From positions 6,927-70,926 of the forward strand of contig NZ_JAPUVR010000098.1 in the NCBI RefSeq assembly GCF_029255125.1: a stretch of 64,000 bases of DNA, given 5' to 3'. Within the stretch, counting starts at the first letter, position 1. Each line of letters begins with the position of its first letter. This DNA comes from Accumulibacter sp. Lineage in GTDB: Bacteria; Pseudomonadota; Gammaproteobacteria; Burkholderiales; Rhodocyclaceae. A program made the position numbers and the translations under genes. The notes under the pieces were generated by a model. It did not search any database, was not told the origin of the DNA, and saw only the letters and a list, made by a program, of their open reading frames with translations. This document shows, in pieces, positions 1 to 64,000 of this stretch.

Positions 1-457
1 GCTCGCCTTGCCCGTCGAGCGAGTCTTCGTCACCGAGAACGAGACGAACTTCCTCGCCTTCCCGGAACTGGCGGAAGCCATCGTCGTCTTCGGCGCTGGC
101 TATGGTTGGGAGGCGCTATCGCGCGCCGGGTGGCTGCATCGATGCCAGTTGCATTACTGGGGCGACATCGACACCCACGGATTCGCCATCCTCGACCAAT
201 TGCGTGGCCACTTCCCGACCGCCGCGTCGTTCCTGATGGACCGCGAGACGCTGCTTGCCCATCGTTCGCACTGGGGCGAGGAACCCGAGCCTGCACGCCA
301 CGCCTTGTCGCGTCTGGCGAAGGACGAGGCTACGGTCTATGACGACCTCAGATTCGATCGCCTTCAGCCCAGACTGCGACTGGAGCAGGAGCGCGTGGGC
401 TTCGGCTGGCTGCGCGATCGACTGGCGGGTGTCCCCTCGGCTCGCTGTACCGGGTGA
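1..457 (+). CDS. jetD: Wadjet anti-plasmid system JetD-like protein (DUF3322/DUF2220, Toprim nuclease), C-terminal part; 5' end outside window
   Basis: Toprim-like motifs VTENETNF, FGAGY, HYWGDIDTHGFAIL and terminal RLEQERV, typical of DUF2220 proteins. Confidence 0.8.
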   Translation, partial: LALPVERVFVTENETNFLAFPELAEAIVVFGAGYGWEALSRAGWLHRCQLHYWGDIDTHGFAILDQLRGHFPTAASFLMDRETLLAHRSHWGEEPEPARHALSRLAKDEATVYDDLRFDRLQPRLRLEQERVGFGWLRDRLAGVPSARCTG

Positions 458-758
458 GCCTCTAGCTTCTGCTCCTGCCCTCACCACAACCCCATTTGTC
501 AGAGCGCTTGCCGCCGCCGTACCTCGAATCCAGGGCCACTCGGGGGACAAGAAAAAGCTCGAGATTCAGAAACAACGAACGAAGCTTGGAAGACTGCTGG
601 CGCTGGCGCCACAGCGCCCGAGAGACACATAGTCGATCCAACGCATCAGCGCCAGTTCTTCCGGAGCGACTTCACGTGGCTTGTCGGACGCGCTCCTACG
701 CGCCAGACGAAGGACTTGGTGCTGCCTTCGGCGCCGTTCGCTCCGACACGCCGGCCAC

Positions 759-2273
759 TCATCCCACGCTTCGCGATTCCGGGGCCCGCTCTCGGACGTG
801 TTGTTCGATGAAACGTTTGACCACTTGCGCGTCGACGTCGACGACTTCGACCCTTTGCGGGAGGCTTTCCAAGCCCTGCAGAGCCGGCGGGCGGGGCGGC
901 TCGCAACCCAGCGCCTCGCGGATGGTTTCTTCGAACTTGGCCGGCAAGGCGGTCTCGAGCACGATCATTGTCGTTTCCGCTGTGCGCAACTCGCGGGCGA
1001 CCTTCAGGCCATCGGCCGTATGCGGATCGATCATCAGGCCATGGTCTTCGTAGGTCTGCCGGATCGTTGCCAGACGGTCGGCGTGCGTGCTCCGACCGGA
1101 GACAAAACCAAATTCGGGCAGACGCTCGAACCAGGGTGAGGACGACAGGTCGAAGGCGCCCCCAGCATCGACTTCCGCCCACAACCGACGAACCGTCGCC
1201 GGATCGCGGCCAACGAGATCGAAGACGAAGCGCTCGAAGTTGGACGCCTTCGAGATGTCCATCGACGGGCTTGACGTCCGGTAGGTTTCGCCGGTCGGTC
1301 GCGGGCGATAGACACCGGTGCGAAAGAACTCATCGAGAACATCGTTTTCATTGGTCGCCACGACCAGGCGGCGAATCGGCAATCCCATCATGCGGGCAAT
1401 GTGGCCGGCACAAACGTTACCAAAGTTCCCCGACGGAACGGCGAAGTCAACCACCGGCACCGCGTCCGTCGCCGACTCGGCGGTGGCAGCCAGATAAGCT
1501 TTGAAGTAGTAGACCACCTGCGCAGCAACGCGCGCCCAATTGATCGAATTAACGGCGCCAATCTTGTACCGTGCTTTGAAGGGCAGATCGTTCGCAACCG
1601 CCTTGACGATATCCTGCGCGTCGTCGAATACGCCACGCACGGCGATGTTGAAGATGTTGGCGTCCTGCAGCGAGTACATCTGCGCGCGCTGAAAGGCGCT
1701 CATCCGCTCGTGCGGCGAGAGCATGAAGACGTGCACGCGCTGCTTGCCGCGCATCGCGTACTCGGCCGACGAGCCGGTGTCCCCGGAAGTAGCCGCCAGA
1801 ATGTTGATCTCTTCGCCACGTTTGGCGAGAACGTACTCGAACAGGTGGCCGAGCAACTGCATGGCCATGTCCTTGAAAGCCAGGGTCGGACCATTCGACA
1901 GTTCGAGCACGGCCAGCCCTCCCGCTTGGCGCGCGGCGTCCGGCGGCACAAGCCAGCTGAGCGGGGCGATCTCGTGCGCGCGCTCGGCAACTCGACCGTT
2001 GCCATACACCTGTGCCGTATAGGCTCGCCGGGTGAGCAGCGTGAGGTCGACGGGCGGAATATCGTCGACAAACTTGGCCAGAATGGCGCCGGCAAGATCA
2101 GCGTAATTCAGCGCCCGCCACTGGCCCAACTCGGCGCGGCTGACCAGCGGATACGTTTCGGGGACATAGAGACCACCGTCGGGCGCCAAGCCGGCAAGCA
2201 GAATGTCGCTGAAGGTCGGGCCCGGCGAGGCCGGGCTGGACCAAGGATGACCACGAGTCGAGAGATAGTGCAT
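759..2273 (-). CDS. thrC: Threonine synthase
   Basis: Start at MHYLSTRG; GLAPDGGLYVP, PLP lysine motif GPTLAFKDMAM, ATSGDTG, NSINWAR, PSGNFGN. Confidence 0.96.
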   Translation of the reverse strand: MHYLSTRGHPWSSPASPGPTFSDILLAGLAPDGGLYVPETYPLVSRAELGQWRALNYADLAGAILAKFVDDIPPVDLTLLTRRAYTAQVYGNGRVAERAHEIAPLSWLVPPDAARQAGGLAVLELSNGPTLAFKDMAMQLLGHLFEYVLAKRGEEINILAATSGDTGSSAEYAMRGKQRVHVFMLSPHERMSAFQRAQMYSLQDANIFNIAVRGVFDDAQDIVKAVANDLPFKARYKIGAVNSINWARVAAQVVYYFKAYLAATAESATDAVPVVDFAVPSGNFGNVCAGHIARMMGLPIRRLVVATNENDVLDEFFRTGVYRPRPTGETYRTSSPSMDISKASNFERFVFDLVGRDPATVRRLWAEVDAGGAFDLSSSPWFERLPEFGFVSGRSTHADRLATIRQTYEDHGLMIDPHTADGLKVARELRTAETTMIVLETALPAKFEETIREALGCEPPRPPALQGLESLPQRVEVVDVDAQVVKRFIEQHVRERAPESRSVG

Positions 2274-2379
2274 GGCGGGGATGATCGTCGGTGTAGCCGC
2301 GCTGTTCCGGCAGATGGGCAGTCCGGACAGTCTACCATGGCCGCGGACGCGGATTGCACGGCAGCCGGTAAGCGCGAAC

Positions 2380-3153
2380 TCAGCCGGCGATGATGCAGTT
2401 CTTGCCGGCGTCCTTGGCCGCGTAGGTCGCCTTGTCGGCGCGTCGCAAGGTCTTCTCCAGGACCTCGTCGAATCCGCGCACGACGACGCCGGCACTGAAG
2501 GTCAGCGCTGGGTGCTGATTGGCCATCCAGCCATCAGCGAGTTGCCGCTGAACCCGAGCGATCACCGCGGTCGCCTCGGCCAGTGCGGTGTCGGGGAGCA
2601 GGACGACAAACTCCTCGCCACCAAGACGTGCGACGATGTCCGACGGACGTAACGCCGCGCGCAAGGTGCTGACCAGATGAACCAGCGCCAGATCGCCGGC
2701 GTGGTGTCCCAAGGTGTCGTTCAAGCGCTTGAAATCGTCGAGATCGATCAAGGCCAGCGCCAGATCACGCCCATTGCGCTGCGCGCGTGCCGCTTCGCGG
2801 CGGTAGGCCGTATCGAAGCCGCGCCGATTGAGCGCACCGGTCAAAGCATCGGTATGAGCTGCCGCTCGCGCCTCTTGCAGCGCATTTTCGAGCTTGCGGA
2901 TGCGTGCTTCGGCGGCCAGCAAATCGAGTACGACCGTTTCCGTCTTGGCCAAGCCGACACGCGCGGCATGCAGCAGATGCCGCTGACCGCGACGACCCAC
3001 CGTATCGCTTCCAGGCGGACAAAGAGAGCTCGCAGCGGCAGCGTGACGCCAGTGAAGTCGGCGCGAAAGGCGCCTTGATGAATCAACCTGGGGAACCTCA
3101 GTGTGCTTGAACACTTTTCCTGCTCCGTTGGACGATCGGCTGTTGTCTGTCAT
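2380..3153 (-). CDS. Diguanylate cyclase (GGDEF domain, short coiled-coil N-terminus); start codon uncertain
   Basis: DALTGALNRR, DLDDFKRLNDTLGH, I-site RPSD five residues before GGEEF, terminal AKDAGKN. Confidence 0.9.
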   Translation of the reverse strand: MTDNSRSSNGAGKVFKHTEVPQVDSSRRLSRRLHWRHAAAASSLCPPGSDTVGRRGQRHLLHAARVGLAKTETVVLDLLAAEARIRKLENALQEARAAAHTDALTGALNRRGFDTAYRREAARAQRNGRDLALALIDLDDFKRLNDTLGHHAGDLALVHLVSTLRAALRPSDIVARLGGEEFVVLLPDTALAEATAVIARVQRQLADGWMANQHPALTFSAGVVVRGFDEVLEKTLRRADKATYAAKDAGKNCIIAG

Positions 3154-3587
3154 GCATCCTCAAACGGTGATTTGTCGCTGTTCTTGAGACTTTTTTTGCG
3201 AAAAGCGGGTAGCCAACTGTTTACACTGGCAAAGAAGTGTGAACTTCGGATCTCGTCAGAGTCCGTCTGGAAGAACTCAAGGCAGTCGCCGGGGACAGGA
3301 TGCTGCGCCGCAGGTGGCCGCGGGAGCTGCTCCAGCAGACCATGGATCGACACGCCCGCCGCTAAGTGCGCACAATTGCACGTCCACTGGGCAATTGTTG
3401 TCCGACAGCGCCTGATAGTCTGCCGAGCTAATATAAAATGTAATCGGATGTTGGCTACGACGCTTCTGCCTGCGTCGAGCGGGGGGTTGTCGATGGGAAC
3501 GGCTGTCGGAACGGGAAAAATGCGGGTCACCGGGGTCCGACCGCTCGTGCGCCGGCGCTGACCCGTGCTGATGAACGGTGGTTTCTG

Positions 3588-5183
3588 ATGTTGATGCTAA
3601 GACAAGTCCTCCAGGCAATCCTGGTCGCGCTGACGATCGCTCAATGCTCGACGGCTCTTGCCATCGAGCGGCGTGTGGCGCTCGTGATCGGCAACGCCAA
3701 ATACAAGGAAGCTCCACTTTACAACCCGGTCAATGACGCGCGCGACATGGCCGCCGCTCTGCAACGGACAGGCTTCGAGGTGATCATCGCGCTCGACGCA
3801 ACGCAGAAGGAAATGAACCGGGCGATCGCCAGGTTCGGCGAGCGGCTGACGCTGGATAGCGTGGCCCTGTTCTACTACGCCGGACACGGCATGCAGGTGC
3901 GCGGCAAGAACTACCTGATTCCAATCGACGCCGAGATCAAGACCGAGTCTTCCGTGCGCGTCGAGTCGGTCGACGTTGACGGCGTACTCGACCAACTGAG
4001 CACCAGCGAACTGAACGTCGTCATCCTCGACGCTTGTCGGAACAATCCCTTCGAACGGCGGGCAAACCGCAGCGTTGGCGCGGCCGGTCTGGCGCAAATG
4101 GAGGCACCGAAGGGCAGCCTGATCGCCTATGCGACCGCGCCGGGCCGCACTGCAGCCGACGGCGAAGGCCGCAACGGACTCTATACGCAGGAACTTCTGA
4201 AGCAGTTGCAAGTGCCCGGCCTGACCATCGAGCAGGTATTCAAGAACGTCCGGCGCGAAGTTGCAAAGGCAACGCGCGACGGCCAGATCCCCTGGGAATC
4301 GTCGTCGATGACGGGTGACTTCTACTTCATGCCGGTCGCCCGTCCGTCCGCGGCAAGTGTCCAGCCGATTGCCGTCCGCCCGCTGCCTGTGGCGACGGCT
4401 TCACCGGCGCAGGTACAGGACCTCAAGCAGGCGCCCGCCCCGACACGACAGAATGGCGGCGCGAGCAGCGGCGAGGCGGCTCCCGCGGCAAGCGCCCAGA
4501 AGCCAGCCGCGCTGACCGCGGAAAGCCCGCCGGCGACCGCACCTGCAGCGCCGGTCCCGCCCAGGGTGGAGACGCTGGCCGCGGTGACGCCGACCCCTGT
4601 CCCGCCCGAGGCGGCGCCGATCACCGCTGTCAGCAAGAGCGACCCGGTGCTTGAGGCCAAGGAGAGGGTCATCAAAACCGAGGCCTTCACCGCCACCGGT
4701 CGCCTGTCGCTCGATCGCTCGTCGGGCGCAATGAGCGGGGAAGGAACCATCGAGTGGGTCAATGGCGATCGCTACGAGGGAACGATGGCGTCCGGCCGGA
4801 AACACGGCAAGGGCATCTTCACCTGGAGCAACGGACAGCGGTATGAGGGAGAGTGGGCCGACGACATGATCAACGGCAAGGGCATCATGTACTACACGAA
4901 CGGCGACCGCTATGAAGGGACCTTCAAGGACGGCGAACCGCACGGAACGGGAAGCTATACCGTGCGTAACGGCGATGTCTATACGGGCGCCTGGGTTAGC
5001 GGCAACCGCCACGGCTTTGGTCGCCTGACGTGGTCAACCGGCGACTATTGGGAAGGCGAGTTCCGTGACGGAAAACAAACCGACAACGGCCGCATGCATT
5101 CGACCCTGTCGGTCATCGACAAGAGCGCCGAGCCGGCCGCCGCGACGAGCGACAAGAGCGGCGCCCGGAAGAAGGGCAAGTAG
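3588..5183 (+). CDS. Secreted caspase-like peptidase (C14) with Pro/Ala linker and C-terminal MORN repeats
   Basis: Signal-peptide-like N-terminus; RVALVIGN, catalytic YAGHG and LDACR; five 23-aa GxGxxxxxNGxxYxGxW/F repeats. Confidence 0.88.
   Translation: MLMLRQVLQAILVALTIAQCSTALAIERRVALVIGNAKYKEAPLYNPVNDARDMAAALQRTGFEVIIALDATQKEMNRAIARFGERLTLDSVALFYYAGHGMQVRGKNYLIPIDAEIKTESSVRVESVDVDGVLDQLSTSELNVVILDACRNNPFERRANRSVGAAGLAQMEAPKGSLIAYATAPGRTAADGEGRNGLYTQELLKQLQVPGLTIEQVFKNVRREVAKATRDGQIPWESSSMTGDFYFMPVARPSAASVQPIAVRPLPVATASPAQVQDLKQAPAPTRQNGGASSGEAAPAASAQKPAALTAESPPATAPAAPVPPRVETLAAVTPTPVPPEAAPITAVSKSDPVLEAKERVIKTEAFTATGRLSLDRSSGAMSGEGTIEWVNGDRYEGTMASGRKHGKGIFTWSNGQRYEGEWADDMINGKGIMYYTNGDRYEGTFKDGEPHGTGSYTVRNGDVYTGAWVSGNRHGFGRLTWSTGDYWEGEFRDGKQTDNGRMHSTLSVIDKSAEPAAATSDKSGARKKGK
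4737..5081 (+). repeat. Five tandem MORN-type repeats (69-bp period) inside the caspase-like CDS
   Basis: GEGTIEWVNGDRYEG.., GKGIFTWSNGQRYEG.., GKGIMYYTNGDRYEG.., GTGSYTVRNGDVYTG.., GFGRLTWSTGDYWEG.. Confidence 0.85.
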
Positions 5184-5219
5184 GCGCCGCTGCTTCACAT
5201 CAACCGGTGACACGACCGG

Positions 5220-6317
5220 TCAGGACAGGCAGTCGGCGAGGATCGCCGCCGCTGCGTCGGCACCGCCAGCCTGTGGAATCGGTGGCGCGGTCTGGCGAAA
5301 CAAGTCATCGAGTGCACCGGCGATGCTTGACGCGCTCAGTTCGGATTCGTCGATTGCCCGGCAGCGAGCGTTCTTTTCCAGCCAGGCGATCAAGGGTTCC
5401 TGTTCGGGCCAATTGTCGCGCCGGAGGTAAAGCACGGGCGTGCCGTTGCACGCGGCCTCGGTGAACGTACCGTAGCCGGGTTTGGTCAGCACGGCATCGA
5501 CCGAACAGATGAGGTCGGTGAACGCCAGACCGAGGCCTTCCAGAGCATGGGCGACAGGGCACGCGCTGTGCCAGGTCTGCGGCACCAGCCAGCGCAGCTT
5601 GCCGGCGAGCGGCCAGTCGGCAATCGACAAGCGCTTGTCGAACCCGCCAAAAGCCACCAACAGCAGGCGTTCATCGCGCGCGCAGCCGAGCTTCTCGCGC
5701 AGTTCGCGGCGGTGTGAGCGACCGATGGCAGCCACTGGACCTATGTTGCGCAGCCGGCGAAGATCGGCCATCGGCATTGCCGGTGTAAGGCGCAGGAAGA
5801 ACTCCGTGCTGTTGTATGCAGCCAGCATCTCGTGGTGAATCGGCGCGGCCCAGGGTTCGCTGGCGAAGAAATGCGCGAACAGCTCAGCCCAGTTGAGCGA
5901 GCACATGGCGATCGACGGAATCCGCGCGCGTTGCGCGCCGGCCAGCGGCAGATAGGCAACATCGCTGAGCACCAGATCAGGCCCTAGCGCAGCCAGGAAA
6001 GCCGTTTCACGAGCCAGAAGCTGCTCCCAATCGGCATGCTGACGCTGATAGGCAAGCGCCGTCGCAGCGAGATCGACGCGCGTAGCATCGCGCATGACGT
6101 AGCCAAAATCGCTCGCCCCGGGCAGATGGGTAAAGGTGGTGACGATGCGCGCGCGCAGTTGACTGCTCGACAGGCCGCTGCGCAGCGAAATGCGCAGCTT
6201 CGGCAAGCGCGCGCCAAGCGCGTTCAGGACGGGCGCCACCTGCGCCAAGTGGCCCAGGCCATGCGCCGAAACATCAACCAGCAGATGCGTGGCGATCGTC
6301 GGCTTCATCGAGGTCAT
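5220..6317 (-). CDS. GT-B fold glycosyltransferase-like protein
   Basis: N-terminal HGLGHLAQ motif; C-terminal DAVLTKPGYGTFTEA and RDNWPEQ nucleotide-sugar-binding region. Confidence 0.7.
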   Translation of the reverse strand: MTSMKPTIATHLLVDVSAHGLGHLAQVAPVLNALGARLPKLRISLRSGLSSSQLRARIVTTFTHLPGASDFGYVMRDATRVDLAATALAYQRQHADWEQLLARETAFLAALGPDLVLSDVAYLPLAGAQRARIPSIAMCSLNWAELFAHFFASEPWAAPIHHEMLAAYNSTEFFLRLTPAMPMADLRRLRNIGPVAAIGRSHRRELREKLGCARDERLLLVAFGGFDKRLSIADWPLAGKLRWLVPQTWHSACPVAHALEGLGLAFTDLICSVDAVLTKPGYGTFTEAACNGTPVLYLRRDNWPEQEPLIAWLEKNARCRAIDESELSASSIAGALDDLFRQTAPPIPQAGGADAAAAILADCLS

Positions 6318-6481
6318 CGCAGGGATTTCAGGAACATACGGTCGCCGTTCCGGCAGAAGGGCGAAGCTTGCCTGCCCGGCAGGCGCTGAAGTGGCACAGG
6401 CGAAGCCCCGAACAGCCTGGCCGGCAGGGTAAAATGCGACACGCTCCCCATCTTACCTGCATTTTCCTGACTGTTTCGCCC

Positions 6482-7936
6482 ATGCCCGAAGAGATCCTGA
6501 TCAATTTTACGCCTCAGGAAACCCGCGTCGCCGTCATGCACCAAGGTGTCACGCAGGAACTGCACATTGAACGAAGTGCCAGCCGTGGCTTCGTCGGTAA
6601 TGTCTACCTGGGACGGATCGCCCGGATTCTGCCAGGGATGCAGTCGGCCTTTATCGACATCGGCCTTGACCGGACTGCTTTCCTGCATGTCGCCGACATT
6701 CGCGAACCGCGCTCCGGCGACGAGCCGCTGCGCCCGATCGAACGCCTGCTCGCCGAGGGGCAGAGCATCGTCGTGCAGGTGATCAAGGATCCGATGGGCA
6801 GCAAGGGCGCGCGCCTATCGACACAGGTATCGATCGCCGGACGTATGCTGGTCTACCTGCCACAGGACAGACACATCGGAATTTCGCAGCGCATCGAAAA
6901 GGAATCCGAACGCGAAGCGCTGCGCCAGCGGCTTGGCCGCCTCGTTCCGGATGAAGAAACGGGGGGTTTCATCGTACGGACAATGGCCGAGAACGCGAGC
7001 GAGAACGAGCTGACCAAAGACATCGAGTTCTTGCGCAAGATTTGGCGCGATATCCAGTTGCAATCGGCGACCGCCGCACCGCCGGCGCTGCTGTACCAGG
7101 AACTGTCGCTGGCGCAGCGGGTCTTGCGCGACTTCGTCAATCCGGAGACGACGCGCATCGTCATCGACTCGCGCGAGAACTTCCAGCGGCTGAGATCGTT
7201 CGCCAGCGAGTACACGCCGACGGTAGCGCCCTTGCTACAGCATTACACTGGCGAACGGCCGCTCTTCGATCTGCACGGGGTCGAGGACGAAATCCAGAAA
7301 GCGCTGGCCCGACGCGTCGACCTCAAATCCGGCGGCTATCTGATCATCGATCAGACCGAAGCGATGACGACTATCGACGTCAACACCGGAGGATTCGTTG
7401 GCGTACGCAATTTCGACGACACGATCTTCAAGACGAATCTCGAAGCGGCGCAGACGATCGCGCGCCAGCTTCGCCTGCGTAATCTCGGCGGCATCATCAT
7501 TATCGACTTCATCGACATGGAGAGTGAAGAGCATCGTACGGCGGTGCTTGCCGAGTTCAACCGGGCGCTCGCGCGCGACCACACTCGGCTGACGGTCAAC
7601 GGCTTCACCGCGCTCGGCCTTGTCGAAATGACACGCAAACGCACGCGCGAATCGCTGGCGCACGTGCTGTGTGAGGAGTGCCCTACCTGCGGTGGGCGCG
7701 GCGAAGTGCGCACAGCACGTACCGTGTGCTACGAAATCCTGCGCGAACTGCTACGCGAAGCGCGTCAGTTCAATGCGCGCGAGTATCGCGTGCTGGGCAG
7801 CCAAGCCGTCATCGACCGCTTCCTTGACGAAGAATCGCAAGGCTTGGCGATGCTGTCCGATTTCATCGGCAAACCGATCTCGCTACAGGCCGAACCGAGC
7901 TACTCACAGGAACAGTACGACATCGTGCTGATGTAA
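6482..7936 (+). CDS. rng: Ribonuclease G (Rne/Rng family)
   Basis: MPEEILIN start, S1 domain (GNVYLGRI..LPGMQSAFIDIG), IDVNTG, NLGGIIIIDFIDM, CxxCxGxG. Confidence 0.96.
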   Translation: MPEEILINFTPQETRVAVMHQGVTQELHIERSASRGFVGNVYLGRIARILPGMQSAFIDIGLDRTAFLHVADIREPRSGDEPLRPIERLLAEGQSIVVQVIKDPMGSKGARLSTQVSIAGRMLVYLPQDRHIGISQRIEKESEREALRQRLGRLVPDEETGGFIVRTMAENASENELTKDIEFLRKIWRDIQLQSATAAPPALLYQELSLAQRVLRDFVNPETTRIVIDSRENFQRLRSFASEYTPTVAPLLQHYTGERPLFDLHGVEDEIQKALARRVDLKSGGYLIIDQTEAMTTIDVNTGGFVGVRNFDDTIFKTNLEAAQTIARQLRLRNLGGIIIIDFIDMESEEHRTAVLAEFNRALARDHTRLTVNGFTALGLVEMTRKRTRESLAHVLCEECPTCGGRGEVRTARTVCYEILRELLREARQFNAREYRVLGSQAVIDRFLDEESQGLAMLSDFIGKPISLQAEPSYSQEQYDIVLM

Positions 7937-8091
7937 CGATGCGGCAACGGGGCTTGCCAGGCAGCCGCCAGGTGATCGGGCAGCCGGCCAGCGGCGCACC
8001 TGCCGGCGGTCACGCGACTGGTGTTCAATTTTCTTGCTGCGGCGACCCTGAGGGCGGAACCCGCCCTTGCTCAACCCACCCTGGAACGTGA

Positions 8092-9630
8092 ATGAACCTG
8101 CTCAGAAGCCTTGCCACAGTCAGCAGCATGACGCTGTTGTCGCGCATCCTCGGTTTCGTGCGCGATTTTGTGATTGCCCGTAGCTTCGGCGCGGGAATAC
8201 TGACGGACGCCTTCTTCGTCGCCTTCAAGCTACCCAATCTGCTGCGCCGGCTGTTCGCCGAGGGGGCTTTCTCGCAGGCTTTCGTTCCCGTCCTGGGCGA
8301 GTACAAGAACCGCTACGGTGCAAACGAAACCCGACAACTGGTCGACCGTGTGGTCAGCCTGCTGTTTCTCGTTGTCCTCGGCGTCACCGTGCTCGGCATG
8401 CTGGCCGCACCGATACTCGTCTATGTCTCGGCCCCCGGCTTTGCAGCCGACAGCGCCAAGTTCGCCTTGACCGTTGAACTGACGCGCATCACGTTTCCCT
8501 ACATCCTCTTCATGTCGCTGGTTGCCGTCGCCGGCGGCATCCTCAATACCTGGAGCCGCTTCGCCGTTCCCGCCTTCACGCCGGTTCTGCTCAATCTGTC
8601 GCTGATCCTGATGGCGCTCTTCGCAACGCCGTACTTCGACCCGCCGATCGTCGCGCTCGCCTGGGCGGTCTTTCTCGGCGGCGCATTGCAGCTCATCTTC
8701 CAGATCCCCAGCCTCGTTCGCCTGGGCATGCTGCCACGCTTTTCGTTGAGTTTGCAGGATGCCGGCGTGCGGCGCATTTTCCGCTTGATGGCGCCGGCCG
8801 TGCTGGGAGTTTCGGTGGCCCAGGTCAGCCTGCTGCTGAACAGTATCTTTGCCTCCTTCCTGAATACCGGCAGTGTTTCCTGGCTCTATTACGCCGATCG
8901 CCTGATGGAATTTCCGGCCGGCCTGCTCGGCGCCGCATTGGGCACCATCCTCCTGCCCTCGCTGAGCAAGTCACACGCCACCGGCCGGCATGAGGAGTAC
9001 TCGCAGCTCCTCGACTGGGGTCTGCGACTGACCTTCCTGCTCGCTGCGCCCGCGGCGCTGGCGCTCGCCATTCTTGCCGTCCCGCTGGTGACGACGCTTT
9101 TTCATCACGGTGCCTTCACGCCGAATGACGTGATGCGCACGCGCGAGGCGCTCGTCGCTTACAGCATCGGCCTGCTCGGAATGATTCTGGTCAAGGTTCT
9201 GGCGCCCGGTTTCTACGCGCGCCAGAACGTGCGCACACCCGTGCGTATCGCCTTGCTCTGCCTACTGGTCACTCAGCTTTTGAATCTGCTGCTGATCCCG
9301 TGGCTGCAGCATGCCGGCCTGGCGCTCGCCATCGGCCTCGCTGCGTGTTTGAATGCCGCACTCCTCTATCGGGGTCTGCGCCGGCAAGGCATCTACTCGC
9401 CGCTGTCCGGCTGGCTAGGCTTCTACGGCAAGCTGGCCGTCGGCCTGCTGGCGATGGCTGCGGCGCTCTGGTTTTCTGCTGGCGCCAACGACGCCTGGTT
9501 GAGCTGGGGTCTGGCGGCCCGTCTGTTGCGTCTTTCCCTCGTCGTGGGCTTCGGCGCGACGGTCTATTTCGCTACACTATGGGTCGCAGGTTTCCGCCTG
9601 AGCGATTTCAGACGCCGGGCGGCCGAGTGA
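8092..9630 (+). CDS. murJ: Lipid II flippase MurJ (MviN)
   Basis: MNLLRSLATVSSMTLLSRILGFVRD, LPNLLRRLFAEGAFSQAFVP, LYYADRLMEFP. Confidence 0.97.
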   Translation: MNLLRSLATVSSMTLLSRILGFVRDFVIARSFGAGILTDAFFVAFKLPNLLRRLFAEGAFSQAFVPVLGEYKNRYGANETRQLVDRVVSLLFLVVLGVTVLGMLAAPILVYVSAPGFAADSAKFALTVELTRITFPYILFMSLVAVAGGILNTWSRFAVPAFTPVLLNLSLILMALFATPYFDPPIVALAWAVFLGGALQLIFQIPSLVRLGMLPRFSLSLQDAGVRRIFRLMAPAVLGVSVAQVSLLLNSIFASFLNTGSVSWLYYADRLMEFPAGLLGAALGTILLPSLSKSHATGRHEEYSQLLDWGLRLTFLLAAPAALALAILAVPLVTTLFHHGAFTPNDVMRTREALVAYSIGLLGMILVKVLAPGFYARQNVRTPVRIALLCLLVTQLLNLLLIPWLQHAGLALAIGLAACLNAALLYRGLRRQGIYSPLSGWLGFYGKLAVGLLAMAAALWFSAGANDAWLSWGLAARLLRLSLVVGFGATVYFATLWVAGFRLSDFRRRAAE

Positions 9631-9660
9631 AATCAGCATGACCAACCAGGAGGAACGACA

Positions 9661-10290
9661 ATGAAACTGATCAGCAACAGCCTCACCGATGGCCAGCCGG
9701 TTCCCGGCGAGTTCGCTTTCTGCATCCCCGATCCCGAGCACCACGTCTGCCTTGGCCGCAACCTCAACCCTCATCTGGCTTGGCGCGAAGCGCCGGCGGG
9801 GACACGCTCCTTCGCGATCATCTGCCACGACCCGGATGTGCCGAGCAAGGGCGACGATGTCAATCAGGAAGGACGAACGGTCCCCGCTTCGCTGCCGCGC
9901 ATCGACTTCTTCCATTGGATTCTGTTTGACCTACCGCCGACGCTTGGTGAGATCGCCGCGGGGAGCTTCTCGAGCGAAGTGACGCCACGGGGCAAGGCCG
10001 GCCCGCATTGTCTGTTCGACGCCCGTCAGGGAATCAACGACTATACCGCCTGGTTCGCGGGCGACAACGACATGCGCGGCGATTACTTCGGCTACGACGG
10101 CCCGTGCCCCCCGTGGAACGATGAAATCGTCCACCGCTATGTGTTTACCGTCTTTGCGCTTGACGTCGAGCAGCTCGACTGCGCAGCAAAGGCAAACGGA
10201 CACCAGGTACGCGCGGCGATGCAAGGGCACATTCTCGCCGAAGCAAGCCTGGTTGCCACCTACACGCTCAATCCATCGCTCGCCGCCTAG
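9661..10290 (+). CDS. YbhB/YbcL family PEBP (Raf kinase inhibitor-like) protein
   Basis: NPHLAW, ICHDPDVP, FFHWIL, YDGPCPP, HRYVFTVFALD. Confidence 0.9.
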   Translation: MKLISNSLTDGQPVPGEFAFCIPDPEHHVCLGRNLNPHLAWREAPAGTRSFAIICHDPDVPSKGDDVNQEGRTVPASLPRIDFFHWILFDLPPTLGEIAAGSFSSEVTPRGKAGPHCLFDARQGINDYTAWFAGDNDMRGDYFGYDGPCPPWNDEIVHRYVFTVFALDVEQLDCAAKANGHQVRAAMQGHILAEASLVATYTLNPSLAA

Positions 10291-10383
10291 CGCGGAAGAA
10301 CACAGGACGCTGGTCGCGGTCAGCCCCTTAGAAACGGCTGCCGCGAGAGCTGGCGCGCCGCGTCGCTTGCCGACCAGAAAACG

Positions 10384-10445
10384 CTGAAGGCCGCGGCAAG
10401 CGGCCTTCAGTTCTCGGCTCGGGGCTGCTCGCGAGAGCAGCCCCG
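10384..10445. terminator. Two adjacent GC-rich hairpins between convergent ybhB-like and hppA genes (probable bidirectional terminator region)
   Basis: CTGAAGGCCGC-ggcaa-GCGGCCTTCAG (10384-10410) and CGGGGCTGCTC-gcga-GAGCAGCCCCG (10420-10445). Confidence 0.7.
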
Positions 10446-10482
10446 GTGCTACAGATGCGAGCAGTCTCGCCTCGCAGAAATC

Positions 10483-12900
10483 CTACTGGATGCTCACCTC
10501 GACGCGGCGTGCTTCGGCAGAATCGCCGGTCCCGGTGGTCACCTGTGGCTTCTTCAGCTCGATCCGGTCCTCAGCGATGCCAACGTTTTTCAGTCCTTCA
10601 CGCACCGCCTTCGCCCGGTTCTTGGCGACTTCCTCGTTCACTGCCTGGCTGCCACTGGGATCGTGGAAACCGGAAATGGCGATCTTGGCGCCTGGGTTGG
10701 CCTTGGCATGCGTAACGACCGCCGCCAGCGTCGTCGCCGCATCAGCCGGCAAGTCGGCCGAACCCACGGCGAAATAGATCTTTGCGGCCGCCGGCGCGCT
10801 GGCAGCGGCCGCTGCCGGTGCTGCGTCGGCCGGTTTGCCCGACGTCGCCGGAACCATCAGTGGCACGATCATCAGGGCAACGATATTGATGATCTTGATC
10901 AGGGGGTTGACGGCCGGTCCTGCGGTGTCCTTGTAGGGATCGCCGACGGTATCGCCGGTAACCGCCGACTTGTGCGCATCCGAACCCTTGCCACCGAAAT
11001 GGCCGTCCTCGATATACTTCTTGGCGTTGTCCCAGGCGCCACCACCCGTCGTCATCGAAATGGCGACGAACAGACCGGTGATGATCGTTCCCATCAACAA
11101 GCCACCCAGCGCCTTCGGGCCGAGCAGCAGGCCGACGAGAACGGGTACGAGCACCGGCAGCAAGGACGGAACGATCATTTCACGAATCGCCGCAACGGTC
11201 AGCATACCGACCGCGCGCGAATAGTCGGGCTTCGCCTTGCCTTCCATGATGCCCTTGATTTCCTTGAACTGGCGCCGGACCTCGATGACCACCGAGCCAG
11301 CCGCCCGGCCAACAGCCTCCATCGCCATGGCGGCGAACAGGTAAGGAATCAGACCGCCCAGGAAGAGGCCGATGATCACCATGTGATCGGACAGATCAAA
11401 ACGCAGACCGCCACCGAAGTTCACTTCCAGGGCATGCGTGTAGTCCGCGAAAAGGACCAGCGCGGCCAGACCAGCGGAACCGATGGCATAACCTTTGGTG
11501 ACCGCCTTGGTCGTATTGCCGACCGCATCGAGCGGGTCGGTCACGTCACGCACCGACTTCGGCAATCCCGACATTTCGGCGATGCCGCCGGCGTTGTCGG
11601 TAATCGGCCCGTAGGCGTCGAGGGCAACGATGATACCGGTCATCGACAGCATCGAAGTCGCCGCGATGGCAATGCCGAAGAGGCCGGCCAGCGCATAGGT
11701 CAGGTAGATCGACGCACAGACGGCGAGCACCGGCAGCGCGCAGGCTTTCATCGAAACCGCCAGACCGGCGATGATGTTCGTCCCGTGACCCGTGGTCGAG
11801 GCCTCGGCGACGCGCTTGACCGGGGAGAAGTCGGTCCCGGTGTAGTACTCGGTAATCCAGACGAGAAGCCCGGTCAGAACCAGACCGATCGCGGCTGACC
11901 AGAAGATGTTCATCGACGAGATCAGGCTGCCATCGGCCAAGGTCACGCCATTGCCGAGCAGCATCGTCGTGATCGGGTAGAAGGCGATCAGCGCCAGAAT
12001 TCCGGCCACCGCCAGGCCGCGGTAGAGGGCGTTCATGATCTTGCCGCCGTCGCTCGCCTTGACGAAGAAGCAGCCGATGATCGAGGCCAGAATCGACACG
12101 CCACCAAGAACGAGCGGATAGACGACGAGGTTGTCGTTCGCTCCAGCAACGCCTTTCAGCATCATCGCGCCGAGCACCATCGTCGCGACGACGGTCACCG
12201 CATACGTCTCGAAGAGGTCGGCCGCCATGCCTGCACAGTCGCCGACGTTGTCGCCGACGTTGTCGGCAATCACCGCCGGGTTACGCGGATCGTCTTCCGG
12301 AATCCCCGCCTCGACCTTGCCAACCAGGTCGGCACCCACGTCGGCCCCCTTGGTGAAGATACCGCCGCCCAACCGGGCGAAGATCGAGATCAGCGAACCG
12401 CCGAAGGCCAGACCGACGAGCGGTTCGACGCTATGCTGCAGATCGCCACCAGCGCCCTTGAGCACGGCGTAATAGCCGGCGACGCCAAGCAGACCAAGTC
12501 CGACGACGAGCATGCCGGTAATCGCACCGCCTTTGAAAGCCACACCGAGCGCCGCGGAAATTCCGCTACGCGCCGCTTCTGCGGTGCGCACGTTGGCGCG
12601 CACCGAAACGTTCATCCCGATGAAGCCTGTCGCGCCCGACAACACGGCACCGATCAGGAAGCCAAAGGCCATCAGCTTGCCCAGGGCAAACCAGATGACC
12701 ACGAAGAGCACAGCGCCGACCAGCGCAATCGTCGTATACTGCTTGGCGAGGTAGGCTGAAGCACCTTCCTGGATCGCCTTGGCGATTTCCTGCATGCGCG
12801 GGTTGCCGGCGGGCAACGAGAGAATCCATTTCGTCATGGCGGCGCCGTACAGGACCGCTATGACCGCGCAAACCAGCGCGAACATCAGAAACGACGACAT
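10483..12900 (-). CDS. hppA: Membrane H+-translocating pyrophosphatase (K+-independent signature) fused to a C-terminal OmpA-like domain
   Basis: [48 protein letters not shown]; after an Ala/Pro linker, [32 protein letters not shown]; RBS GGAGG before ATG 12900. Confidence 0.95.
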
Positions 12901-13032
12901 AAGCAACCTCCCTCTGAAAAGTTACCCGAACCGAGCGGAAGCTCCCCACCGGTCGGTTTAACATCACACCCAAACTGCACAACCTGCCGCCTTCTGCCAG
13001 CAAACGCCGGCAACCTCCAGGGCGGCAACCGC

Positions 13033-13704
<672 letters not shown>

Positions 13705-13816
13705 TCAGATCAAACAATTTATCATATTGTTCATGCAATTACGTTTGCACTCTTGGGCTCCGGCAGCACGTTGTCGTGCTCGACAGGCGGAAACTTACCC
13801 GCAAAAGCGCCGTCGG

Positions 13817-14599
13817 TCAAACCTTTTTGAAGCGATCCTGCATCAAACGTGCATCCTCCGGCGTGTCGACGCCGGCCGTTGGCAGGTGCTCGGCGAGGTG
13901 CACAGTGATCCGGAAGCCGTGCCAAAGGGCACGCAGTTGTTCGAGCGCTTCAAGGTTTTCGAGCGGTGATGGCGCCAGGTGGCAGTAGCTGCGCAGGAAG
14001 CGGGCGCGATACGCGTACAGCCCGACATGGCGGAGAGCGTGCATCCCGGGCGGAAATGTTGAGCGCCCCGCAGCGCTGGTAAAGTGGTCGCGAGCGTAGG
14101 GAATCGGTGCGCGCGAGAAGTACAGCGCATCACCGTTGGCGGCACAGACGACCTTGACCACGTTCGGGTTGAAGAAATCGCCCGCATCGCTCAGTGCGTG
14201 GGCAACCGTTGCCATGTCGGCGCCGGTCGCTGCGAGACGCGCGGCGGTCTGGTCGATCAGTTGCGGGTCGATCAGCGGTTCGTCACCCTGCACATTGACG
14301 ACCATCGTCTCATCGTCCCAAGCGAAGCGTTCGACGACTTCGGCCAGACGATCGGTACCCGTGGCGTGCCCGGCAGCCGTCAGGATGGCGCGCATGCCGT
14401 ACCGCTCGGCGGCCTCCCGCACTTCCGGGTGATCGGTCGCAATGATGACTTCGTCCGCCATCGACAGCAGCGCGCGCTCGGCGACCCGCACAACCATCGG
14501 CTTGCCGCCAAGGTCGAGCAATGGCTTGGCGGGCAGCCGCGTTGACCCGTAGCGCGCCGGGATGACAATTTTGAACGGCGCGGCCGCGGCTGGACTCAT
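13817..14599 (-). CDS. kdsB: CMP-KDO synthetase (3-deoxy-manno-octulosonate cytidylyltransferase)
   Basis: [37 protein letters not shown]. Confidence 0.96.
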
Positions 14600-14772
14600 T
14601 CCGTCTCGCCCGACACCGGGCGCGCCTCATCCGGCAGCATGATCGGAATTCCGTCGCGGATCGGAAAAGCCACCTTGCAAGGCTTGCATACCAGTTCCGA
14701 CTGCGCCTTGAGGTACTCGAGATTCGCCTTGCACACCGGGCAGACGAGGATATCAAGCAGACGAGCGTCCAT
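14596..14772 (-). CDS. ycaR: Trm112-like protein (YcaR)
   Basis: [27 protein letters not shown]; canonical position between lpxK and kdsB. Confidence 0.93.
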
Positions 14773-15799
14773 GGAGTCTCTCCAGTATTGTCTCGAACAG
14801 GTCGGCGTGCTGTGAAACGCCGCTGATGACTGCCTCAACCGGCAGCACCCAGGCTTCTCCGGAGACGTATGCGGCGCATTTTACCGCATCTTTCTCGGTC
14901 ATCAGCAGGACACCATCACGCGCGAAAAGGAGATCGGCAGCACTGTAGGGATGATGGTCAGCAAAGGCGCGAGCGTCCACCTGCAGGCCGAGCGCCGCCA
15001 GATGCTGGAAAAAGCGCTGCGGATTGCCGATACCGGCGAGTGCGTAGATCCTGCGCCCCGACCAGTCGGCGGCCGTGCAGCTGCGCGGCTCACCGCTCAC
15101 GGCAAAGAAACGCTCGCCGACCAGCTTCATCGCGAAATTCGGCAGCGCCTGCGCCGCCTGCGGCAGGACCTCTGGCGGGCCGCCGTTCCAGACGACGGCG
15201 GTGGCCTGGCGCAGGCGCCGCAGCGGCTCACGCAGGGGCCCGGCCGGCAGTAGCCGGCGATTGCCCTGACCGCGCTCGTCGAATACGACCAGTTCGATCG
15301 AGCGCTGCAGGCGATAGTGCTGCAAGCCGTCGTCGGCGACGATCACGTCGCAGTCGGCGTGCGCAGCGAGCAGCGCCTGGCTGGCGGCCACGCGATCGCG
15401 GCCGATGAAGACCGGTACGCCACTGCGCCGAGCGAGCAACAGGGGCTCGTCGCCGACGAGCGCGCTCGGCGAGTCCGGCGCTACCGCCTGGACCTGCGCG
15501 CTGTTCCCGCCGTAACCGCGGCTGACGATCCCCGGGCGCCAGCCGCTGGCAAGCAGGCGCTGGACGAGCCAGAGGACGAGCGGCGTCTTGCCGCTACCGC
15601 CGACGGTCAGGTTGCCGACGACGATGACCGGCACCGGCAAACGGCAGGCACGCAGCCAGCCGCAACGGTAGGCGCTCCGCCGCAAGCCGGCGAGGCCGCC
15701 ATAAAGCCAGGCAACGGGGAGCAGCAGATAAAGCGGCGCCCGCAAACGAGGTTCATACCACCAGCGCGCAAGACGCTGCGCGAGGTCGCCGAAAAGCAT
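14753..15799 (-). CDS. lpxK: Tetraacyldisaccharide 4'-kinase
   Basis: [48 protein letters not shown]. Confidence 0.96.
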
Positions 15800-16215
15800 C
15801 AGGGCGGGGCTTGCGTGGCGAACGAAATCCGCACCAGGCCGGCGCTCTGCGCCGCCTGCATGATGTCTACGACGCTTTGATGCGTCGCCTTGGCGTCGGC
15901 ATTGATGACGACGACCGGCTCGCGTGCTTCGCCAGCGGCGCGCCGCAAGGCTTCGCTGATTGTCGGCGGAGTTGCCACCGGCAGCGGCACCTTGTTGACC
16001 AGAACCTGCCCAGCCGCGGTAACTACCACGTTGATCTCGTTCGGTTGCTCGTTCTGTTTGCTGGCCTCGGCCGTCGGCAGATTGATTTCGAGGCCGGAGA
16101 ACTTGGCATAGGTGGTGGTCAACATGAGGAAGATGATGATCACCAGAAGGACATCGATCAGCGGAATCAGATTGATCTCGGGCTCGTCGCCGCTGCGCCC
16201 ACGTTGGAAGTTCAT
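15799..16215 (-). CDS. exbD: ExbD/TolR family biopolymer transport protein
   Basis: EINLIPLIDVLLVIIIFLM transmembrane segment, INADAKATHQSVVDIM. Confidence 0.92.
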   Translation of the reverse strand: MNFQRGRSGDEPEINLIPLIDVLLVIIIFLMLTTTYAKFSGLEINLPTAEASKQNEQPNEINVVVTAAGQVLVNKVPLPVATPPTISEALRRAAGEAREPVVVINADAKATHQSVVDIMQAAQSAGLVRISFATQAPP

Positions 16216-16223
16216 CGGCGGCC

Positions 16224-16832
16224 TCAGGACGAGCGTTCGCCGTGCAGAACCTCGACCAGGCGTACCGCCTGCTGCTGCATCTCGATGATAAAACCGTCGA
16301 TCAGCGCGCGGAAATGGCGCCAGAAGATCATGCTCGGAATGGCGATCAGCAAACCAAAACCAGTGTTGTACAGAGCGACCGAGATTCCATGCGCCAACTG
16401 GATGGGGTTGCTCCCGCTCGGCGCCTGCGAGCCGAAGATCTCGATCATGCCGACGACCGTGCCGAACAGGCCCATCAATGGGCTGATCGAAGCGATCGTA
16501 CCGAGTGTCGTCAGGTAACGCTGCAAATCGTGCGCAACGACACTGCCCACCTCCTCGATGGCGTCGCGCATGATGTCGCGCGAACTGCCGACATTGCGCA
16601 AACCCGCGGCGAGCACGCGGCCGAGCGGCGAATGCGCGTCGAGTTCGTCGGCCATCGCCATGCTCGCGCCGTTTTTCTTATATTCCGCGACCACCCTCTG
16701 CAGCAGGCCGACGGGAACCACCTTGGCGCGCCGCAAGGCCAGCGAGCGCTCAATGATCAAGGCAACGGCAATCACCGACGCCAACAGCAAAGGCCAGATC
16801 GGCCAGCCAGCAGCCTGTACGATGGCAAACAC
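16224..16832 (-). CDS. exbB: MotA/TolQ/ExbB proton channel family protein
   Basis: LGTIASISPLMGLFGTVVGMI, GISVALYNTGFGLLIAIP. Confidence 0.92.
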   Translation of the reverse strand: MFAIVQAAGWPIWPLLLASVIAVALIIERSLALRRAKVVPVGLLQRVVAEYKKNGASMAMADELDAHSPLGRVLAAGLRNVGSSRDIMRDAIEEVGSVVAHDLQRYLTTLGTIASISPLMGLFGTVVGMIEIFGSQAPSGSNPIQLAHGISVALYNTGFGLLIAIPSMIFWRHFRALIDGFIIEMQQQAVRLVEVLHGERSS

Positions 16833-17088
16833 GGTTTTCCCCAGAGGATGTCAGCAAACGCAGCACTTTAGCCTGCGTCAGCGCCGGCAGCAAGTCCCGC
16901 GCGGTCGGCCAGACGGCCAGGCTATCCCGGGAAGTTGTGGACAAACGCTCGCTCAGGCTGTTGGTGAATCACCTAAGTAGCGATTCCACAAGCTTGTTCT
17001 GCGCTCTGCTCAAAGATCGGGCAAGGGCCGGCAGCGAAGCCTGCCGGATCGACAATGAAGCTCGCGCCAGCCGGTGTACAATGGGCCG

Positions 17089-18498
17089 ATGTCCGACACC
17101 CCGCCAGACGCTGCCAGTCTCGCCCAGCCGATCACGGCCATCCCGATTTCGCTGCTCAATCGTCTGGCTCGCGAGCGACTCGAGGCAGCCTTCCCGCTCT
17201 GCTGGGTCGCTGGTGAAGTGTCGAATCTCAGCTACGCCGCGTCCGGACACGTCTACTTCTCGCTCAAGGACAGTTCGGCCCAGGCCCGCTGCGTCATGTT
17301 CCGCAGCCGGGCGCAGCTCCTTGGCTGGCGAATCGAGAACGGTCAGCACATCGAGGCGCGTGTCCTGGTCACGCTCTACGAAGCACGCGGCGATTTCCAG
17401 CTCAGCGTTGAGACGGCCCGCCAGGCGGGCGCCGGCAGCCTTTTCGAGCGCTTCTTGCGCCTCAGGGACAAGCTTGAGCGCGAGGGTTTGTTTTCGCCCG
17501 CAGCCAAGCGGCCGCTGCCCGCCTTCCCGCGCCGCGTCGGCATCGTTACCTCGCCGCAAGCAGCGGCTCTGCGCGATGTGTTGAGCACGCTCGAACGACG
17601 CGCGCCGCAGGTCGGTATCGTCCTCTACCCCAGCCCGGTACAGGGTGAAGGTGCCGCCACGCTGATCGCTCGCGCAATCGAGTCCGCGGGTCAGCGCGGC
17701 GAGTGCGATGTGCTGATCGTTTGCCGCGGCGGCGGCAGCATGGAAGACCTCTGGGCGTTCAACGACGAGGCGGTGGCGCGCGCCATCCGTTCCTGCCCGC
17801 TGCCAGTGGTCAGTGGAATCGGCCATGAAACCGACTTTACGATTGCCGATTTCGCTGCCGACCGACGCGCACCGACGCCAACCGCGGCGGCCGAACTGGC
17901 CGTTCCCGAAACACGCGCGCTACTCACCCGCCTGACGACCCTGCGGGCAAGCCTGCAGCGCGCGCTGGCCCGTCGGATCGAGGGGCTTGGTCAGCAGCTC
18001 GACTGGCTTGCCCGGCGCCTGCAGCACCCGCAAGAAATCATCGCACGTCGACGCCAGATCCTCCAGCAGCAGGACAAGGACTTGCGCCTCGGCATTCGAC
18101 AGGCGCTGGCGCAAGCCGCGGGCGAGCTGGCCGACTGCAGCCGCCGCCTGTCGATCAACCGTCCCGATCCCGCCGGCCGGCGCGTTCTGCTGGAGAGACT
18201 TGCCGAACGCCTTGCGGCCGCCCGGCAAAACACTCTGCTCGACAAGCAAAACCAGCTTGCTCGCCTGGCCGCAGGACTCGCCCACCTGAACCCGACGGCG
18301 GTCCTCGCGCGCGGCTATGCCATGGTCGCCGACGAGCAGGGGCGCCTGGTGCGCGACAGCAAGACCTTGGAACCTAAGCAGCGCGTCGCTGTCTTCCTCG
18401 GGCAAGGACGCTTCGCAGCCCGCGTGCTGGCGCTACAGCACGACGACGGCCAAGCGCCTGATGGACGGACCATTGCCAGCAGTTGCCACCCCGACTAG
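17089..18498 (+). CDS. xseA: Exodeoxyribonuclease VII large subunit
   Basis: WVAGEVSN..SGHVYFSLKD, VTSPQAAALRDV, RGGGSMEDLWAFN, GHETDFTIADFAADRRAPTPTAAAE. Confidence 0.96.
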   Translation: MSDTPPDAASLAQPITAIPISLLNRLARERLEAAFPLCWVAGEVSNLSYAASGHVYFSLKDSSAQARCVMFRSRAQLLGWRIENGQHIEARVLVTLYEARGDFQLSVETARQAGAGSLFERFLRLRDKLEREGLFSPAAKRPLPAFPRRVGIVTSPQAAALRDVLSTLERRAPQVGIVLYPSPVQGEGAATLIARAIESAGQRGECDVLIVCRGGGSMEDLWAFNDEAVARAIRSCPLPVVSGIGHETDFTIADFAADRRAPTPTAAAELAVPETRALLTRLTTLRASLQRALARRIEGLGQQLDWLARRLQHPQEIIARRRQILQQQDKDLRLGIRQALAQAAGELADCSRRLSINRPDPAGRRVLLERLAERLAAARQNTLLDKQNQLARLAAGLAHLNPTAVLARGYAMVADEQGRLVRDSKTLEPKQRVAVFLGQGRFAARVLALQHDDGQAPDGRTIASSCHPD

Positions 18499-18659
18499 AA
18501 TCCCGCCGCCTGGCGAGAGCCGCGGCGGGTTAACATACGCCGGCCTGGTCGCCTATGCCCTGCGCCAAACGCTGTCCGGCTGCCCGATGGCCTACCTGTC
18601 TTGTGTTCTTGCACCAGCCGCTTTGCCGAATAACGAATGACCCTCACGGAGAACGTCAA

Positions 18660-19247
18660 ATGGAACATCTGTTGCCGCAACTTCCCTTTGCCATCGATGC
18701 GCTCGCCCCGCACATGTCGCAGGAGACGCTTGAATTCCACCATGGCAAGCACCATCAGGCCTATGTCACCAATCTCAACAACCTGATCAAGGGGACCGAA
18801 TACGAAGCGCTCGAGCTGGAAGCGATTGTCACCAAGGCGCCGGCCGGCGGCATCTACAACAACGCCGCGCAGATCTGGAACCACACGTTCTTCTGGAACT
18901 GCCTGAGCCCGACCGGCGGTGGCGCTCCGAGCGGTGCGCTGGCGGCGGCGATCGACGCCAAATGGGGCAGTTTCGCCGAGTTCGCCAAGGCGTTCCAGGC
19001 CTCGGCTGTCGGCAACTTCGGTTCAGCCTGGACTTGGCTGGTGAGAAAACCCGACGGATCGGTCGACATCGTCAATATGGGTGCGGCCGGAACACCCTTG
19101 ACCACTAGCGACAAGGCGCTGCTCTGCATCGACGTCTGGGAACACGCCTACTACATTGATTACCGCAACCTGCGGCCGAAATTCGTCGAGACCTTCCTGG
19201 CCAAGCTGGCCAACTGGCGCTTTGCCGAAATGAACTACGGCGGCTAA
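18660..19247 (+). CDS. sodB: Fe superoxide dismutase
   Basis: [44 protein letters not shown]. Confidence 0.95.
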
Positions 19248-19262
19248 ACGGACAGGCGTCGC

Positions 19263-19290
19263 CTGACAGACTGCACGAACGGTCTGTCAG
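19263..19290. terminator. Hairpin between convergent sodB and MCP genes
   Basis: CTGACAGAC-N10-GTCTGTCAG inverted repeat just after the sodB stop. Confidence 0.55.
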
Positions 19291-19377
19291 CGCGCACCGG
19301 CCCGCGCTGCGCCAAGGGCCGTCCGGCGCTCGGCTGCTCGCTTTCCCGCCGCACGTCGATCAGCATCCGCTGCGCGC

Positions 19378-20991
19378 TCAGGTTCGGAACTGAGCGACCG
19401 TCCCGCGCAAGCCGGCAGCCAGATCACTCAGCGTCAGTGCAGCGCCGGCCGTTCCCTTCGCCGCCACGTTGTTCTCCTCCGACGCCTGGGCCACCTGCTC
19501 GACGCGCTGAGCGATCTGCTGACTGGCGATCGATTGTTCCTCGATGGCGCTGTCGATCTCGTTCACGACGGCAAGCACCTGGTCGACACTGCCGCGAATG
19601 CTGCGAATTGCCGCGCCCGCCGCACCAGCCAACTCGACGCCGCGATCGACCTGGTGCACAGCGGTCTCCATCGAAGTGAGCGAGTTGCGCGTCTCGTCCT
19701 GGATCTGCACGACCATCGCGTTGATCTCGCTGGTCGCTTTACCCGTGCGCTCGGCAAGCTTGCGCACTTCGTCGGCGACGACGGCGAAGCCGCGGCCCGA
19801 CTCGCCAGCGCGGGCCGCCTCGATCGCCGCGTTGAGGGCCAGCAGGTTGGTCTGATCGGCTACTTCCTTGATCACCTGAACAACCGTCGAGATCTTCGCC
19901 GAGCTTTCGTCGAGAACGCTGATCGCCCTGGAGGTCCGCCGCACGGTATCGGCAATCCGGTTGATTTCGCTCGTCGCTTCTTCGATGACCCCGCCACCGC
20001 TGTCGGACAACCTGGCCGCCTCGCTGGCTGTCTTCAAGGCGTCACGTGCGCTTTCTGCAACCTGAGTGATACTGACCGACATCTGCTCGACGACCGCGGC
20101 CATCGAGGTCGCCGACTCGCTCGTCGTTCCTGACGCCGCCGCCGCCTGCTGGGCCGAACTGGCCAGCGTTTGCGCCGCGCGCTCGGTACGCTCGACGGTC
20201 GCTGTGATGTCCTGCAACAGCGTGCGCAGCTGGGTCTGCATGTGCTGCTGATGCGCCATCAGGCTCTGCGTATCGTTCGCTCGCAACTGCAGGTCCTGCC
20301 GCAGATCGCCGCTGGCAATCCGCTGGACGAACTGGCGCACGTCCTCCGGCTCGCCACCGAGTTGCCGGGCGATTCGCCGGGTGACGACAATCGCAATGCC
20401 GACGGCGAGGACGATCGCCAGCAGCAAGAGCGCAGACATCAGGTTTTCAGCGAGCGCGTGCGCGGTGGCGGCTTCCTTCTCCTCCCGCGCCTTGCTTTCC
20501 TGCTGCAGTCCGATGAAGCGCTCGCTTGCGGCGGAGAGTTCGCGCTGTATGCTGCGCGCCTCGCCCTGAATCAGGTTCTGCATGGCCAGCAGTTCGTCTT
20601 CCTTGGCGAGCTTGACGACCTGCTCGTTGCTCTGTGTGTAGCGCGCGTTGAGCGCCCGCATCGTGCCGGCGAGCTCGCGTGTTTCGGCACGTCGCTGCGA
20701 CTTCTCGAGTTCCTCGGCCAAACGCTTGTTCGCCTTGCCAGTGGCGGCAACGCGCTCGAGTTCCTTGCCACGCTCGTCGGCGCCAACCACCAGGGCATTC
20801 AACTGGTAGCGCCGCATGGCGTTGACGCCCTCGGCGATTTCACGCGCCAACGACTCGTTGCGCGCGGCGCGCACGATGTCGTTGACCTGTCCCTCGATGA
20901 TCTGGAATTGGACAATTGCAAAGGTAACGAGCGTGGTCATGACGACGATAATGGCGCCAAAACCACTCCATAGAAGCATCCTGATTTTCAC
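19378..20991 (-). CDS. Methyl-accepting chemotaxis protein (periplasmic four-helix sensor, HAMP, signalling domain)
   Basis: Two TM helices; [39 protein letters not shown]. Confidence 0.95.
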
Positions 20992-21190
20992 CTGCTGCCC
21001 CCGGCAATCAATATGTCCATCTTTCCCCTAGTCTACTGTGCCGCGCCACCCGTGGGTTATCAATTCAATGATTTTATGTATGATGCGAGGAGTGCAGCGA
21101 CCCCGGCGCGCTCACCGCTGCGCCGGAAAGCGCCGGCCATGCCGCGCCCAGCGCCGCCCGCCTTGCCCGATCGTCAGCCGCAACAGCGAC

Positions 21191-24100
21191 TCACCGGTGG
21201 CGCAGGCGGTACTCCTGGACGAGCGTGTAGAGGGCTGGAATGACGACCAGCGTAAGGAGCGTCGAAGAAAGCATGCCGCCGACCATCGGCGCAGCGATCC
21301 GGCGCATCACTTCCGACCCGGTGCCGCTACCCCACATGATCGGCAGCAGGCCGGCCATGATCGCAACCACCGTCATCATCTTCGGCCGCACGCGTTCGAC
21401 CGCGCCTTCCATCACCGCGGCCGCGAGATCCGCCGGCAGCGGCTGGCGGCCGACGGCAGCGGCTGCCTGCTGCGCTGCCGCCCAGGCGTGCTGGAGATAG
21501 ATGAGCATGACGACACCGGTTTCGGCGGCAACGCCGGCCAGAGCAATGAAGCCGACGGCAACCGCGACGCTCAGGTTGTAATCCAGCAGCCAGATCAGCC
21601 AGACGCCGCCAACCAGGGCAAAGGGAATCGAGAGCATGACGATGAAGGTTTCGCTCAGCCGACCAAAGTTGAAATAGAGCAGGAAGAAGATGCTCAGCAG
21701 CGTCACCGGAACGACAATCTTCATCTTGTCGATTGCCCGCTCGAGATACTCGAACTGGCCGCTCCACGTCAGGTAGTAGCCGGGTGGAAAGCTGACCTGT
21801 TCGGCGACTACGCGCTTCGCCTCGGCAACGTAGCCGCCGATGTCGCGGCCGCGCAGGTCGACGTAGATGTACGCGGCGAGCAGCGCGTTTTCCGTGCGTA
21901 TCGCCGGTGCACCCTTGATGATCGCAACGCGCGCCAGTTGCCCGAGCGGAATCATCGCGCCGTCCATGGTGGGAACGAGCACCTCGCGCGCCATGCTTTC
22001 GGCATCACCGCGCAGTTCGCGCGGATAGCGCATGGTGACGGCAAAACGCTCGCGGCCTTCGACGGTGGTGGTCAGCATTTCGCCGCCCAGCGCGCTGCCG
22101 ACTACCGTCAGCAGGTCGCCGACGGCCAGGCCGTAGCGCGCGAGTTGATCGCGCTGCGGATCGATATCGAGGTAATAGCCGCCGGTGATCCGCTCGGCGA
22201 AGGCACTGGTCGTACCGGGAACGCGTTTGACGGCGACCTCGATCGCTTTCGCCAGCCGTTCCAGCTCGTTCAGGTCGTTGCCGAAGACCTTGATGCCGAT
22301 CGGCGTCCGGATGCCGGTCGACAACATGTCGATGCGCGCCTTGATCGGCATCGTCCACGAGTTGGCGACACCGGGAAACTGCAGCGCCTGATCGAGCTCG
22401 GCGACCAGCTTGTCGATCGTCATTCCCGCACGCCATTCGCTCTCGGGTTTGAGGTTGATGATCGTCTCGAACATCTCGGTCGGCGCCGGATCGGTTGCCG
22501 TGTTGGCGCGCCCAGCCTTGCCATAGACCGAAGCCACCTCGGGAAAGCGCTTGATGATCTTGTTCTGCGTCTGCAGGAGTTCGGCCGCTTTGGTGATCGA
22601 CATGCCGGGCAACGAAGTCGGCATGTAGAAAAGCGTCCCTTCGTTGAGCGTCGGCATGAACTCGGAACCCAGACGAGCGGCCGGCCAGAAGCTGAGCACC
22701 AGCGCAACGCCGGCGAGAACGACGGTGAACGCCTTGCGCCGCAGAACCCAGGCAATCACCGGCCGATAGACGAAGATCAACCAGCGGTTCACCGGATTGT
22801 GCGCCTCGGGCAGAATCTGCCCGCGAATGAAGAGCAACATCAGGACCGGTACCAGGGTCAGCGAAAGCCACGCCGCGCCAGCCATGGCGAAGGTCTTGGT
22901 CCACGCCAGCGGAGCGAACAGGCGGCCCTCCTGCGCTTCGAGCGTGAAGACGGGAAGGAAGGAAATCGTGATGATCAGCAGCGAGAAGAAAAGCGCCGGA
23001 CCGACTTCCTTGCCAGCGGCAATGATCGCCTCGCTCCGCTGCTGCGTGTCGGCCGTCGGCGGCAGTCGCTCGAGGTGCTTGTGCGCGTTCTCGATCATGA
23101 CGATGGCCGCGTCGATCATGGCACCAATGGCGATGGCCAGGCCGCCCAGGCTCATCAGATTTGAGTTCATGCCGAGCAGGCGCATGGCGATGAAGGCAAT
23201 GAGCAAGCCAACCGGCAGCATCAGGATGGCGACCAGCGCACTGCGGACGTGCAGCAGGAAAGCGATGCAGACGAGCGCGACGATCGCCGATTCCTCGAGC
23301 AAGGTCGTCTGCAGCGTGCGGATGGCGCGCTCGATCAACTGCGAGCGGTCATAGACCGTGTCGACGCTGACCCCGGCCGGCAAACCCGACGCCGCCTCGC
23401 CTATCCTTGCCTTGACGTTCTCGATCACGGCCAGCGCGTTCTCGCCGTAGCGCGCCATGACGATTCCCGAAACGACTTCGCCTTCACCGTTCAGTTCGCT
23501 GACGCCACGCCTTTCGTCGGGAGCGAGTTCGACGCGCGCAATGTCGCGGATGAGCACCGGCGTTCCGCCCGCGGCCTTGACCGCGAGTTGCTCGATATCC
23601 TCACGGCCACGCAGATAGCCTCTGCCACGCACCATGTACTCGGTCTCCGCCATCTCGACAACGCGACCGCCGACATCGCGGTTTGAATCGCGGATCACCT
23701 GCGCCACCTTCATCAAGGGAATGCCGTAGGCGCGCAGCTTGTCGGGATCGACCGTCACCTGGTAGGTTTGTACGAAGCCGCCGAGTGAAGCCACCTCGGC
23801 CACGCCGGCCGCCTTGCTGAGCGGATAGCGCAGGTACCAGTCCTGGATCGTGCGCAGTTCGGCCAGCGTCTTGTCCCTGGCCAGCAAGGCATATTGATAG
23901 ACCCAGCCAACCCCGCTGCTATCCGGCCCGATCTGCGGCACGACGCCTTTCGGCATGCGTCCGGCTGCCGCGTTGAGCGCTTCGAGGACGCGCGAACGCG
24001 CCCAGTAAATGTCCGTTCCGTCGGCGAAAATGACGTAAACGAAGGACGCGCCGAAAAACGAGAAGCCGCGCACGACGCGCGATCTGGGCACGGCGAGCAG

Positions 24101-24316
24101 CGCCGTCGTCAACGGGTAGGTGACCTGATCCTCGACCACCTGCGGCGCCTGGCCGGGATACTCCGTGTAGACGATGACCTGCACGTCGGAGAGATCGGGC
24201 AGCGCGTCGATCGGCGTCCGAAGCACGGCGAAGATCCCCGCCAGGACGACGCAGGCGGTCGCCAGCAGCACCAGCAGACGGTGGCGCGCCGACCAGTCGA
24301 TGATCGTACTGAGCAT
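21191..24316 (-). CDS. cusA: CusA-type heavy-metal RND efflux transporter (Cu(I)/Ag(I))
   Basis: DALPDLSDVQVI, AMIDAAIVMIEN; Met residues in contexts equivalent to the E. coli CusA triad (LFYMPTS, PTEMFET, RIDMLSTG). Confidence 0.94.
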   Translation of the reverse strand: MLSTIIDWSARHRLLVLLATACVVLAGIFAVLRTPIDALPDLSDVQVIVYTEYPGQAPQVVEDQVTYPLTTALLAVPRSRVVRGFSFFGASFVYVIFADGTDIYWARSRVLEALNAAAGRMPKGVVPQIGPDSSGVGWVYQYALLARDKTLAELRTIQDWYLRYPLSKAAGVAEVASLGGFVQTYQVTVDPDKLRAYGIPLMKVAQVIRDSNRDVGGRVVEMAETEYMVRGRGYLRGREDIEQLAVKAAGGTPVLIRDIARVELAPDERRGVSELNGEGEVVSGIVMARYGENALAVIENVKARIGEAASGLPAGVSVDTVYDRSQLIERAIRTLQTTLLEESAIVALVCIAFLLHVRSALVAILMLPVGLLIAFIAMRLLGMNSNLMSLGGLAIAIGAMIDAAIVMIENAHKHLERLPPTADTQQRSEAIIAAGKEVGPALFFSLLIITISFLPVFTLEAQEGRLFAPLAWTKTFAMAGAAWLSLTLVPVLMLLFIRGQILPEAHNPVNRWLIFVYRPVIAWVLRRKAFTVVLAGVALVLSFWPAARLGSEFMPTLNEGTLFYMPTSLPGMSITKAAELLQTQNKIIKRFPEVASVYGKAGRANTATDPAPTEMFETIINLKPESEWRAGMTIDKLVAELDQALQFPGVANSWTMPIKARIDMLSTGIRTPIGIKVFGNDLNELERLAKAIEVAVKRVPGTTSAFAERITGGYYLDIDPQRDQLARYGLAVGDLLTVVGSALGGEMLTTTVEGRERFAVTMRYPRELRGDAESMAREVLVPTMDGAMIPLGQLARVAIIKGAPAIRTENALLAAYIYVDLRGRDIGGYVAEAKRVVAEQVSFPPGYYLTWSGQFEYLERAIDKMKIVVPVTLLSIFFLLYFNFGRLSETFIVMLSIPFALVGGVWLIWLLDYNLSVAVAVGFIALAGVAAETGVVMLIYLQHAWAAAQQAAAAVGRQPLPADLAAAVMEGAVERVRPKMMTVVAIMAGLLPIMWGSGTGSEVMRRIAAPMVGGMLSSTLLTLVVIPALYTLVQEYRLRHR

Positions 24317-24317
24317 G

Positions 24318-25742
24318 TCAGTGCCCCGCGTGGTCGCTGTGCCCGCCGCCGGCCGCGTGCCCACTGTGTCCGGCGTGCCCGCCGGGAACGGTCGGGGTGG
24401 CCGGCGGTGCAGCGTGCTGGGAATGGTCGGCAGGCGGCGCGCTGCCAGATGGCGGCGGCGCGCTGCCTTCAGCGGCTCGTCCAAAGCCACTGATTGCCGC
24501 CTGCAGGTTGCTTTCCGCGTCGATCAGGAAATTCGCTGCGACGACGACCGCCTCGCCCGCCTTCAGCCCTTCGATCACCTCGACATGCTCACCGGCGCGT
24601 GTCCCCAGGCGCACGACGCGCGGCGAGAAACGCCCCTCGCCGCTCTGCACGAGGACGATGCGGCGCACGCCGCTGTCGATCACGGCCGAGACCGGCACGG
24701 TCAGCACACGCCCCGAACTGCTCGCCGAGAGTTCGAGCGTGGCATACATCGCCGGCCGGAGCAGACCGCCCGTGTTCGCCAACTCGACGCGTACCGGCAC
24801 GCTGCGTGTCTCCGCCTTGAGCATCGGGTAAATGTAGGCGACCCGCCCGGTAAACACCTTGTCGGGAAAGGCGTTGATACGCACCGTCGCCGGTTGGCCG
24901 ACGCGTAGGTGCGCGATGTCCTGCTCGAAAACGTCGGCGATGGCCCAGACGGAGGACAGGTCGGCCACCTGATAGAGCATCTCGCCGGCGGTAAAGCGCA
25001 TGCCGGCAACGGCCTTCTTGTCGACGACCACCCCCGCCGCCGGCGAGCGCAGCGTCAGCAGGCGCTGCGCCTCGCCGCCCGCGCGCAGGCGGCTGATCTG
25101 CTCGGCCGAGATCTCCCAGTTGCGCAAGCGCGCCAGACTGGCCTCGGCCAGTTGCTGCATGCTGCGTTGCGCCTCCGCTCCCGCCTCGGCGAGCGCCTGC
25201 TTGCCGTGCACGGCGAGCAGATATTCCTTCTGTGCCGAAACGAGTTCGGGGCTGTACACCTCGGCCAGCGGCTGACCGCGCACCACCGGCTGACCACCAG
25301 CGGCAACGTGGAGTTTTTCGATCCAGCCGTCGAAGCGGGTCGAAACAGCGTACAACCGCCGCTCATCGACCTCGATGCGGCCAGCCGCGCGCACGCTGCG
25401 CGGCAACTCGCGCAAGGCGGCAAGCTCGGTTCGCACGCCCAGCTTCTGCACTTTGTCGCTGCTGATCGAAACGCCGGCTTCGCCTGCCGGCGACGTTTCG
25501 TCGCCGGCGTAAACCGCGATGTAGTCCATCCCCATCGAATCCTTCCTGGGCACCGGCGAGGTGTCGGGCAAGCCCATCGGATTGCGGTAGTAGAGCAGCT
25601 TGCGCGCCGGCTTGCTGCTCGCCGCCGCTGCGGGAGTTTCCTTGTCGCCGCTCGCTTCGCCACTGCGGCTGCCCCACTGGTAGCCGCCGGCAAGCGCGGC
25701 GAGCGCGATCAACAAACCGCCGACGACCAACTGTCTGTTCAT
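24318..25742 (-). CDS. cusB: CusB-type periplasmic adaptor (MFP) with N-terminal Met-rich metal-binding motif and His-rich C-terminal tail
   Basis: YYRNPMGLPDTSPVPRKDSMGMDY, VYSPELVSAQKEYL, ANFLIDAES, tail GGHAGHSGHAAGGGHSDHAGH. Confidence 0.9.
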   Translation of the reverse strand: MNRQLVVGGLLIALAALAGGYQWGSRSGEASGDKETPAAAASSKPARKLLYYRNPMGLPDTSPVPRKDSMGMDYIAVYAGDETSPAGEAGVSISSDKVQKLGVRTELAALRELPRSVRAAGRIEVDERRLYAVSTRFDGWIEKLHVAAGGQPVVRGQPLAEVYSPELVSAQKEYLLAVHGKQALAEAGAEAQRSMQQLAEASLARLRNWEISAEQISRLRAGGEAQRLLTLRSPAAGVVVDKKAVAGMRFTAGEMLYQVADLSSVWAIADVFEQDIAHLRVGQPATVRINAFPDKVFTGRVAYIYPMLKAETRSVPVRVELANTGGLLRPAMYATLELSASSSGRVLTVPVSAVIDSGVRRIVLVQSGEGRFSPRVVRLGTRAGEHVEVIEGLKAGEAVVVAANFLIDAESNLQAAISGFGRAAEGSAPPPSGSAPPADHSQHAAPPATPTVPGGHAGHSGHAAGGGHSDHAGH

Positions 25743-27031
25743 AGATCCTCCCCGAGCAAGCGTTCGATTTCGGCCAGGCGAATCTGCGCCTCGGTTTGCG
25801 CGCGCAGGCGATCCAGTCTGGCCTGCCGGATCTGTCGCTGGGTTTCGAGCAAGGTTGCAAAATCGAGCCGGCCCGTCTCGTAGCCGGCGAGCGCCGCCTT
25901 GAAAGCGATTTCGGCTTGCGGCAGCAAGGCACTGGCGATCAGTTGTTCGAGACGGCGCGCTGCTTCCAGTGCCGCGACGTTCTCGGCCAGATCGGCGGCG
26001 ACCTGGTTGGCCACCGCCTCCTTGCGCGCGCGCGCGGCAGCAGCCAAGGCCAGCGCTTCGCTTTCCTGCGCCCGGCGACTTTCCCGCGCAAGCGGAATGT
26101 TCACTTCGAACATCAGTTCCCATTCGGCAACGCGACTGCCCACCTGGATCGGCGAAACGCCGATCGTCACATCCGGATAGCGATTCTTGCGCACCAGCTC
26201 GCCACTCGTCTCGGCCGCCAGGAGCTGCGCCTCCTGCGCGGCAAGCTGCGGATTGGCGGCGAGCAGACGCGCGCTCAACGCGCCGTCGGCGAGCTGCTCG
26301 GCCGACGGCAGCGGACGCAGAACACGGGCCTCGGCCAAGGGTGCTGTCGGCGGTCGGCGCAGCAGCCCGTTCAGGCGCGCCGCCGTCTGCCGGGATTCGC
26401 TCTCCAGGCGCAGGCGTTCGCCGCGCAAGTTGCTCTTCTCGACCTGCGCCCGGATGACGTCCTGCTGCGCTGCGAGTCCGCCGGCGTAGCGCGCCTGCGC
26501 GAGCCGTTCGAGCGTCTCGGCCAGGCGCAGCAGTTCGCCGTTGAGCTGCAGGCTGTGCCCGGCCAGATAGTATTGGGCAAAACCCGTCTTCACTTTCGCC
26601 GCCAGTTCGCTCCATGCACTGGCCCGACGCGCCTCGGCCTGCGCTGCGTCGGCCTCGGCGACCTGCCTTTTCAGGTCGCGCTTGCCCCACCAGGGAAACG
26701 TCTGGGCGAGGGTATATCTGGTGCTCCCGACGCGCCCCGGCAACAGATTAAAGCTGCCATTGTCGGCCCGGTTGGTGACATCACGCAGTTCGAGCCGGCC
26801 GATCGGGTCGGGCAGCGCAGCAGCCGAGTGCACGCGCGCCTGGGCCGCCTCGAGCTCGAAGCCGCTGGCCGCCAGATCAGCATTCTGCCGACGCGCGAGC
26901 ACCAGCAGTTCGTCGACCCGCGAACCGGGAAGTCCTGCCGAGCGAATGTCGGGTGCTTGCGCCGAAGCAAGCGCCGTAGCGAGCAGCAGGCAAAGTGCGC
27001 TCAGCCTGCGCGAGAAAATATCCATGTTCAT
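25739..27031 (-). CDS. cusC: TolC/CusC family outer membrane efflux protein
   Basis: Signal peptide, AALPDP, QTFPWWGKRDL, YPDVTIG, YETGRLDFATLL; first gene of the C-B-A arrangement. Confidence 0.85.
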   Translation of the reverse strand: MNMDIFSRRLSALCLLLATALASAQAPDIRSAGLPGSRVDELLVLARRQNADLAASGFELEAAQARVHSAAALPDPIGRLELRDVTNRADNGSFNLLPGRVGSTRYTLAQTFPWWGKRDLKRQVAEADAAQAEARRASAWSELAAKVKTGFAQYYLAGHSLQLNGELLRLAETLERLAQARYAGGLAAQQDVIRAQVEKSNLRGERLRLESESRQTAARLNGLLRRPPTAPLAEARVLRPLPSAEQLADGALSARLLAANPQLAAQEAQLLAAETSGELVRKNRYPDVTIGVSPIQVGSRVAEWELMFEVNIPLARESRRAQESEALALAAAARARKEAVANQVAADLAENVAALEAARRLEQLIASALLPQAEIAFKAALAGYETGRLDFATLLETQRQIRQARLDRLRAQTEAQIRLAEIERLLGEDL

Positions 27032-27138
27032 TTCGTCACCGAGTTGTGGCAGACCAGCCGACCGTTGGCCGACCGGGCGACTCGCAGCGAGTGCCGGCGG
27101 CAATCAGGCCGGGAGAAAGGCGAGAAGAGCCTTCGCTG

Positions 27139-27501
27139 TCAGAAGCGAATGGCGACAGGCGGTGGGTTGGGCTCTTCCGGCAGGTGTGAAGCGGGTTGCG
27201 CTTCACCGCGGACAACCAGGACCGACTGCCGCGGCCCACCGGTCGGAACTCGCGCCGACGCGGGCAGCACGCCGGCGCCCGCCAGGTGACAGATCGCGCA
27301 ATGCTCGCACGCCGCTTCGCCGGCCGCGGTCGACGCGTCGTCGAGCTGCGCGTCGCTGGCAGCAGCCACAGCATCGGCCATGCAGTGCGCGCCAACCTGC
27401 GCGCCCGACGACGGCGCAGCCATCTGCCACGGCATGGCCAGCCCGGCCAGCGTTTGCAGCGGCAGCAAGAGGGCAAGCAGAAAGGCGATGAACTTGCGCA
27501 A
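27139..27501 (-). CDS. Small exported Cys/His protein, DUF2946-like (probable metal-binding); TTG start inferred
   Basis: Signal-like LRKFIAFLLALLLPLQTLA, HCM, CEHCAICH and C-terminal PEEPNPPP; directly upstream of cusCBA. Confidence 0.65.
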   Translation of the reverse strand: MRKFIAFLLALLLPLQTLAGLAMPWQMAAPSSGAQVGAHCMADAVAAASDAQLDDASTAAGEAACEHCAICHLAGAGVLPASARVPTGGPRQSVLVVRGEAQPASHLPEEPNPPPVAIRF

Positions 27502-27981
27502 GGGGGGCAAACGGAGAAGAAAGGAAAGGCAGGCGACGGAGTCTATGCCGCACACGGCGCGCCCGTCAAGGGCAAATTCTCTGCCAACCGGTTGAATCGG
27601 TTGCCACAACGGTCGCGCGGACAGGCGAGCGATGCAGCGCGAACGCGAGCCCGCTCTGGGTGTCTTGCTCATTAGCTCGCTGGCCAATGGTCGACAAGCT
27701 GCATCGTCGAACTCTGCCTTTTACCACTGGCAGCGCGCCCGCGCCCGGCCATCGCTCTGGGTGGCGCCGTCGAGCGCGACTTTCCCAGGCGCCGCCGCCG
27801 CCGACGGTTTCAGCCGGCGCGCTCCTCGCTTACAATCTGCAGGTGGTAGCACTCGCGCGCGGCGCGCCGGTTCTGCCGACACGACGCGCGTCGTAGCGTG
27901 GCGACGGCTGCGTCGCGTACGGCCGTCAGGTCAGGGCGAAGGCTTGCCTTCGCTCTGACGCGGCGAACCCAGGAACTCGTC

Positions 27982-29220
27982 ATGCTGCAGAAGATCTCGC
28001 TCATCGTTCAACCAGGCGACAGCTTTTTCCCGATCGTGCGCGCCGTCGACCGGGCGGTGCGTACGATCAATCTGACCGTCTACCGGATGGATGACCCGAT
28101 CATCCAACTCGCCCTGGTCGACGCTCGCCGGCGCGGCGTACGCATTCGCGTGCTGATCGCGAGCAGTGCGCGCGGCTGGGAAGAGACGAATCGCAAGCTT
28201 CTCAAGGACGCCAAGGAAGCCGGAATCGCCACCCGTGAACCCGCCGGCGACAGCAAGCGAGCGCGTTATCACTACAAGGTGATGACGGTGGATGCCGAGC
28301 AGGCGTTCGTCTTCACCTTCAATCCGACACGCGAGAACCTGCACTACACGCGCGACTTCGGCGTCGAAACACACGATCCGGCGATCGCCAGCGAGATCGA
28401 CCGCCTCTTTGCGGCCGACTGGAACGACCGCAGCTTCACGCCGGACGAGGCGCTCCCCCTGCTGATCAGCCCGTTCAACAGCCGGCAAAGAATCCAGCAG
28501 TTGCTGGGCAGCGCACGCACCTCGATTCAGATTGCCGATGCCAAACTGACCGACCCGGCGATCGTGCGCCTGCTCGTCGACAAGGCGAAAGCTGGCGTTC
28601 AGGTTCGCGTTCTCGGCGACGAGGAGCACGGCAACATCTTGCCCGGGGAAATCGAATTCCGCGCGGTGCCACGCTACAAGCTGCACGCCAAGTGCGTGAT
28701 CATCGACGGTGCAACGGCCGTCATCGGCAGCATGAACCTGCGCACCGAGAGTCTGGACCGGCGCCGCGAGCTATCGATCACGGTCGATGACCGCGAGGTC
28801 CTGCGTCGGTTGAGCGCGGTTTTTGCCAGCGACTGGGAGCACAAGACGCCGTCTTTCGACAGCACCGATACGCAACTGATCAGGCTGCCGAAGGATCTGC
28901 CAGTCTCGCCGGGGAGGGCCGCAAAAAGCGGGTTCGTGCTCGTCTCGCGGACCAACGCCCTCGCCCGCCATGAATTGCGCGAGGGCGTGACCAGCCTTGG
29001 CCGGGCGCCAGAAAACGATGTGGTGATCAGCGACGCGCCGGTGAGCCGACACCACGCGCTGATCACGCTCGACAAGGGGAGTTGCCGAATCACCGATCTC
29101 TACAGCGGCAACGGCACTTTCCTGAACGGCGAGCGGGTCCACGGAACCACCTGGCTGTGTGCCGGCGATGTGATCCGGATTGCCGAGAGCGAAGAGTTCC
29201 GCCTGCTCGAACTCCTCTAG
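27982..29220 (+). CDS. Phospholipase D superfamily protein (two HKD motifs) fused to a C-terminal FHA domain
   Basis: HYKVMTVD and HAKCVIID..GSMN; FHA core residues GR, SRHH, NGTF; RBS AGGAA upstream of ATG 27982. Confidence 0.85.
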   Translation: MLQKISLIVQPGDSFFPIVRAVDRAVRTINLTVYRMDDPIIQLALVDARRRGVRIRVLIASSARGWEETNRKLLKDAKEAGIATREPAGDSKRARYHYKVMTVDAEQAFVFTFNPTRENLHYTRDFGVETHDPAIASEIDRLFAADWNDRSFTPDEALPLLISPFNSRQRIQQLLGSARTSIQIADAKLTDPAIVRLLVDKAKAGVQVRVLGDEEHGNILPGEIEFRAVPRYKLHAKCVIIDGATAVIGSMNLRTESLDRRRELSITVDDREVLRRLSAVFASDWEHKTPSFDSTDTQLIRLPKDLPVSPGRAAKSGFVLVSRTNALARHELREGVTSLGRAPENDVVISDAPVSRHHALITLDKGSCRITDLYSGNGTFLNGERVHGTTWLCAGDVIRIAESEEFRLLELL

Positions 29221-29305
29221 CCCTTGCCGCTTCGCTTTGGTCACCGGCCGACCCCCGCCGGAATCGCCCGATCGGTCACGAGTACAGCATCTGCAGGCGC
29301 GGCTG

Positions 29306-29322
29306 TGCGACCCCATGTCACA
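29306..29322 (+). promoter_or_regulatory. Imperfect RegR/PrrA-like box upstream of the TonB-dependent receptor
   Basis: TGCGAC-N5-GTCACA, close to GCGNC-N5-GNCGC. Confidence 0.35.
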
Positions 29323-29410
29323 TTCCGGACGAGCGTCCAGCAACCTACCATCGGCGACTGATCAGCGCGGCAGCCATCCCGGCGGCCGCCGACTCACCCG
29401 AGGAGAGAAG

Positions 29411-31705
29411 ATGTTGGATTTTCACCGGCCGCGCCGTGTGGCGCTGGCCGTTGCCCTTGCCTGTTCGGGAACGGCGAGTGCCGAAGCAGCCGAGCGAGGC
29501 GAGTCGGACGCCCCGATACTCGGCGAAATCGTCGTCAGCGACTCGAAGATCCAGTCTGTGCCGGCAGCGCTTTCGCTCACGCCCGCTCGCCTGCGCCAGA
29601 TGCGCGCGGCGACGAGCGACACGGCCAGCCTGTTGCGCGACATCCCCGGCGTCGAACTGCAAGCGGGGGGTGGCGTTTCCAGTCTGCCGGTGATTCATGG
29701 TCTGGCCGATGATCGCCACCGCATCAAGCTCGACGGAATGGACTTGATCTCCACCTGCCCCAACCACATGAATCCGCCGCTGTCCTACATCGACCCGAGC
29801 CAGGTCGGCAGCCTGACCGTGCACAGCGCGCTGCCGCCGGTCAGCGCCGGTGGCGACAGTATCGGCAGCACGATCATCGTCAAGTCGCGGCCGCCACGCT
29901 TTGCCGCCGCGCGCGACGTTCTGCTCAACACCGGCGAGTTCGGCGCCTACTATCGCTCGAACGGCGGTGCCTTCGGCGGCAATCTTGCCGCGACGCTGGC
30001 CAGCGACCAACTGAGTGTCGGCTACCAAGCGGCCTACGCCGAGTCCGACAACTACCGCGCGGGACAAGCGTTCAAGACGACGCGCGAAACGGGGCGCGCC
30101 GGCCACCGGCTGGCGCTCGACGAAGTCGGATCGAGCGCGTACCGGACCGCCAGCCAGGCGCTCGGCCTGGCCCTGCGCCACGAGAACCACCTGATCGACC
30201 TCAAGTTCGGCTGGCAGAACGTTCCCGAGCAGCTTTACCCGAACCAGCGCATGGACATGACCGACAACCGTCAGCAGCGGGCAAACCTGCAGTACCAAGG
30301 GCAGTTTGCCTGGGGAAGCCTGGAAGCACGGGCCTACCGCGAAAGCGTCCGGCACAAGATGGATTTCGGCACCGACAAGAGGTTCTGGTATGGCACAGCC
30401 ACTGGCGGCCCGACCGCTGCCTTCGCCACGCCGTGTTCGCCGATTGGCGTCAACTGTGCAGCCGGCATGCCGATGGAAAGCGAGAGCAGCAACCTCGGCG
30501 CCTCAGTGCACGCCGCGATCGATCTGAGCCCGCAGGATCTGCTGCGCGTCGGCGTCGATCAGCAACGCTACCGTCTCGATGACGGGTGGCCACCGTCCGG
30601 GGCTGGCATGTGGCCGGGGACGTTCTGGAACATCAACAACGGCCAGCGCGATCGCCTGGGCGCCTTCGCCGAATGGGAAGGACGCTTGAATGCGCGCTGG
30701 ACGACGCTTCTCGGCGTACGCTACGAACGCGTTCGCATGGACGCGGACATGGTGCAAGGCTACAGCACGGCCAGCGGCGCGACGGGCAATCAGTATGCCG
30801 ACGCCAACGCCTTCAACGCGCGCAAGCATGCGCGGACCGACCACAACTGGGAGATGACGGCGCTTGCCCGGCATGTGCCGAATCGCGCTGTCGACCTCGA
30901 GTTCGGCTTCGCACACAAGGTGCGCTCACCCAATCTTTACGAGCGCTATACGTGGTCGACCTGGTCGATGGCGGCGGTGATGAACAACTTCGCTGGCGAC
31001 GGCAACGGCTACCTCGGGAATCTCGATCTGAAACCCGAAAAGGCCTGGACGCTGAGCGCTACGCTCGACTGGCACGCCGACGATCGAAGCTGGGCGTTGA
31101 CAGCGACGCCGTATTACACCCGGGTGAGCGATTACATCGACGCGCTGCGCTGCACCAGCGGCGCATCATGCACACCGGCCAATGCGACAAGCAGCAACAG
31201 TTTCGTCGTCCTGCAGTATGCCAACCAGGCGGCGCGCCTGGTCGGCGTCGACCTCTCCGGACACGCTCCGCTCGCCGCAACAGCACTTGGCAGCTTCGCC
31301 GTCAAGGGCAAGCTCGGCTATACCAACGGCAGGAACCGCGACACCGGCGATTCCCTGTACAACATCATGCCGCTCAACGCCCGACTCAGTCTGACGCATA
31401 CCCTGGGCGGCTGGGACAATGCCGTTGAGCTTGTGATGGTAAAACGAAAGGACAAGGTGGCGGACGCGCGCAATGAAATCCAGACGCCGGGCTACAGCCT
31501 GATGAATCTGCGCGCCAGCCACACCTGGAAGGACGTGCGCGTCGATTTCGGCATCGACAACGTGTTCGACAAATTCCATGTCCAGCCGCTTGGCGGTGCA
31601 TACCTTGGTCAGGGGACCACCATGAGCATCAACGCCGTCCCCTGGGGGATCGGGCTTCCCGGTATGGGGCGCTCGCTGTACGCCGGATTCAGCGTCAAGC
31701 TGTGA
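29411..31705 (+). CDS. TonB-dependent outer membrane receptor, OprC-like (probable copper uptake)
   Basis: RBS AGGAGAG; plug motif LPVIHGLADDR; CxxxM (CPNHM) and HxM (HKM) motifs as in OprC; C-terminal GRSLYAGFSVKL. Confidence 0.85.
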   Translation: MLDFHRPRRVALAVALACSGTASAEAAERGESDAPILGEIVVSDSKIQSVPAALSLTPARLRQMRAATSDTASLLRDIPGVELQAGGGVSSLPVIHGLADDRHRIKLDGMDLISTCPNHMNPPLSYIDPSQVGSLTVHSALPPVSAGGDSIGSTIIVKSRPPRFAAARDVLLNTGEFGAYYRSNGGAFGGNLAATLASDQLSVGYQAAYAESDNYRAGQAFKTTRETGRAGHRLALDEVGSSAYRTASQALGLALRHENHLIDLKFGWQNVPEQLYPNQRMDMTDNRQQRANLQYQGQFAWGSLEARAYRESVRHKMDFGTDKRFWYGTATGGPTAAFATPCSPIGVNCAAGMPMESESSNLGASVHAAIDLSPQDLLRVGVDQQRYRLDDGWPPSGAGMWPGTFWNINNGQRDRLGAFAEWEGRLNARWTTLLGVRYERVRMDADMVQGYSTASGATGNQYADANAFNARKHARTDHNWEMTALARHVPNRAVDLEFGFAHKVRSPNLYERYTWSTWSMAAVMNNFAGDGNGYLGNLDLKPEKAWTLSATLDWHADDRSWALTATPYYTRVSDYIDALRCTSGASCTPANATSSNSFVVLQYANQAARLVGVDLSGHAPLAATALGSFAVKGKLGYTNGRNRDTGDSLYNIMPLNARLSLTHTLGGWDNAVELVMVKRKDKVADARNEIQTPGYSLMNLRASHTWKDVRVDFGIDNVFDKFHVQPLGGAYLGQGTTMSINAVPWGIGLPGMGRSLYAGFSVKL

Positions 31706-31985
31706 TACCGTCGCGCGCCGCGCGCGGGCTGGTCGAGCGGGGCAGGAAAGCGGTATGTGTATGTTCGCCGAATGGACGCGTCGCCTGCCTCTGACCAGGT
31801 CGTCAATCTCCGCTGGCGGAAGCTCGACCATACCCTCTCAGGCAAATCGGTCAATGTGAAAGAAAACTCCAGGCTGAACGGGTCGGGACAGCGCTGAAAG
31901 GTGCCCGGCACAGGGCCGGGCCAAGAGATAAAGGTCTAAGCAACGATTGCCTGCAGCCGATTGCGCGTCGGCCAGGCCGTATGGC

Positions 31986-34253
31986 TCAGGCGATCTGGCG
32001 CACGCCGCCGGCAACCGGCGCTGCCTTGCGCGCACCAAGCAGCTTGCAGGCAAACAGCGCGAGGAACAGCGTGCCGAACGCGAAGACGATGTCACCCGGC
32101 ACGCGTGCCCAGACGAAGCCCTCCATCAGCGTGCCATGCACGAACTCGGGCGAACGGGCGAACCAGACGCCGTGCGTGATGCTGGCCCATGCTTGGCCGA
32201 TGCCGGCGGGCACCAGCGACATGAAGACCATCATCGCCAGACCGATGTTCAGCGACCAGAACGTTCCGGCGAGCAGCCGATCGGACCATGCGGCACGCGG
32301 GAAGAGACCACGCAGGCAGAAGAGCATGAGGCCGATGCCGAGCATGCCGTACACCCCGAACAGCGCCGCGTGACCGTGCGCTGCGGTCATATTCATGCCC
32401 TGCATGTAGTACAGCGCGATCGGCGTGTTGATCGAGAAACCGAGCAGGCCTGCTCCGACCACGTTCCAGAAGCCGACCGCGATGAAGCAAAGAATCGGCC
32501 ACTTGTAGGCAGCCACCCATTCGGCCGCCTGCGAACGCTGGTAGTTGCGCCACGCCTCGACGCCGATCATCGCCAGCGGCACCACTTCCAGCGCGGAGAA
32601 CATTGCCCCGATAGCGATCACCGAGGTCGGTGTGCCGGTGAAGTAGAGATGGTGCAGCGTGCCGAGGATGCCGCCAAACAGGAAGACGATGGTCTCGGCA
32701 ACGATGGCGGTGTTGGCGGCGGCAGCGCGAACCAGGCCAAGACGGGTGAACAGGAGTGCGATGACGGCGGTGGCGAACACTTCGAAAAAGCCTTCGACCC
32801 AGAGGTGCACCAGCCACCAGCGCCAGTACTCGATCATCGAGTAGTGCGTTTGGCGGCCCCAAGCCAGCGAGGTCGCGTAGAAGCCGCCGATGCACAGCGC
32901 GGAGAGGAAGACCATGGCGATCAGACCGCGCGATTCCGAAGGTGTCTTCAGCGCCGGCCACAAGCCACGAGCGAGCAGCGCCACCCAGATGAGCAGGCCG
33001 ACGAAGAGCAGGATCTGCCAGACGCGGCCCATGCTGGTGAACTCGAGGCCCTGGTTGCCGATCCAGAAAGCGAATTCGTTGCCCGGGTTGTGCAGGCTGC
33101 CGACCCAGCCGGTGGCGGTGGATCCGGCGACGATGAAGAGCAGCGCGTAGAACAGCAGGTTCACGCCAAGCTTCTGATACTTCGGCTCATGGCCGGAGAT
33201 CGCCGGCGCAATGTAGAGGCCGGTGGCAAGCCAGGCGGTGGCGATCCAGAGCACGGCAAACTGCGTGTGGATGGTGCGGCTGACCGTGAAGGGCAGAATC
33301 TCGCCGATCGGGATGCCGAACAGCGCGGTGCCTTCGACCGCGTAGTGCGCGGTGAGCACACCCATGCCGACCTGCGCCAGGATCAGCGCAATCACCACGA
33401 AGAAGTACTTCCGCGTCGCCAGCATCGACGGCGTCGGCTTCAGGCTGAACAGCGGGTCGGTCATCGGCGGCAGCGGGTCGCTTTGCTCATGACGCGAATG
33501 GAAGAAGATCATGCCAGCGATGGCGCCGATCATCAGGATGACGCTGGCGACCGACCAGATGCCGGTGCCGGCGGTCGGCGTGTTGCCGACCAGCGGCTCG
33601 TGCGGCCAGTTGCTGGTGTAGGAAAGCCCGCTCTCGCCCGGGCGATCGGTGGTCGCCGACCAGGCGCTCCAGAAGAAGAAGGCGGACAGCGCCTCGCGGT
33701 CTTCGGCGAGCTTGAGCACCCCCGGCAACATCGCGTACTGCTCGCGCAGAGCGGCCAGCGAAGCTTCGTCACCGAAGAGGTCGACGTAGTGCTGCGCGAC
33801 CTGCTGCACGGCCTCGGCGCGTTCGGCGGACAGCGTGACGACGTTCGTAGCCGCGTCGTGCGTGTTGCGGCGCATCTCGCTCTTCAGCTCGGCGTCGAGT
33901 GCCGCCTGCTGGCCGGCCTGCAGGTGGGCGTAGCCGGTGCCGTGCTGTTGCTGCGCACGGATCTCGCGCAGCGCGATCGCCTCGCGATGCAGCCAATCGG
34001 CCGACCAGTCCGGCGCCAGGTAGGAGCCGTGGCCCCAGACCGAGCCGAACTGCTGGCCCCCGGCGGCAAGCCAGGCCTCCTGGCCGCGCTGGACGCTGCC
34101 TTCGGCGAAGAGGACTTCGCCCTTCGAGTTGACGACGGCCTTGGGAATCGGCGGGGCACTGACGTAGATCTCGTTCCCGACCCAGCCAAGCGCGGCGAAG
34201 GAGAGGACAAAGATCACCGCCAGCCAGGTCCAGAGCTTGCGTGTGGTGTGCAT
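31986..34253 (-). CDS. norZ: Quinol-dependent nitric oxide reductase (qNOR, long NorB/NorZ)
   Basis: GSVWGHGSYLAPDWSAD, RTIHTQ, WWLVHLWVEGFFEVF, GTLHHLY, AHGHAALFGVYG. Confidence 0.95.
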   Translation of the reverse strand: MHTTRKLWTWLAVIFVLSFAALGWVGNEIYVSAPPIPKAVVNSKGEVLFAEGSVQRGQEAWLAAGGQQFGSVWGHGSYLAPDWSADWLHREAIALREIRAQQQHGTGYAHLQAGQQAALDAELKSEMRRNTHDAATNVVTLSAERAEAVQQVAQHYVDLFGDEASLAALREQYAMLPGVLKLAEDREALSAFFFWSAWSATTDRPGESGLSYTSNWPHEPLVGNTPTAGTGIWSVASVILMIGAIAGMIFFHSRHEQSDPLPPMTDPLFSLKPTPSMLATRKYFFVVIALILAQVGMGVLTAHYAVEGTALFGIPIGEILPFTVSRTIHTQFAVLWIATAWLATGLYIAPAISGHEPKYQKLGVNLLFYALLFIVAGSTATGWVGSLHNPGNEFAFWIGNQGLEFTSMGRVWQILLFVGLLIWVALLARGLWPALKTPSESRGLIAMVFLSALCIGGFYATSLAWGRQTHYSMIEYWRWWLVHLWVEGFFEVFATAVIALLFTRLGLVRAAAANTAIVAETIVFLFGGILGTLHHLYFTGTPTSVIAIGAMFSALEVVPLAMIGVEAWRNYQRSQAAEWVAAYKWPILCFIAVGFWNVVGAGLLGFSINTPIALYYMQGMNMTAAHGHAALFGVYGMLGIGLMLFCLRGLFPRAAWSDRLLAGTFWSLNIGLAMMVFMSLVPAGIGQAWASITHGVWFARSPEFVHGTLMEGFVWARVPGDIVFAFGTLFLALFACKLLGARKAAPVAGGVRQIA

Positions 34254-34284
34254 GGCGTTTCCTTTCGTGGTTGATGAACAGCAT

Positions 34285-34307
34285 AAGAAGAGTTTTCTAT
34301 GCATCTT
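34285..34307 (-). promoter_or_regulatory. NsrR-like box 1 upstream of norZ
   Basis: Minus strand AAGATGCAT-agaaa-ACTCTTCTT versus the AAGATGCAT-N5-ATGCATCTT palindrome; nsrR is adjacent. Confidence 0.65.
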
Positions 34308-34336
34308 TTAGGAGGGATATTATTCGAAGCCCTTAA

Positions 34337-34359
34337 AAGCTGCAACTTCTATGCATCTT
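34337..34359 (-). promoter_or_regulatory. NsrR-like box 2 upstream of norZ
   Basis: Minus strand AAGATGCAT-agaag-TTGCAGCTT; shares TTCTATGCATCTTTT with box 1 at 52-bp spacing. Confidence 0.7.
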
Positions 34360-34360
34360 T

Positions 34361-34377
34361 TGCGGCAAGCTGCCGCA
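34361..34377. promoter_or_regulatory. Perfect palindrome resembling a RegR/PrrA box
   Basis: TGCGGC-AAGCT-GCCGCA immediately adjacent to NsrR-like box 2. Confidence 0.45.
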
Positions 34378-34403
34378 ATGGGGTCATCCGGAATGCCGGT
34401 GGA

Positions 34404-34841
34404 TCAGGCGACAGGGAAGAAGGTGAGGATGCTGCGCTCGCTCCTGCCGACGAGATCGGCCAGCGTCATCTCGTCGAGCACCTTGAGGAAGGCGGCCAGC
34501 GCCCTGGAAAGGCCGACTTTCAGCTTGCAGCCGGGATCGAGAATGCACTGACAGCCCTCGGCAGCGAAACACTCGACGAGATCCATGCACGGTTCCATCT
34601 GGCGCACCACCTCGCCAACGACGATCTGACGCGGCGGACGGGCAAGGCGCAGGCCACCGCCCTTGCCGCGCAAGCCCTCGACGAAGCCGGCCCGGATCAG
34701 CGCGTTGACCACTTTCATCAGATGGTTTCGTGAGACAGCGAAGCGATCGGAGATCTCCTGGATGGTAACCAGTCGGTCCGTGTTGCTGCCGAGATAGATC
34801 AGGGCGCGCAGGGCGAAATCGGTGTGCTGGGTGATATACAT
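34404..34841 (-). CDS. nsrR: NO-sensing Rrf2 family repressor NsrR
   Basis: TDFALRALIYL, SRNHLMKVV, RGKGGGLRLAR, three Cys (VEC..C..C) plus one extra; upstream of qNOR. Confidence 0.88.
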   Translation of the reverse strand: MYITQHTDFALRALIYLGSNTDRLVTIQEISDRFAVSRNHLMKVVNALIRAGFVEGLRGKGGGLRLARPPRQIVVGEVVRQMEPCMDLVECFAAEGCQCILDPGCKLKVGLSRALAAFLKVLDEMTLADLVGRSERSILTFFPVA

Positions 34842-35084
34842 GAAAGTCCGCGCGTGTGCTGTGCCGGCCTATCGTACCGAGACGCCGCGGCCATTACCAG
34901 CAGAGGATGTGTCGAAGATGTTCGCAGCATGATGCCGACCAACCCCACGCCACCGCTGTCCACGCCAGCGGCAGTGGCGCAGGACGCCGAGCCCGGCGCG
35001 CAGCATTGCCCAGGCAGCGGCTCCTGGTGCATCATTGCGCGTCCCCTTCCGCGTCGTCGCTTGCCTCAATCGCGAGAGTTACCG

Positions 35085-36545
35085 ATGCTGCAACGTTTCG
35101 CTCCGCTTCTCTTCCTTCTCGGCATTCTGGTCATGGGTTTTGGCGGACTGATGCTGGTCCCGCTGACGCTGTCGTGGGTGATCGACGATGGAGCGCACAG
35201 CGCTTACGACGAAGCCGTCCTGATCACCGTGCTCACCGGTGCCTTGCTCGCGCAACTGGGCCGCCGTCACCGCCGCGAACTGCGCGTGCGCGACAGTTTT
35301 CTCCTCGTCGTCCTGGTATGGTCGCTCTTGCCCGCCTTCGCCGCCTTGCCTCTTTATTTTCAGATCAAGGATCTATCCTGGACCGATGCCTATTTCGAGG
35401 CGGTGTCGGGGCTCACTGCCACCGGCGCCACGGTACTTTCCGGACTTGATCACCTGCCACTATCGATCAACTTCTGGCGTACCTTCCTGCACTGGATCGG
35501 CGGCCTCGGCGTCGTCGTCCTCGCCGTCGCCATCCTGCCGCTGCTCGGCTTTGGTGGACGAAGCATGCTCAAGGCGGAGACTCCGGGTCCGATGAAGGAT
35601 TCGAAGATCACCCCGCGGCTTGCGGAAACCGCCAAAGGGCTGTGGGTGGTGTACGTGCTGCTCACGCTGGCGTGCACCTTGGCTTTGCAGCAAGTCGGCA
35701 TGGAGACCTGGGATGCGCTCCTGCACGCTTTCTCGATCATGGGGCTCGGCGGTTTTTCCACCAAGGACGCCAGTCTCGGACACTTCAACAGTCTCGAAAT
35801 CGAGCTGGTCGTGGTCTTCTTCGCCCTGCTCGCCGGAATCAACTTCAGCACGCATTTCCTCGTCCTGTCGCAGCGCTCGCTACGCGCCTACCGCTTCGAC
35901 GTCGAAGCGCACTATTTCCTCGGTTTCCTGGCGATCAGCAGCGTTGCGCTGGCGGTCTACCTGTGGCCCGAGGCCATCTACGACGATTTCCTGAGCACCT
36001 TGCGCTACGTCGCCTTTCACTCGGTCTCGCTGGCGACTTCCTTGGGCTTTGCGACCACCGACTACGCGCAATGGCCGATTTTCGCGCAGTTGTGGCTGCT
36101 TTTTCTTGGCAGCTTCGTTGCCTGCTCCGGGTCGGCGGGCGGCGGCATCAAGATGATGCGCGCGGTCATCCTCTACAAGCAGGTGTCGCGCGAACTGATG
36201 CGCGCCATGCATCCGCGCGGCCTGCAGACCGTCCGCTTTGGCACCGCGGTCGTCCCCGACCATGTGCTGCACGCCATCCTCGGTTTTCTCTTCATCTACG
36301 TGGTCAGCATCGTTTCGCTCACATTTCTCCTGATCGCCACCAAGCTCGACGTGATTACCGCTTTTTCGGCGGTGGTTGCCTGCCTGAACAACACCGGCCC
36401 GGGACTCAACCTGGTCGGCCCGGCAACCACCTACGCCGTCCTCAGCGACTTCCAGACCTGGGTATGCTCGTGGGCCATGCTGCTTGGCCGCCTGGAGATC
36501 TTCACCCTGCTGGTCGTTCTCATGCCCGCCTTCTGGCGGCGCTGA
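35085..36545 (+). CDS. trkH: TrkH family potassium uptake protein
   Basis: FEAVSGLTATGAT, HWIGGLGVVV, GLGGFST, GSAGGGIK, LNNTGPGL, MLLGRLEI. Confidence 0.95.
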   Translation: MLQRFAPLLFLLGILVMGFGGLMLVPLTLSWVIDDGAHSAYDEAVLITVLTGALLAQLGRRHRRELRVRDSFLLVVLVWSLLPAFAALPLYFQIKDLSWTDAYFEAVSGLTATGATVLSGLDHLPLSINFWRTFLHWIGGLGVVVLAVAILPLLGFGGRSMLKAETPGPMKDSKITPRLAETAKGLWVVYVLLTLACTLALQQVGMETWDALLHAFSIMGLGGFSTKDASLGHFNSLEIELVVVFFALLAGINFSTHFLVLSQRSLRAYRFDVEAHYFLGFLAISSVALAVYLWPEAIYDDFLSTLRYVAFHSVSLATSLGFATTDYAQWPIFAQLWLLFLGSFVACSGSAGGGIKMMRAVILYKQVSRELMRAMHPRGLQTVRFGTAVVPDHVLHAILGFLFIYVVSIVSLTFLLIATKLDVITAFSAVVACLNNTGPGLNLVGPATTYAVLSDFQTWVCSWAMLLGRLEIFTLLVVLMPAFWRR

Positions 36546-36721
36546 ACGCCCCGCTGGCAGAGGTGTCGCGAAGCGCGGCGCAGTTGCGTGATGCTCAGCG
36601 CCCCTCTTGTGGCGCTGAGCAAGGTCGAGCAGTGCGAGGCTGAACATGAGCATGCAGGCGATCGCCCGCGGCTGACCCGGCATGCTGGTCGAGCGGGCCG
36701 GGAAAGCGGTATATTCTCCGA

Positions 36722-37420
36722 ATGGACACATCGCCCGCCCCTTCTCGCCCACCTGCCATCGTCCTCCTCTCCGGCGGACTTGATTCGGCGACGACGCTCG
36801 CGCTCGCACGTGCGCAGGGCTTTGCCTGCTATTGTCTGTCGGTCGACTACGGTCAGCGCCATCGCGCCGAACTGCAGGCGGCAGCGGCGCTGGCGACGGC
36901 GCTGGGCGCAGTCGAGCAGCGTGTCTTGCGCCTGCCGCTGAGCGAATTTGGCGCCTCGGCGCTGACCGACGAAACCATCGCCGTGCCCGTCGATCAGGCA
37001 ACGGCCGGAATTCCGATCACCTACGTGCCGGCGCGCAATACGCTGCTGCTCGCACTGGCGCTTGCCTGGGCCGAGGTGCTCGGCAGCCGTGACGTCTTCG
37101 TCGGCGTCAATGCGGTCGATTATTCGGGCTATCCCGATTGCCGGCCGGCGTACATCGCCGCCTTTGAACAGATGGCCAATCTCGCTACGCGAGCTGCCGT
37201 CGAAGGCGCCAGGCTGCGCATTCACGCGCCGCTGATCGACTTGAGCAAAGCAGAGATCATCCAGCGCGGAATGGCGCTTGGCGTAGACTTCGCGCTCACC
37301 GTCTCGTGCTATCAGGCCGACGCGGCGGGTGGTGCCTGTGGCAGGTGCGACTCTTGCCGACTGCGCCGTGCGGGTTTTGCCGCCGCCGGCGTACCCGACC
37401 CGACACGCTATGCGGACTGA
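36722..37420 (+). CDS. queC: 7-cyano-7-deazaguanine synthase
   Basis: [38 protein letters not shown]. Confidence 0.96.
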
Positions 37421-37495
37421 GCCGCGACGCGAAAGACTACGCGGTCGAGCCGGGGGAAGCGCGATGAGGCGGCGCTGCTCCGGTGCACCAGGTTC

Positions 37496-38632
37496 TTGCG
37501 CGCCTCGCGCTTGATCCCGGCGACTGTGATCGACACTATCGCCCTGCCCGAGCGCATTCTCTGGCTCGCCTTTGGCCTCGGTAGCGTGTTTGGCGCCGTC
37601 GCCCAGCACAGCCGCTTCTGCCCGATGGGAGCGATCGCCGACATCGTCAACATGCGCGACTGGCGGCGCATGCGCATGTGGCTGCTCGCCATCGCCGTTG
37701 CCGTTCTTGGTAGCGCGGCGCTGCACTCGAGCGGCCGGATTGATCTCGCCAGATCGATCTACCGCAGCGCCGGTTTCCCCTGGCTGGCGCACGTCATCGG
37801 GGGCGCCACGTTCGGTTTCGGCATGGTTCTCGCATCGGGCTGTGCGGCACGCACACTGGTCCGCATCGGCGGCGGCAGCCTCAAGGCGATGGTCGTCTTG
37901 CTGATCGTCGGCCTGTTCGCCGAAATGACGATGCGCGGCGCGCTGGCCGGCTTGCGCCTCGATCTCAGCGAGCGCGGGTCGGCAGCGTTTGCCGCCGGCC
38001 ACGACCTGCCGGCTCTGCTCATCGCTCTGGGCCTGCCCGCGGACCTCGCGCTGACCGGCTGCGCCTTGGCGATCGGCAGCGCGTTGCTCGCTTTCGTCTT
38101 CCTGCCGCGCCAGCGCCTGGCGCCGGGCAGCGCGCTGGCCGGACTGTGCATCGGTCTGAGCGTCGTTGGCGGCTGGTACGTCAGCGGTGCGCTGGGCTAC
38201 CTCGCCGAAGATCCGGAAACCTTGCAGGAGGCTTTTGTCGCGACCAACAGCGGGCGCATGGAATCGCTCAGTTTCGTTGCTCCCCAGGCGTACCTGCTCG
38301 AACTGCTGATGCTTTGGTCGGACAGCAACCGTCACCTGAGCTTCGCCGTCGCCAGCCTGCTCGGCGTGCTCGCCGGCAGCTTGCTGAGCGCCGTCGGCAG
38401 CGGCAGCTTCCGCTGGGAAGGCTTCCGCGATCTTGAAGACACGGCCAACCACATCGTTGGCGCTGCTTTAATGGGCTTTGGCGGCGTGCTTGGCCTGGGG
38501 TGCACGATAGGCCAGGGGATCAGCGGCGTGTCGACGCTGGCACTGGGTTCGTTCGTCACGCTGGCAGCGATCGTCGGCGGTGCTCTGCTCGCGCTGTATT
38601 ACCAGGATCGGCGGGCGCAGTCGGCGGCGTGA
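37496..38632 (+). CDS. YeeE/YedE (TsuA-like) sulfur-compound transporter; start uncertain
   Basis: Multi-TM; three conserved Cys contexts SRFCPMGA, LASGCAAR, LGCTIGQG. Confidence 0.85.
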   Translation: MRASRLIPATVIDTIALPERILWLAFGLGSVFGAVAQHSRFCPMGAIADIVNMRDWRRMRMWLLAIAVAVLGSAALHSSGRIDLARSIYRSAGFPWLAHVIGGATFGFGMVLASGCAARTLVRIGGGSLKAMVVLLIVGLFAEMTMRGALAGLRLDLSERGSAAFAAGHDLPALLIALGLPADLALTGCALAIGSALLAFVFLPRQRLAPGSALAGLCIGLSVVGGWYVSGALGYLAEDPETLQEAFVATNSGRMESLSFVAPQAYLLELLMLWSDSNRHLSFAVASLLGVLAGSLLSAVGSGSFRWEGFRDLEDTANHIVGAALMGFGGVLGLGCTIGQGISGVSTLALGSFVTLAAIVGGALLALYYQDRRAQSAA

Positions 38633-38643
38633 ATTCGGTCTGA

Positions 38644-38673
38644 CAGCGAGAACTGGCAGCGAGAACTGGCAGC
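38644..38673. repeat. 13-bp tandem direct repeat (CAGCGAGAACTGG x2.3) in the convergent intergenic gap
   Basis: cagcgagaactgg cagcgagaactgg cagc. Confidence 0.7.
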
Positions 38674-38674
38674 C

Positions 38675-39994
38675 TCAAGCACCAGCGCGAGTTGACCCGC
38701 CGGGCACACCGCTGCGACGCGCGATCAGCACCTTGTCAACCCGGTTCTTGTCCATGTCGACGACCTCGAAGCGCAGGCCAGCGTGCTCGAAGTGGTCCGA
38801 GGCCAGCGGAATCCGGCCGAGCACGTACATGACGAAGCCACCCAAGGTGTGGAAGCTGTTTTCCGCTTCGCCCGGCAAGTCGCCATGGACGGACAGGACG
38901 CTCTTCAGGCGTTCGATCGTCGTGCTGCCATCAACCAGCCACGAGCCGTCCTCACGCATGACGACGTCCTGTTCCTCGGGCAAGTCCGAGGTCGGCAGGT
39001 CGCCGACGATCGCACTCAGCACATCGGAAAGCGTCACCAGTCCGAGCAGGTCGCCATACTCGTCAACCAACAGGACACACTGCTGGCGGGCGCGCCGGAA
39101 GGTCTCCAGCAGGTGCGTCGTCGTCACGCTGGCCGGCATGTAAAACGTTGGTTTAATGAAAGGCTCGATGTCCAGCGGTGCGCCGAGCAAAGCCGGTCCG
39201 AGCAGATCGCTGGTGCGCAGCAGGCCGACGATCTGCTCGAGGCCACCGCGGCAGACGACGATGCGCCGGTATGGGCTGTCGACCAGACGTTGGCGGAGCA
39301 CCTCGTCACCGTCGTCCAGGTCGACCAGGTAGATGTCCTTGCGGTGGGTCATGATCGAACTGACCTGCTGATCGTCCAGCCGCAGTACGTTCGAAACGAT
39401 TGCCCGCTCGCTGGCGTGAAAGACGCCAGCATCGGCGCCCTGTCCCATCAGCACGTCGATCTCCTCGTCGGTCACCGGTGGCTGCGCCACCCTTCGTGCG
39501 CCGAGCAGCCCGAGCAGCAGGCTGGACGACGACGAGAGAAGCCAGACGACCGGCCGGGCGAATCGGGCGAGCAATTCCATCGGCCGGGCAACGAACGCAG
39601 CGATCCGCTCAGGAGCGAGCAGGCCCAGGTGCTTGGGCACGAGTTCGCCGATGACGACCGAGAAGTAGGTGACGGTGACGACCACCAGGGTCATCGACAA
39701 GCCTTCTGCGTAAGGCGCAAGCCCAGGCGACCTGGCGAGGAAGTCCGCCAGGGGAAGCGCCAACGTGGCCTCGCCGATGGCGCCGCTGAGGATGCCGACG
39801 CTGGTAATTCCAACCTGTATCGTCGACAGGAAGGTCGAAGGTTCGTGGTGCAACGCGAGCGCCGAGCGGGCGCCGGCGTGGCCATCGTCGGCCAGTTTCT
39901 GCAAGCGCGGTGCGCGCGCCGAAACGACCGCAATTTCAGACATGGCGAGCACGCCGTTGAGGACGATCAGCAAGCCGAGCAAGACTAGCTCCAT
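38675..39994 (-). CDS. HlyC/CorC (CNNM-CBS-CorC) family transporter / hemolysin-like protein
   Basis: AMSEIAVVSAR, FLSTIQVGIT, VIGELVPK, CBS pair, VDEYGDLLGLVTLSD, FHTLGGFV. Confidence 0.93.
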   Translation of the reverse strand: MELVLLGLLIVLNGVLAMSEIAVVSARAPRLQKLADDGHAGARSALALHHEPSTFLSTIQVGITSVGILSGAIGEATLALPLADFLARSPGLAPYAEGLSMTLVVVTVTYFSVVIGELVPKHLGLLAPERIAAFVARPMELLARFARPVVWLLSSSSSLLLGLLGARRVAQPPVTDEEIDVLMGQGADAGVFHASERAIVSNVLRLDDQQVSSIMTHRKDIYLVDLDDGDEVLRQRLVDSPYRRIVVCRGGLEQIVGLLRTSDLLGPALLGAPLDIEPFIKPTFYMPASVTTTHLLETFRRARQQCVLLVDEYGDLLGLVTLSDVLSAIVGDLPTSDLPEEQDVVMREDGSWLVDGSTTIERLKSVLSVHGDLPGEAENSFHTLGGFVMYVLGRIPLASDHFEHAGLRFEVVDMDKNRVDKVLIARRSGVPGGSTRAGA

Positions 39995-40344
39995 TGGACG
40001 TGCTCCGCGCGGCTGGCGCCATCATCCGGTGCTCGGGAGTGTCGAGTGGCCTTCCGGCGGTCACCGACACGCGCGCGGCCAGCTTGTGGAGACGGGAACA
40101 CGCCTGCTTGGGGCTGGCTGGAAGGGGCTTGAAGTCGCATACGGGTGTCCGGACTGACGAGTTGAGCGAGGATGAAGCAGCGCCATTATAGGAAGCGGCC
40201 AGCAAAAATGCGCGCCTTGCTGTTCTCAATCAATCAACAGCATGGGGCGAAATGGTGAACGAAGTTCTTCGCTTTTTTCCGGGTGCCGGCGACGCCTTTG
40301 CGCCGAGGAAATCGGCCCGGTTTTCCGGGCTATTCCGAAACGGC

Positions 40345-40373
40345 TTGACGAAATCCAGCAGAATCAATACACT
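40345..40373 (+). promoter_or_regulatory. Sigma70-type promoter of the SLT gene
   Basis: TTGACG-N17-TACACT. Confidence 0.7.
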
Positions 40374-40570
40374 GCAATCCGTCCTGCAGTTTGCAGACCA
40401 AACGCAGCCAATCGGCTGCCTTCTTGCCGCTCTGTTGGCGGGCTTTCTGACCGCTCAGAGTACTGGCCTCAGGGAAAGTGTTCCCCACGCGTTCGAGGCT
40501 TTGCACCCGCCTGTAACCGCCCATCGTCAAGCCGGTTTTTTGGCCTGGCGACCAAAGTGAAGGAGAGAGC

Positions 40571-41269
40571 ATGTCCGTAGCGATTTCGCTCAGAAGTACC
40601 ACGGCGCGCCGTTCTGACGCCACCTTGAGTTTCATTCAGCACAGCTTGCTCGTCGTTGGACTGATGAGCCTGCTGGGCACCGTCAAGCCAATGCTTGACG
40701 ACCGCACACAGGCCGTCCCTGACGACGGACTGTTCATGGAAGCACCGGTCGTTACCGATGGTCCGGCGAACGAGGTCGCACGTGCGCCTGGACCGCCGGT
40801 CGAGGCGCTGTCACCGCGGCTGCAGCGCGCGCTCGACTTTGTCTCGCGGCGCTACCGAGTCGCTCCCGAAGCGCTGATTCCGGTCTTTGAAGCGGCCCAG
40901 AAGGTTGGTCGCGAGCGGCGCATCGATCCGCTGTTGATCATTGCCATCATCGGGATCGAATCGCGTTTCAATCCGTTCGCCGAGAGCGCCGTGGGCGCCA
41001 AGGGCCTGATGCAGGTCATCCCGGGCTACCACCTGGACAAAATCCCGAAGGGCGCCGGCGAACAGCCGTTCCTCGATCCGGTGACCAACATTCAAGTCGG
41101 CGTGCACGTGCTGGAGGAAGCGATCCGCTGGCGCGGCAGCCTGATTGCCGGTTTGCAGCACTACGGCGGTGCGGCGGAAGACCCGGAAACCGAGTACGCG
41201 AACAAGGTTCTTGCGGAGAAGCAGCGGCTCGAACAGGCAGTCAGACGAGGACCCGGCGGACGCGCCTGA
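40571..41269 (+). CDS. Lytic transglycosylase (SLT domain)
   Basis: N-terminal TM; IIGIESRFNP, GAKGLMQV, NIQVG, YANKV; RBS AGGAGAG. Confidence 0.88.
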   Translation: MSVAISLRSTTARRSDATLSFIQHSLLVVGLMSLLGTVKPMLDDRTQAVPDDGLFMEAPVVTDGPANEVARAPGPPVEALSPRLQRALDFVSRRYRVAPEALIPVFEAAQKVGRERRIDPLLIIAIIGIESRFNPFAESAVGAKGLMQVIPGYHLDKIPKGAGEQPFLDPVTNIQVGVHVLEEAIRWRGSLIAGLQHYGGAAEDPETEYANKVLAEKQRLEQAVRRGPGGRA

Positions 41270-41286
41270 ACCTCGCCGAATGCGCG

Positions 41287-43758
41287 CTAGCCGCCGGTCA
41301 CGTCGGCGCCGGCCATCCGGCGGATTGCCTGGCGCGCGTCGGCCGAGAGGACGAGTTCGGAATGGGCGAGTGGCGTCAGCAGTCGCTCGTCGAAGTGCAG
41401 CATGCCGCCTTCGTCCTCACGCAGGAACTCGGCTTCGACAAGATTCCTGATGAACGCCGAGAACGTCGCCTTCTCCGGGAAGTCGGCCGCGTTGAACTGA
41501 TCGAGCAACGACAGGCGGCGCGCCAGCAGATGGCATTGATCTTCCAGCGCCTGGCGCGACAACTTGCCCGGACCGTGTCGTTCGAGCAGAGCCAGCGTGA
41601 GGAAATGGCGTTCGAGTAGCGGGCGGATCGTCTCGCCAAGCAGGCGCAGCTCAGCCGACTCCTGGCTGATCGGGTCGGCCGCCGCAAGCCGACCGGAGAC
41701 CTGCGAACGGCGCAGCAGACCCCGCGCCAGGAGGACACCCACAATGGCCTCGCTCGCCGCCGGCAGTTCGTCGTCGGTCCAGCGCAGGAAGAGTTCTGCC
41801 CGCATCAGCGTGCAGATGCCAGCGACCGCCTGGATGACCCGCTGCGTGTCGAGACGCCGGTTGTGACTCAACAGACACGCGATCACCGCCGGCAGCGCAA
41901 ACAGGTGGAGAACGTTGTTGCGGAAATACGCGAGCAAAGGCGCCTGCCCTTCACGGACGCGAATCAGCGGGCCGAAAGGATCGCTCAGCCGTTCAACCAA
42001 CGTCAGGCGCTCGGCGTAGTCGACGATCTGCGCGCCATTGAGCGGGCAGGAGATTGTCGTTGGCGCGTAGGGCGCTGCGCTGACCAGCCCGCGATAGTGC
42101 TCGAGCAGACGCAACAAGCCGTGTTCGTCGGCCGTATGCCGGGGCGTCGCAAGCAGGGCAAGAGCGATCAGGTTCACCGGATTGAGCACGGCAGCGTCAT
42201 TGATCCGCCTGGCCAGTTCGGCGGCTGCGCTGCGTGTGATGCTGCGTGCCCATGCCGCCTGTTCATCGACCGCCTGCGTGCGCCAATCGGCGCGCCGCGC
42301 ATCGAGAAAGTCGGCCAGCGCCAGGGGCTGCCCAAAGTTCACATGGACTTTCCCGAAAACGCGTTTCAATTCGCGGACGCTGCGCAAGAGGCCGAGCAGC
42401 GATTCGCGCTGCTTGGGCTGGCCGGCCAGCTCGCCGACGTAGGCCTTGCCCTCGATGATCTTCTCGTAGCCGACATAGACGGGAACGAAGACAAGCGGTC
42501 GCGCATGCTGCCGAATGAAGCTCAGCACGGTCATCCCGAGAATGCCCGCCTTGGGGGTCAGCATTCGCCCGCTGCGGCTTCGTCCCCCCTCGATGAAATA
42601 CTCGATCGAGAAGCCGCGCGCCAGCATCAGGTGCAGATACTCATGAAAGACTGCCGCGTACAAGGCTTCGCCCTTCAGGCTGCGGCGAAGAAAGAACGCG
42701 CCGCCCCGGCGCAGCAGAGAACCGACGATCGGCAGGTTGAGATTGGCTCCCGCGGCAATGTGCGGAGGCGTCAGTCCCTGGCGGTGAATGATGTACGAAA
42801 GCAGCAGGTAATCGATGTGGCTGCGATGGCACGGAACATAAACGATCTCGTGGCCGGGAGCGATGCGCGTCACCGTGGCGAAGTTGTGCAACTCGATTCC
42901 GTCGTACAGGCGCGTCCACAACCAGGTGAGAAACAACTCGAGCGCACGCACGACACCATACGAGTAATCCGAAGCAATCTCGAGCGCAAAACCGCGCGCG
43001 CGACTCTGCGCCTCGGCAAGCGGGATGCCGTGCAAGGCAGCTTCGTCGGCCATCGCCGCGCGTACGCGCTCGCCAGCGAGGACCGCGTTGACCTGCGTAT
43101 GACGGTGCGAGAGGTCGGGACCGATCGCCATCTGGCGCTGTCGGCGGAAATGCACGCGCAAGACGCGTGACAGCTTGCGCAGCGCAGCTTCCTGATCGAG
43201 TCCTTCGGCCAGAAAGCCGCGCAGCGAAATGGGTGCGTTGAAGCGCACGAGAACGTTGCGCCCATGCAGCAGGATGGCCAGCAGTTGGCGCCACGGACCA
43301 GGCCGCCGCCAGGTCTCCGAAAACAGCGCTTTGAGAATCGACTCCTGCTTGTCCGGGCTGCGCCCCCAAAGGATGACCACTGGAACCAGCTGTACGTCGA
43401 ACTGCGCGTCGTCGAGCGCGTGCGCAATCAGCCGGATGAGCAAGGGAGAATGGCTGCTGGCGCCTCTGCCGGCATGCCGCCGACGGTCGCGGTTGAGAAA
43501 AAAGAAGGACCGCGGCAGACGCTCCCGGCCGGCGATGATCGGCGCTTCGGCGAGCGGCAGGGCGGCCCGCCTGGTCTCCTCTCCGAGCACCAGCAGGCTG
43601 GACAGGTGACGGTCCTGCAGGACGTAGCAGACCGGCTTCGCCGGGTCCAGAGCAAGCTCTTCCAGCCTGGCCGGAAAGACCGCAGTGCGTACCCAGACGT
43701 AGAGCACGCGGCGGGCGAAACGAAGCAACCAGCCGGACAGCTTGCCAGCGTCCGCCAC
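41287..43758 (-). CDS. plsB: Glycerol-3-phosphate 1-O-acyltransferase
   Basis: PCHRSHIDYLLLSY, AAGANL, GAFFLRRS, YFIEGGRSRSGR. Confidence 0.95.
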   Translation of the reverse strand: MADAGKLSGWLLRFARRVLYVWVRTAVFPARLEELALDPAKPVCYVLQDRHLSSLLVLGEETRRAALPLAEAPIIAGRERLPRSFFFLNRDRRRHAGRGASSHSPLLIRLIAHALDDAQFDVQLVPVVILWGRSPDKQESILKALFSETWRRPGPWRQLLAILLHGRNVLVRFNAPISLRGFLAEGLDQEAALRKLSRVLRVHFRRQRQMAIGPDLSHRHTQVNAVLAGERVRAAMADEAALHGIPLAEAQSRARGFALEIASDYSYGVVRALELFLTWLWTRLYDGIELHNFATVTRIAPGHEIVYVPCHRSHIDYLLLSYIIHRQGLTPPHIAAGANLNLPIVGSLLRRGGAFFLRRSLKGEALYAAVFHEYLHLMLARGFSIEYFIEGGRSRSGRMLTPKAGILGMTVLSFIRQHARPLVFVPVYVGYEKIIEGKAYVGELAGQPKQRESLLGLLRSVRELKRVFGKVHVNFGQPLALADFLDARRADWRTQAVDEQAAWARSITRSAAAELARRINDAAVLNPVNLIALALLATPRHTADEHGLLRLLEHYRGLVSAAPYAPTTISCPLNGAQIVDYAERLTLVERLSDPFGPLIRVREGQAPLLAYFRNNVLHLFALPAVIACLLSHNRRLDTQRVIQAVAGICTLMRAELFLRWTDDELPAASEAIVGVLLARGLLRRSQVSGRLAAADPISQESAELRLLGETIRPLLERHFLTLALLERHGPGKLSRQALEDQCHLLARRLSLLDQFNAADFPEKATFSAFIRNLVEAEFLREDEGGMLHFDERLLTPLAHSELVLSADARQAIRRMAGADVTGG

Positions 43759-43792
43759 GCGTATGCTTCTCCCGCCTTGCTGCCGGATGTCG

Positions 43793-45841
43793 CTATTCTT
43801 CCTCGACCACCTTGTGCTGCGCCGCGAGCTGCTGCTGCGTTGCCGGCGGAACCTGCGCGTAGTGTGAGAAAGCGATGCTGTACGAGCCTTGTCCGCCGGT
43901 CAGCGACTTCAGACGCGACTGGTAGCCCTCGAGTTCAGCCAGCGGCACTTGGCCGGTGATTGCCATGACCCCGGGGCCACGCGGCTGCGTGCCGGTCAGG
44001 TGTCCGCGTTTGCTCGACAGGTCTCCGGTCACATCACCGGTCAAGGCGTCCGGAGCCAGGATCTCGATGTCGACGATCGGTTCGAGGATGATCGGCTTGG
44101 CCGCCCGTATGGCTTCGGCGGTCGCTTTCTTGGCCGCGGTAAAGAAGGCGATGTCCTTGCCGTCGACCGGGTGTGACTTGCCGTCGTACACGGTGACGCG
44201 CAGATCCTCGACTGGGAAGCCGGCGACCACCCCGTCAGCCAGCGCCTGCCGCACGCCCTTTTCGACTGCCGCCATGAAGACGCCAGGAATGACCCCGCCC
44301 TTGACGATGTCGACGAATTCAAAACCGGCGCCGCGTTCGAGCGCTTCGACGCGCAGCATGACCTCGCCGAACTGCCCGGCGCCGCCACTCTGTTTCTTAT
44401 GCCGGCAGTGCCCTTCGGCAGCTCCGGTGATCGCTTCGCGATAGGCAATCTGCGGCGGCTTGGTATCGAGCTCCAGCTTGTACTGCTGCGCCAGACGACC
44501 CAACTTGGCGCGCAGGTGCATTTCACCAATGCCACGGATCACCGTTTCGTTGGTTGCCGCATGCCGTTCGATCCTGAAGCACGGGTCTTCGACTTCGAGC
44601 TTGCGCAGGATTTCGACCAGCCGCTGCTCGTCGGACTTCTTGCGCGCCTGCACGGCAAGACCCTGCATCGGCTGCGGAAAATCGAGCGGCTGCAGATGGA
44701 TATGATCCTCCTCGTGCGAATCGTGCAGCACACAGTCGAACTCGATTTCCTCGACCTTGGCAATCGCGCCGAGGTCACCCGGAACCAGTGCCTCGACCTC
44801 GATATACTCCTTGCCCTGCACGCGATAGGCGTGCCCAACCTTGAACGGCCGCTTGCCGTCGCCGACGAAGAGCTGCGAATCCTTGCGAATCGTTCCCTGA
44901 TGCACCCGGAAGATTCCCACCTTGCCGATGAAGGGGTCGCTGACGACCTTGAAAACGTGCGCCAGGACGTGCTTGTTCGCGTCTGGTTCGGACTGGAAAG
45001 CGACTGCCGCTCCGCCCGGCTCGCCGCGATAGAAGGGCGGCGGGTTCCCTTCGCTCGGGTTGGGCGCCAGCCTGGCGATGACATCGAGCAACTGCGGAAT
45101 GCCGGCGCCGGTCTTTGCCGAGACAAAAAGAATCGGCACCAGGTGTCCGGCGCGCAAGGCACGCTCGAAAGGCAGGTGCAGGTCTTCGGGACTCGGATCG
45201 ACGCCGTCCTCGAGATACTTGGCCAGCAGGTCCTCGTCCTCCTCGACGATCTGATCGATCAGTGCGCGGTGCGCCGCGGCAACTGACTCGAAATCGCTCT
45301 CGCCATCATCGTGGCCAAGCAGTTCGACGACCTCGCTGGCGTGCTTGGCGGGCAAGTCAAGGAGCATGCATTCGCGCCCGAAGCGTTCCCGAATCGTCGC
45401 CACCAGTGCGGGAAGATTGACGTTCTCGGCGTCGATCTTGTTGATCACGATCATTCGACAGACGCCGCGCGCCGCCGCCAGCCGCATCATGCGCTCACTC
45501 GACAGTTCAATCCCGTTTTGTGCATTGATCACGACCAGTGCCGTGTCCACCGCCGCCAGCGCACCGATTGCCTGCCCGGCAAAATCGGGAAAGCCGGGAG
45601 TGTCGATCAGGTGAACCTGCACGCCTTGCCAGTTGAAGCCTACCAGCGCGGAGTTCAGCGAGTGGCCGAACTCCTTTTCCTGCGCATCGAAATCGCAGAC
45701 GGTATTGCCCTTTTCGATCGTCCCGCGGCTGTTGATGGCGCCGGCAGCGGCGAGCAGGCTCTCGGCAAGCGTCGTCTTGCCCGCTGCGCCGTGCCCGACG
45801 AGCGCGACAGTGCGTAGGTTACTGGTGGCGGTCTGGCCCAT
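43793..45841 (-). CDS. Elongation factor G paralogue (EF-G2/FusA-like)
   Basis: GHGAAGKTT, DTPGFPDF, INKID, domain IV HKKQSGGAGQFG; lacks the canonical RGITI effector motif. Confidence 0.88.
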   Translation of the reverse strand: MGQTATSNLRTVALVGHGAAGKTTLAESLLAAAGAINSRGTIEKGNTVCDFDAQEKEFGHSLNSALVGFNWQGVQVHLIDTPGFPDFAGQAIGALAAVDTALVVINAQNGIELSSERMMRLAAARGVCRMIVINKIDAENVNLPALVATIRERFGRECMLLDLPAKHASEVVELLGHDDGESDFESVAAAHRALIDQIVEEDEDLLAKYLEDGVDPSPEDLHLPFERALRAGHLVPILFVSAKTGAGIPQLLDVIARLAPNPSEGNPPPFYRGEPGGAAVAFQSEPDANKHVLAHVFKVVSDPFIGKVGIFRVHQGTIRKDSQLFVGDGKRPFKVGHAYRVQGKEYIEVEALVPGDLGAIAKVEEIEFDCVLHDSHEEDHIHLQPLDFPQPMQGLAVQARKKSDEQRLVEILRKLEVEDPCFRIERHAATNETVIRGIGEMHLRAKLGRLAQQYKLELDTKPPQIAYREAITGAAEGHCRHKKQSGGAGQFGEVMLRVEALERGAGFEFVDIVKGGVIPGVFMAAVEKGVRQALADGVVAGFPVEDLRVTVYDGKSHPVDGKDIAFFTAAKKATAEAIRAAKPIILEPIVDIEILAPDALTGDVTGDLSSKRGHLTGTQPRGPGVMAITGQVPLAELEGYQSRLKSLTGGQGSYSIAFSHYAQVPPATQQQLAAQHKVVEEE

Positions 45842-46165
45842 TCATCATCTCCCATTCGTGTCGAAAGCACGCCGCAGCCGCAGGATTCGCCCTCTGGCAT
45901 GGACGGTCGCGCGTGCGCCGAGCATTTTACCCCGCCGACGAAAGGAGTGCTTATCGCCGTCGTGCGGCCCGATCAGGCCTCGCCGTGGCGGCTGCGCGCC
46001 ACGCGCTGACGCACGCTTGCTGCACTGACGACAGATTCTTGCGGAAAATGCGCCGGCCAACGCGCGCTTCATGCACATTTCTGGCGATTCTGTTTGGCGA
46101 AAATGCATCCAGTCGGCTAAAGTGGCGACCTCTCAAACGCCTCGAACATCGCACCAGGAGGAAAA

Positions 46166-48454
46166 ATGGAAAAACCTGCGCACCAGGCCGATCTGCGCGA
46201 CGCCGCACTCGAATACCACCGTCATCCGACGCCGGGCAAGATCTCGGTTCAGCCGACGAAAGGTTTGAGCAATCAGATAGACCTTGCGCTCGCCTATTCC
46301 CCGGGTGTCGCCTATGCCTGCCACGCCATTGCCGACGATCCGGCTGCGGCCAGCCTCTACAGTTCACGAGCCAATCTGGTCGGCGTGATCACCAACGGTA
46401 CGGCCGTCCTCGGCCTCGGCAACATCGGTCCGCTGGCCGCGAAGCCGGTGATGGAAGGCAAGGGCTGTCTGTTCAAGAAGTTTGCCGGGATCGACGTGTT
46501 CGATATCGAACTGGCGGAAAGCGACCCCGACCGCCTGATCGACATGATTGCGGCGATGGAGCCGACACTCGGCGGGATCAACCTGGAAGACATCAAGGCG
46601 CCAGAATGCTTCTACATCGAGGCAAGACTGAAGGAGCGGATGTCGATCCCGGTCTTCCATGACGATCAGCACGGCACAGCGATCATCTCGGCTGCAGCGA
46701 TCCTGAATGCACTCGAGATCGTTGGCAAGAAGATGGATGAAGTCAAGGTCGTCTGCTCGGGCGCCGGGGCAGCCGCCATCTCCTGCCTCAATCTGTGGTG
46801 CGCCCTCGGCGTTCGACGCGAGAACATCACCGTCTGTGACTCGAAAGGCGTCGTCTACCTCGGGCGCGAGCTAGACATGGAGCCGACCAAGGCAGCCTAT
46901 GCGCGCGACACCGACGCCCGCACGCTGGCCGATGCGCTCGCCGGCGCAGACGTCTTTCTCGGGCTGTCGACGGCCGGGATTCTTGATCCACAGATCCTGC
47001 TGACGATGGCCAGTCAGCCGATCGTCTTCGCACTGGCCAATCCAACGCCCGAAATCATGCCCGAACAGGCGCGCGAGGTGCGCCCTGACGTCATCATGGC
47101 TACCGGTCGTTCGGACTACGCCAACCAGGTCAACAATGTGCTCTGTTTCCCGTTCATCTTCCGCGGTGCGCTCGACGTCGGCGCGACGAGCATCAATGAG
47201 CAGATGAAAATGGCCTGCGTCCTGGCGCTGGCTGCAATGGCGAAGGAAGAAGTCAGCGACGAAGTGGCCATGGCCTATCCCGGGCAGGAGCTGTCGTTCG
47301 GGCCCGAATACCTGATCCCGAAGCCCTTCGATCCGCGCCTGATCACGACGATTGCGCCGGCCGTGGCGCAGGCAGCGATGGCCTCGGGCGTGGCCACGCG
47401 ACCGATCACCAACCTGGCCGCCTACCGCGATAAGCTGCGCGATTTCGTCTACCGCACCGGAGTCGGCATGCGCGCCGTCTTTTCGGCCGCCAAGCGCGGC
47501 CGCAAGACGCGCATCGTTTACCCTGACGGCGAAGACGAGCGGACGCTGCGCGCCGCGCAGACGATTCTCGACGAGGGCTTGACCCGCCCGATCCTGATCG
47601 GCCGGCCGGATGTCATTGCAGCGCGGCTGCAACGGATCGGCTCGAAGCTGCGTGTCGGTTCGCACCTCGAAGTGGTCGATCCAAACAGCGATGCGCGCTA
47701 CAAGGAATGCTGGACCGCGTATCACCAGTTGCGCAAGCGACAAGGGGTGACGATCGACATCGCAAAGATGCGCCTGCGCAATGACAATACGATCATCGGC
47801 GCCGTGCTGCTCCGCCTGGGCTACGCAGACGGCATGATCTGTGGTCTGAATGGGCGCTTTGCCCATCACTTGCGGCAAGTCGACGAAATCATCGGCAAAG
47901 CGCCCGGGCGCAGCATCATGGCGGCGATGACGCACGTCCTCCTGCCCGGTCGCGCGCTCTTCCTCTGCGACACGCACGTCAATGAAGAACCGGATGCCGC
48001 GCAGTTGGCCGAAATTGCCATCATGGCGGCCGCTGCGGTGCGCCGTTTCAAGATCAGGCCGAAGCTGGCGATGCTCTCGCATTCGAACTTTGGCTCGTCG
48101 CAAAGCGCGACAGCCCGCCGCGTCGCCGAGGCGGTCGCGATCATTCGCGCACAAGCACCGGATCTCGAAGTCGACGGCGAAATGCACGGCGAAAGCGCGC
48201 TCAGCGAAACCATTCGCCAACAGTCCGATCCCGAGTCGCCGCTCACTGGCGAGGCGAACGTCCTGGTGATGCCCAATCTGGATGCGGCCAACATCTCGTA
48301 CAACCTGCTCAAGATGACCGGCGGCGACGGCATGTCGGTCGGCCCGATCCTGCTCGGCGCCGCCCGCCCGGTGCATGTCCTGGCGCCGACCTCCAGCGTT
48401 CGTCGAGTGGTTGATATGACCGCATTGGTCGTCGTGGACGCTGCGCTCAAGTAA
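46166..48454 (+). CDS. maeB: NADP-dependent malic enzyme with phosphotransacetylase-like domain
   Basis: [42 protein letters not shown]-like C-terminus ([14 protein letters not shown]). Confidence 0.96.
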
Positions 48455-48625
48455 GCCGCTGCGGCTGGCGAGCTTCACTAGGAGGCGCCAGACGGCTGCC
48501 AGCGTTGTTCCGCCAACGACGCTGCTTTACAAACCCGCGCAAGCCATGCATCATCGGCCCGGCAAGTTCAGCGCAGCCGGGAACCGATCGTTTTCAGCGT
48601 CTTGCGCGGTCCCCTTTTTCGAGAA

Positions 48626-50341
48626 ATGGCAGCCAACCCACAATCAGTGCCGCTCAGCGGCCTCGCTCGCGCGCTCGTTCAGGCGGAACGGCTCAAGGAA
48701 GCCGAGGCCGAGGCCATGCTTGCGCAGGCAGCCGCGACAAGAACATCGCTGATCGAACAGATCGTCCTCGCCAAGAAGGCCACCTTCCTCGAGGTCGCCC
48801 GCTTTGCCGCCGACAAGTTCGGCTATCCGCTACTCGATCTGGCCGCCTTCGACGACGCCCTGATCCAGCGCAACGCCATCGACCGCAAGCTGATCGCTTC
48901 GCACCGCGTCGTACCGCTGCACAAGCGCGGCAACCGTCTGGCAATCGCGATCGCCGATCCGACCAACCTGCGCGCGCTCGATGAGGTTCGCTTTCAGACC
49001 GGACTGGCGGTCGATCCGGTCGTCGTCGAAGACAACAAGCTGTCGCCGCTCGTCGCCAAGCTCTCGGAGTCGGTCGAGGAAACGCTCAAGAGCCTGAGCA
49101 ACGACGACATCAATCTCGAGTTCACCGACGAACAGAGCCAGGACAAGACCGACGAAGCCTCCAGCATGGAGGTTGACGACGCGCCAGTGGTTCGCTTCAT
49201 CCAGAAGATGCTACTCGATGCGATTAACGAGGGTGCGTCGGACATCCACTTCGAACCTTACGAGAAGAGCTACCGGATCCGTTTCCGCAGCGACGGAATC
49301 CTGCGTGAGGTCGCCTCGCCACCGCTCGTCATCAAGGACAAGATTGCCTCGCGCATCAAGGTCATCTCGCGCCTGAACATCGCCGAGAAGCGGGTTCCAC
49401 AGGATGGCCGGATGCGCCTGGTGCTTTCTAAGAGCAGGTCGATCGACTTTCGCGTCAGTACCTTGCCGACGATGTACGGCGAGAAGATCGTCCTGCGGAT
49501 TCTCGACCCGGGCAGCGCGACCCTGGGCATCGACGCGCTGGGCTACGAACCCGCCCAGAAGGCGACGTTGCTCGACGCCATCCACCGGCCCTACGGAATG
49601 ATCCTGGTGACCGGACCCACCGGATCGGGAAAGACCGTCTCGCTCTATACCTGCCTGAACATACTCAACCAACCGGGAGTGAACATTGCCACGGCGGAAG
49701 ACCCAGCCGAAATTCCGCTGCCGGGAATCAACCAGGTGAACGTCGACGACCGGGCTGGCCTGACCTTTCCGATCGCGCTCAAGGCGTTTCTTCGCCAGGA
49801 CCCGGACATCATCATGGTCGGCGAGATTCGCGACATCGAAACGGCCGAAATAGCGATCAAGGCGGCACAGACCGGCCACCTGGTTCTGTCAACGCTGCAC
49901 ACGAACGATGCACCAGCGACCCTCACCCGCCTGATGAACATGGGGATACCGACGTTCAACCTCGCCTCGAGCATCCTCCTGATCACGGCACAAAGGCTGG
50001 TTCGTCGTCTGTGCACCTGCCGCAAGCCGATCGAAGCCCCGGTACAGACGCTGCTCAATGCCGGTTTTACCGAGGCTGATCTCGACGGAAGCTGGGTTCT
50101 CTATGGCCCGGGCGAGTGCGAGCGCTGCAAGGGTAGCGGCTACAAGGGACGTGTCGGGCTCTACGAGGTGATGCCGGTGACTGAGGCCATCCAGCGGATT
50201 ATCATGGCCAACGGAACCGAACTGGACATCGCCATCCAGGCGAGGAAGGAAGGCGTCAACGACCTGCGTCGCTCCGGACTGCTCAAGGTCATGCAGGGGC
50301 TCACCTCGCTCGACGAGGTTCTCGGCAGCACCAACGCTTGA
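48626..50341 (+). CDS. pilB: Type IV-A pilus assembly ATPase
   Basis: ASDIHFEP, Walker A GPTGSGKT, RQDPDIIMVGEIRD, TLHTND, zinc Cys motifs. Confidence 0.96.
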   Translation: MAANPQSVPLSGLARALVQAERLKEAEAEAMLAQAAATRTSLIEQIVLAKKATFLEVARFAADKFGYPLLDLAAFDDALIQRNAIDRKLIASHRVVPLHKRGNRLAIAIADPTNLRALDEVRFQTGLAVDPVVVEDNKLSPLVAKLSESVEETLKSLSNDDINLEFTDEQSQDKTDEASSMEVDDAPVVRFIQKMLLDAINEGASDIHFEPYEKSYRIRFRSDGILREVASPPLVIKDKIASRIKVISRLNIAEKRVPQDGRMRLVLSKSRSIDFRVSTLPTMYGEKIVLRILDPGSATLGIDALGYEPAQKATLLDAIHRPYGMILVTGPTGSGKTVSLYTCLNILNQPGVNIATAEDPAEIPLPGINQVNVDDRAGLTFPIALKAFLRQDPDIIMVGEIRDIETAEIAIKAAQTGHLVLSTLHTNDAPATLTRLMNMGIPTFNLASSILLITAQRLVRRLCTCRKPIEAPVQTLLNAGFTEADLDGSWVLYGPGECERCKGSGYKGRVGLYEVMPVTEAIQRIIMANGTELDIAIQARKEGVNDLRRSGLLKVMQGLTSLDEVLGSTNA

Positions 50342-50354
50342 AGAAGAGGGAACA

Positions 50355-51596
50355 ATGGCGACCGCAGCAAAACCCACCAGCAAGAACCCGCCCGAGGTCA
50401 AGCAGTTTGTTTTTCTTTGGGAAGGGAAGAACAAGGCCGGCAAGATCGTGCGCGGCGAACAACGGGCCACCAGCGAAACCGTCGTGCAGGCGACGCTAAG
50501 ACGTCAGGGCATCCTGGTCAACAAGATCTCGAAGCAGCGCTTCCGCGGTGGAAACAAAATCTCCGAGAAGGACATCACGCTGTTTACGCGACAGTTGGCG
50601 ACGATGATGAAGGCCGGTGTCCCTTTGCTGCAGACCTTCGAAATCGTCGGCCGCGGCCACGAGAACCCAGCGGTCGGCAAGTTGTTGCTCGACATCAAGG
50701 CGGATGTTGAGACGGGTAGTTCGCTCTCCCAGGCGTTCCGCAAGTATCCCCTGCATTTCGACCCCTTGTACTGCAACCTGGTCGCCGCTGGCGAACAGGC
50801 CGGCATCCTCGAGACGCTGCTCGACCGGCTCGCCACCTACAAGGAAAAGATGCTCGGGATCAAGGCCAAGATCAAGGGAGCGCTGTTTTATCCGGTGTCG
50901 ATCATCATCGTCGCCTTCGTCATCACCGCGGTGATCATGACTTTGGTCATCCCCGCCTTCAAGGAGGTTTTCAAGAGCTTCGGCGCCGACTTGCCGACCC
51001 CGACGATGGTTGTGATTGGCATGTCGGATTTCGTCGTTGAGTATGGGTGGGTCCTGGCCATCGGTATCGTCGGAGCGATCTATGGCTTCATCTATACCTG
51101 GAAAAGGTCGGAGGCAATGCAGATCGCCTTCGACCGCCTGTTCCTGCGCTTGCCGGTATTTGGCGACATCATCCGAAAAGCCGTGATCGCCCGCTGGACA
51201 CGGACATTGGCGACCATGTTCGCCGCCGGCGTACCGCTCGTCGAGTCGCTCGAGTCGGTCGGCGGGGCGGCCGGAAACTACGTCTATAAGGCCGCCAGCA
51301 AGCAGATTCAGAGCGAGGTCAATACCGGAACCAGCCTGACCTCGTCGATGCAGAATACCGCCCTCTTCCCTAACATGGTGACACAGATGGTCGCCATCGG
51401 CGAGGAATCCGGCGCGCTCGATTCGATGCTCGGGAAAGTGGCTGATTTCTTCGAGGCCGAGGTGGACGATGCGGTGGCAGCGCTCTCCAGCCTGATGGAA
51501 CCGATGATCATGGTCGTCCTCGGTGTGCTCATCGGCGGCATGGTGATCGCCATGTATCTGCCGATTTTCAAGCTGGGGGCGGTCGTCGGCGGATAA
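50355..51596 (+). CDS. pilC: Type IV pilus platform protein (GspF family)
   Basis: FTRQLATMMKAGVPL, AAGEQAGIL, GEESGALDSML, AMYLPIF. Confidence 0.95.
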   Translation: MATAAKPTSKNPPEVKQFVFLWEGKNKAGKIVRGEQRATSETVVQATLRRQGILVNKISKQRFRGGNKISEKDITLFTRQLATMMKAGVPLLQTFEIVGRGHENPAVGKLLLDIKADVETGSSLSQAFRKYPLHFDPLYCNLVAAGEQAGILETLLDRLATYKEKMLGIKAKIKGALFYPVSIIIVAFVITAVIMTLVIPAFKEVFKSFGADLPTPTMVVIGMSDFVVEYGWVLAIGIVGAIYGFIYTWKRSEAMQIAFDRLFLRLPVFGDIIRKAVIARWTRTLATMFAAGVPLVESLESVGGAAGNYVYKAASKQIQSEVNTGTSLTSSMQNTALFPNMVTQMVAIGEESGALDSMLGKVADFFEAEVDDAVAALSSLMEPMIMVVLGVLIGGMVIAMYLPIFKLGAVVGG

Positions 51597-52456
51597 TGGA
51601 GGTGCTTGCGACCATCGACGCCTACCCGGGGCTGTTCATTCTCTTCTGCGGCTTTTTCGGGATTGTCGTCGGAAGTTTTCTCAACGTCGTAATCTACCGC
51701 CTGCCACGCATGATGGAACGTGAGTGGCAATTGCATTGCGCCGAACTGCGGGGCGAGGCACCACCGCCGGGGGAAGCGATCTCGCTCGCCAGACCACGTT
51801 CGCGCTGCCCGGCCTGCGGGCACGCGATCAGCATCCTGGAAAATGTTCCCTTGCTCAGCTGGCTGGTCTTGCGCGGCCGCTGCGCGGCCTGTGCCGCACC
51901 GATATCGGCCCGCTATCCTCTGGTCGAAGCGGGCAGCGGACTCGCTTGCGCCTACACGGCGCTGCACTTTGGCTTCGCCTGGACGACAGCCGGCGCCATG
52001 CTGCTCATCTGGTGCCTGCTCGCGCTGACCTGCATCGACCTCGACAAACAGGTGCTGCCCGATCTGATCACCCTGCCGCTACTCTGGGCCGGGCTGATCT
52101 TCAACATCTTTGCCAGCTTCACCGACCTGCAGTCGGCGGTGATCGGGGCCATCACCGGTTATCTCTCGCTCTGGCTGGTGTATTGGGCCTTCAAACTGAC
52201 GACCGGCAAGGAAGGGATGGGCTACGGCGACTTCAAGCTGCTGGCGGCGCTCGGCGCGTGGCTCGGCTGGCAGGTTCTGCCCCTGACTATCCTCCTGTCG
52301 TCGCTGCTTGGCGCAGTGGTCGGCGTAAGCTTGATCGTGCTGGCCAAACGCGGACGGAACGTGCCGATTCCGTTCGGCCCTTATCTGGCTGCCGCCGGGA
52401 TCGTCGCCCTGTTCTGGGGCAAGCCGCTGACGCGCGCCTACATCGGCTTGCTCTAG
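51596..52456 (+). CDS. pilD: Prepilin peptidase
   Basis: GSFLNVVIYRLP, RSRCPACG, GRCAAC, IDLDKQVLPD, GMGYGDFKL, PFGPYL. Confidence 0.96.
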   Translation: MEVLATIDAYPGLFILFCGFFGIVVGSFLNVVIYRLPRMMEREWQLHCAELRGEAPPPGEAISLARPRSRCPACGHAISILENVPLLSWLVLRGRCAACAAPISARYPLVEAGSGLACAYTALHFGFAWTTAGAMLLIWCLLALTCIDLDKQVLPDLITLPLLWAGLIFNIFASFTDLQSAVIGAITGYLSLWLVYWAFKLTTGKEGMGYGDFKLLAALGAWLGWQVLPLTILLSSLLGAVVGVSLIVLAKRGRNVPIPFGPYLAAAGIVALFWGKPLTRAYIGLL

Positions 52457-52551
52457 CAGCCGTCGACGCGGGTCGCCGGGGACCGCCGCGCCTGACCGAC
52501 GCGCGCTTGACGTATAATTCGCTCATTCTCCGTGATGTCTGAGGGTTGCCC

Positions 52552-52836
52552 ATGCCGATTTATGCATACCGCTGCTCTGCCTGCGGCTTCGAGAAGGATC
52601 ACCTGCAAAAGCTCAACGACCCGGAATTGCGCATCTGCCCGCATTGCGTTCAGGCCACCTACAACAAGCAGGTGACTGCGGCCGGCTTCCAGTTGAAGGG
52701 CAGCGGCTGGTACGTCACCGATTTCAAGGGTGGCAACAAACCACCGGCGGCCGTCACCGAAAAACCGGAAAAGGTCGACACACCCGCCGCTGAAAGCGTC
52801 GGCGCAGCCGAAAGCGGTACGTGCACGGCCAGTTGA
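52552..52836 (+). CDS. FmdB family zinc-ribbon protein
   Basis: MPIYAYRCSACG..CPHC..GFQLKGSGWYVTDF. Confidence 0.92.
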   Translation: MPIYAYRCSACGFEKDHLQKLNDPELRICPHCVQATYNKQVTAAGFQLKGSGWYVTDFKGGNKPPAAVTEKPEKVDTPAAESVGAAESGTCTAS

Positions 52837-53468
52837 TCAAGCGCTACTTTCTTACCGGGCTGCTGATCTGGGTTCCCCTGGCGATCACCGCCTGGGTGCT
52901 CGTGCTGATCGTCGGCACGATGGACCAGTCGCTGCACCTGCTGCCGGCAGCCATCCACCCGCGCAATCTGCTCGGCTTCGACCTGCCGGGGGTCGGTGCT
53001 GTGCTCACCCTGCTGATCATCGTGCTTACCGGTCTGCTCGCGACGAATTTCATCGGGCAGCGCCTGGTCATCTGGTGGGAGCGGCTGCTCGCCAGAATCC
53101 CCGTCGTCAATTCGATCTACACCAGCGTCAAGCAGGTTTCGGATACGCTCTTCTCGTCGTCCGGCAACGCGTTTCGCAAGGCGCTGCTAATCGAGTATCC
53201 GCGGCGCGGCGCGTGGACGATCGCCTTTCTCACCGGCAAGCCAGGCCGCGATGTCCTGCAACACCTCGACGGCGACTTCGTCAGCGTCTACGTGCCGACG
53301 ACCCCCAACCCGACGTCGGGTTTCTTCCTGATGATCGCCAAGGCGGACGTGATTGAACTCGACATGAGCGTCGATACGGCGCTCAAGTACGTCATTTCGA
53401 TGGGCGTCGTCGCCCCTCCGCCGGCACCGGCCAGCGATCGCCCCGGCCGACGGAGTTCCGTCGCCTGA
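52821..53468 (+). CDS. DUF502 domain membrane protein
   Basis: [35 protein letters not shown]; usual position before aspS. Confidence 0.9.
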
Positions 53469-53490
53469 CCCTATTACCGCGGACACAGGT

Positions 53491-55293
53491 ATGCGCACTC
53501 ATTATTGCGGACAAGTGAACGGCCGTCTGATCGGCCAACAGATCACGCTTTGCGGCTGGGCTCACCGGCGGCGCGACCACGGTGGTGTCATCTTCATTGA
53601 CTTGCGCGACCGGGAAGGTCTGGCTCAAATCGTCTGCGACCCAGACCGGCCGCAGATGTTCAGGACAGCCGAAGTCGTGCGCAGCGAGTTCTGCCTGAAG
53701 GTCGTCGGCCAGGTGCGCGCCCGCCCGGACGGCACGGTGAACCGCAACATCGCGAGCGGCGAGGTGGAAATTCTCTGCCACGAGATCGAGGTGCTCAATC
53801 CCTCGCTGACCCCGCCTTTCCAGCTCGACGAGGACAATCTGGCGGAAAACACGCGCCTGCTGCACCGGGTGCTCGACCTGCGCCGACTGCAGATGCAGCG
53901 CAATCTGCAGTTGCGCTACCGCACGGCACGCGCTTTCCGCCGCTTTCTCGACGAGGCCGGCTTCATCGACATCGAAACGCCGATGTTGACGAAGAGCACG
54001 CCGGAAGGTGCGCGCGATTACCTGGTTCCGTCGCGGGTGCATCCCGGGTATTTCTTTGCCCTGCCGCAGTCGCCGCAGCTCTTCAAGCAGTTACTGATGA
54101 TCGCCGGCTTTGACCGCTACTATCAGATTACCAAGTGTTTTCGCGACGAAGACCTGCGCGCCGACCGGCAGCCCGAGTTTACCCAGGTGGACATCGAGAC
54201 CTCGTTCATGCACGAAAGCGAGATCATCGGGCTGATGGAGGAACTGATCCGCTCGGTCTTCGCCGAGGTGATCGATGTCCAGTTGCCGAATCCGTTCCCG
54301 CGCCTGAGCTATGACGAGGCAATGGCGCGTTACGGTTCGGACAAGCCCGACCTGCGCGTGACGCTCGAACTGGTTGAGGTGACCGATGTTTTGCGCGATG
54401 TCGCGTTCAAGGTATTCGCCAACGTGGCCAACAGCGCGGGCGGGCGGGTCGCCGCGCTGCGGGTTCCGGGCGGAGCCAGCCTGACACGCAGCGAGATCGA
54501 CGCCTATACGCAATTCGTCGGCATCTACGGTGCGCGCGGCCTGGCCTACATCAAGGTCAACGATGTCGGACAAGTGAACGAGCAGAGCCTGCAGTCGCCG
54601 ATCGTCAAGAATCTGCATGCGGCAGCACTGCAGGCGATACTCGAGCGCACCGGCGCGCAATCGGGTGACCTTATCTTTTTCGGTGCGGACAAACGTAAGG
54701 TGGTCAACGACGCCCTCGGCGCTCTGCGCGTCAAGATCGGTCACGAGAAAGCTTTCCTCAATGGGCAGGCCTGGGAACCGGTATGGATCGTCGATTTCCC
54801 GATGTTCGAATACGACGAAGACGAGAAGCGCTGGAATGCCTGCCACCACCCTTTCACCAGTCCGAAGGACGAACACCTGGAGTTGCTCGACAGCGATCCT
54901 GGCAAGTGCCTGGCCAAGGCCTACGACCTCGCCTTGAACGGCAGCGAACTGGGCGGCGGCTCCGTCCGCATCCATCGTTCAAGCGTCCAGGAGAGCGTTT
55001 TCAAGGCACTCGGCATCGGCGACGAAGAGGCGCGCAGCAAATTCGGATTCCTGCTCGACGCCCTCAAGTACGGCGCTCCGCCACACGGTGGCCTGGCCTT
55101 CGGGCTTGACCGGATCGTCACGATGATGGCCGGCGCCGAGTCGATCCGCGACGTGATCGCCTTCCCGAAGACGCAACGCGCGCAGTGCCTGTTGACCGAT
55201 GCGCCGAGCGCGGTAGACGAGAAGCAGTTACGCGAGCTGCATATTCGCCTGCGCCAGAAGATCGAAACGCAAGTCGACGTCGGCCGGAGCTGA
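53491..55293 (+). CDS. aspS: Aspartate-tRNA ligase, probably non-discriminating (Asp/Asn)
   Basis: MRTHYCG, RRRDHGG (His typical of non-discriminating enzymes), [33 protein letters not shown]. Confidence 0.97.
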
Positions 55294-55299
55294 ATCGCC

Positions 55300-55689
55300 A
55301 TGCTGGAAGTCGCCGCCTTCTGTCGCTCGATCGTGCTCGCCGCTTTTCTCGGCCTGTTCGCCCTCGCTTCGCCGGCGTACGCACGCGGCGCGGACGCGCT
55401 GCCAAGCGTTCTCTACACCGACCTGCCGCCCGAGGCACAGGCCACCTTGCGCCTGATCGAACAGGGTGGCCCGTTTCCTTACCCGCGCAAGGATGGCAGC
55501 GTTTTCGGGAACTTCGAGCGACGCCTGCCACTACAGGCGCGGGGCTATTACCGCGAGTACACGGTGACTACGCCGGGCCGACGCGATCGTGGCGCGCGCC
55601 GGATCGTTGCCGGCCAGATCGCACGCGGCGAGTACTACTACACCGATGACCACTACCGCAGCTTCCGACGCATTCGCGAACGCCCATGA
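55300..55689 (+). CDS. Secreted guanyl-specific ribonuclease (N1/T1/barnase/RNase Sa-like)
   Basis: Signal peptide; LPPEA, GGPFPY..DG..FGNFERRLP, YYREYTV, RRIV, YYTDDHY. Confidence 0.92.
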   Translation: MLEVAAFCRSIVLAAFLGLFALASPAYARGADALPSVLYTDLPPEAQATLRLIEQGGPFPYPRKDGSVFGNFERRLPLQARGYYREYTVTTPGRRDRGARRIVAGQIARGEYYYTDDHYRSFRRIRERP

Positions 55690-56129
55690 CACACACCAGG
55701 CTGCAAGAACTGCTCGAAGACGCCACACAAACCGGCATCTTCCACCTTCCCGAAAGTGGCCGCACAGCGGTACGCCATGCCGCCGAAGCCGCCGGCATGG
55801 TCTGCTTCGAAGTCAGTTTCGCCGACTTGACGCAAATCGATGCTATCCTCAGCGGGCTCGGGCGCGACCTTGATTTTCCGGAATGGTATGGCAAGAACTT
55901 CGACGCCTTGAAGGACTGCCTGACCGACTTCTCGTGGTGCGAAGCAGCGGGCTATGTGCTGATCATTGCGCACGCGGAAGCGCTGCAACGCGAGAACCCT
56001 GATCGATTCCACACCCTGAACCAGGTGTTCACCGCGGCAATCGAAGAATGGCGCGAGCATGACTTCCCGATGTGGATCTTTTACGATCTGCGCACGAACG
56101 GGCTGGCGACGCTTCCGACGCTGACGTGA
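55686..56129 (+). CDS. Barstar family ribonuclease inhibitor
   Basis: LDFPEWYGKNFDALKDCLTD; ATGA overlap with the RNase gene. Confidence 0.9.
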   Translation: MTHTRLQELLEDATQTGIFHLPESGRTAVRHAAEAAGMVCFEVSFADLTQIDAILSGLGRDLDFPEWYGKNFDALKDCLTDFSWCEAAGYVLIIAHAEALQRENPDRFHTLNQVFTAAIEEWREHDFPMWIFYDLRTNGLATLPTLT

Positions 56130-56581
56130 CGACGTACAAACGGCCAGTTTCGGTACTCGTCGTGATTCACACGCCAGACCTGCAGGTGCTGCTGCTCGAG
56201 CGCGCGGCACACGCCGGATATTGGCAATCGGTCACCGGCAGCCAGGAAGCCGGCGAAACCTTGCTCCAGACGGCACAGCGTGAAATCGCCGAGGAAACCG
56301 GCATCGATGCCGATCCGGCGGCTCTGCTCGATTGGCAGTTCACCAACACCTACGAAATCTTCGCCGAGTGGCGACAGCGCTATGCGCCGGGCGTGACGCA
56401 CAACATCGAACACGTGTTCTCGCTCGAGTTGCCGGCCGTCCAGCCCATCCGGCTGGCGCTCGCCGAGCACCGCGCTTACCGCTGGCTGGCGCAGCGCGAG
56501 GCTGCAGACAAGTGTTTTTCGTGGAGCAACCGTGACGCCATCCTCATGCTGAACGAGCGGCGTCGTCGTTCTCCCGACTAG
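56126..56581 (+). CDS. nudB: Dihydroneopterin triphosphate diphosphatase (Nudix)
   Basis: YKRPVSVLVV, WQSVTGS, Nudix box AQREIAEETG, NIEHVF, FSWSN; GTG overlaps the barstar stop. Confidence 0.93.
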   Translation: MTTYKRPVSVLVVIHTPDLQVLLLERAAHAGYWQSVTGSQEAGETLLQTAQREIAEETGIDADPAALLDWQFTNTYEIFAEWRQRYAPGVTHNIEHVFSLELPAVQPIRLALAEHRAYRWLAQREAADKCFSWSNRDAILMLNERRRRSPD

Positions 56582-56747
56582 ACTTCTCGGTCAGGCAGTC
56601 CGGGCAGTAACAACTGCCGCCGGGCAGCGGGGCAAGCGCCAATGGCGGTCGCTGCATGCACCAGCACGACACCAGACCAGCGGCAGCGCCACACACGAAG
56701 CTTGCGCCGCAGGCGCTACAGATGCTGCGCAGTACTTCTTCCGACAC
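56544..56747 (-). CDS. Cysteine-rich CWC family small protein (8 Cys)
   Basis: CSACGASFVCG..CWC..CYCPDCL; RBS AAGGAA before GTG, 23 nt after the DUF2063 stop. Confidence 0.75.
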   Translation of the reverse strand: MSEEVLRSICSACGASFVCGAAAGLVSCWCMQRPPLALAPLPGGSCYCPDCLTEKSSRENDDAARSA

Positions 56748-56770
56748 GACCCGATTCCTTTCCTTTGCGT

Positions 56771-57535
56771 TCAATCGCGCGCCAGCAGACCCTCGTCCAG
56801 CCACTGCCCGAGAACAGCGACGACGCTGTGCACAGCCGCCGCATCGCCGTCCTCGGCGAGCAGCGAACAGCATTCGGCAAACGTGGCACCATCGGCCAAG
56901 GCACGCAAGGCAGCGCCTTCCCGATTATCCGCCGATCGCCATAAACAGTCGAGCTTGCGGCGCCAGACGAGCAGCGTGTGCGCCAAGCGCTGCGGCGCCT
57001 CGGTGGCCACCCCCGGATCGTTGTTGAGCGCATGCCAGACGGGTTCGACGCGCCATTCGAGATCGACCATCTGCAGCGACGGCACCAACCGGTAGCGCCG
57101 GTTGGGCCACTCCTCCGGTGCCAGTGCGATGAGTTCGTGACGCGTCAGGCACGGCGCATCGGCGGCGTCGAAAGCCGCCCGCATCGCCCAGTCCATGCGC
57201 GCCAGGTCGACCAGAGCCGGATGCGGCAATGGCTCGCTGGTGCGGCTCAGGTCGTCGACGAGCGAATCGCCAAACCAGCGGATAGAGCGCTGGCGCGAAG
57301 GATGCGCGTCGATGTAGGCGCTCGCCAGCGCGGCAAAGGCATCGTCGCCAAGCGCACGCAACAGAACCGGAAAGTTGTCGCGCAAAGCGGCCGTCAGACG
57401 GGCGCGGTAGGCCGCACGATAGACATCCAGGCCGCGCGCGGATCGTTGCGCCGCACCAGCGAGCAGGTCAGACGCCGAAGCGTCGACCAGAATGGCCGCC
57501 TGCAAGCCGTTTTCGATCGTCGCGAGCGAATTCAT
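56771..57535 (-). CDS. DUF2063-family MNIO partner protein (BufC/HvfC-like)
   Basis: [27 protein letters not shown]; [10 protein letters not shown]; overlaps the DUF692 stop (ATGA). Confidence 0.85.
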
Positions 57536-58371
57536 CGCGCCAGCTCCCTTTGCCCCAGACTGCGCTCGGCAAGCTCGCGCGCACACGCCAGCTCACCGAT
57601 CAGCAGCGCGAGCGGCGGAATGTTGTCGTCACGCTCGATCATCGTCGGCACCGCTCCGATCCGTCTGAGCGCGTAGGCATAGAGATCCCAGACCGCCTGG
57701 CATACCGGCTGATCGTGTGTATCGATCAGGATGTCAGGGTGCGTTTCGTGCCCGGCCAGGTGGATCTGACGTACGGCTGCCGGCGGTATCGCATCGATGA
57801 ACGTGCGTGCGTCGAAACCGTGATTGATGCTGCTCACATAGACATTGTTGATGTCGAGCAGTAGTTGGCAATCCGTGCGCGCGACCAGTTGGCCGATGAA
57901 CTCCCATTCGCTCATCTCGTCGGCAGTGAACGAAACGTAGCTCGAAACATTTTCCAGGACGAGCCGGCGGCGAAGAAATTCCTGCACCTGATCGACGCGT
58001 GCCGTCAGGTGCCGCAGCGCCTCCGCCGTGTACGGCAGGGGCAGCAGGTCGTGCAGGTTCACCCCGGCAACCCCGGTCCAGCACAAGTGATCGGATACCC
58101 AGGCCGGTTCCAGCCGCTCGACCAGCGCCTTGAGCTGTCCCAGATAGGCCGGATCGAGCGCGTCGAGGCTGCCGATCGACAGCGAGACACCATGCATCAC
58201 CATCGGATAATCGCGCCGAATCTGCTCGACGAAATGGAGCGGCTTGCCGCCCGCCACCATATAGTTCTCGGAGATGATCTCCAGCCAGTCGACCGGCTGC
58301 CTGGCGGCGATGAAATCGCCATAATGATCGGTGCGCAGGCCGAGACCGAACCCGGCAATCGCTTCGCTCAA
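57532..58371 (-). CDS. DUF692 multinuclear non-heme iron oxidative enzyme (MNIO; BufB/HvfB/MbnB family)
   Basis: [68 protein letters not shown]; RBS GAGGAG before TTG 58371. Confidence 0.93.
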
Positions 58372-58404
58372 GACAAACTCCTCGCCAAATTCCGTGCGCA
58401 CACG

Positions 58405-58436
58405 ATGGTCGCCCGAAGTTCTCGCCGGGCGACCAT
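58405..58436. other. Perfect 11-bp stem-loop between RiPP precursor and DUF692 genes
   Basis: ATGGTCGCCCG-N10-CGGGCGACCAT. Confidence 0.75.
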
Positions 58437-58483
58437 GGCGTGCCGACTCACACTAGCTTGACCTGCTGATCTTGCTTGACGAC

Positions 58484-58744
58484 TTACTTGACGACCTTGC
58501 CACCGGCGTCAGTACATTCCTTGGCGCTGCCCTTGTTGACCCAGCCCTGGCCCTTACACGCATTCATTCCCTTGCACTCGCTCTTAGCCGTCTTGCATTC
58601 CGACTGGCCCTTGCAGGCGTTGATCCCGGCACAGTGAACGGCCGCGCTCTCGGCTGCGCTAACGCTCGGTACGACCAGCGTTCCGGCGGCAAAAAGGGCG
58701 GCGGCAGCGGTCGCGATGGCAACACCAGACATTTTGTTCGACAT
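58484..58744 (-). CDS. Secreted 6-Cys RiPP precursor (bufferin BufA2-like metallophore)
   Basis: Sec signal peptide ending VSAA; internal repeat CAGINACKGQS / CKGMNACKGQG; RBS GAGGAG; immediately upstream of DUF692-DUF2063. Confidence 0.85.
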   Translation of the reverse strand: MSNKMSGVAIATAAAALFAAGTLVVPSVSAAESAAVHCAGINACKGQSECKTAKSECKGMNACKGQGWVNKGSAKECTDAGGKVVK

Positions 58745-58817
58745 GAGTTTCTCCTCGTAGTGTGGGGTGGAAGACGCCGAAGTCCGCAGCGAGCGGCGAG
58801 ACCTCCGACACTGCTTA

Positions 58818-58843
58818 GACGCACTCGCCGATCAATTGCTTAC
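58818..58843 (-). promoter_or_regulatory. Candidate ECF sigma promoter for the RiPP operon
   Basis: Minus strand GTAAGC-N16-CGTC, similar in layout to GTAACC-N16-CGAA of SigF/ECF16-type promoters. Confidence 0.5.
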
Positions 58844-58897
58844 AAGCCCCAGAAAAAAACTCGGCGCCTGCCTTGCCACTGAACAGCGCCGGTGCAG

Positions 58898-60586
58898 CTA
58901 ACGCGAGACGATGACGAGCAGGACGAGGTTGAGCAAGAGCGACGCTGCGGCAAGCACTTTCCAGGTGAGCAGCGGATTGCGCTGCGCCAGCGCCAGTCGG
59001 GCAGGAGGAGCGATTGGCCGCGTTGCACCGCGTTCGAGTGCCAGACGAAACTCCTCGGCGGTCGCGAAACGGTCGGCGGCGTCCCGCGCCACCGCCTTGA
59101 GCAGAATGTTCTCCAGCCAGCCCGGGGTGTCCGGACGCCAGCGCGTCGGGTGCACGGCCGCGGTGAAGCGCGGCGTCTGGAAGGCTTCGATCTCTCCATA
59201 CGGATACTTGCGCGTCAGCAGTTGGTAAAGGCTGACGCCGGCAGCGTAAAGGTCGAAACCCGCTGCAGGCGCGGCGCCGGCGAACAGCTCGGGCGCCATG
59301 TACGAGGGCGTGCCGGCGCGGCCGATGGTTTGCCCGCCTTCGTTTTCGGCGAGGCTGATAGCGACGCCAAGGTCGAGAATGCGCAGCGCACCGTCGTCAC
59401 CGAGATGGAGATTGTCGGGCTTGATGTCGCGATGGACGATGTCGAGCCGGTGCAGCAGGCCGATTCCCTTGAGGAGCGAGATGCCGAGACGGACGACCTC
59501 GGTGGCCGGGAAGTGCTGCCCGCAGGCGAGCCGGGCGGCCAGCGTTGCTCCCGGATGCCAGGTCGTCAGATAGTAAAGGGCGCTGCGTTGCTCGGCGGGG
59601 ATCACCTGCGGAAAGAAAGGCGAAACAACGCGCCGGGCGCGCCACTCCTCCATGAGCAGTGCGGCAGACGCCTCGGCGTCGCCGCCCATTCCCGGCTGCA
59701 GCGTCTTGAGGACGCACTGCTCGCCGCTGTCGGCCGCACGCACGCGATAGAGCAGCGTCTGGCGCGAGTCGTGGAGGATTTCTTCGACGCGCAGGCCGTC
59801 GATTTCGTGGCCGACCTTCATCCGGTGCGGCAGCGGCAAACCCCCGTCGCTCTCCAGGCTGTCGCGTAGCGTTGCCGACGGCAGTGCCAGGATATCGATG
59901 ACCAATGCCGTCGCGTTGTCGTGCCCGCCCTGGGCCAGCGCCAGGCTGCTCAGGGCGGCAGCAGCGGCTTGCGGCTCGGGGTGAGCAAGCAGCACCTCGG
60001 TGATCAGCGCATCCGGAAGAACGCCCCAGACGCCGTCGGTGACGAGCAGAAAACGGTCGTTGAGCGCCAGTTCGCCGTCGGCAAAATCGATCAGGACGCG
60101 CGCATCGAGACCGATCGCGCGCGACAGCACATGCGCAAGCTCGGGATGCTCCCAGACGTGGTCGGTGGTCAAGGCGTGCAAACGGCCGGCCTGCAGGCGG
60201 TAGATGCGGCTGTCGCCGATATGCGCCAGGTGGAAGCGCCGGCCGCGCAGGACCAGCGCCGAGAGTGTCGTCGCCATTCCGCTGAGCTCGGCGTTGCGGT
60301 TGGCCTCGGCGATGACCCAGCGGTTGAGCGCGCTGCTCACCGTCTCGATGGCGCGCGCGACGCTCCACGTATCGGGCGTCGCGAAGTAGTCGGAGAGCAG
60401 GCCGCGCACCGTGTATTCGGCGGCTTCACGGCCGCCGCGGTGACCGCCGATGCCGTCGGCGACCGCGGCGATCACCCCCTTGTTTGCCAGTTCGGCGCCG
60501 GTCGGCGTCGCCACGCCACAGAAATCCTCATTGCGCGCGCGCCGTCCGGTGAGCGACGAATGGCCGACAGCAACTTGCATTGGCAT
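58898..60586 (-). CDS. Bifunctional PP2C phosphatase / Ser/Thr protein kinase with C-terminal TM helix
   Basis: NEDF, ADGIGG, HIGDSR, TDGVW, DNAT (PP2C); VLK, HRDIKPDN, DLG, GTPSYMAPE (kinase). Confidence 0.92.
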   Translation of the reverse strand: MPMQVAVGHSSLTGRRARNEDFCGVATPTGAELANKGVIAAVADGIGGHRGGREAAEYTVRGLLSDYFATPDTWSVARAIETVSSALNRWVIAEANRNAELSGMATTLSALVLRGRRFHLAHIGDSRIYRLQAGRLHALTTDHVWEHPELAHVLSRAIGLDARVLIDFADGELALNDRFLLVTDGVWGVLPDALITEVLLAHPEPQAAAAALSSLALAQGGHDNATALVIDILALPSATLRDSLESDGGLPLPHRMKVGHEIDGLRVEEILHDSRQTLLYRVRAADSGEQCVLKTLQPGMGGDAEASAALLMEEWRARRVVSPFFPQVIPAEQRSALYYLTTWHPGATLAARLACGQHFPATEVVRLGISLLKGIGLLHRLDIVHRDIKPDNLHLGDDGALRILDLGVAISLAENEGGQTIGRAGTPSYMAPELFAGAAPAAGFDLYAAGVSLYQLLTRKYPYGEIEAFQTPRFTAAVHPTRWRPDTPGWLENILLKAVARDAADRFATAEEFRLALERGATRPIAPPARLALAQRNPLLTWKVLAAASLLLNLVLLVIVSR

Positions 60587-60659
60587 GGCGTTCCCTGATG
60601 AAACGGGCAGGGCAGCCGCTCGGCTGCACCGCCCAATGCTGGTTTGCCCGCACTCTACG

Positions 60660-61874
60660 TCAGATCTTCGCTGTCGTCAGATAGCTCGCCCCCCAGGTTG
60701 TCCGCCAGCGCGTCTTGACGCTGGTCAGCCCGAAAAACGCCAGGATGGCGAGCGCGGCGAAGATCATGAAACCGAGTTGATAGCTGCCGGTGAGTTGCTT
60801 CGAATAGCCCAGGCTGGACGCCAGATAGAAGCCGCCGACGCCGCCGGCCATGCCGACCAGCCCGGTCATGACGCCGATTTCCTTCTTGAAGCGCTGCGGC
60901 ACCAACTGGAAGACGGCGCCGTTGCCCATGCCGAGCGCCAGCATTGCGCAGACGAAGACGACCAGCGCCATCCAGGCGGCGGGCAGACCAACGCTGACCA
61001 CGGCGAGAAAGATTGCGGCGAGGATGTACATCACGCTGAGCGACTTTACGCCGCCAACGCGATCGGCGACGTAACCGCCGATCGGCCGCACGAGCGAACC
61101 GGCGAAGACACAACCGGCGGTAAAGAAGCCGGCCGTCTTCGGATCGAGGCCGTACTGCGTATTGAAGTAGATGACCAGCGACGAAGCGAGACCGACGAAG
61201 CCGCCGAAAGTCACCGAATAGAAGAACATGAACCACCAGGCGTCCTTGTCCTTGAGGACTTTCAGGTATTCGGCCAGCGTCTTCGGTGGCGGCGCGTCGG
61301 GCGCATCCTTGGCCATGAAGAGGAAGGCGACGAGGACGAGGACGAGCGGCACGAGCACGATCCCGAAGACATTGACCCAGCCGAAAGCGGCTGCCAGACC
61401 GGGAGCAAAGAGCGCGGCCAGCGCTGTGCCCGAGTTGCCTGCTCCGGCGATGCCCATCGCCGTTCCCTGATGCTCGGCCGGATACCAGCGCGAGGCGAGT
61501 GGCAGCGCGGCGGCAAACGAGGCGCCAGCCACCCCCAGGAAAAGACCGAGAAGCAGGACTTCCCGGTAGGAGTGAATGCCAATCTGCCAAGCGTAGGCCA
61601 TCGCGACGATGACGACAAGCTGGCCGATGATCGCCGCTTTTTTCGGCGACAGGCGGTCGACCAGAATGCCCATGACGATGCGCAGGAGCGCGCCGGCAAG
61701 CACCGGCGTGGCTACCATCAGCCCCTTCTCGGCGTGCGACAGGCCGAGATCGCGGGCGATGCCGACGCCAAGTGGACCGAGCAGGACCCAGACCATGAAG
61801 GCGAGGTCGAAGTAGAGGAAAGCCGCCAGCAGGGTTGGCAGGTGGCCGGCGCGCAGGAATGATTTCTTGTCCAC
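60660..61874 (-). CDS. narK: Nitrate/nitrite MFS transporter (NarK/NasA family)
   Basis: GHLPTLLAAFLYFD, GVAGASFA, GIAGAGNSG, TFGGFVG, LGMGNGAVFQ, GGVGGF; GTG start with RBS GAAGGA. Confidence 0.9.
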   Translation of the reverse strand: MDKKSFLRAGHLPTLLAAFLYFDLAFMVWVLLGPLGVGIARDLGLSHAEKGLMVATPVLAGALLRIVMGILVDRLSPKKAAIIGQLVVIVAMAYAWQIGIHSYREVLLLGLFLGVAGASFAAALPLASRWYPAEHQGTAMGIAGAGNSGTALAALFAPGLAAAFGWVNVFGIVLVPLVLVLVAFLFMAKDAPDAPPPKTLAEYLKVLKDKDAWWFMFFYSVTFGGFVGLASSLVIYFNTQYGLDPKTAGFFTAGCVFAGSLVRPIGGYVADRVGGVKSLSVMYILAAIFLAVVSVGLPAAWMALVVFVCAMLALGMGNGAVFQLVPQRFKKEIGVMTGLVGMAGGVGGFYLASSLGYSKQLTGSYQLGFMIFAALAILAFFGLTSVKTRWRTTWGASYLTTAKI

Positions 61875-61954
61875 TGCTTGTGTTCCTTCGTTGATGACCG
61901 CGATGACGGTCGCTGTACGGCGGCTGTCCGACTGGGGCACCGCCGCTCCTCTCC

Positions 61955-62266
61955 TCAGACGGCGAGAAAGACCTCGCCGTCCCTGACGCTTACCGCAAAG
62001 CTGCGGCACGACCCGACATCCGGTGCGACGGCCTGGCCGTCGTCGAGGCGGATGTTCCAGCCGTGCAGCGGGCAGCTCACCCGCTCGCCGTGCACGATTC
62101 CCTGCGAGAGCGGACCGCTCTTGTGCGGACACTTGTCGTGCAGGGCAAAGACCTGATCTGCCGCGGTACGGAACAGGGCAATGTCGCCGCTCTTGGTCCC
62201 TTGCACGACGCGCGACCCCAGGCGGGGAATTTCGTCCAGTTGGCAGATCCGTTTCCAGTTGCTCAT
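61955..62266 (-). CDS. nirD: Nitrite reductase small subunit (Rieske-type)
   Basis: IALFRT, DKCPHKSGPLSQG, CPLHGW. Confidence 0.92.
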   Translation of the reverse strand: MSNWKRICQLDEIPRLGSRVVQGTKSGDIALFRTAADQVFALHDKCPHKSGPLSQGIVHGERVSCPLHGWNIRLDDGQAVAPDVGSCRSFAVSVRDGEVFLAV

Positions 62267-62292
62267 TTCTTCATCTCCTCGTTGCCGTGAAC

Positions 62293-64000
62293 TCAGGCCT
62301 CGACGCGGAGCGGGACGAACTGCCTGACGGCATCGCCGGTGCGGCTCGTCTGCCAGGGGTCACGGGCGTTTTTCAGCGAGTCGAGCAAGCGCGCGTGCAG
62401 CGCTTGCCGACCCGGGTCGTCGGCGACGACCCGGCGCTTGACGTAGTCGAGGCCGACGCGCGCGAGAAAGTGGCAGGTGCGTTCGAGGTACCAGCCTTCT
62501 TCCCGATAGAGCTGCAGGAAAGCACCCGAGTACGCCATCACCTCCTCGTCGTGCTTCACTTTGCACAGAAACTGGGCGACCTCGGTCTTGATTCCTCCGT
62601 TGCCACCGACATAGAGCTCGTAGCCCGAATCGACGCCGATCACGCCGACATCCTTGATACCCGCTTCAGCGCAGTTGCGCGGGCAGCCGGAAACGGCCAG
62701 CTTGACCTTGTGCGGTGCATACATGTCGAACAGCATCCGCTCCAGCTTGATCCCCATGTCCATCGCCATCTGCGTGCCGAAGCGACAGTGCTCGGCACCA
62801 ACGCAGGTCTTCACGGTGCGGATCGATTTGCCGTAGGCGTGTCCCGAGACCATTCCGGCAGCGTTGAGGTCGGCCCAGATGCGCGGCAGATCCTCCTTCC
62901 GAATGCCCAAGAGATCGATGCGCTGGCCGCCGGTGAGCTTGACGGTCGGAACCTGGTACTTCTCGGCTGCGTCGGCAATCGCGCGCAGTTCGGCGGGCGT
63001 CGTCAGGCCGCCCCACATGCGCGGGACGACCGAGAAGGTGCCGTCTTTCTGGATGTTGGCGTGCGCACGTTCGTTGATGAAACGCGATTGCGGATCGTCC
63101 CTTGCCTCGTCGGGCCAGGTCGAGATCAGATAGTAGTTGACTGCCGGGCGGCATTTCTCGCACCCGTCCGGCGTCTTCCACTCCATGAAGGCGAAAACGG
63201 CTTCCTTGCTGGTCAGGTGCTGATCGCGGATGGTCTCGCGCACCAGCTTGTGCGGCAGCTCGGTACAGGCGCAGACGGGCTTCGTGTCGGAGCTTGCTGG
63301 CGTGTAGGCGCCGCCGATGGTCGACGCCAGGATCTGCTCGACCAGGCCGGCACACGAGCCGCAGGACGATGCCGCTTTCGTGTGCCGCTTCACCTCATCC
63401 AGCGTAAACAGGCCATTTTCCTTGATTCCCTTGATGATCGTGCCCTTGGATACACCGTTGCAGCCGCACACCTCGGCGCTCTCTGCGAGGCCGGCAGCCC
63501 GGCTGTTGCCCGCGTGACCGACATCGCCGACCAGCGACTGACCAAAGATCAGCGAGTCGCGAATGTCGTGGATGTCGCGCCTGTCCTTGAGCAACTGGAA
63601 GTACCACGGGCCATCGGCCGTGTCGCCGTAGAGCACGCTGCCGATCAACTTGTCGTCACGAATGACCAGCTTCTTGTAGACGCCGCCCGCCGGATCGTTG
63701 AGAACGATCTCCTCGGCGTCCTGGCCACCCATGTACTCGCCGGCCGAGAAGAGGTCGATGCCGGTGACCTTGAGCTTGGTCGAGGTGACCGAGCCGGTGT
63801 AGCGGGCAATTCCGTAGTCGGCCAAATGGTTGGCGGCCACCTTGGCCTGTTCGAAGAGCGGCGCGACCAGACCGTAGGCAATGCCGCGGTGGCTGACGCA
63901 CTCACCAACCGCATAGACCTTCGGGTCATACGTCTGCATCGTGTCGTTGACCACGATGCCGCGCTTGCAGTAGATGCCGGCGGCTTCCGCCAAGGCGTAG
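62293..64000 (-). CDS. nirB: Assimilatory NAD(P)H nitrite reductase large subunit, 5' part outside window
   Basis: VGECVSHRG, STKLKVTGIDLFSAG, two BFD-like CxC..C..C clusters, ANIQKDGTFSVVPR, KTCVG..C, SGCPRNC. Confidence 0.95.
   Translation of the reverse strand, partial: YALAEAAGIYCKRGIVVNDTMQTYDPKVYAVGECVSHRGIAYGLVAPLFEQAKVAANHLADYGIARYTGSVTSTKLKVTGIDLFSAGEYMGGQDAEEIVLNDPAGGVYKKLVIRDDKLIGSVLYGDTADGPWYFQLLKDRRDIHDIRDSLIFGQSLVGDVGHAGNSRAAGLAESAEVCGCNGVSKGTIIKGIKENGLFTLDEVKRHTKAASSCGSCAGLVEQILASTIGGAYTPASSDTKPVCACTELPHKLVRETIRDQHLTSKEAVFAFMEWKTPDGCEKCRPAVNYYLISTWPDEARDDPQSRFINERAHANIQKDGTFSVVPRMWGGLTTPAELRAIADAAEKYQVPTVKLTGGQRIDLLGIRKEDLPRIWADLNAAGMVSGHAYGKSIRTVKTCVGAEHCRFGTQMAMDMGIKLERMLFDMYAPHKVKLAVSGCPRNCAEAGIKDVGVIGVDSGYELYVGGNGGIKTEVAQFLCKVKHDEEVMAYSGAFLQLYREEGWYLERTCHFLARVGLDYVKRRVVADDPGRQALHARLLDSLKNARDPWQTSRTGDAVRQFVPLRVEA

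Follow-up and report, generated by a model that had tools for sequence, protein, structure and literature searches.

Membrane pyrophosphatases (mPPases) are treated as free-standing 16-helix pumps. In the stretch of DNA analysed here (64,000 nucleotides of a draft genome of Accumulibacter sp., hereafter the window), the hppA gene encodes a pump of this kind that carries an OmpA-like domain at its C-terminus, and the question that the locus raises is what such a domain does at the end of a pump. The best reading, to which we give a probability of roughly 0.7 as an explanation of the whole, is that the tail would act as a periplasmic tether that attaches the pyrophosphatase to the peptidoglycan.

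A single open frame in the list of open reading frames spans 10483..12906 on the minus strand. Consistent with an earlier account made from the letters alone (the sequence-only reading), a complete membrane PPase continues in frame through an Ala/Pro linker into an OmpA-like domain (Table 1). (Note that residue numbers in the text and the table count from the TTG at 12906 and equal the ATG-based numbers plus 2.) Because the Shine-Dalgarno sequence is spaced 6 nt from the ATG at 12900 and abuts the TTG, this ATG, which the sequence-only reading had also chosen, is likely to be the true start; the closest homologue (P0002) is 805 aa long. That reading had further assigned some 100 residues to the tail domain and placed it at 10483-10782; the length stands, but the range had taken in the stop codon and has to be shifted by one codon. 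The terminator-like hairpin comes after the entire fused ORF, GC content is even across the junction between PPase and tail, and a scan for sigma-70 promoters upstream of the fusion gene gave no match.

Table 1. Features of the hppA-OmpA locus in the window.
Feature	Position	Strand	Details and basis
Shine-Dalgarno GAGGGAGG	12907..12914	-	6 nt 5' of ATG at 12900; abuts alternative TTG at 12906
hppA-OmpA fusion CDS	10483..12900	-	805 aa from ATG at 12900; stop TAG 10483-10485
Predicted membrane pyrophosphatase core, TM1-TM16	10855..12900	-	residues 3-684; PF03030, alignment to solved mPPases, AF2
Putative K+-independence signature K467...T470	11497..11508	-	GNTTK467AVT470KG; alignment, codons checked
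Ala/Pro-rich disordered linker	10786..10854	-	residues 685-707; AF2 pLDDT < 50 for 687-703
Pal-like OmpA-family domain	10486..10785	-	residues 708-807; beta-alpha-beta-alpha-beta-beta; PF00691, Foldseek, AF2
Asp749 to Arg764, candidate diaminopimelate-binding pair	10615..10662	-	15 residues apart; motif list, codons checked
Terminator-like hairpin CTGAAGGCCGC-TTGCC-GCGGCCTTCAG	10384..10410	-	73 nt 3' of stop; consensus scan, weak T-tract

The pump itself is whole. In particular, the Pfam family H_PPase (PF03030) covers residues 15-680 (E 5.8e-269; score 894.6 bits, cut-off 29.7) with its model matched over all of positions 1-645 of 645, and the fusion protein scores 1188.9 bits against NCBIfam NF001951, for which the cut-off is 859. 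Moreover, the core aligns with the solved mPPases 4A01, 8B37 and 4AV3 through residue 684, which is the end of TM16. The AF2 model of the full-length protein (pLDDT 86.5, with the core mostly at 85-95) consists of an mPPase fold and a separate soluble OmpA-like domain, and matches 4A01, 6QXA and 8B37 with target-normalised TM-scores of 0.86-0.91 and an rmsd of 2.0-3.1 Å; the window protein is thus predicted to have the 16-TM fold of the solved mPPases. (The number of helices is taken from the structural match; Kyte-Doolittle analysis over-split the helices into 23 segments and was used only for the absence of a segment past TM16.) The conserved acidic catalytic motifs are all found in the translation and are invariant among 83 relatives, and the semi-conserved Glu233 aligns four residues ahead of the position of E301 in VrPPase. 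Because hppA is the only PF03030 gene in a genome that is 99.96% complete, and that encodes one soluble PPase besides, the fusion is not a spare paralogue.

Membrane PPases that are independent of K+ are marked by a Lys in place of Ala and a Thr in place of Gly in the TM12 motif GNTT(A/K)A.(G/T)KG. The window PPase has K467 and T470 where VrPPase has A and G (GNTTAAIGKG), a signature which indicates that the enzyme would be K+-independent; since all the characterised K+-independent mPPases that we know of pump H+, it presumably pumps H+ by virtue of its membership of this class. (The protein name given by NCBI, 'sodium-translocating', is generic.) In addition to the Lys and the Thr, the likeness to the K+-independent H+-mPPases (Rhodospirillum rubrum HppA type; Pyrobaculum aerophilum 8B37) includes an alignment of residues 3-685 with residues 11-713 of 8B37 (E 2.3e-145) and a target-normalised TM-score of 0.90-0.91 between 8B37 and the window model. 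The difference is that proteins of this class stop a few residues past TM16, whereas the window protein carries 123 more.

The first of these additional residues form a linker that is joined directly to TM16 in both the alignment and the AF2 model. At about 23-25 residues it is among the shortest in the family, whose linkers are 21-111 aa long (median 40; Ala 41%, Pro 13%, Val 10%) and, in the Accumulibacter clade, 21-25 residues. No hydrophobic segment was found past TM16, the hydropathy maximum of the tail being 1.16 against a threshold of 1.5, and in the AF2 model TM16 is followed by coil and then by the soluble domain. The C-termini of solved mPPases lie on the periplasmic or lumenal side. 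Because no hydrophobic segment follows TM16 in a core homologous to these proteins, the tail should lie on the same side as their C-termini, and we infer, in support of the sequence-only reading, that it is located in the periplasm. Fully stretched, the linker measures ~85-90 Å, to which the domain adds ~30 Å. For comparison, the periplasmic part of MotB in its active form spans 50-115 Å, and ~118 Å has been described as sufficient to reach the wall (PMC5647336). Given the shortness of the linker in the window protein, the tether could reach the wall only if it were drawn almost tight, or if the wall lay nearer than in model organisms.

The remainder of the tail has a genuine OmpA-like fold. 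The Pfam family OmpA (PF00691; cut-off 27.2 bits) matches residues 711-799 with a score of 46.9 bits in the full protein and of 52 bits when the tail is taken by itself, the tail covering profile positions 1-96 of 98, and the best solved match is the Pal protein 4G4V (E 9e-7). With the AF2 model of the tail (pLDDT 86.5) as the query, the top matches in Foldseek, with TM-scores of 0.76-0.83, were Pal (1OAP, 2HQS), OprF (5U1H) and Acinetobacter baumannii Pal (4G4V), together with AbOmpA with diaminopimelate or a pentapeptide bound (3TD4, 3TD5); the model had 119 matches in the PDB at E <= 0.001, and the best 50 of the 119 were OmpA-like domains or complexes containing one. The OmpA-like motif that the sequence-only reading had pointed to is present as GFHD749 ... 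R764, followed by AKAV, and the subfamily to which the tail belongs has the motif G[FY][HT]D..G....N.ELAK.RA. Asp749 and Arg764 do not vary among 83 fusion proteins, nor among 34 tails taken from several types of carrier; G746, G752, N757, R800 and R801 are likewise invariant in the 83 fusions, and the segment from D749 to R764 aligns with TDERG...RRA of Pal 4G4V. An Asp/Arg pair binds diaminopimelate in solved OmpA-like domains, and in A. baumannii OmpA we take D271 and R286 to be the residues that contact the diaminopimelate carboxylate; the intact pair in the tail is thus a candidate for the same contact.

With the C-terminal domains of Pal, OmpA and OprF (1OAP, 2HQS, 4G4V, 5U1H, 3TD3-3TD5) the tail shares, besides the fold, the Asp...Arg pair 15 residues apart and the terminal RRVE strand. 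However, a lipid anchor or a beta-barrel attaches those domains to the outer membrane, and they reach the wall from outside, whereas the tail is attached to the inner membrane. The tail lacks a signal peptide and a lipobox, and, compared with 4G4V, it has deletions of 4 and 2 residues ahead of the last strand. We considered whether the tail might be a true Pal, that is, a Tol-Pal lipoprotein, and rejected this on the basis of its score against TIGR02802 (34.8-39.8 bits against 125.35) and its place at the C-terminus of an inner-membrane protein; the likeness is one of fold only. The tail also gave weak NCBIfam matches to MotD, MotB, MotY and TssL. A stator anchor of the MotB/PomB type was rejected too, given that the MotB models score 14.8-18.8 bits against cut-offs of 250-283 and that the anchor is a 16-TM pump, which makes the tail analogous to such anchors and not a member of their family. 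What the fusion has in common with MotB/PomB, TagL/TssL and ZorB is an ion-conducting or envelope machine of the inner membrane that would be anchored to peptidoglycan, from the side of that membrane, through a flexible periplasmic linker; it differs from them in that a MotA-like partner and a plug helix are missing and that nothing in its mechanics calls for a fixed stator, and from the 5:2 motors of the MotB type in that a primary pump and its anchor are one covalent chain.

The tail is most closely related to small proteins with a single inner-membrane helix. Most of its 148 closest cluster representatives start with this one TM helix, continue through a linker into the domain and carry no lipobox, and these single-helix relatives are 45-69% identical to the tail; the window genome itself encodes one such paralogue (L010). 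These betaproteobacterial bitopic proteins (acidic N-terminus, one TM helix, linker and OmpA-like domain, as in P0180, P0216 and the L010 paralogue) share with the tail its motif and an inner-membrane origin, and differ from it in that their anchor is a single helix and not a 16-TM pump. In genomes G160, G306 and G339 of family f23, the gene immediately 3' of hppA codes for a bitopic protein that belongs to the subfamily of the tail. Moreover, the tail occurs at the periplasmic ends of further proteins, namely at the N-terminus of Amt, after the signal peptide, and at the C-termini of CoxB, FixP and the reaction-centre cytochrome PufC, which lends indirect support to a periplasmic location on the pump as well. 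The single-helix architecture of most of the closest relatives indicates that the tail subfamily is natively anchored in the inner membrane.

All 35 of the complete hppA copies in the genus Accumulibacter are fused, and the PPase-OmpA architecture recurs in ~100 protein clusters whose assemblies are independent of one another. In an even sample of the order comprising 210 PPase-bearing genomes, 18 genomes from 11 families have the fusion and ~91% have no tail. The C-terminus of the PPase in relatives is found in three states (unfused, linker only and fused), and at least five lineages have kept the spacer and lost the domain. Because most PPases of the clade work without a tail, and because several lineages have lost the domain, the tail should be dispensable for pumping; the unfused and linker-only relatives retain all of the catalytic and gate motifs. 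(We rejected the idea that the linker-only PPases are split genes, as no OmpA-like ORF lies within ~900 bp downstream at six loci; the exceptions are in family f23.) Within the genus, dN/dS is 0.01-0.05 for the core, 0.05-0.20 for the tail and 0.16-0.58 for the linker, and the tail is thus under purifying selection. The best tree of the core places the window PPase core with unfused PPases, apart from a large fused clade of the Burkholderiaceae type; in this tree the fused state has to change 11 times, and at least 6 of these changes fall on branches with good support. However, the AU test did not reject a topology in which a single branch has every unfused PPase on one side (p 0.078, delta lnL 87), and we therefore do not claim repeated independent gain of the tail. 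From the tree of the tail (101 columns, 281 rows), which is poorly resolved, we use only one clade with 90% support, in which 42 of the 43 rows are PPase tails.

We propose that the fusion would work as follows. Where TM16 ends in the periplasm, a flexible spacer of ~25 Ala/Pro-rich residues would lead on to the compact Pal-like domain. This domain most likely uses Asp749 and Arg764 to bind, non-covalently, the diaminopimelate-containing stem peptide of the peptidoglycan, such that each protomer of the pump would be tethered to the sacculus. The pump would meanwhile run the ordinary mPPase cycle, in which hydrolysis of PPi at the cytoplasmic face drives H+ out into the periplasm. Most likely, the tether holds the pump still or in a given place and serves at once as a strut between the inner membrane and the wall. 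Because the tail subfamily normally sits on a single helix, and also on unrelated inner-membrane proteins, the tether probably takes no part in catalysis. The sequence-only reading had further suggested that the pump might be localised to specific sites or coupled mechanically, which is speculative; a tether module of general use fits the comparative data better than a mechanism peculiar to the PPase does.

The same comparative data can be read with the emphasis reversed, such that the strut across the envelope is what was selected, the PPase merely serving as a stable and abundant 16-TM replacement for the usual single-helix anchor, with pumping unaffected by the fusion and irrelevant to it. 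This reading fits with the bitopic nature of the tail's nearest relatives, with the many unrelated inner-membrane proteins that carry the tail, and with the stand-alone bitopic copies, one of which adjoins hppA in f23 and another of which lies elsewhere in the window genome. However, the PPase tails form a long-lived clade of their own, and the fusion is fixed in a genus that also retains a free bitopic paralogue; these two findings suggest selection that is specific to the PPase, and we consider the reversed reading rather unlikely. As for the possibility that the fusion is an artefact of assembly or annotation, or a recent read-through of two genes, we found nothing in its favour beyond the window being part of a draft assembly of 150 contigs. 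The architecture is also present in closed genomes (for example NC_013194.1, Accumulibacter phosphatis UW-1), and the number of independent clusters, the purifying selection on the tail and the uniform composition effectively refute an artefact, the chance of which is now negligible.

A taut tether might also regulate the pump mechanically or allosterically by coupling engagement of the wall to gating, in a manner loosely like that of MotB. TM16 is an inner-ring helix that lines the ion exit path of mPPases, the linker is joined to this very helix, and in the Accumulibacter clade the linker is very short; moreover, MotB provides a precedent, in that its binding to peptidoglycan accompanies the opening of the channel (PMC7564593). 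Nevertheless, we regard regulation of this kind as improbable, given that the linker varies five-fold in length and is poorly constrained in sequence, which makes it ill suited to precise mechanical transmission, that no amphipathic plug helix is predicted in the linker, which AF2 models as coil, and that no catalytic or gate motif is lost in relatives that have no domain. Nor does it seem at all probable that the tail binds protein in place of peptidoglycan, stabilising the dimer or recruiting a partner as Pal does with TolB. OmpA-like domains do dimerise and bind partners, complexes of this type are among the structural matches (Pal-TolB, 2HQS; YfiB-YfiR, 5EB1), and mPPases are homodimers, so that two tails would sit close together. 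However, the residues that would contact diaminopimelate, a hallmark of peptidoglycan binders, are invariant across carriers, and no conserved partner gene adjoins hppA within the 64-kb window.

The architecture has one earlier description. In a literature search for Accumulibacter hppA with an extra domain, or for inner-membrane OmpA-like fusions, only a 2024 review in PeerJ was found (PMC11210485). In its passages on Paucibacter, this review describes an mPPase that is insensitive to K+ and ends in an OmpA-like domain of ~110 residues, states the function of the domain to be unknown and compares the domain with full-length OmpA; on topology, on the residues for binding, on selection and on distribution those passages are silent. 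The Paucibacter fusion, as described there, has the same architecture as the window fusion and comes from the same bacterial order, and it differs in that the window protein belongs to the Accumulibacter/Propionivibrio clade, has a PPase core that groups with unfused PPases and not with the large fused clade, and has a much shorter linker. Thus the sequence-only reading appears to have been right that no functional study is known, but the architecture itself had been described, and is present in the databases; our claim is accordingly a modest one and does not extend to a new mechanism.

Accumulibacter, in which the energetics of PPi and polyphosphate are central, is the key organism of enhanced biological phosphorus removal. 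The tail is fixed throughout the genus and limits the places that the pump can occupy. A natural pump that is wired to the wall also raises the question of whether bacteria fix the positions of their primary ion pumps. It is tempting, if distinctly speculative and on balance doubtful, to suppose that an Ala/Pro spacer and a domain of the Pal-like subfamily make up a mobile betaproteobacterial periplasmic cassette that has been grafted repeatedly onto inner-membrane proteins of primary energy transduction and of transport, at their periplasmic ends (the putative carriers being the H+-PPase, aa3 oxidase subunit II, cbb3 FixP, the reaction-centre cytochrome and Amt), pinning them to the sacculus, such that proton-motive force would arise at fixed sites and not at freely diffusing ones, and that in Accumulibacter, as a polyphosphate accumulator, the tail would mark the H+-PPase as a wall-facing pump of the cytoplasmic membrane and not a pump of acidocalcisomes or polyphosphate granules. 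The more interesting lead is this wider pattern, which takes in CoxB, FixP, PufC, Amt, single-helix proteins and the stand-alone copies beside hppA, and which points to an uncharacterised family of tethers that may link the inner membrane to the peptidoglycan.

In keeping with the sequence-only reading, which had described a membrane pyrophosphatase (mPPase) fused to an OmpA-like domain at 10483-12900, one open frame encodes a protein that matches the Pfam profiles H_PPase (residues 15-680, E 5.8e-269) and OmpA (PF00691, residues 711-799, 46.9 bits vs a gathering score of 27.2). The top NCBIfam model is NF001951, the mPPase equivalog (1188.9 bits vs 859), and GC content stays level from the PPase core into the OmpA-like tail. 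(Residues are numbered from the TTG at 12906, which is ATG-based numbering plus 2.) The ATG at 12900, already named as the start from the sequence, is the likely start of an 805-aa protein, because a Shine-Dalgarno lies 6 nt before it yet abuts the alternative TTG directly. Note that the genes around hppA (8092-15799) appear to be housekeeping envelope and nucleotide genes, their names being those we presume from reading the translations.

Positions of the fusion gene and its neighbours, with the C-terminal states of its relatives and other carriers of the tail
Feature	Position or proteins	Strand	Remark
murJ-like gene	8092-9630	plus	converging on hppA
PEBP/YbhB-like gene	9661-10290	plus	converging on hppA
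Terminator-like hairpin	10384-10410		3' of the whole ORF
hppA-OmpA fusion	10483..12906	minus	one open frame
Shine-Dalgarno GAGGGAGG	12907-12914	minus	
adk	13033-13704	that of hppA	upstream of hppA
kdsB	13817-14599	that of hppA	upstream of hppA
lpxK	14753-15799	that of hppA	upstream of hppA
Stand-alone bitopic OmpA-like protein, ~155 aa	locus L010, contig G000:C87 of the window's genome, ORF end at locus position 1498	minus	single TM helix MASKDDDEITAVVAGVLAGIALAVVGVVYAV...; gene adjoined by an EamA-type transporter
Near-copy of the L010 gene	L011 (G000:C112:122-373)		duplicate fragment at contig edge
Unfused state	end 13-18 residues past NPLIK		
Fused state			linker + OmpA-like domain
Linker-only state			Ala/Pro extension without domain and without OmpA ORF downstream
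Cytochrome oxidase subunit II (CoxB)	P0060-P0063, P0066, P0108		tail at C-terminus
cbb3 FixP	P0080		tail at C-terminus
Reaction-centre cytochrome (PufC-type)	P0072		tail at C-terminus
DUF937/YidB-like proteins	P0048, P0057, P0064, P0083		tail at C-terminus
Amt	P0097, P0110, P0116, P0118, P0121		tail at N-terminus, after signal peptide

The fusion is real, conserved and selected. Complete copies are present in 35 of 37 Accumulibacter species genomes and all 35 are fused, the copy in the other two being cut by contig ends; in Candidatus Accumulibacter phosphatis (NC_013194.1) the tail is 77% identical to that of the window. Among 301 genomes drawn evenly from the order, this type of PPase occurs in 210; in 18 of these, from 11 families, it is fused, as reading the frames of each confirmed. 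Moreover, when 5.8 billion proteins were searched with the tail, PF03030 occurred together with PF00691 in ~100 clusters, the named ones being from Accumulibacter, Propionivibrio, Casimicrobium, Rubrivivax, Rhizobacter and other Burkholderiales. With every complete genus copy and ~100 clusters fused, the chance that the fusion is an artefact is negligible.

The core resembles an ordinary proton pump. AlphaFold2, given 83 fusion homologues, yields a full-length model (mean pLDDT 86.5) that superposes on 4A01, 6QXA and 8B37 with target-normalised TM-scores of 0.86-0.91. Alignment to solved mPPases extends through TM16, which ends at residue 684; after it the Vigna radiata H+-PPase (VrPPase) continues for 11 residues and the window protein for 123. 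None of the acidic catalytic motifs is missing and none varies among relatives, and Glu233 aligns with a site four residues N-terminal to VrPPase E301. Where VrPPase has GNTTAAIGKG the window protein has GNTTK467AVT470KG, a Lys/Thr pair that we take to be the signature of K+-independent mPPases; by its sequence the enzyme would be K+-independent and presumably H+-pumping. To our knowledge K+-independent mPPases are all proton pumps, and thus the NCBI name 'sodium-translocating' is best read as generic. The window's genome (3.83 Mb, 99.96% complete) has a single PF03030 gene besides one soluble PPase of family I, so that the fused protein is the cell's only membrane PPase, with no spare copy. 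(A second, divergent mPPase of 32-34% identity, with open frames of 779-875 aa where complete, occurs in several other Accumulibacter genomes, G001, G016-G019, G022, G023, G028 and G029, including the one matching UW-1, and is absent from the window's genome.)

Beyond the core, linker residues 687-703 are modelled at pLDDT <50 and residues 708-806 as a confident beta-alpha-beta-alpha-beta-beta domain (pLDDT 86.5 and pTM 0.77 when the tail is modelled on its own). The protein belongs to the mPPase family and its tail to the OmpA-like family. Foldseek matches to the tail in the PDB are either OmpA-like domains that bind peptidoglycan or complexes with such a domain, including E. coli Pal (1OAP, 2HQS), OprF (5U1H), A. 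baumannii Pal (4G4V, the top solved match by sequence) and the A. baumannii OmpA domain with diaminopimelate or pentapeptide (3TD4, 3TD5); TM-scores to the Pal, OprF and A. baumannii OmpA structures are 0.76-0.83, the likeness to Pal being one of fold only. Asp749 (in GFHD749) and Arg764 lie 15 residues apart, the spacing of the pair that binds the carboxylate of diaminopimelate in solved structures. Neither varies among 83 fusion proteins or among 34 tails taken from several types of carrier, and G746, G752, N757, R800 and R801 are likewise invariant. The C-terminus of solved mPPases is on the periplasmic or lumenal side, and neither a hydropathy scan nor the model has a hydrophobic segment after TM16; the tail is therefore predicted to be on that same side and, as first proposed, not in the cytoplasm.

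Selection differs along the protein: between the window and six congeners, dN/dS is 0.01-0.05 in the core, 0.05-0.20 in the tail and 0.16-0.58 in the linker, and on these values the tail is a selected, functional domain. Across the family it is the composition of the linker that is conserved (Ala 41%, Pro 13%, Val 10%), not its sequence or its length (21-111 residues, median 40); the window's, at 25 residues, is close to the minimum.

Exhaustive HMMER searching of 1.84 billion cluster representatives gave 829 relatives of the tail at E <= 1e-10. Of the 148 closest, most are small bitopic proteins in which an acidic N-terminus is followed by a single TM helix (around residues 10-40) and then a linker, with the domain at the C-terminus and no lipobox. 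The tail subfamily is therefore natively anchored in the inner membrane. (Many bitopic OmpA-like proteins, P0127, P0129, P0134, P0142, P0147, P0155, P0156 and others, share a post-TM stretch W..LLLLLW..G.GP....CC, with a Gly-Pro turn and paired Cys; P0122, P0123, P0124, P0154 and P0186 have two or three tandem OmpA-like domains.) The window's genome has one such bitopic protein, 45% identical to the PPase tail. In f23, a family of the order, a bitopic gene (MFDE.D.ETG..., one TM) lies immediately 3' of hppA, the PPase being linker-only in genomes G160 (L062) and G306 (L063) and fused in G339 (L024); this is the same association in a split or neighbouring form. On the other carriers (see the table) the tail is always at the periplasmic end, joined through an Ala-rich spacer.

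We put at roughly 0.7 the probability that the protein is an ordinary H+-PPase tethered to the wall by its periplasmic tail, with Asp749 and Arg764 as the peptidoglycan-binding residues. The pump would work as usual, tail aside, while the tail, judged from these comparisons, would probably serve positioning, immobilisation or as a strut from inner membrane to wall. We favour this over a role in catalysis because the domain is promiscuous across carriers, natively hangs from a single helix, has a linker of widely varying length, and has disappeared several times from pumps that stayed intact. That the PPase is itself a mere convenient anchor for an envelope strut is unlikely, and, set beside the invariant Asp-Arg pair, binding of a protein partner instead of peptidoglycan is very improbable.

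The main weakness of the wall-tether reading is reach. Fully stretched, 25 residues span ~85-90 Å, to which the domain adds ~30 Å; the periplasmic part of active MotB, which the fusion resembles by analogy only, spans 50-115 Å, and ~118 Å was judged enough to reach the wall (PMC5647336). The tether in Accumulibacter would thus be nearly taut, which keeps alive mechanical coupling of the tail to the pump, on balance an improbable alternative.

Relatives end in one of three states: unfused, fused or linker only. All linker-only forms lie within fused clades of the core tree, which suggests loss of the domain. On the best core tree the fused state changes 11 times, and at least 6 of these changes fall on well-supported branches. 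The window's clade of 10 fused sequences joins unfused PPases, away from the large Burkholderiales clade of fused forms; even so, the AU test does not reject a tree in which one split divides unfused from extended forms (p 0.078). On the weakly resolved tail tree the window's tail falls in a 43-row clade (90% support) of which 42 rows are PPase tails, some with cores distant from the window's. Either an old fusion was lost many times or 3' ends moved between hppA genes. (At L027, L028 and L031-L034, in G206, G243, G300, G284, G178 and G135, the PPase has an Ala/Pro-rich periplasmic extension of ~45-75 aa, with neither an OmpA domain nor a downstream OmpA-like gene at these loci, and the last residue is Lys in five of the six (...PGK, ...PKK). 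Such an ending may loosely recall Braun's lipoprotein, whose C-terminal Lys forms the cross-link to peptidoglycan; this is pure speculation.)

A 2024 review (PMC11210485) describes the same architecture in Paucibacter sp. KCTC 42545 (A0A0U2VTE8, 810 aa) and other Burkholderiales, and states that the role 'remains to be elucidated'; the literature we searched contains no functional study of the fusion, as had been supposed. The architecture itself was therefore already known. What is new is its assignment to the whole genus Accumulibacter, the three kinds of C-terminus, the split version in f23, the selection figures for core, linker and tail, and the inner-membrane origin of the tail subfamily with its spread over several energy-transducing carriers.
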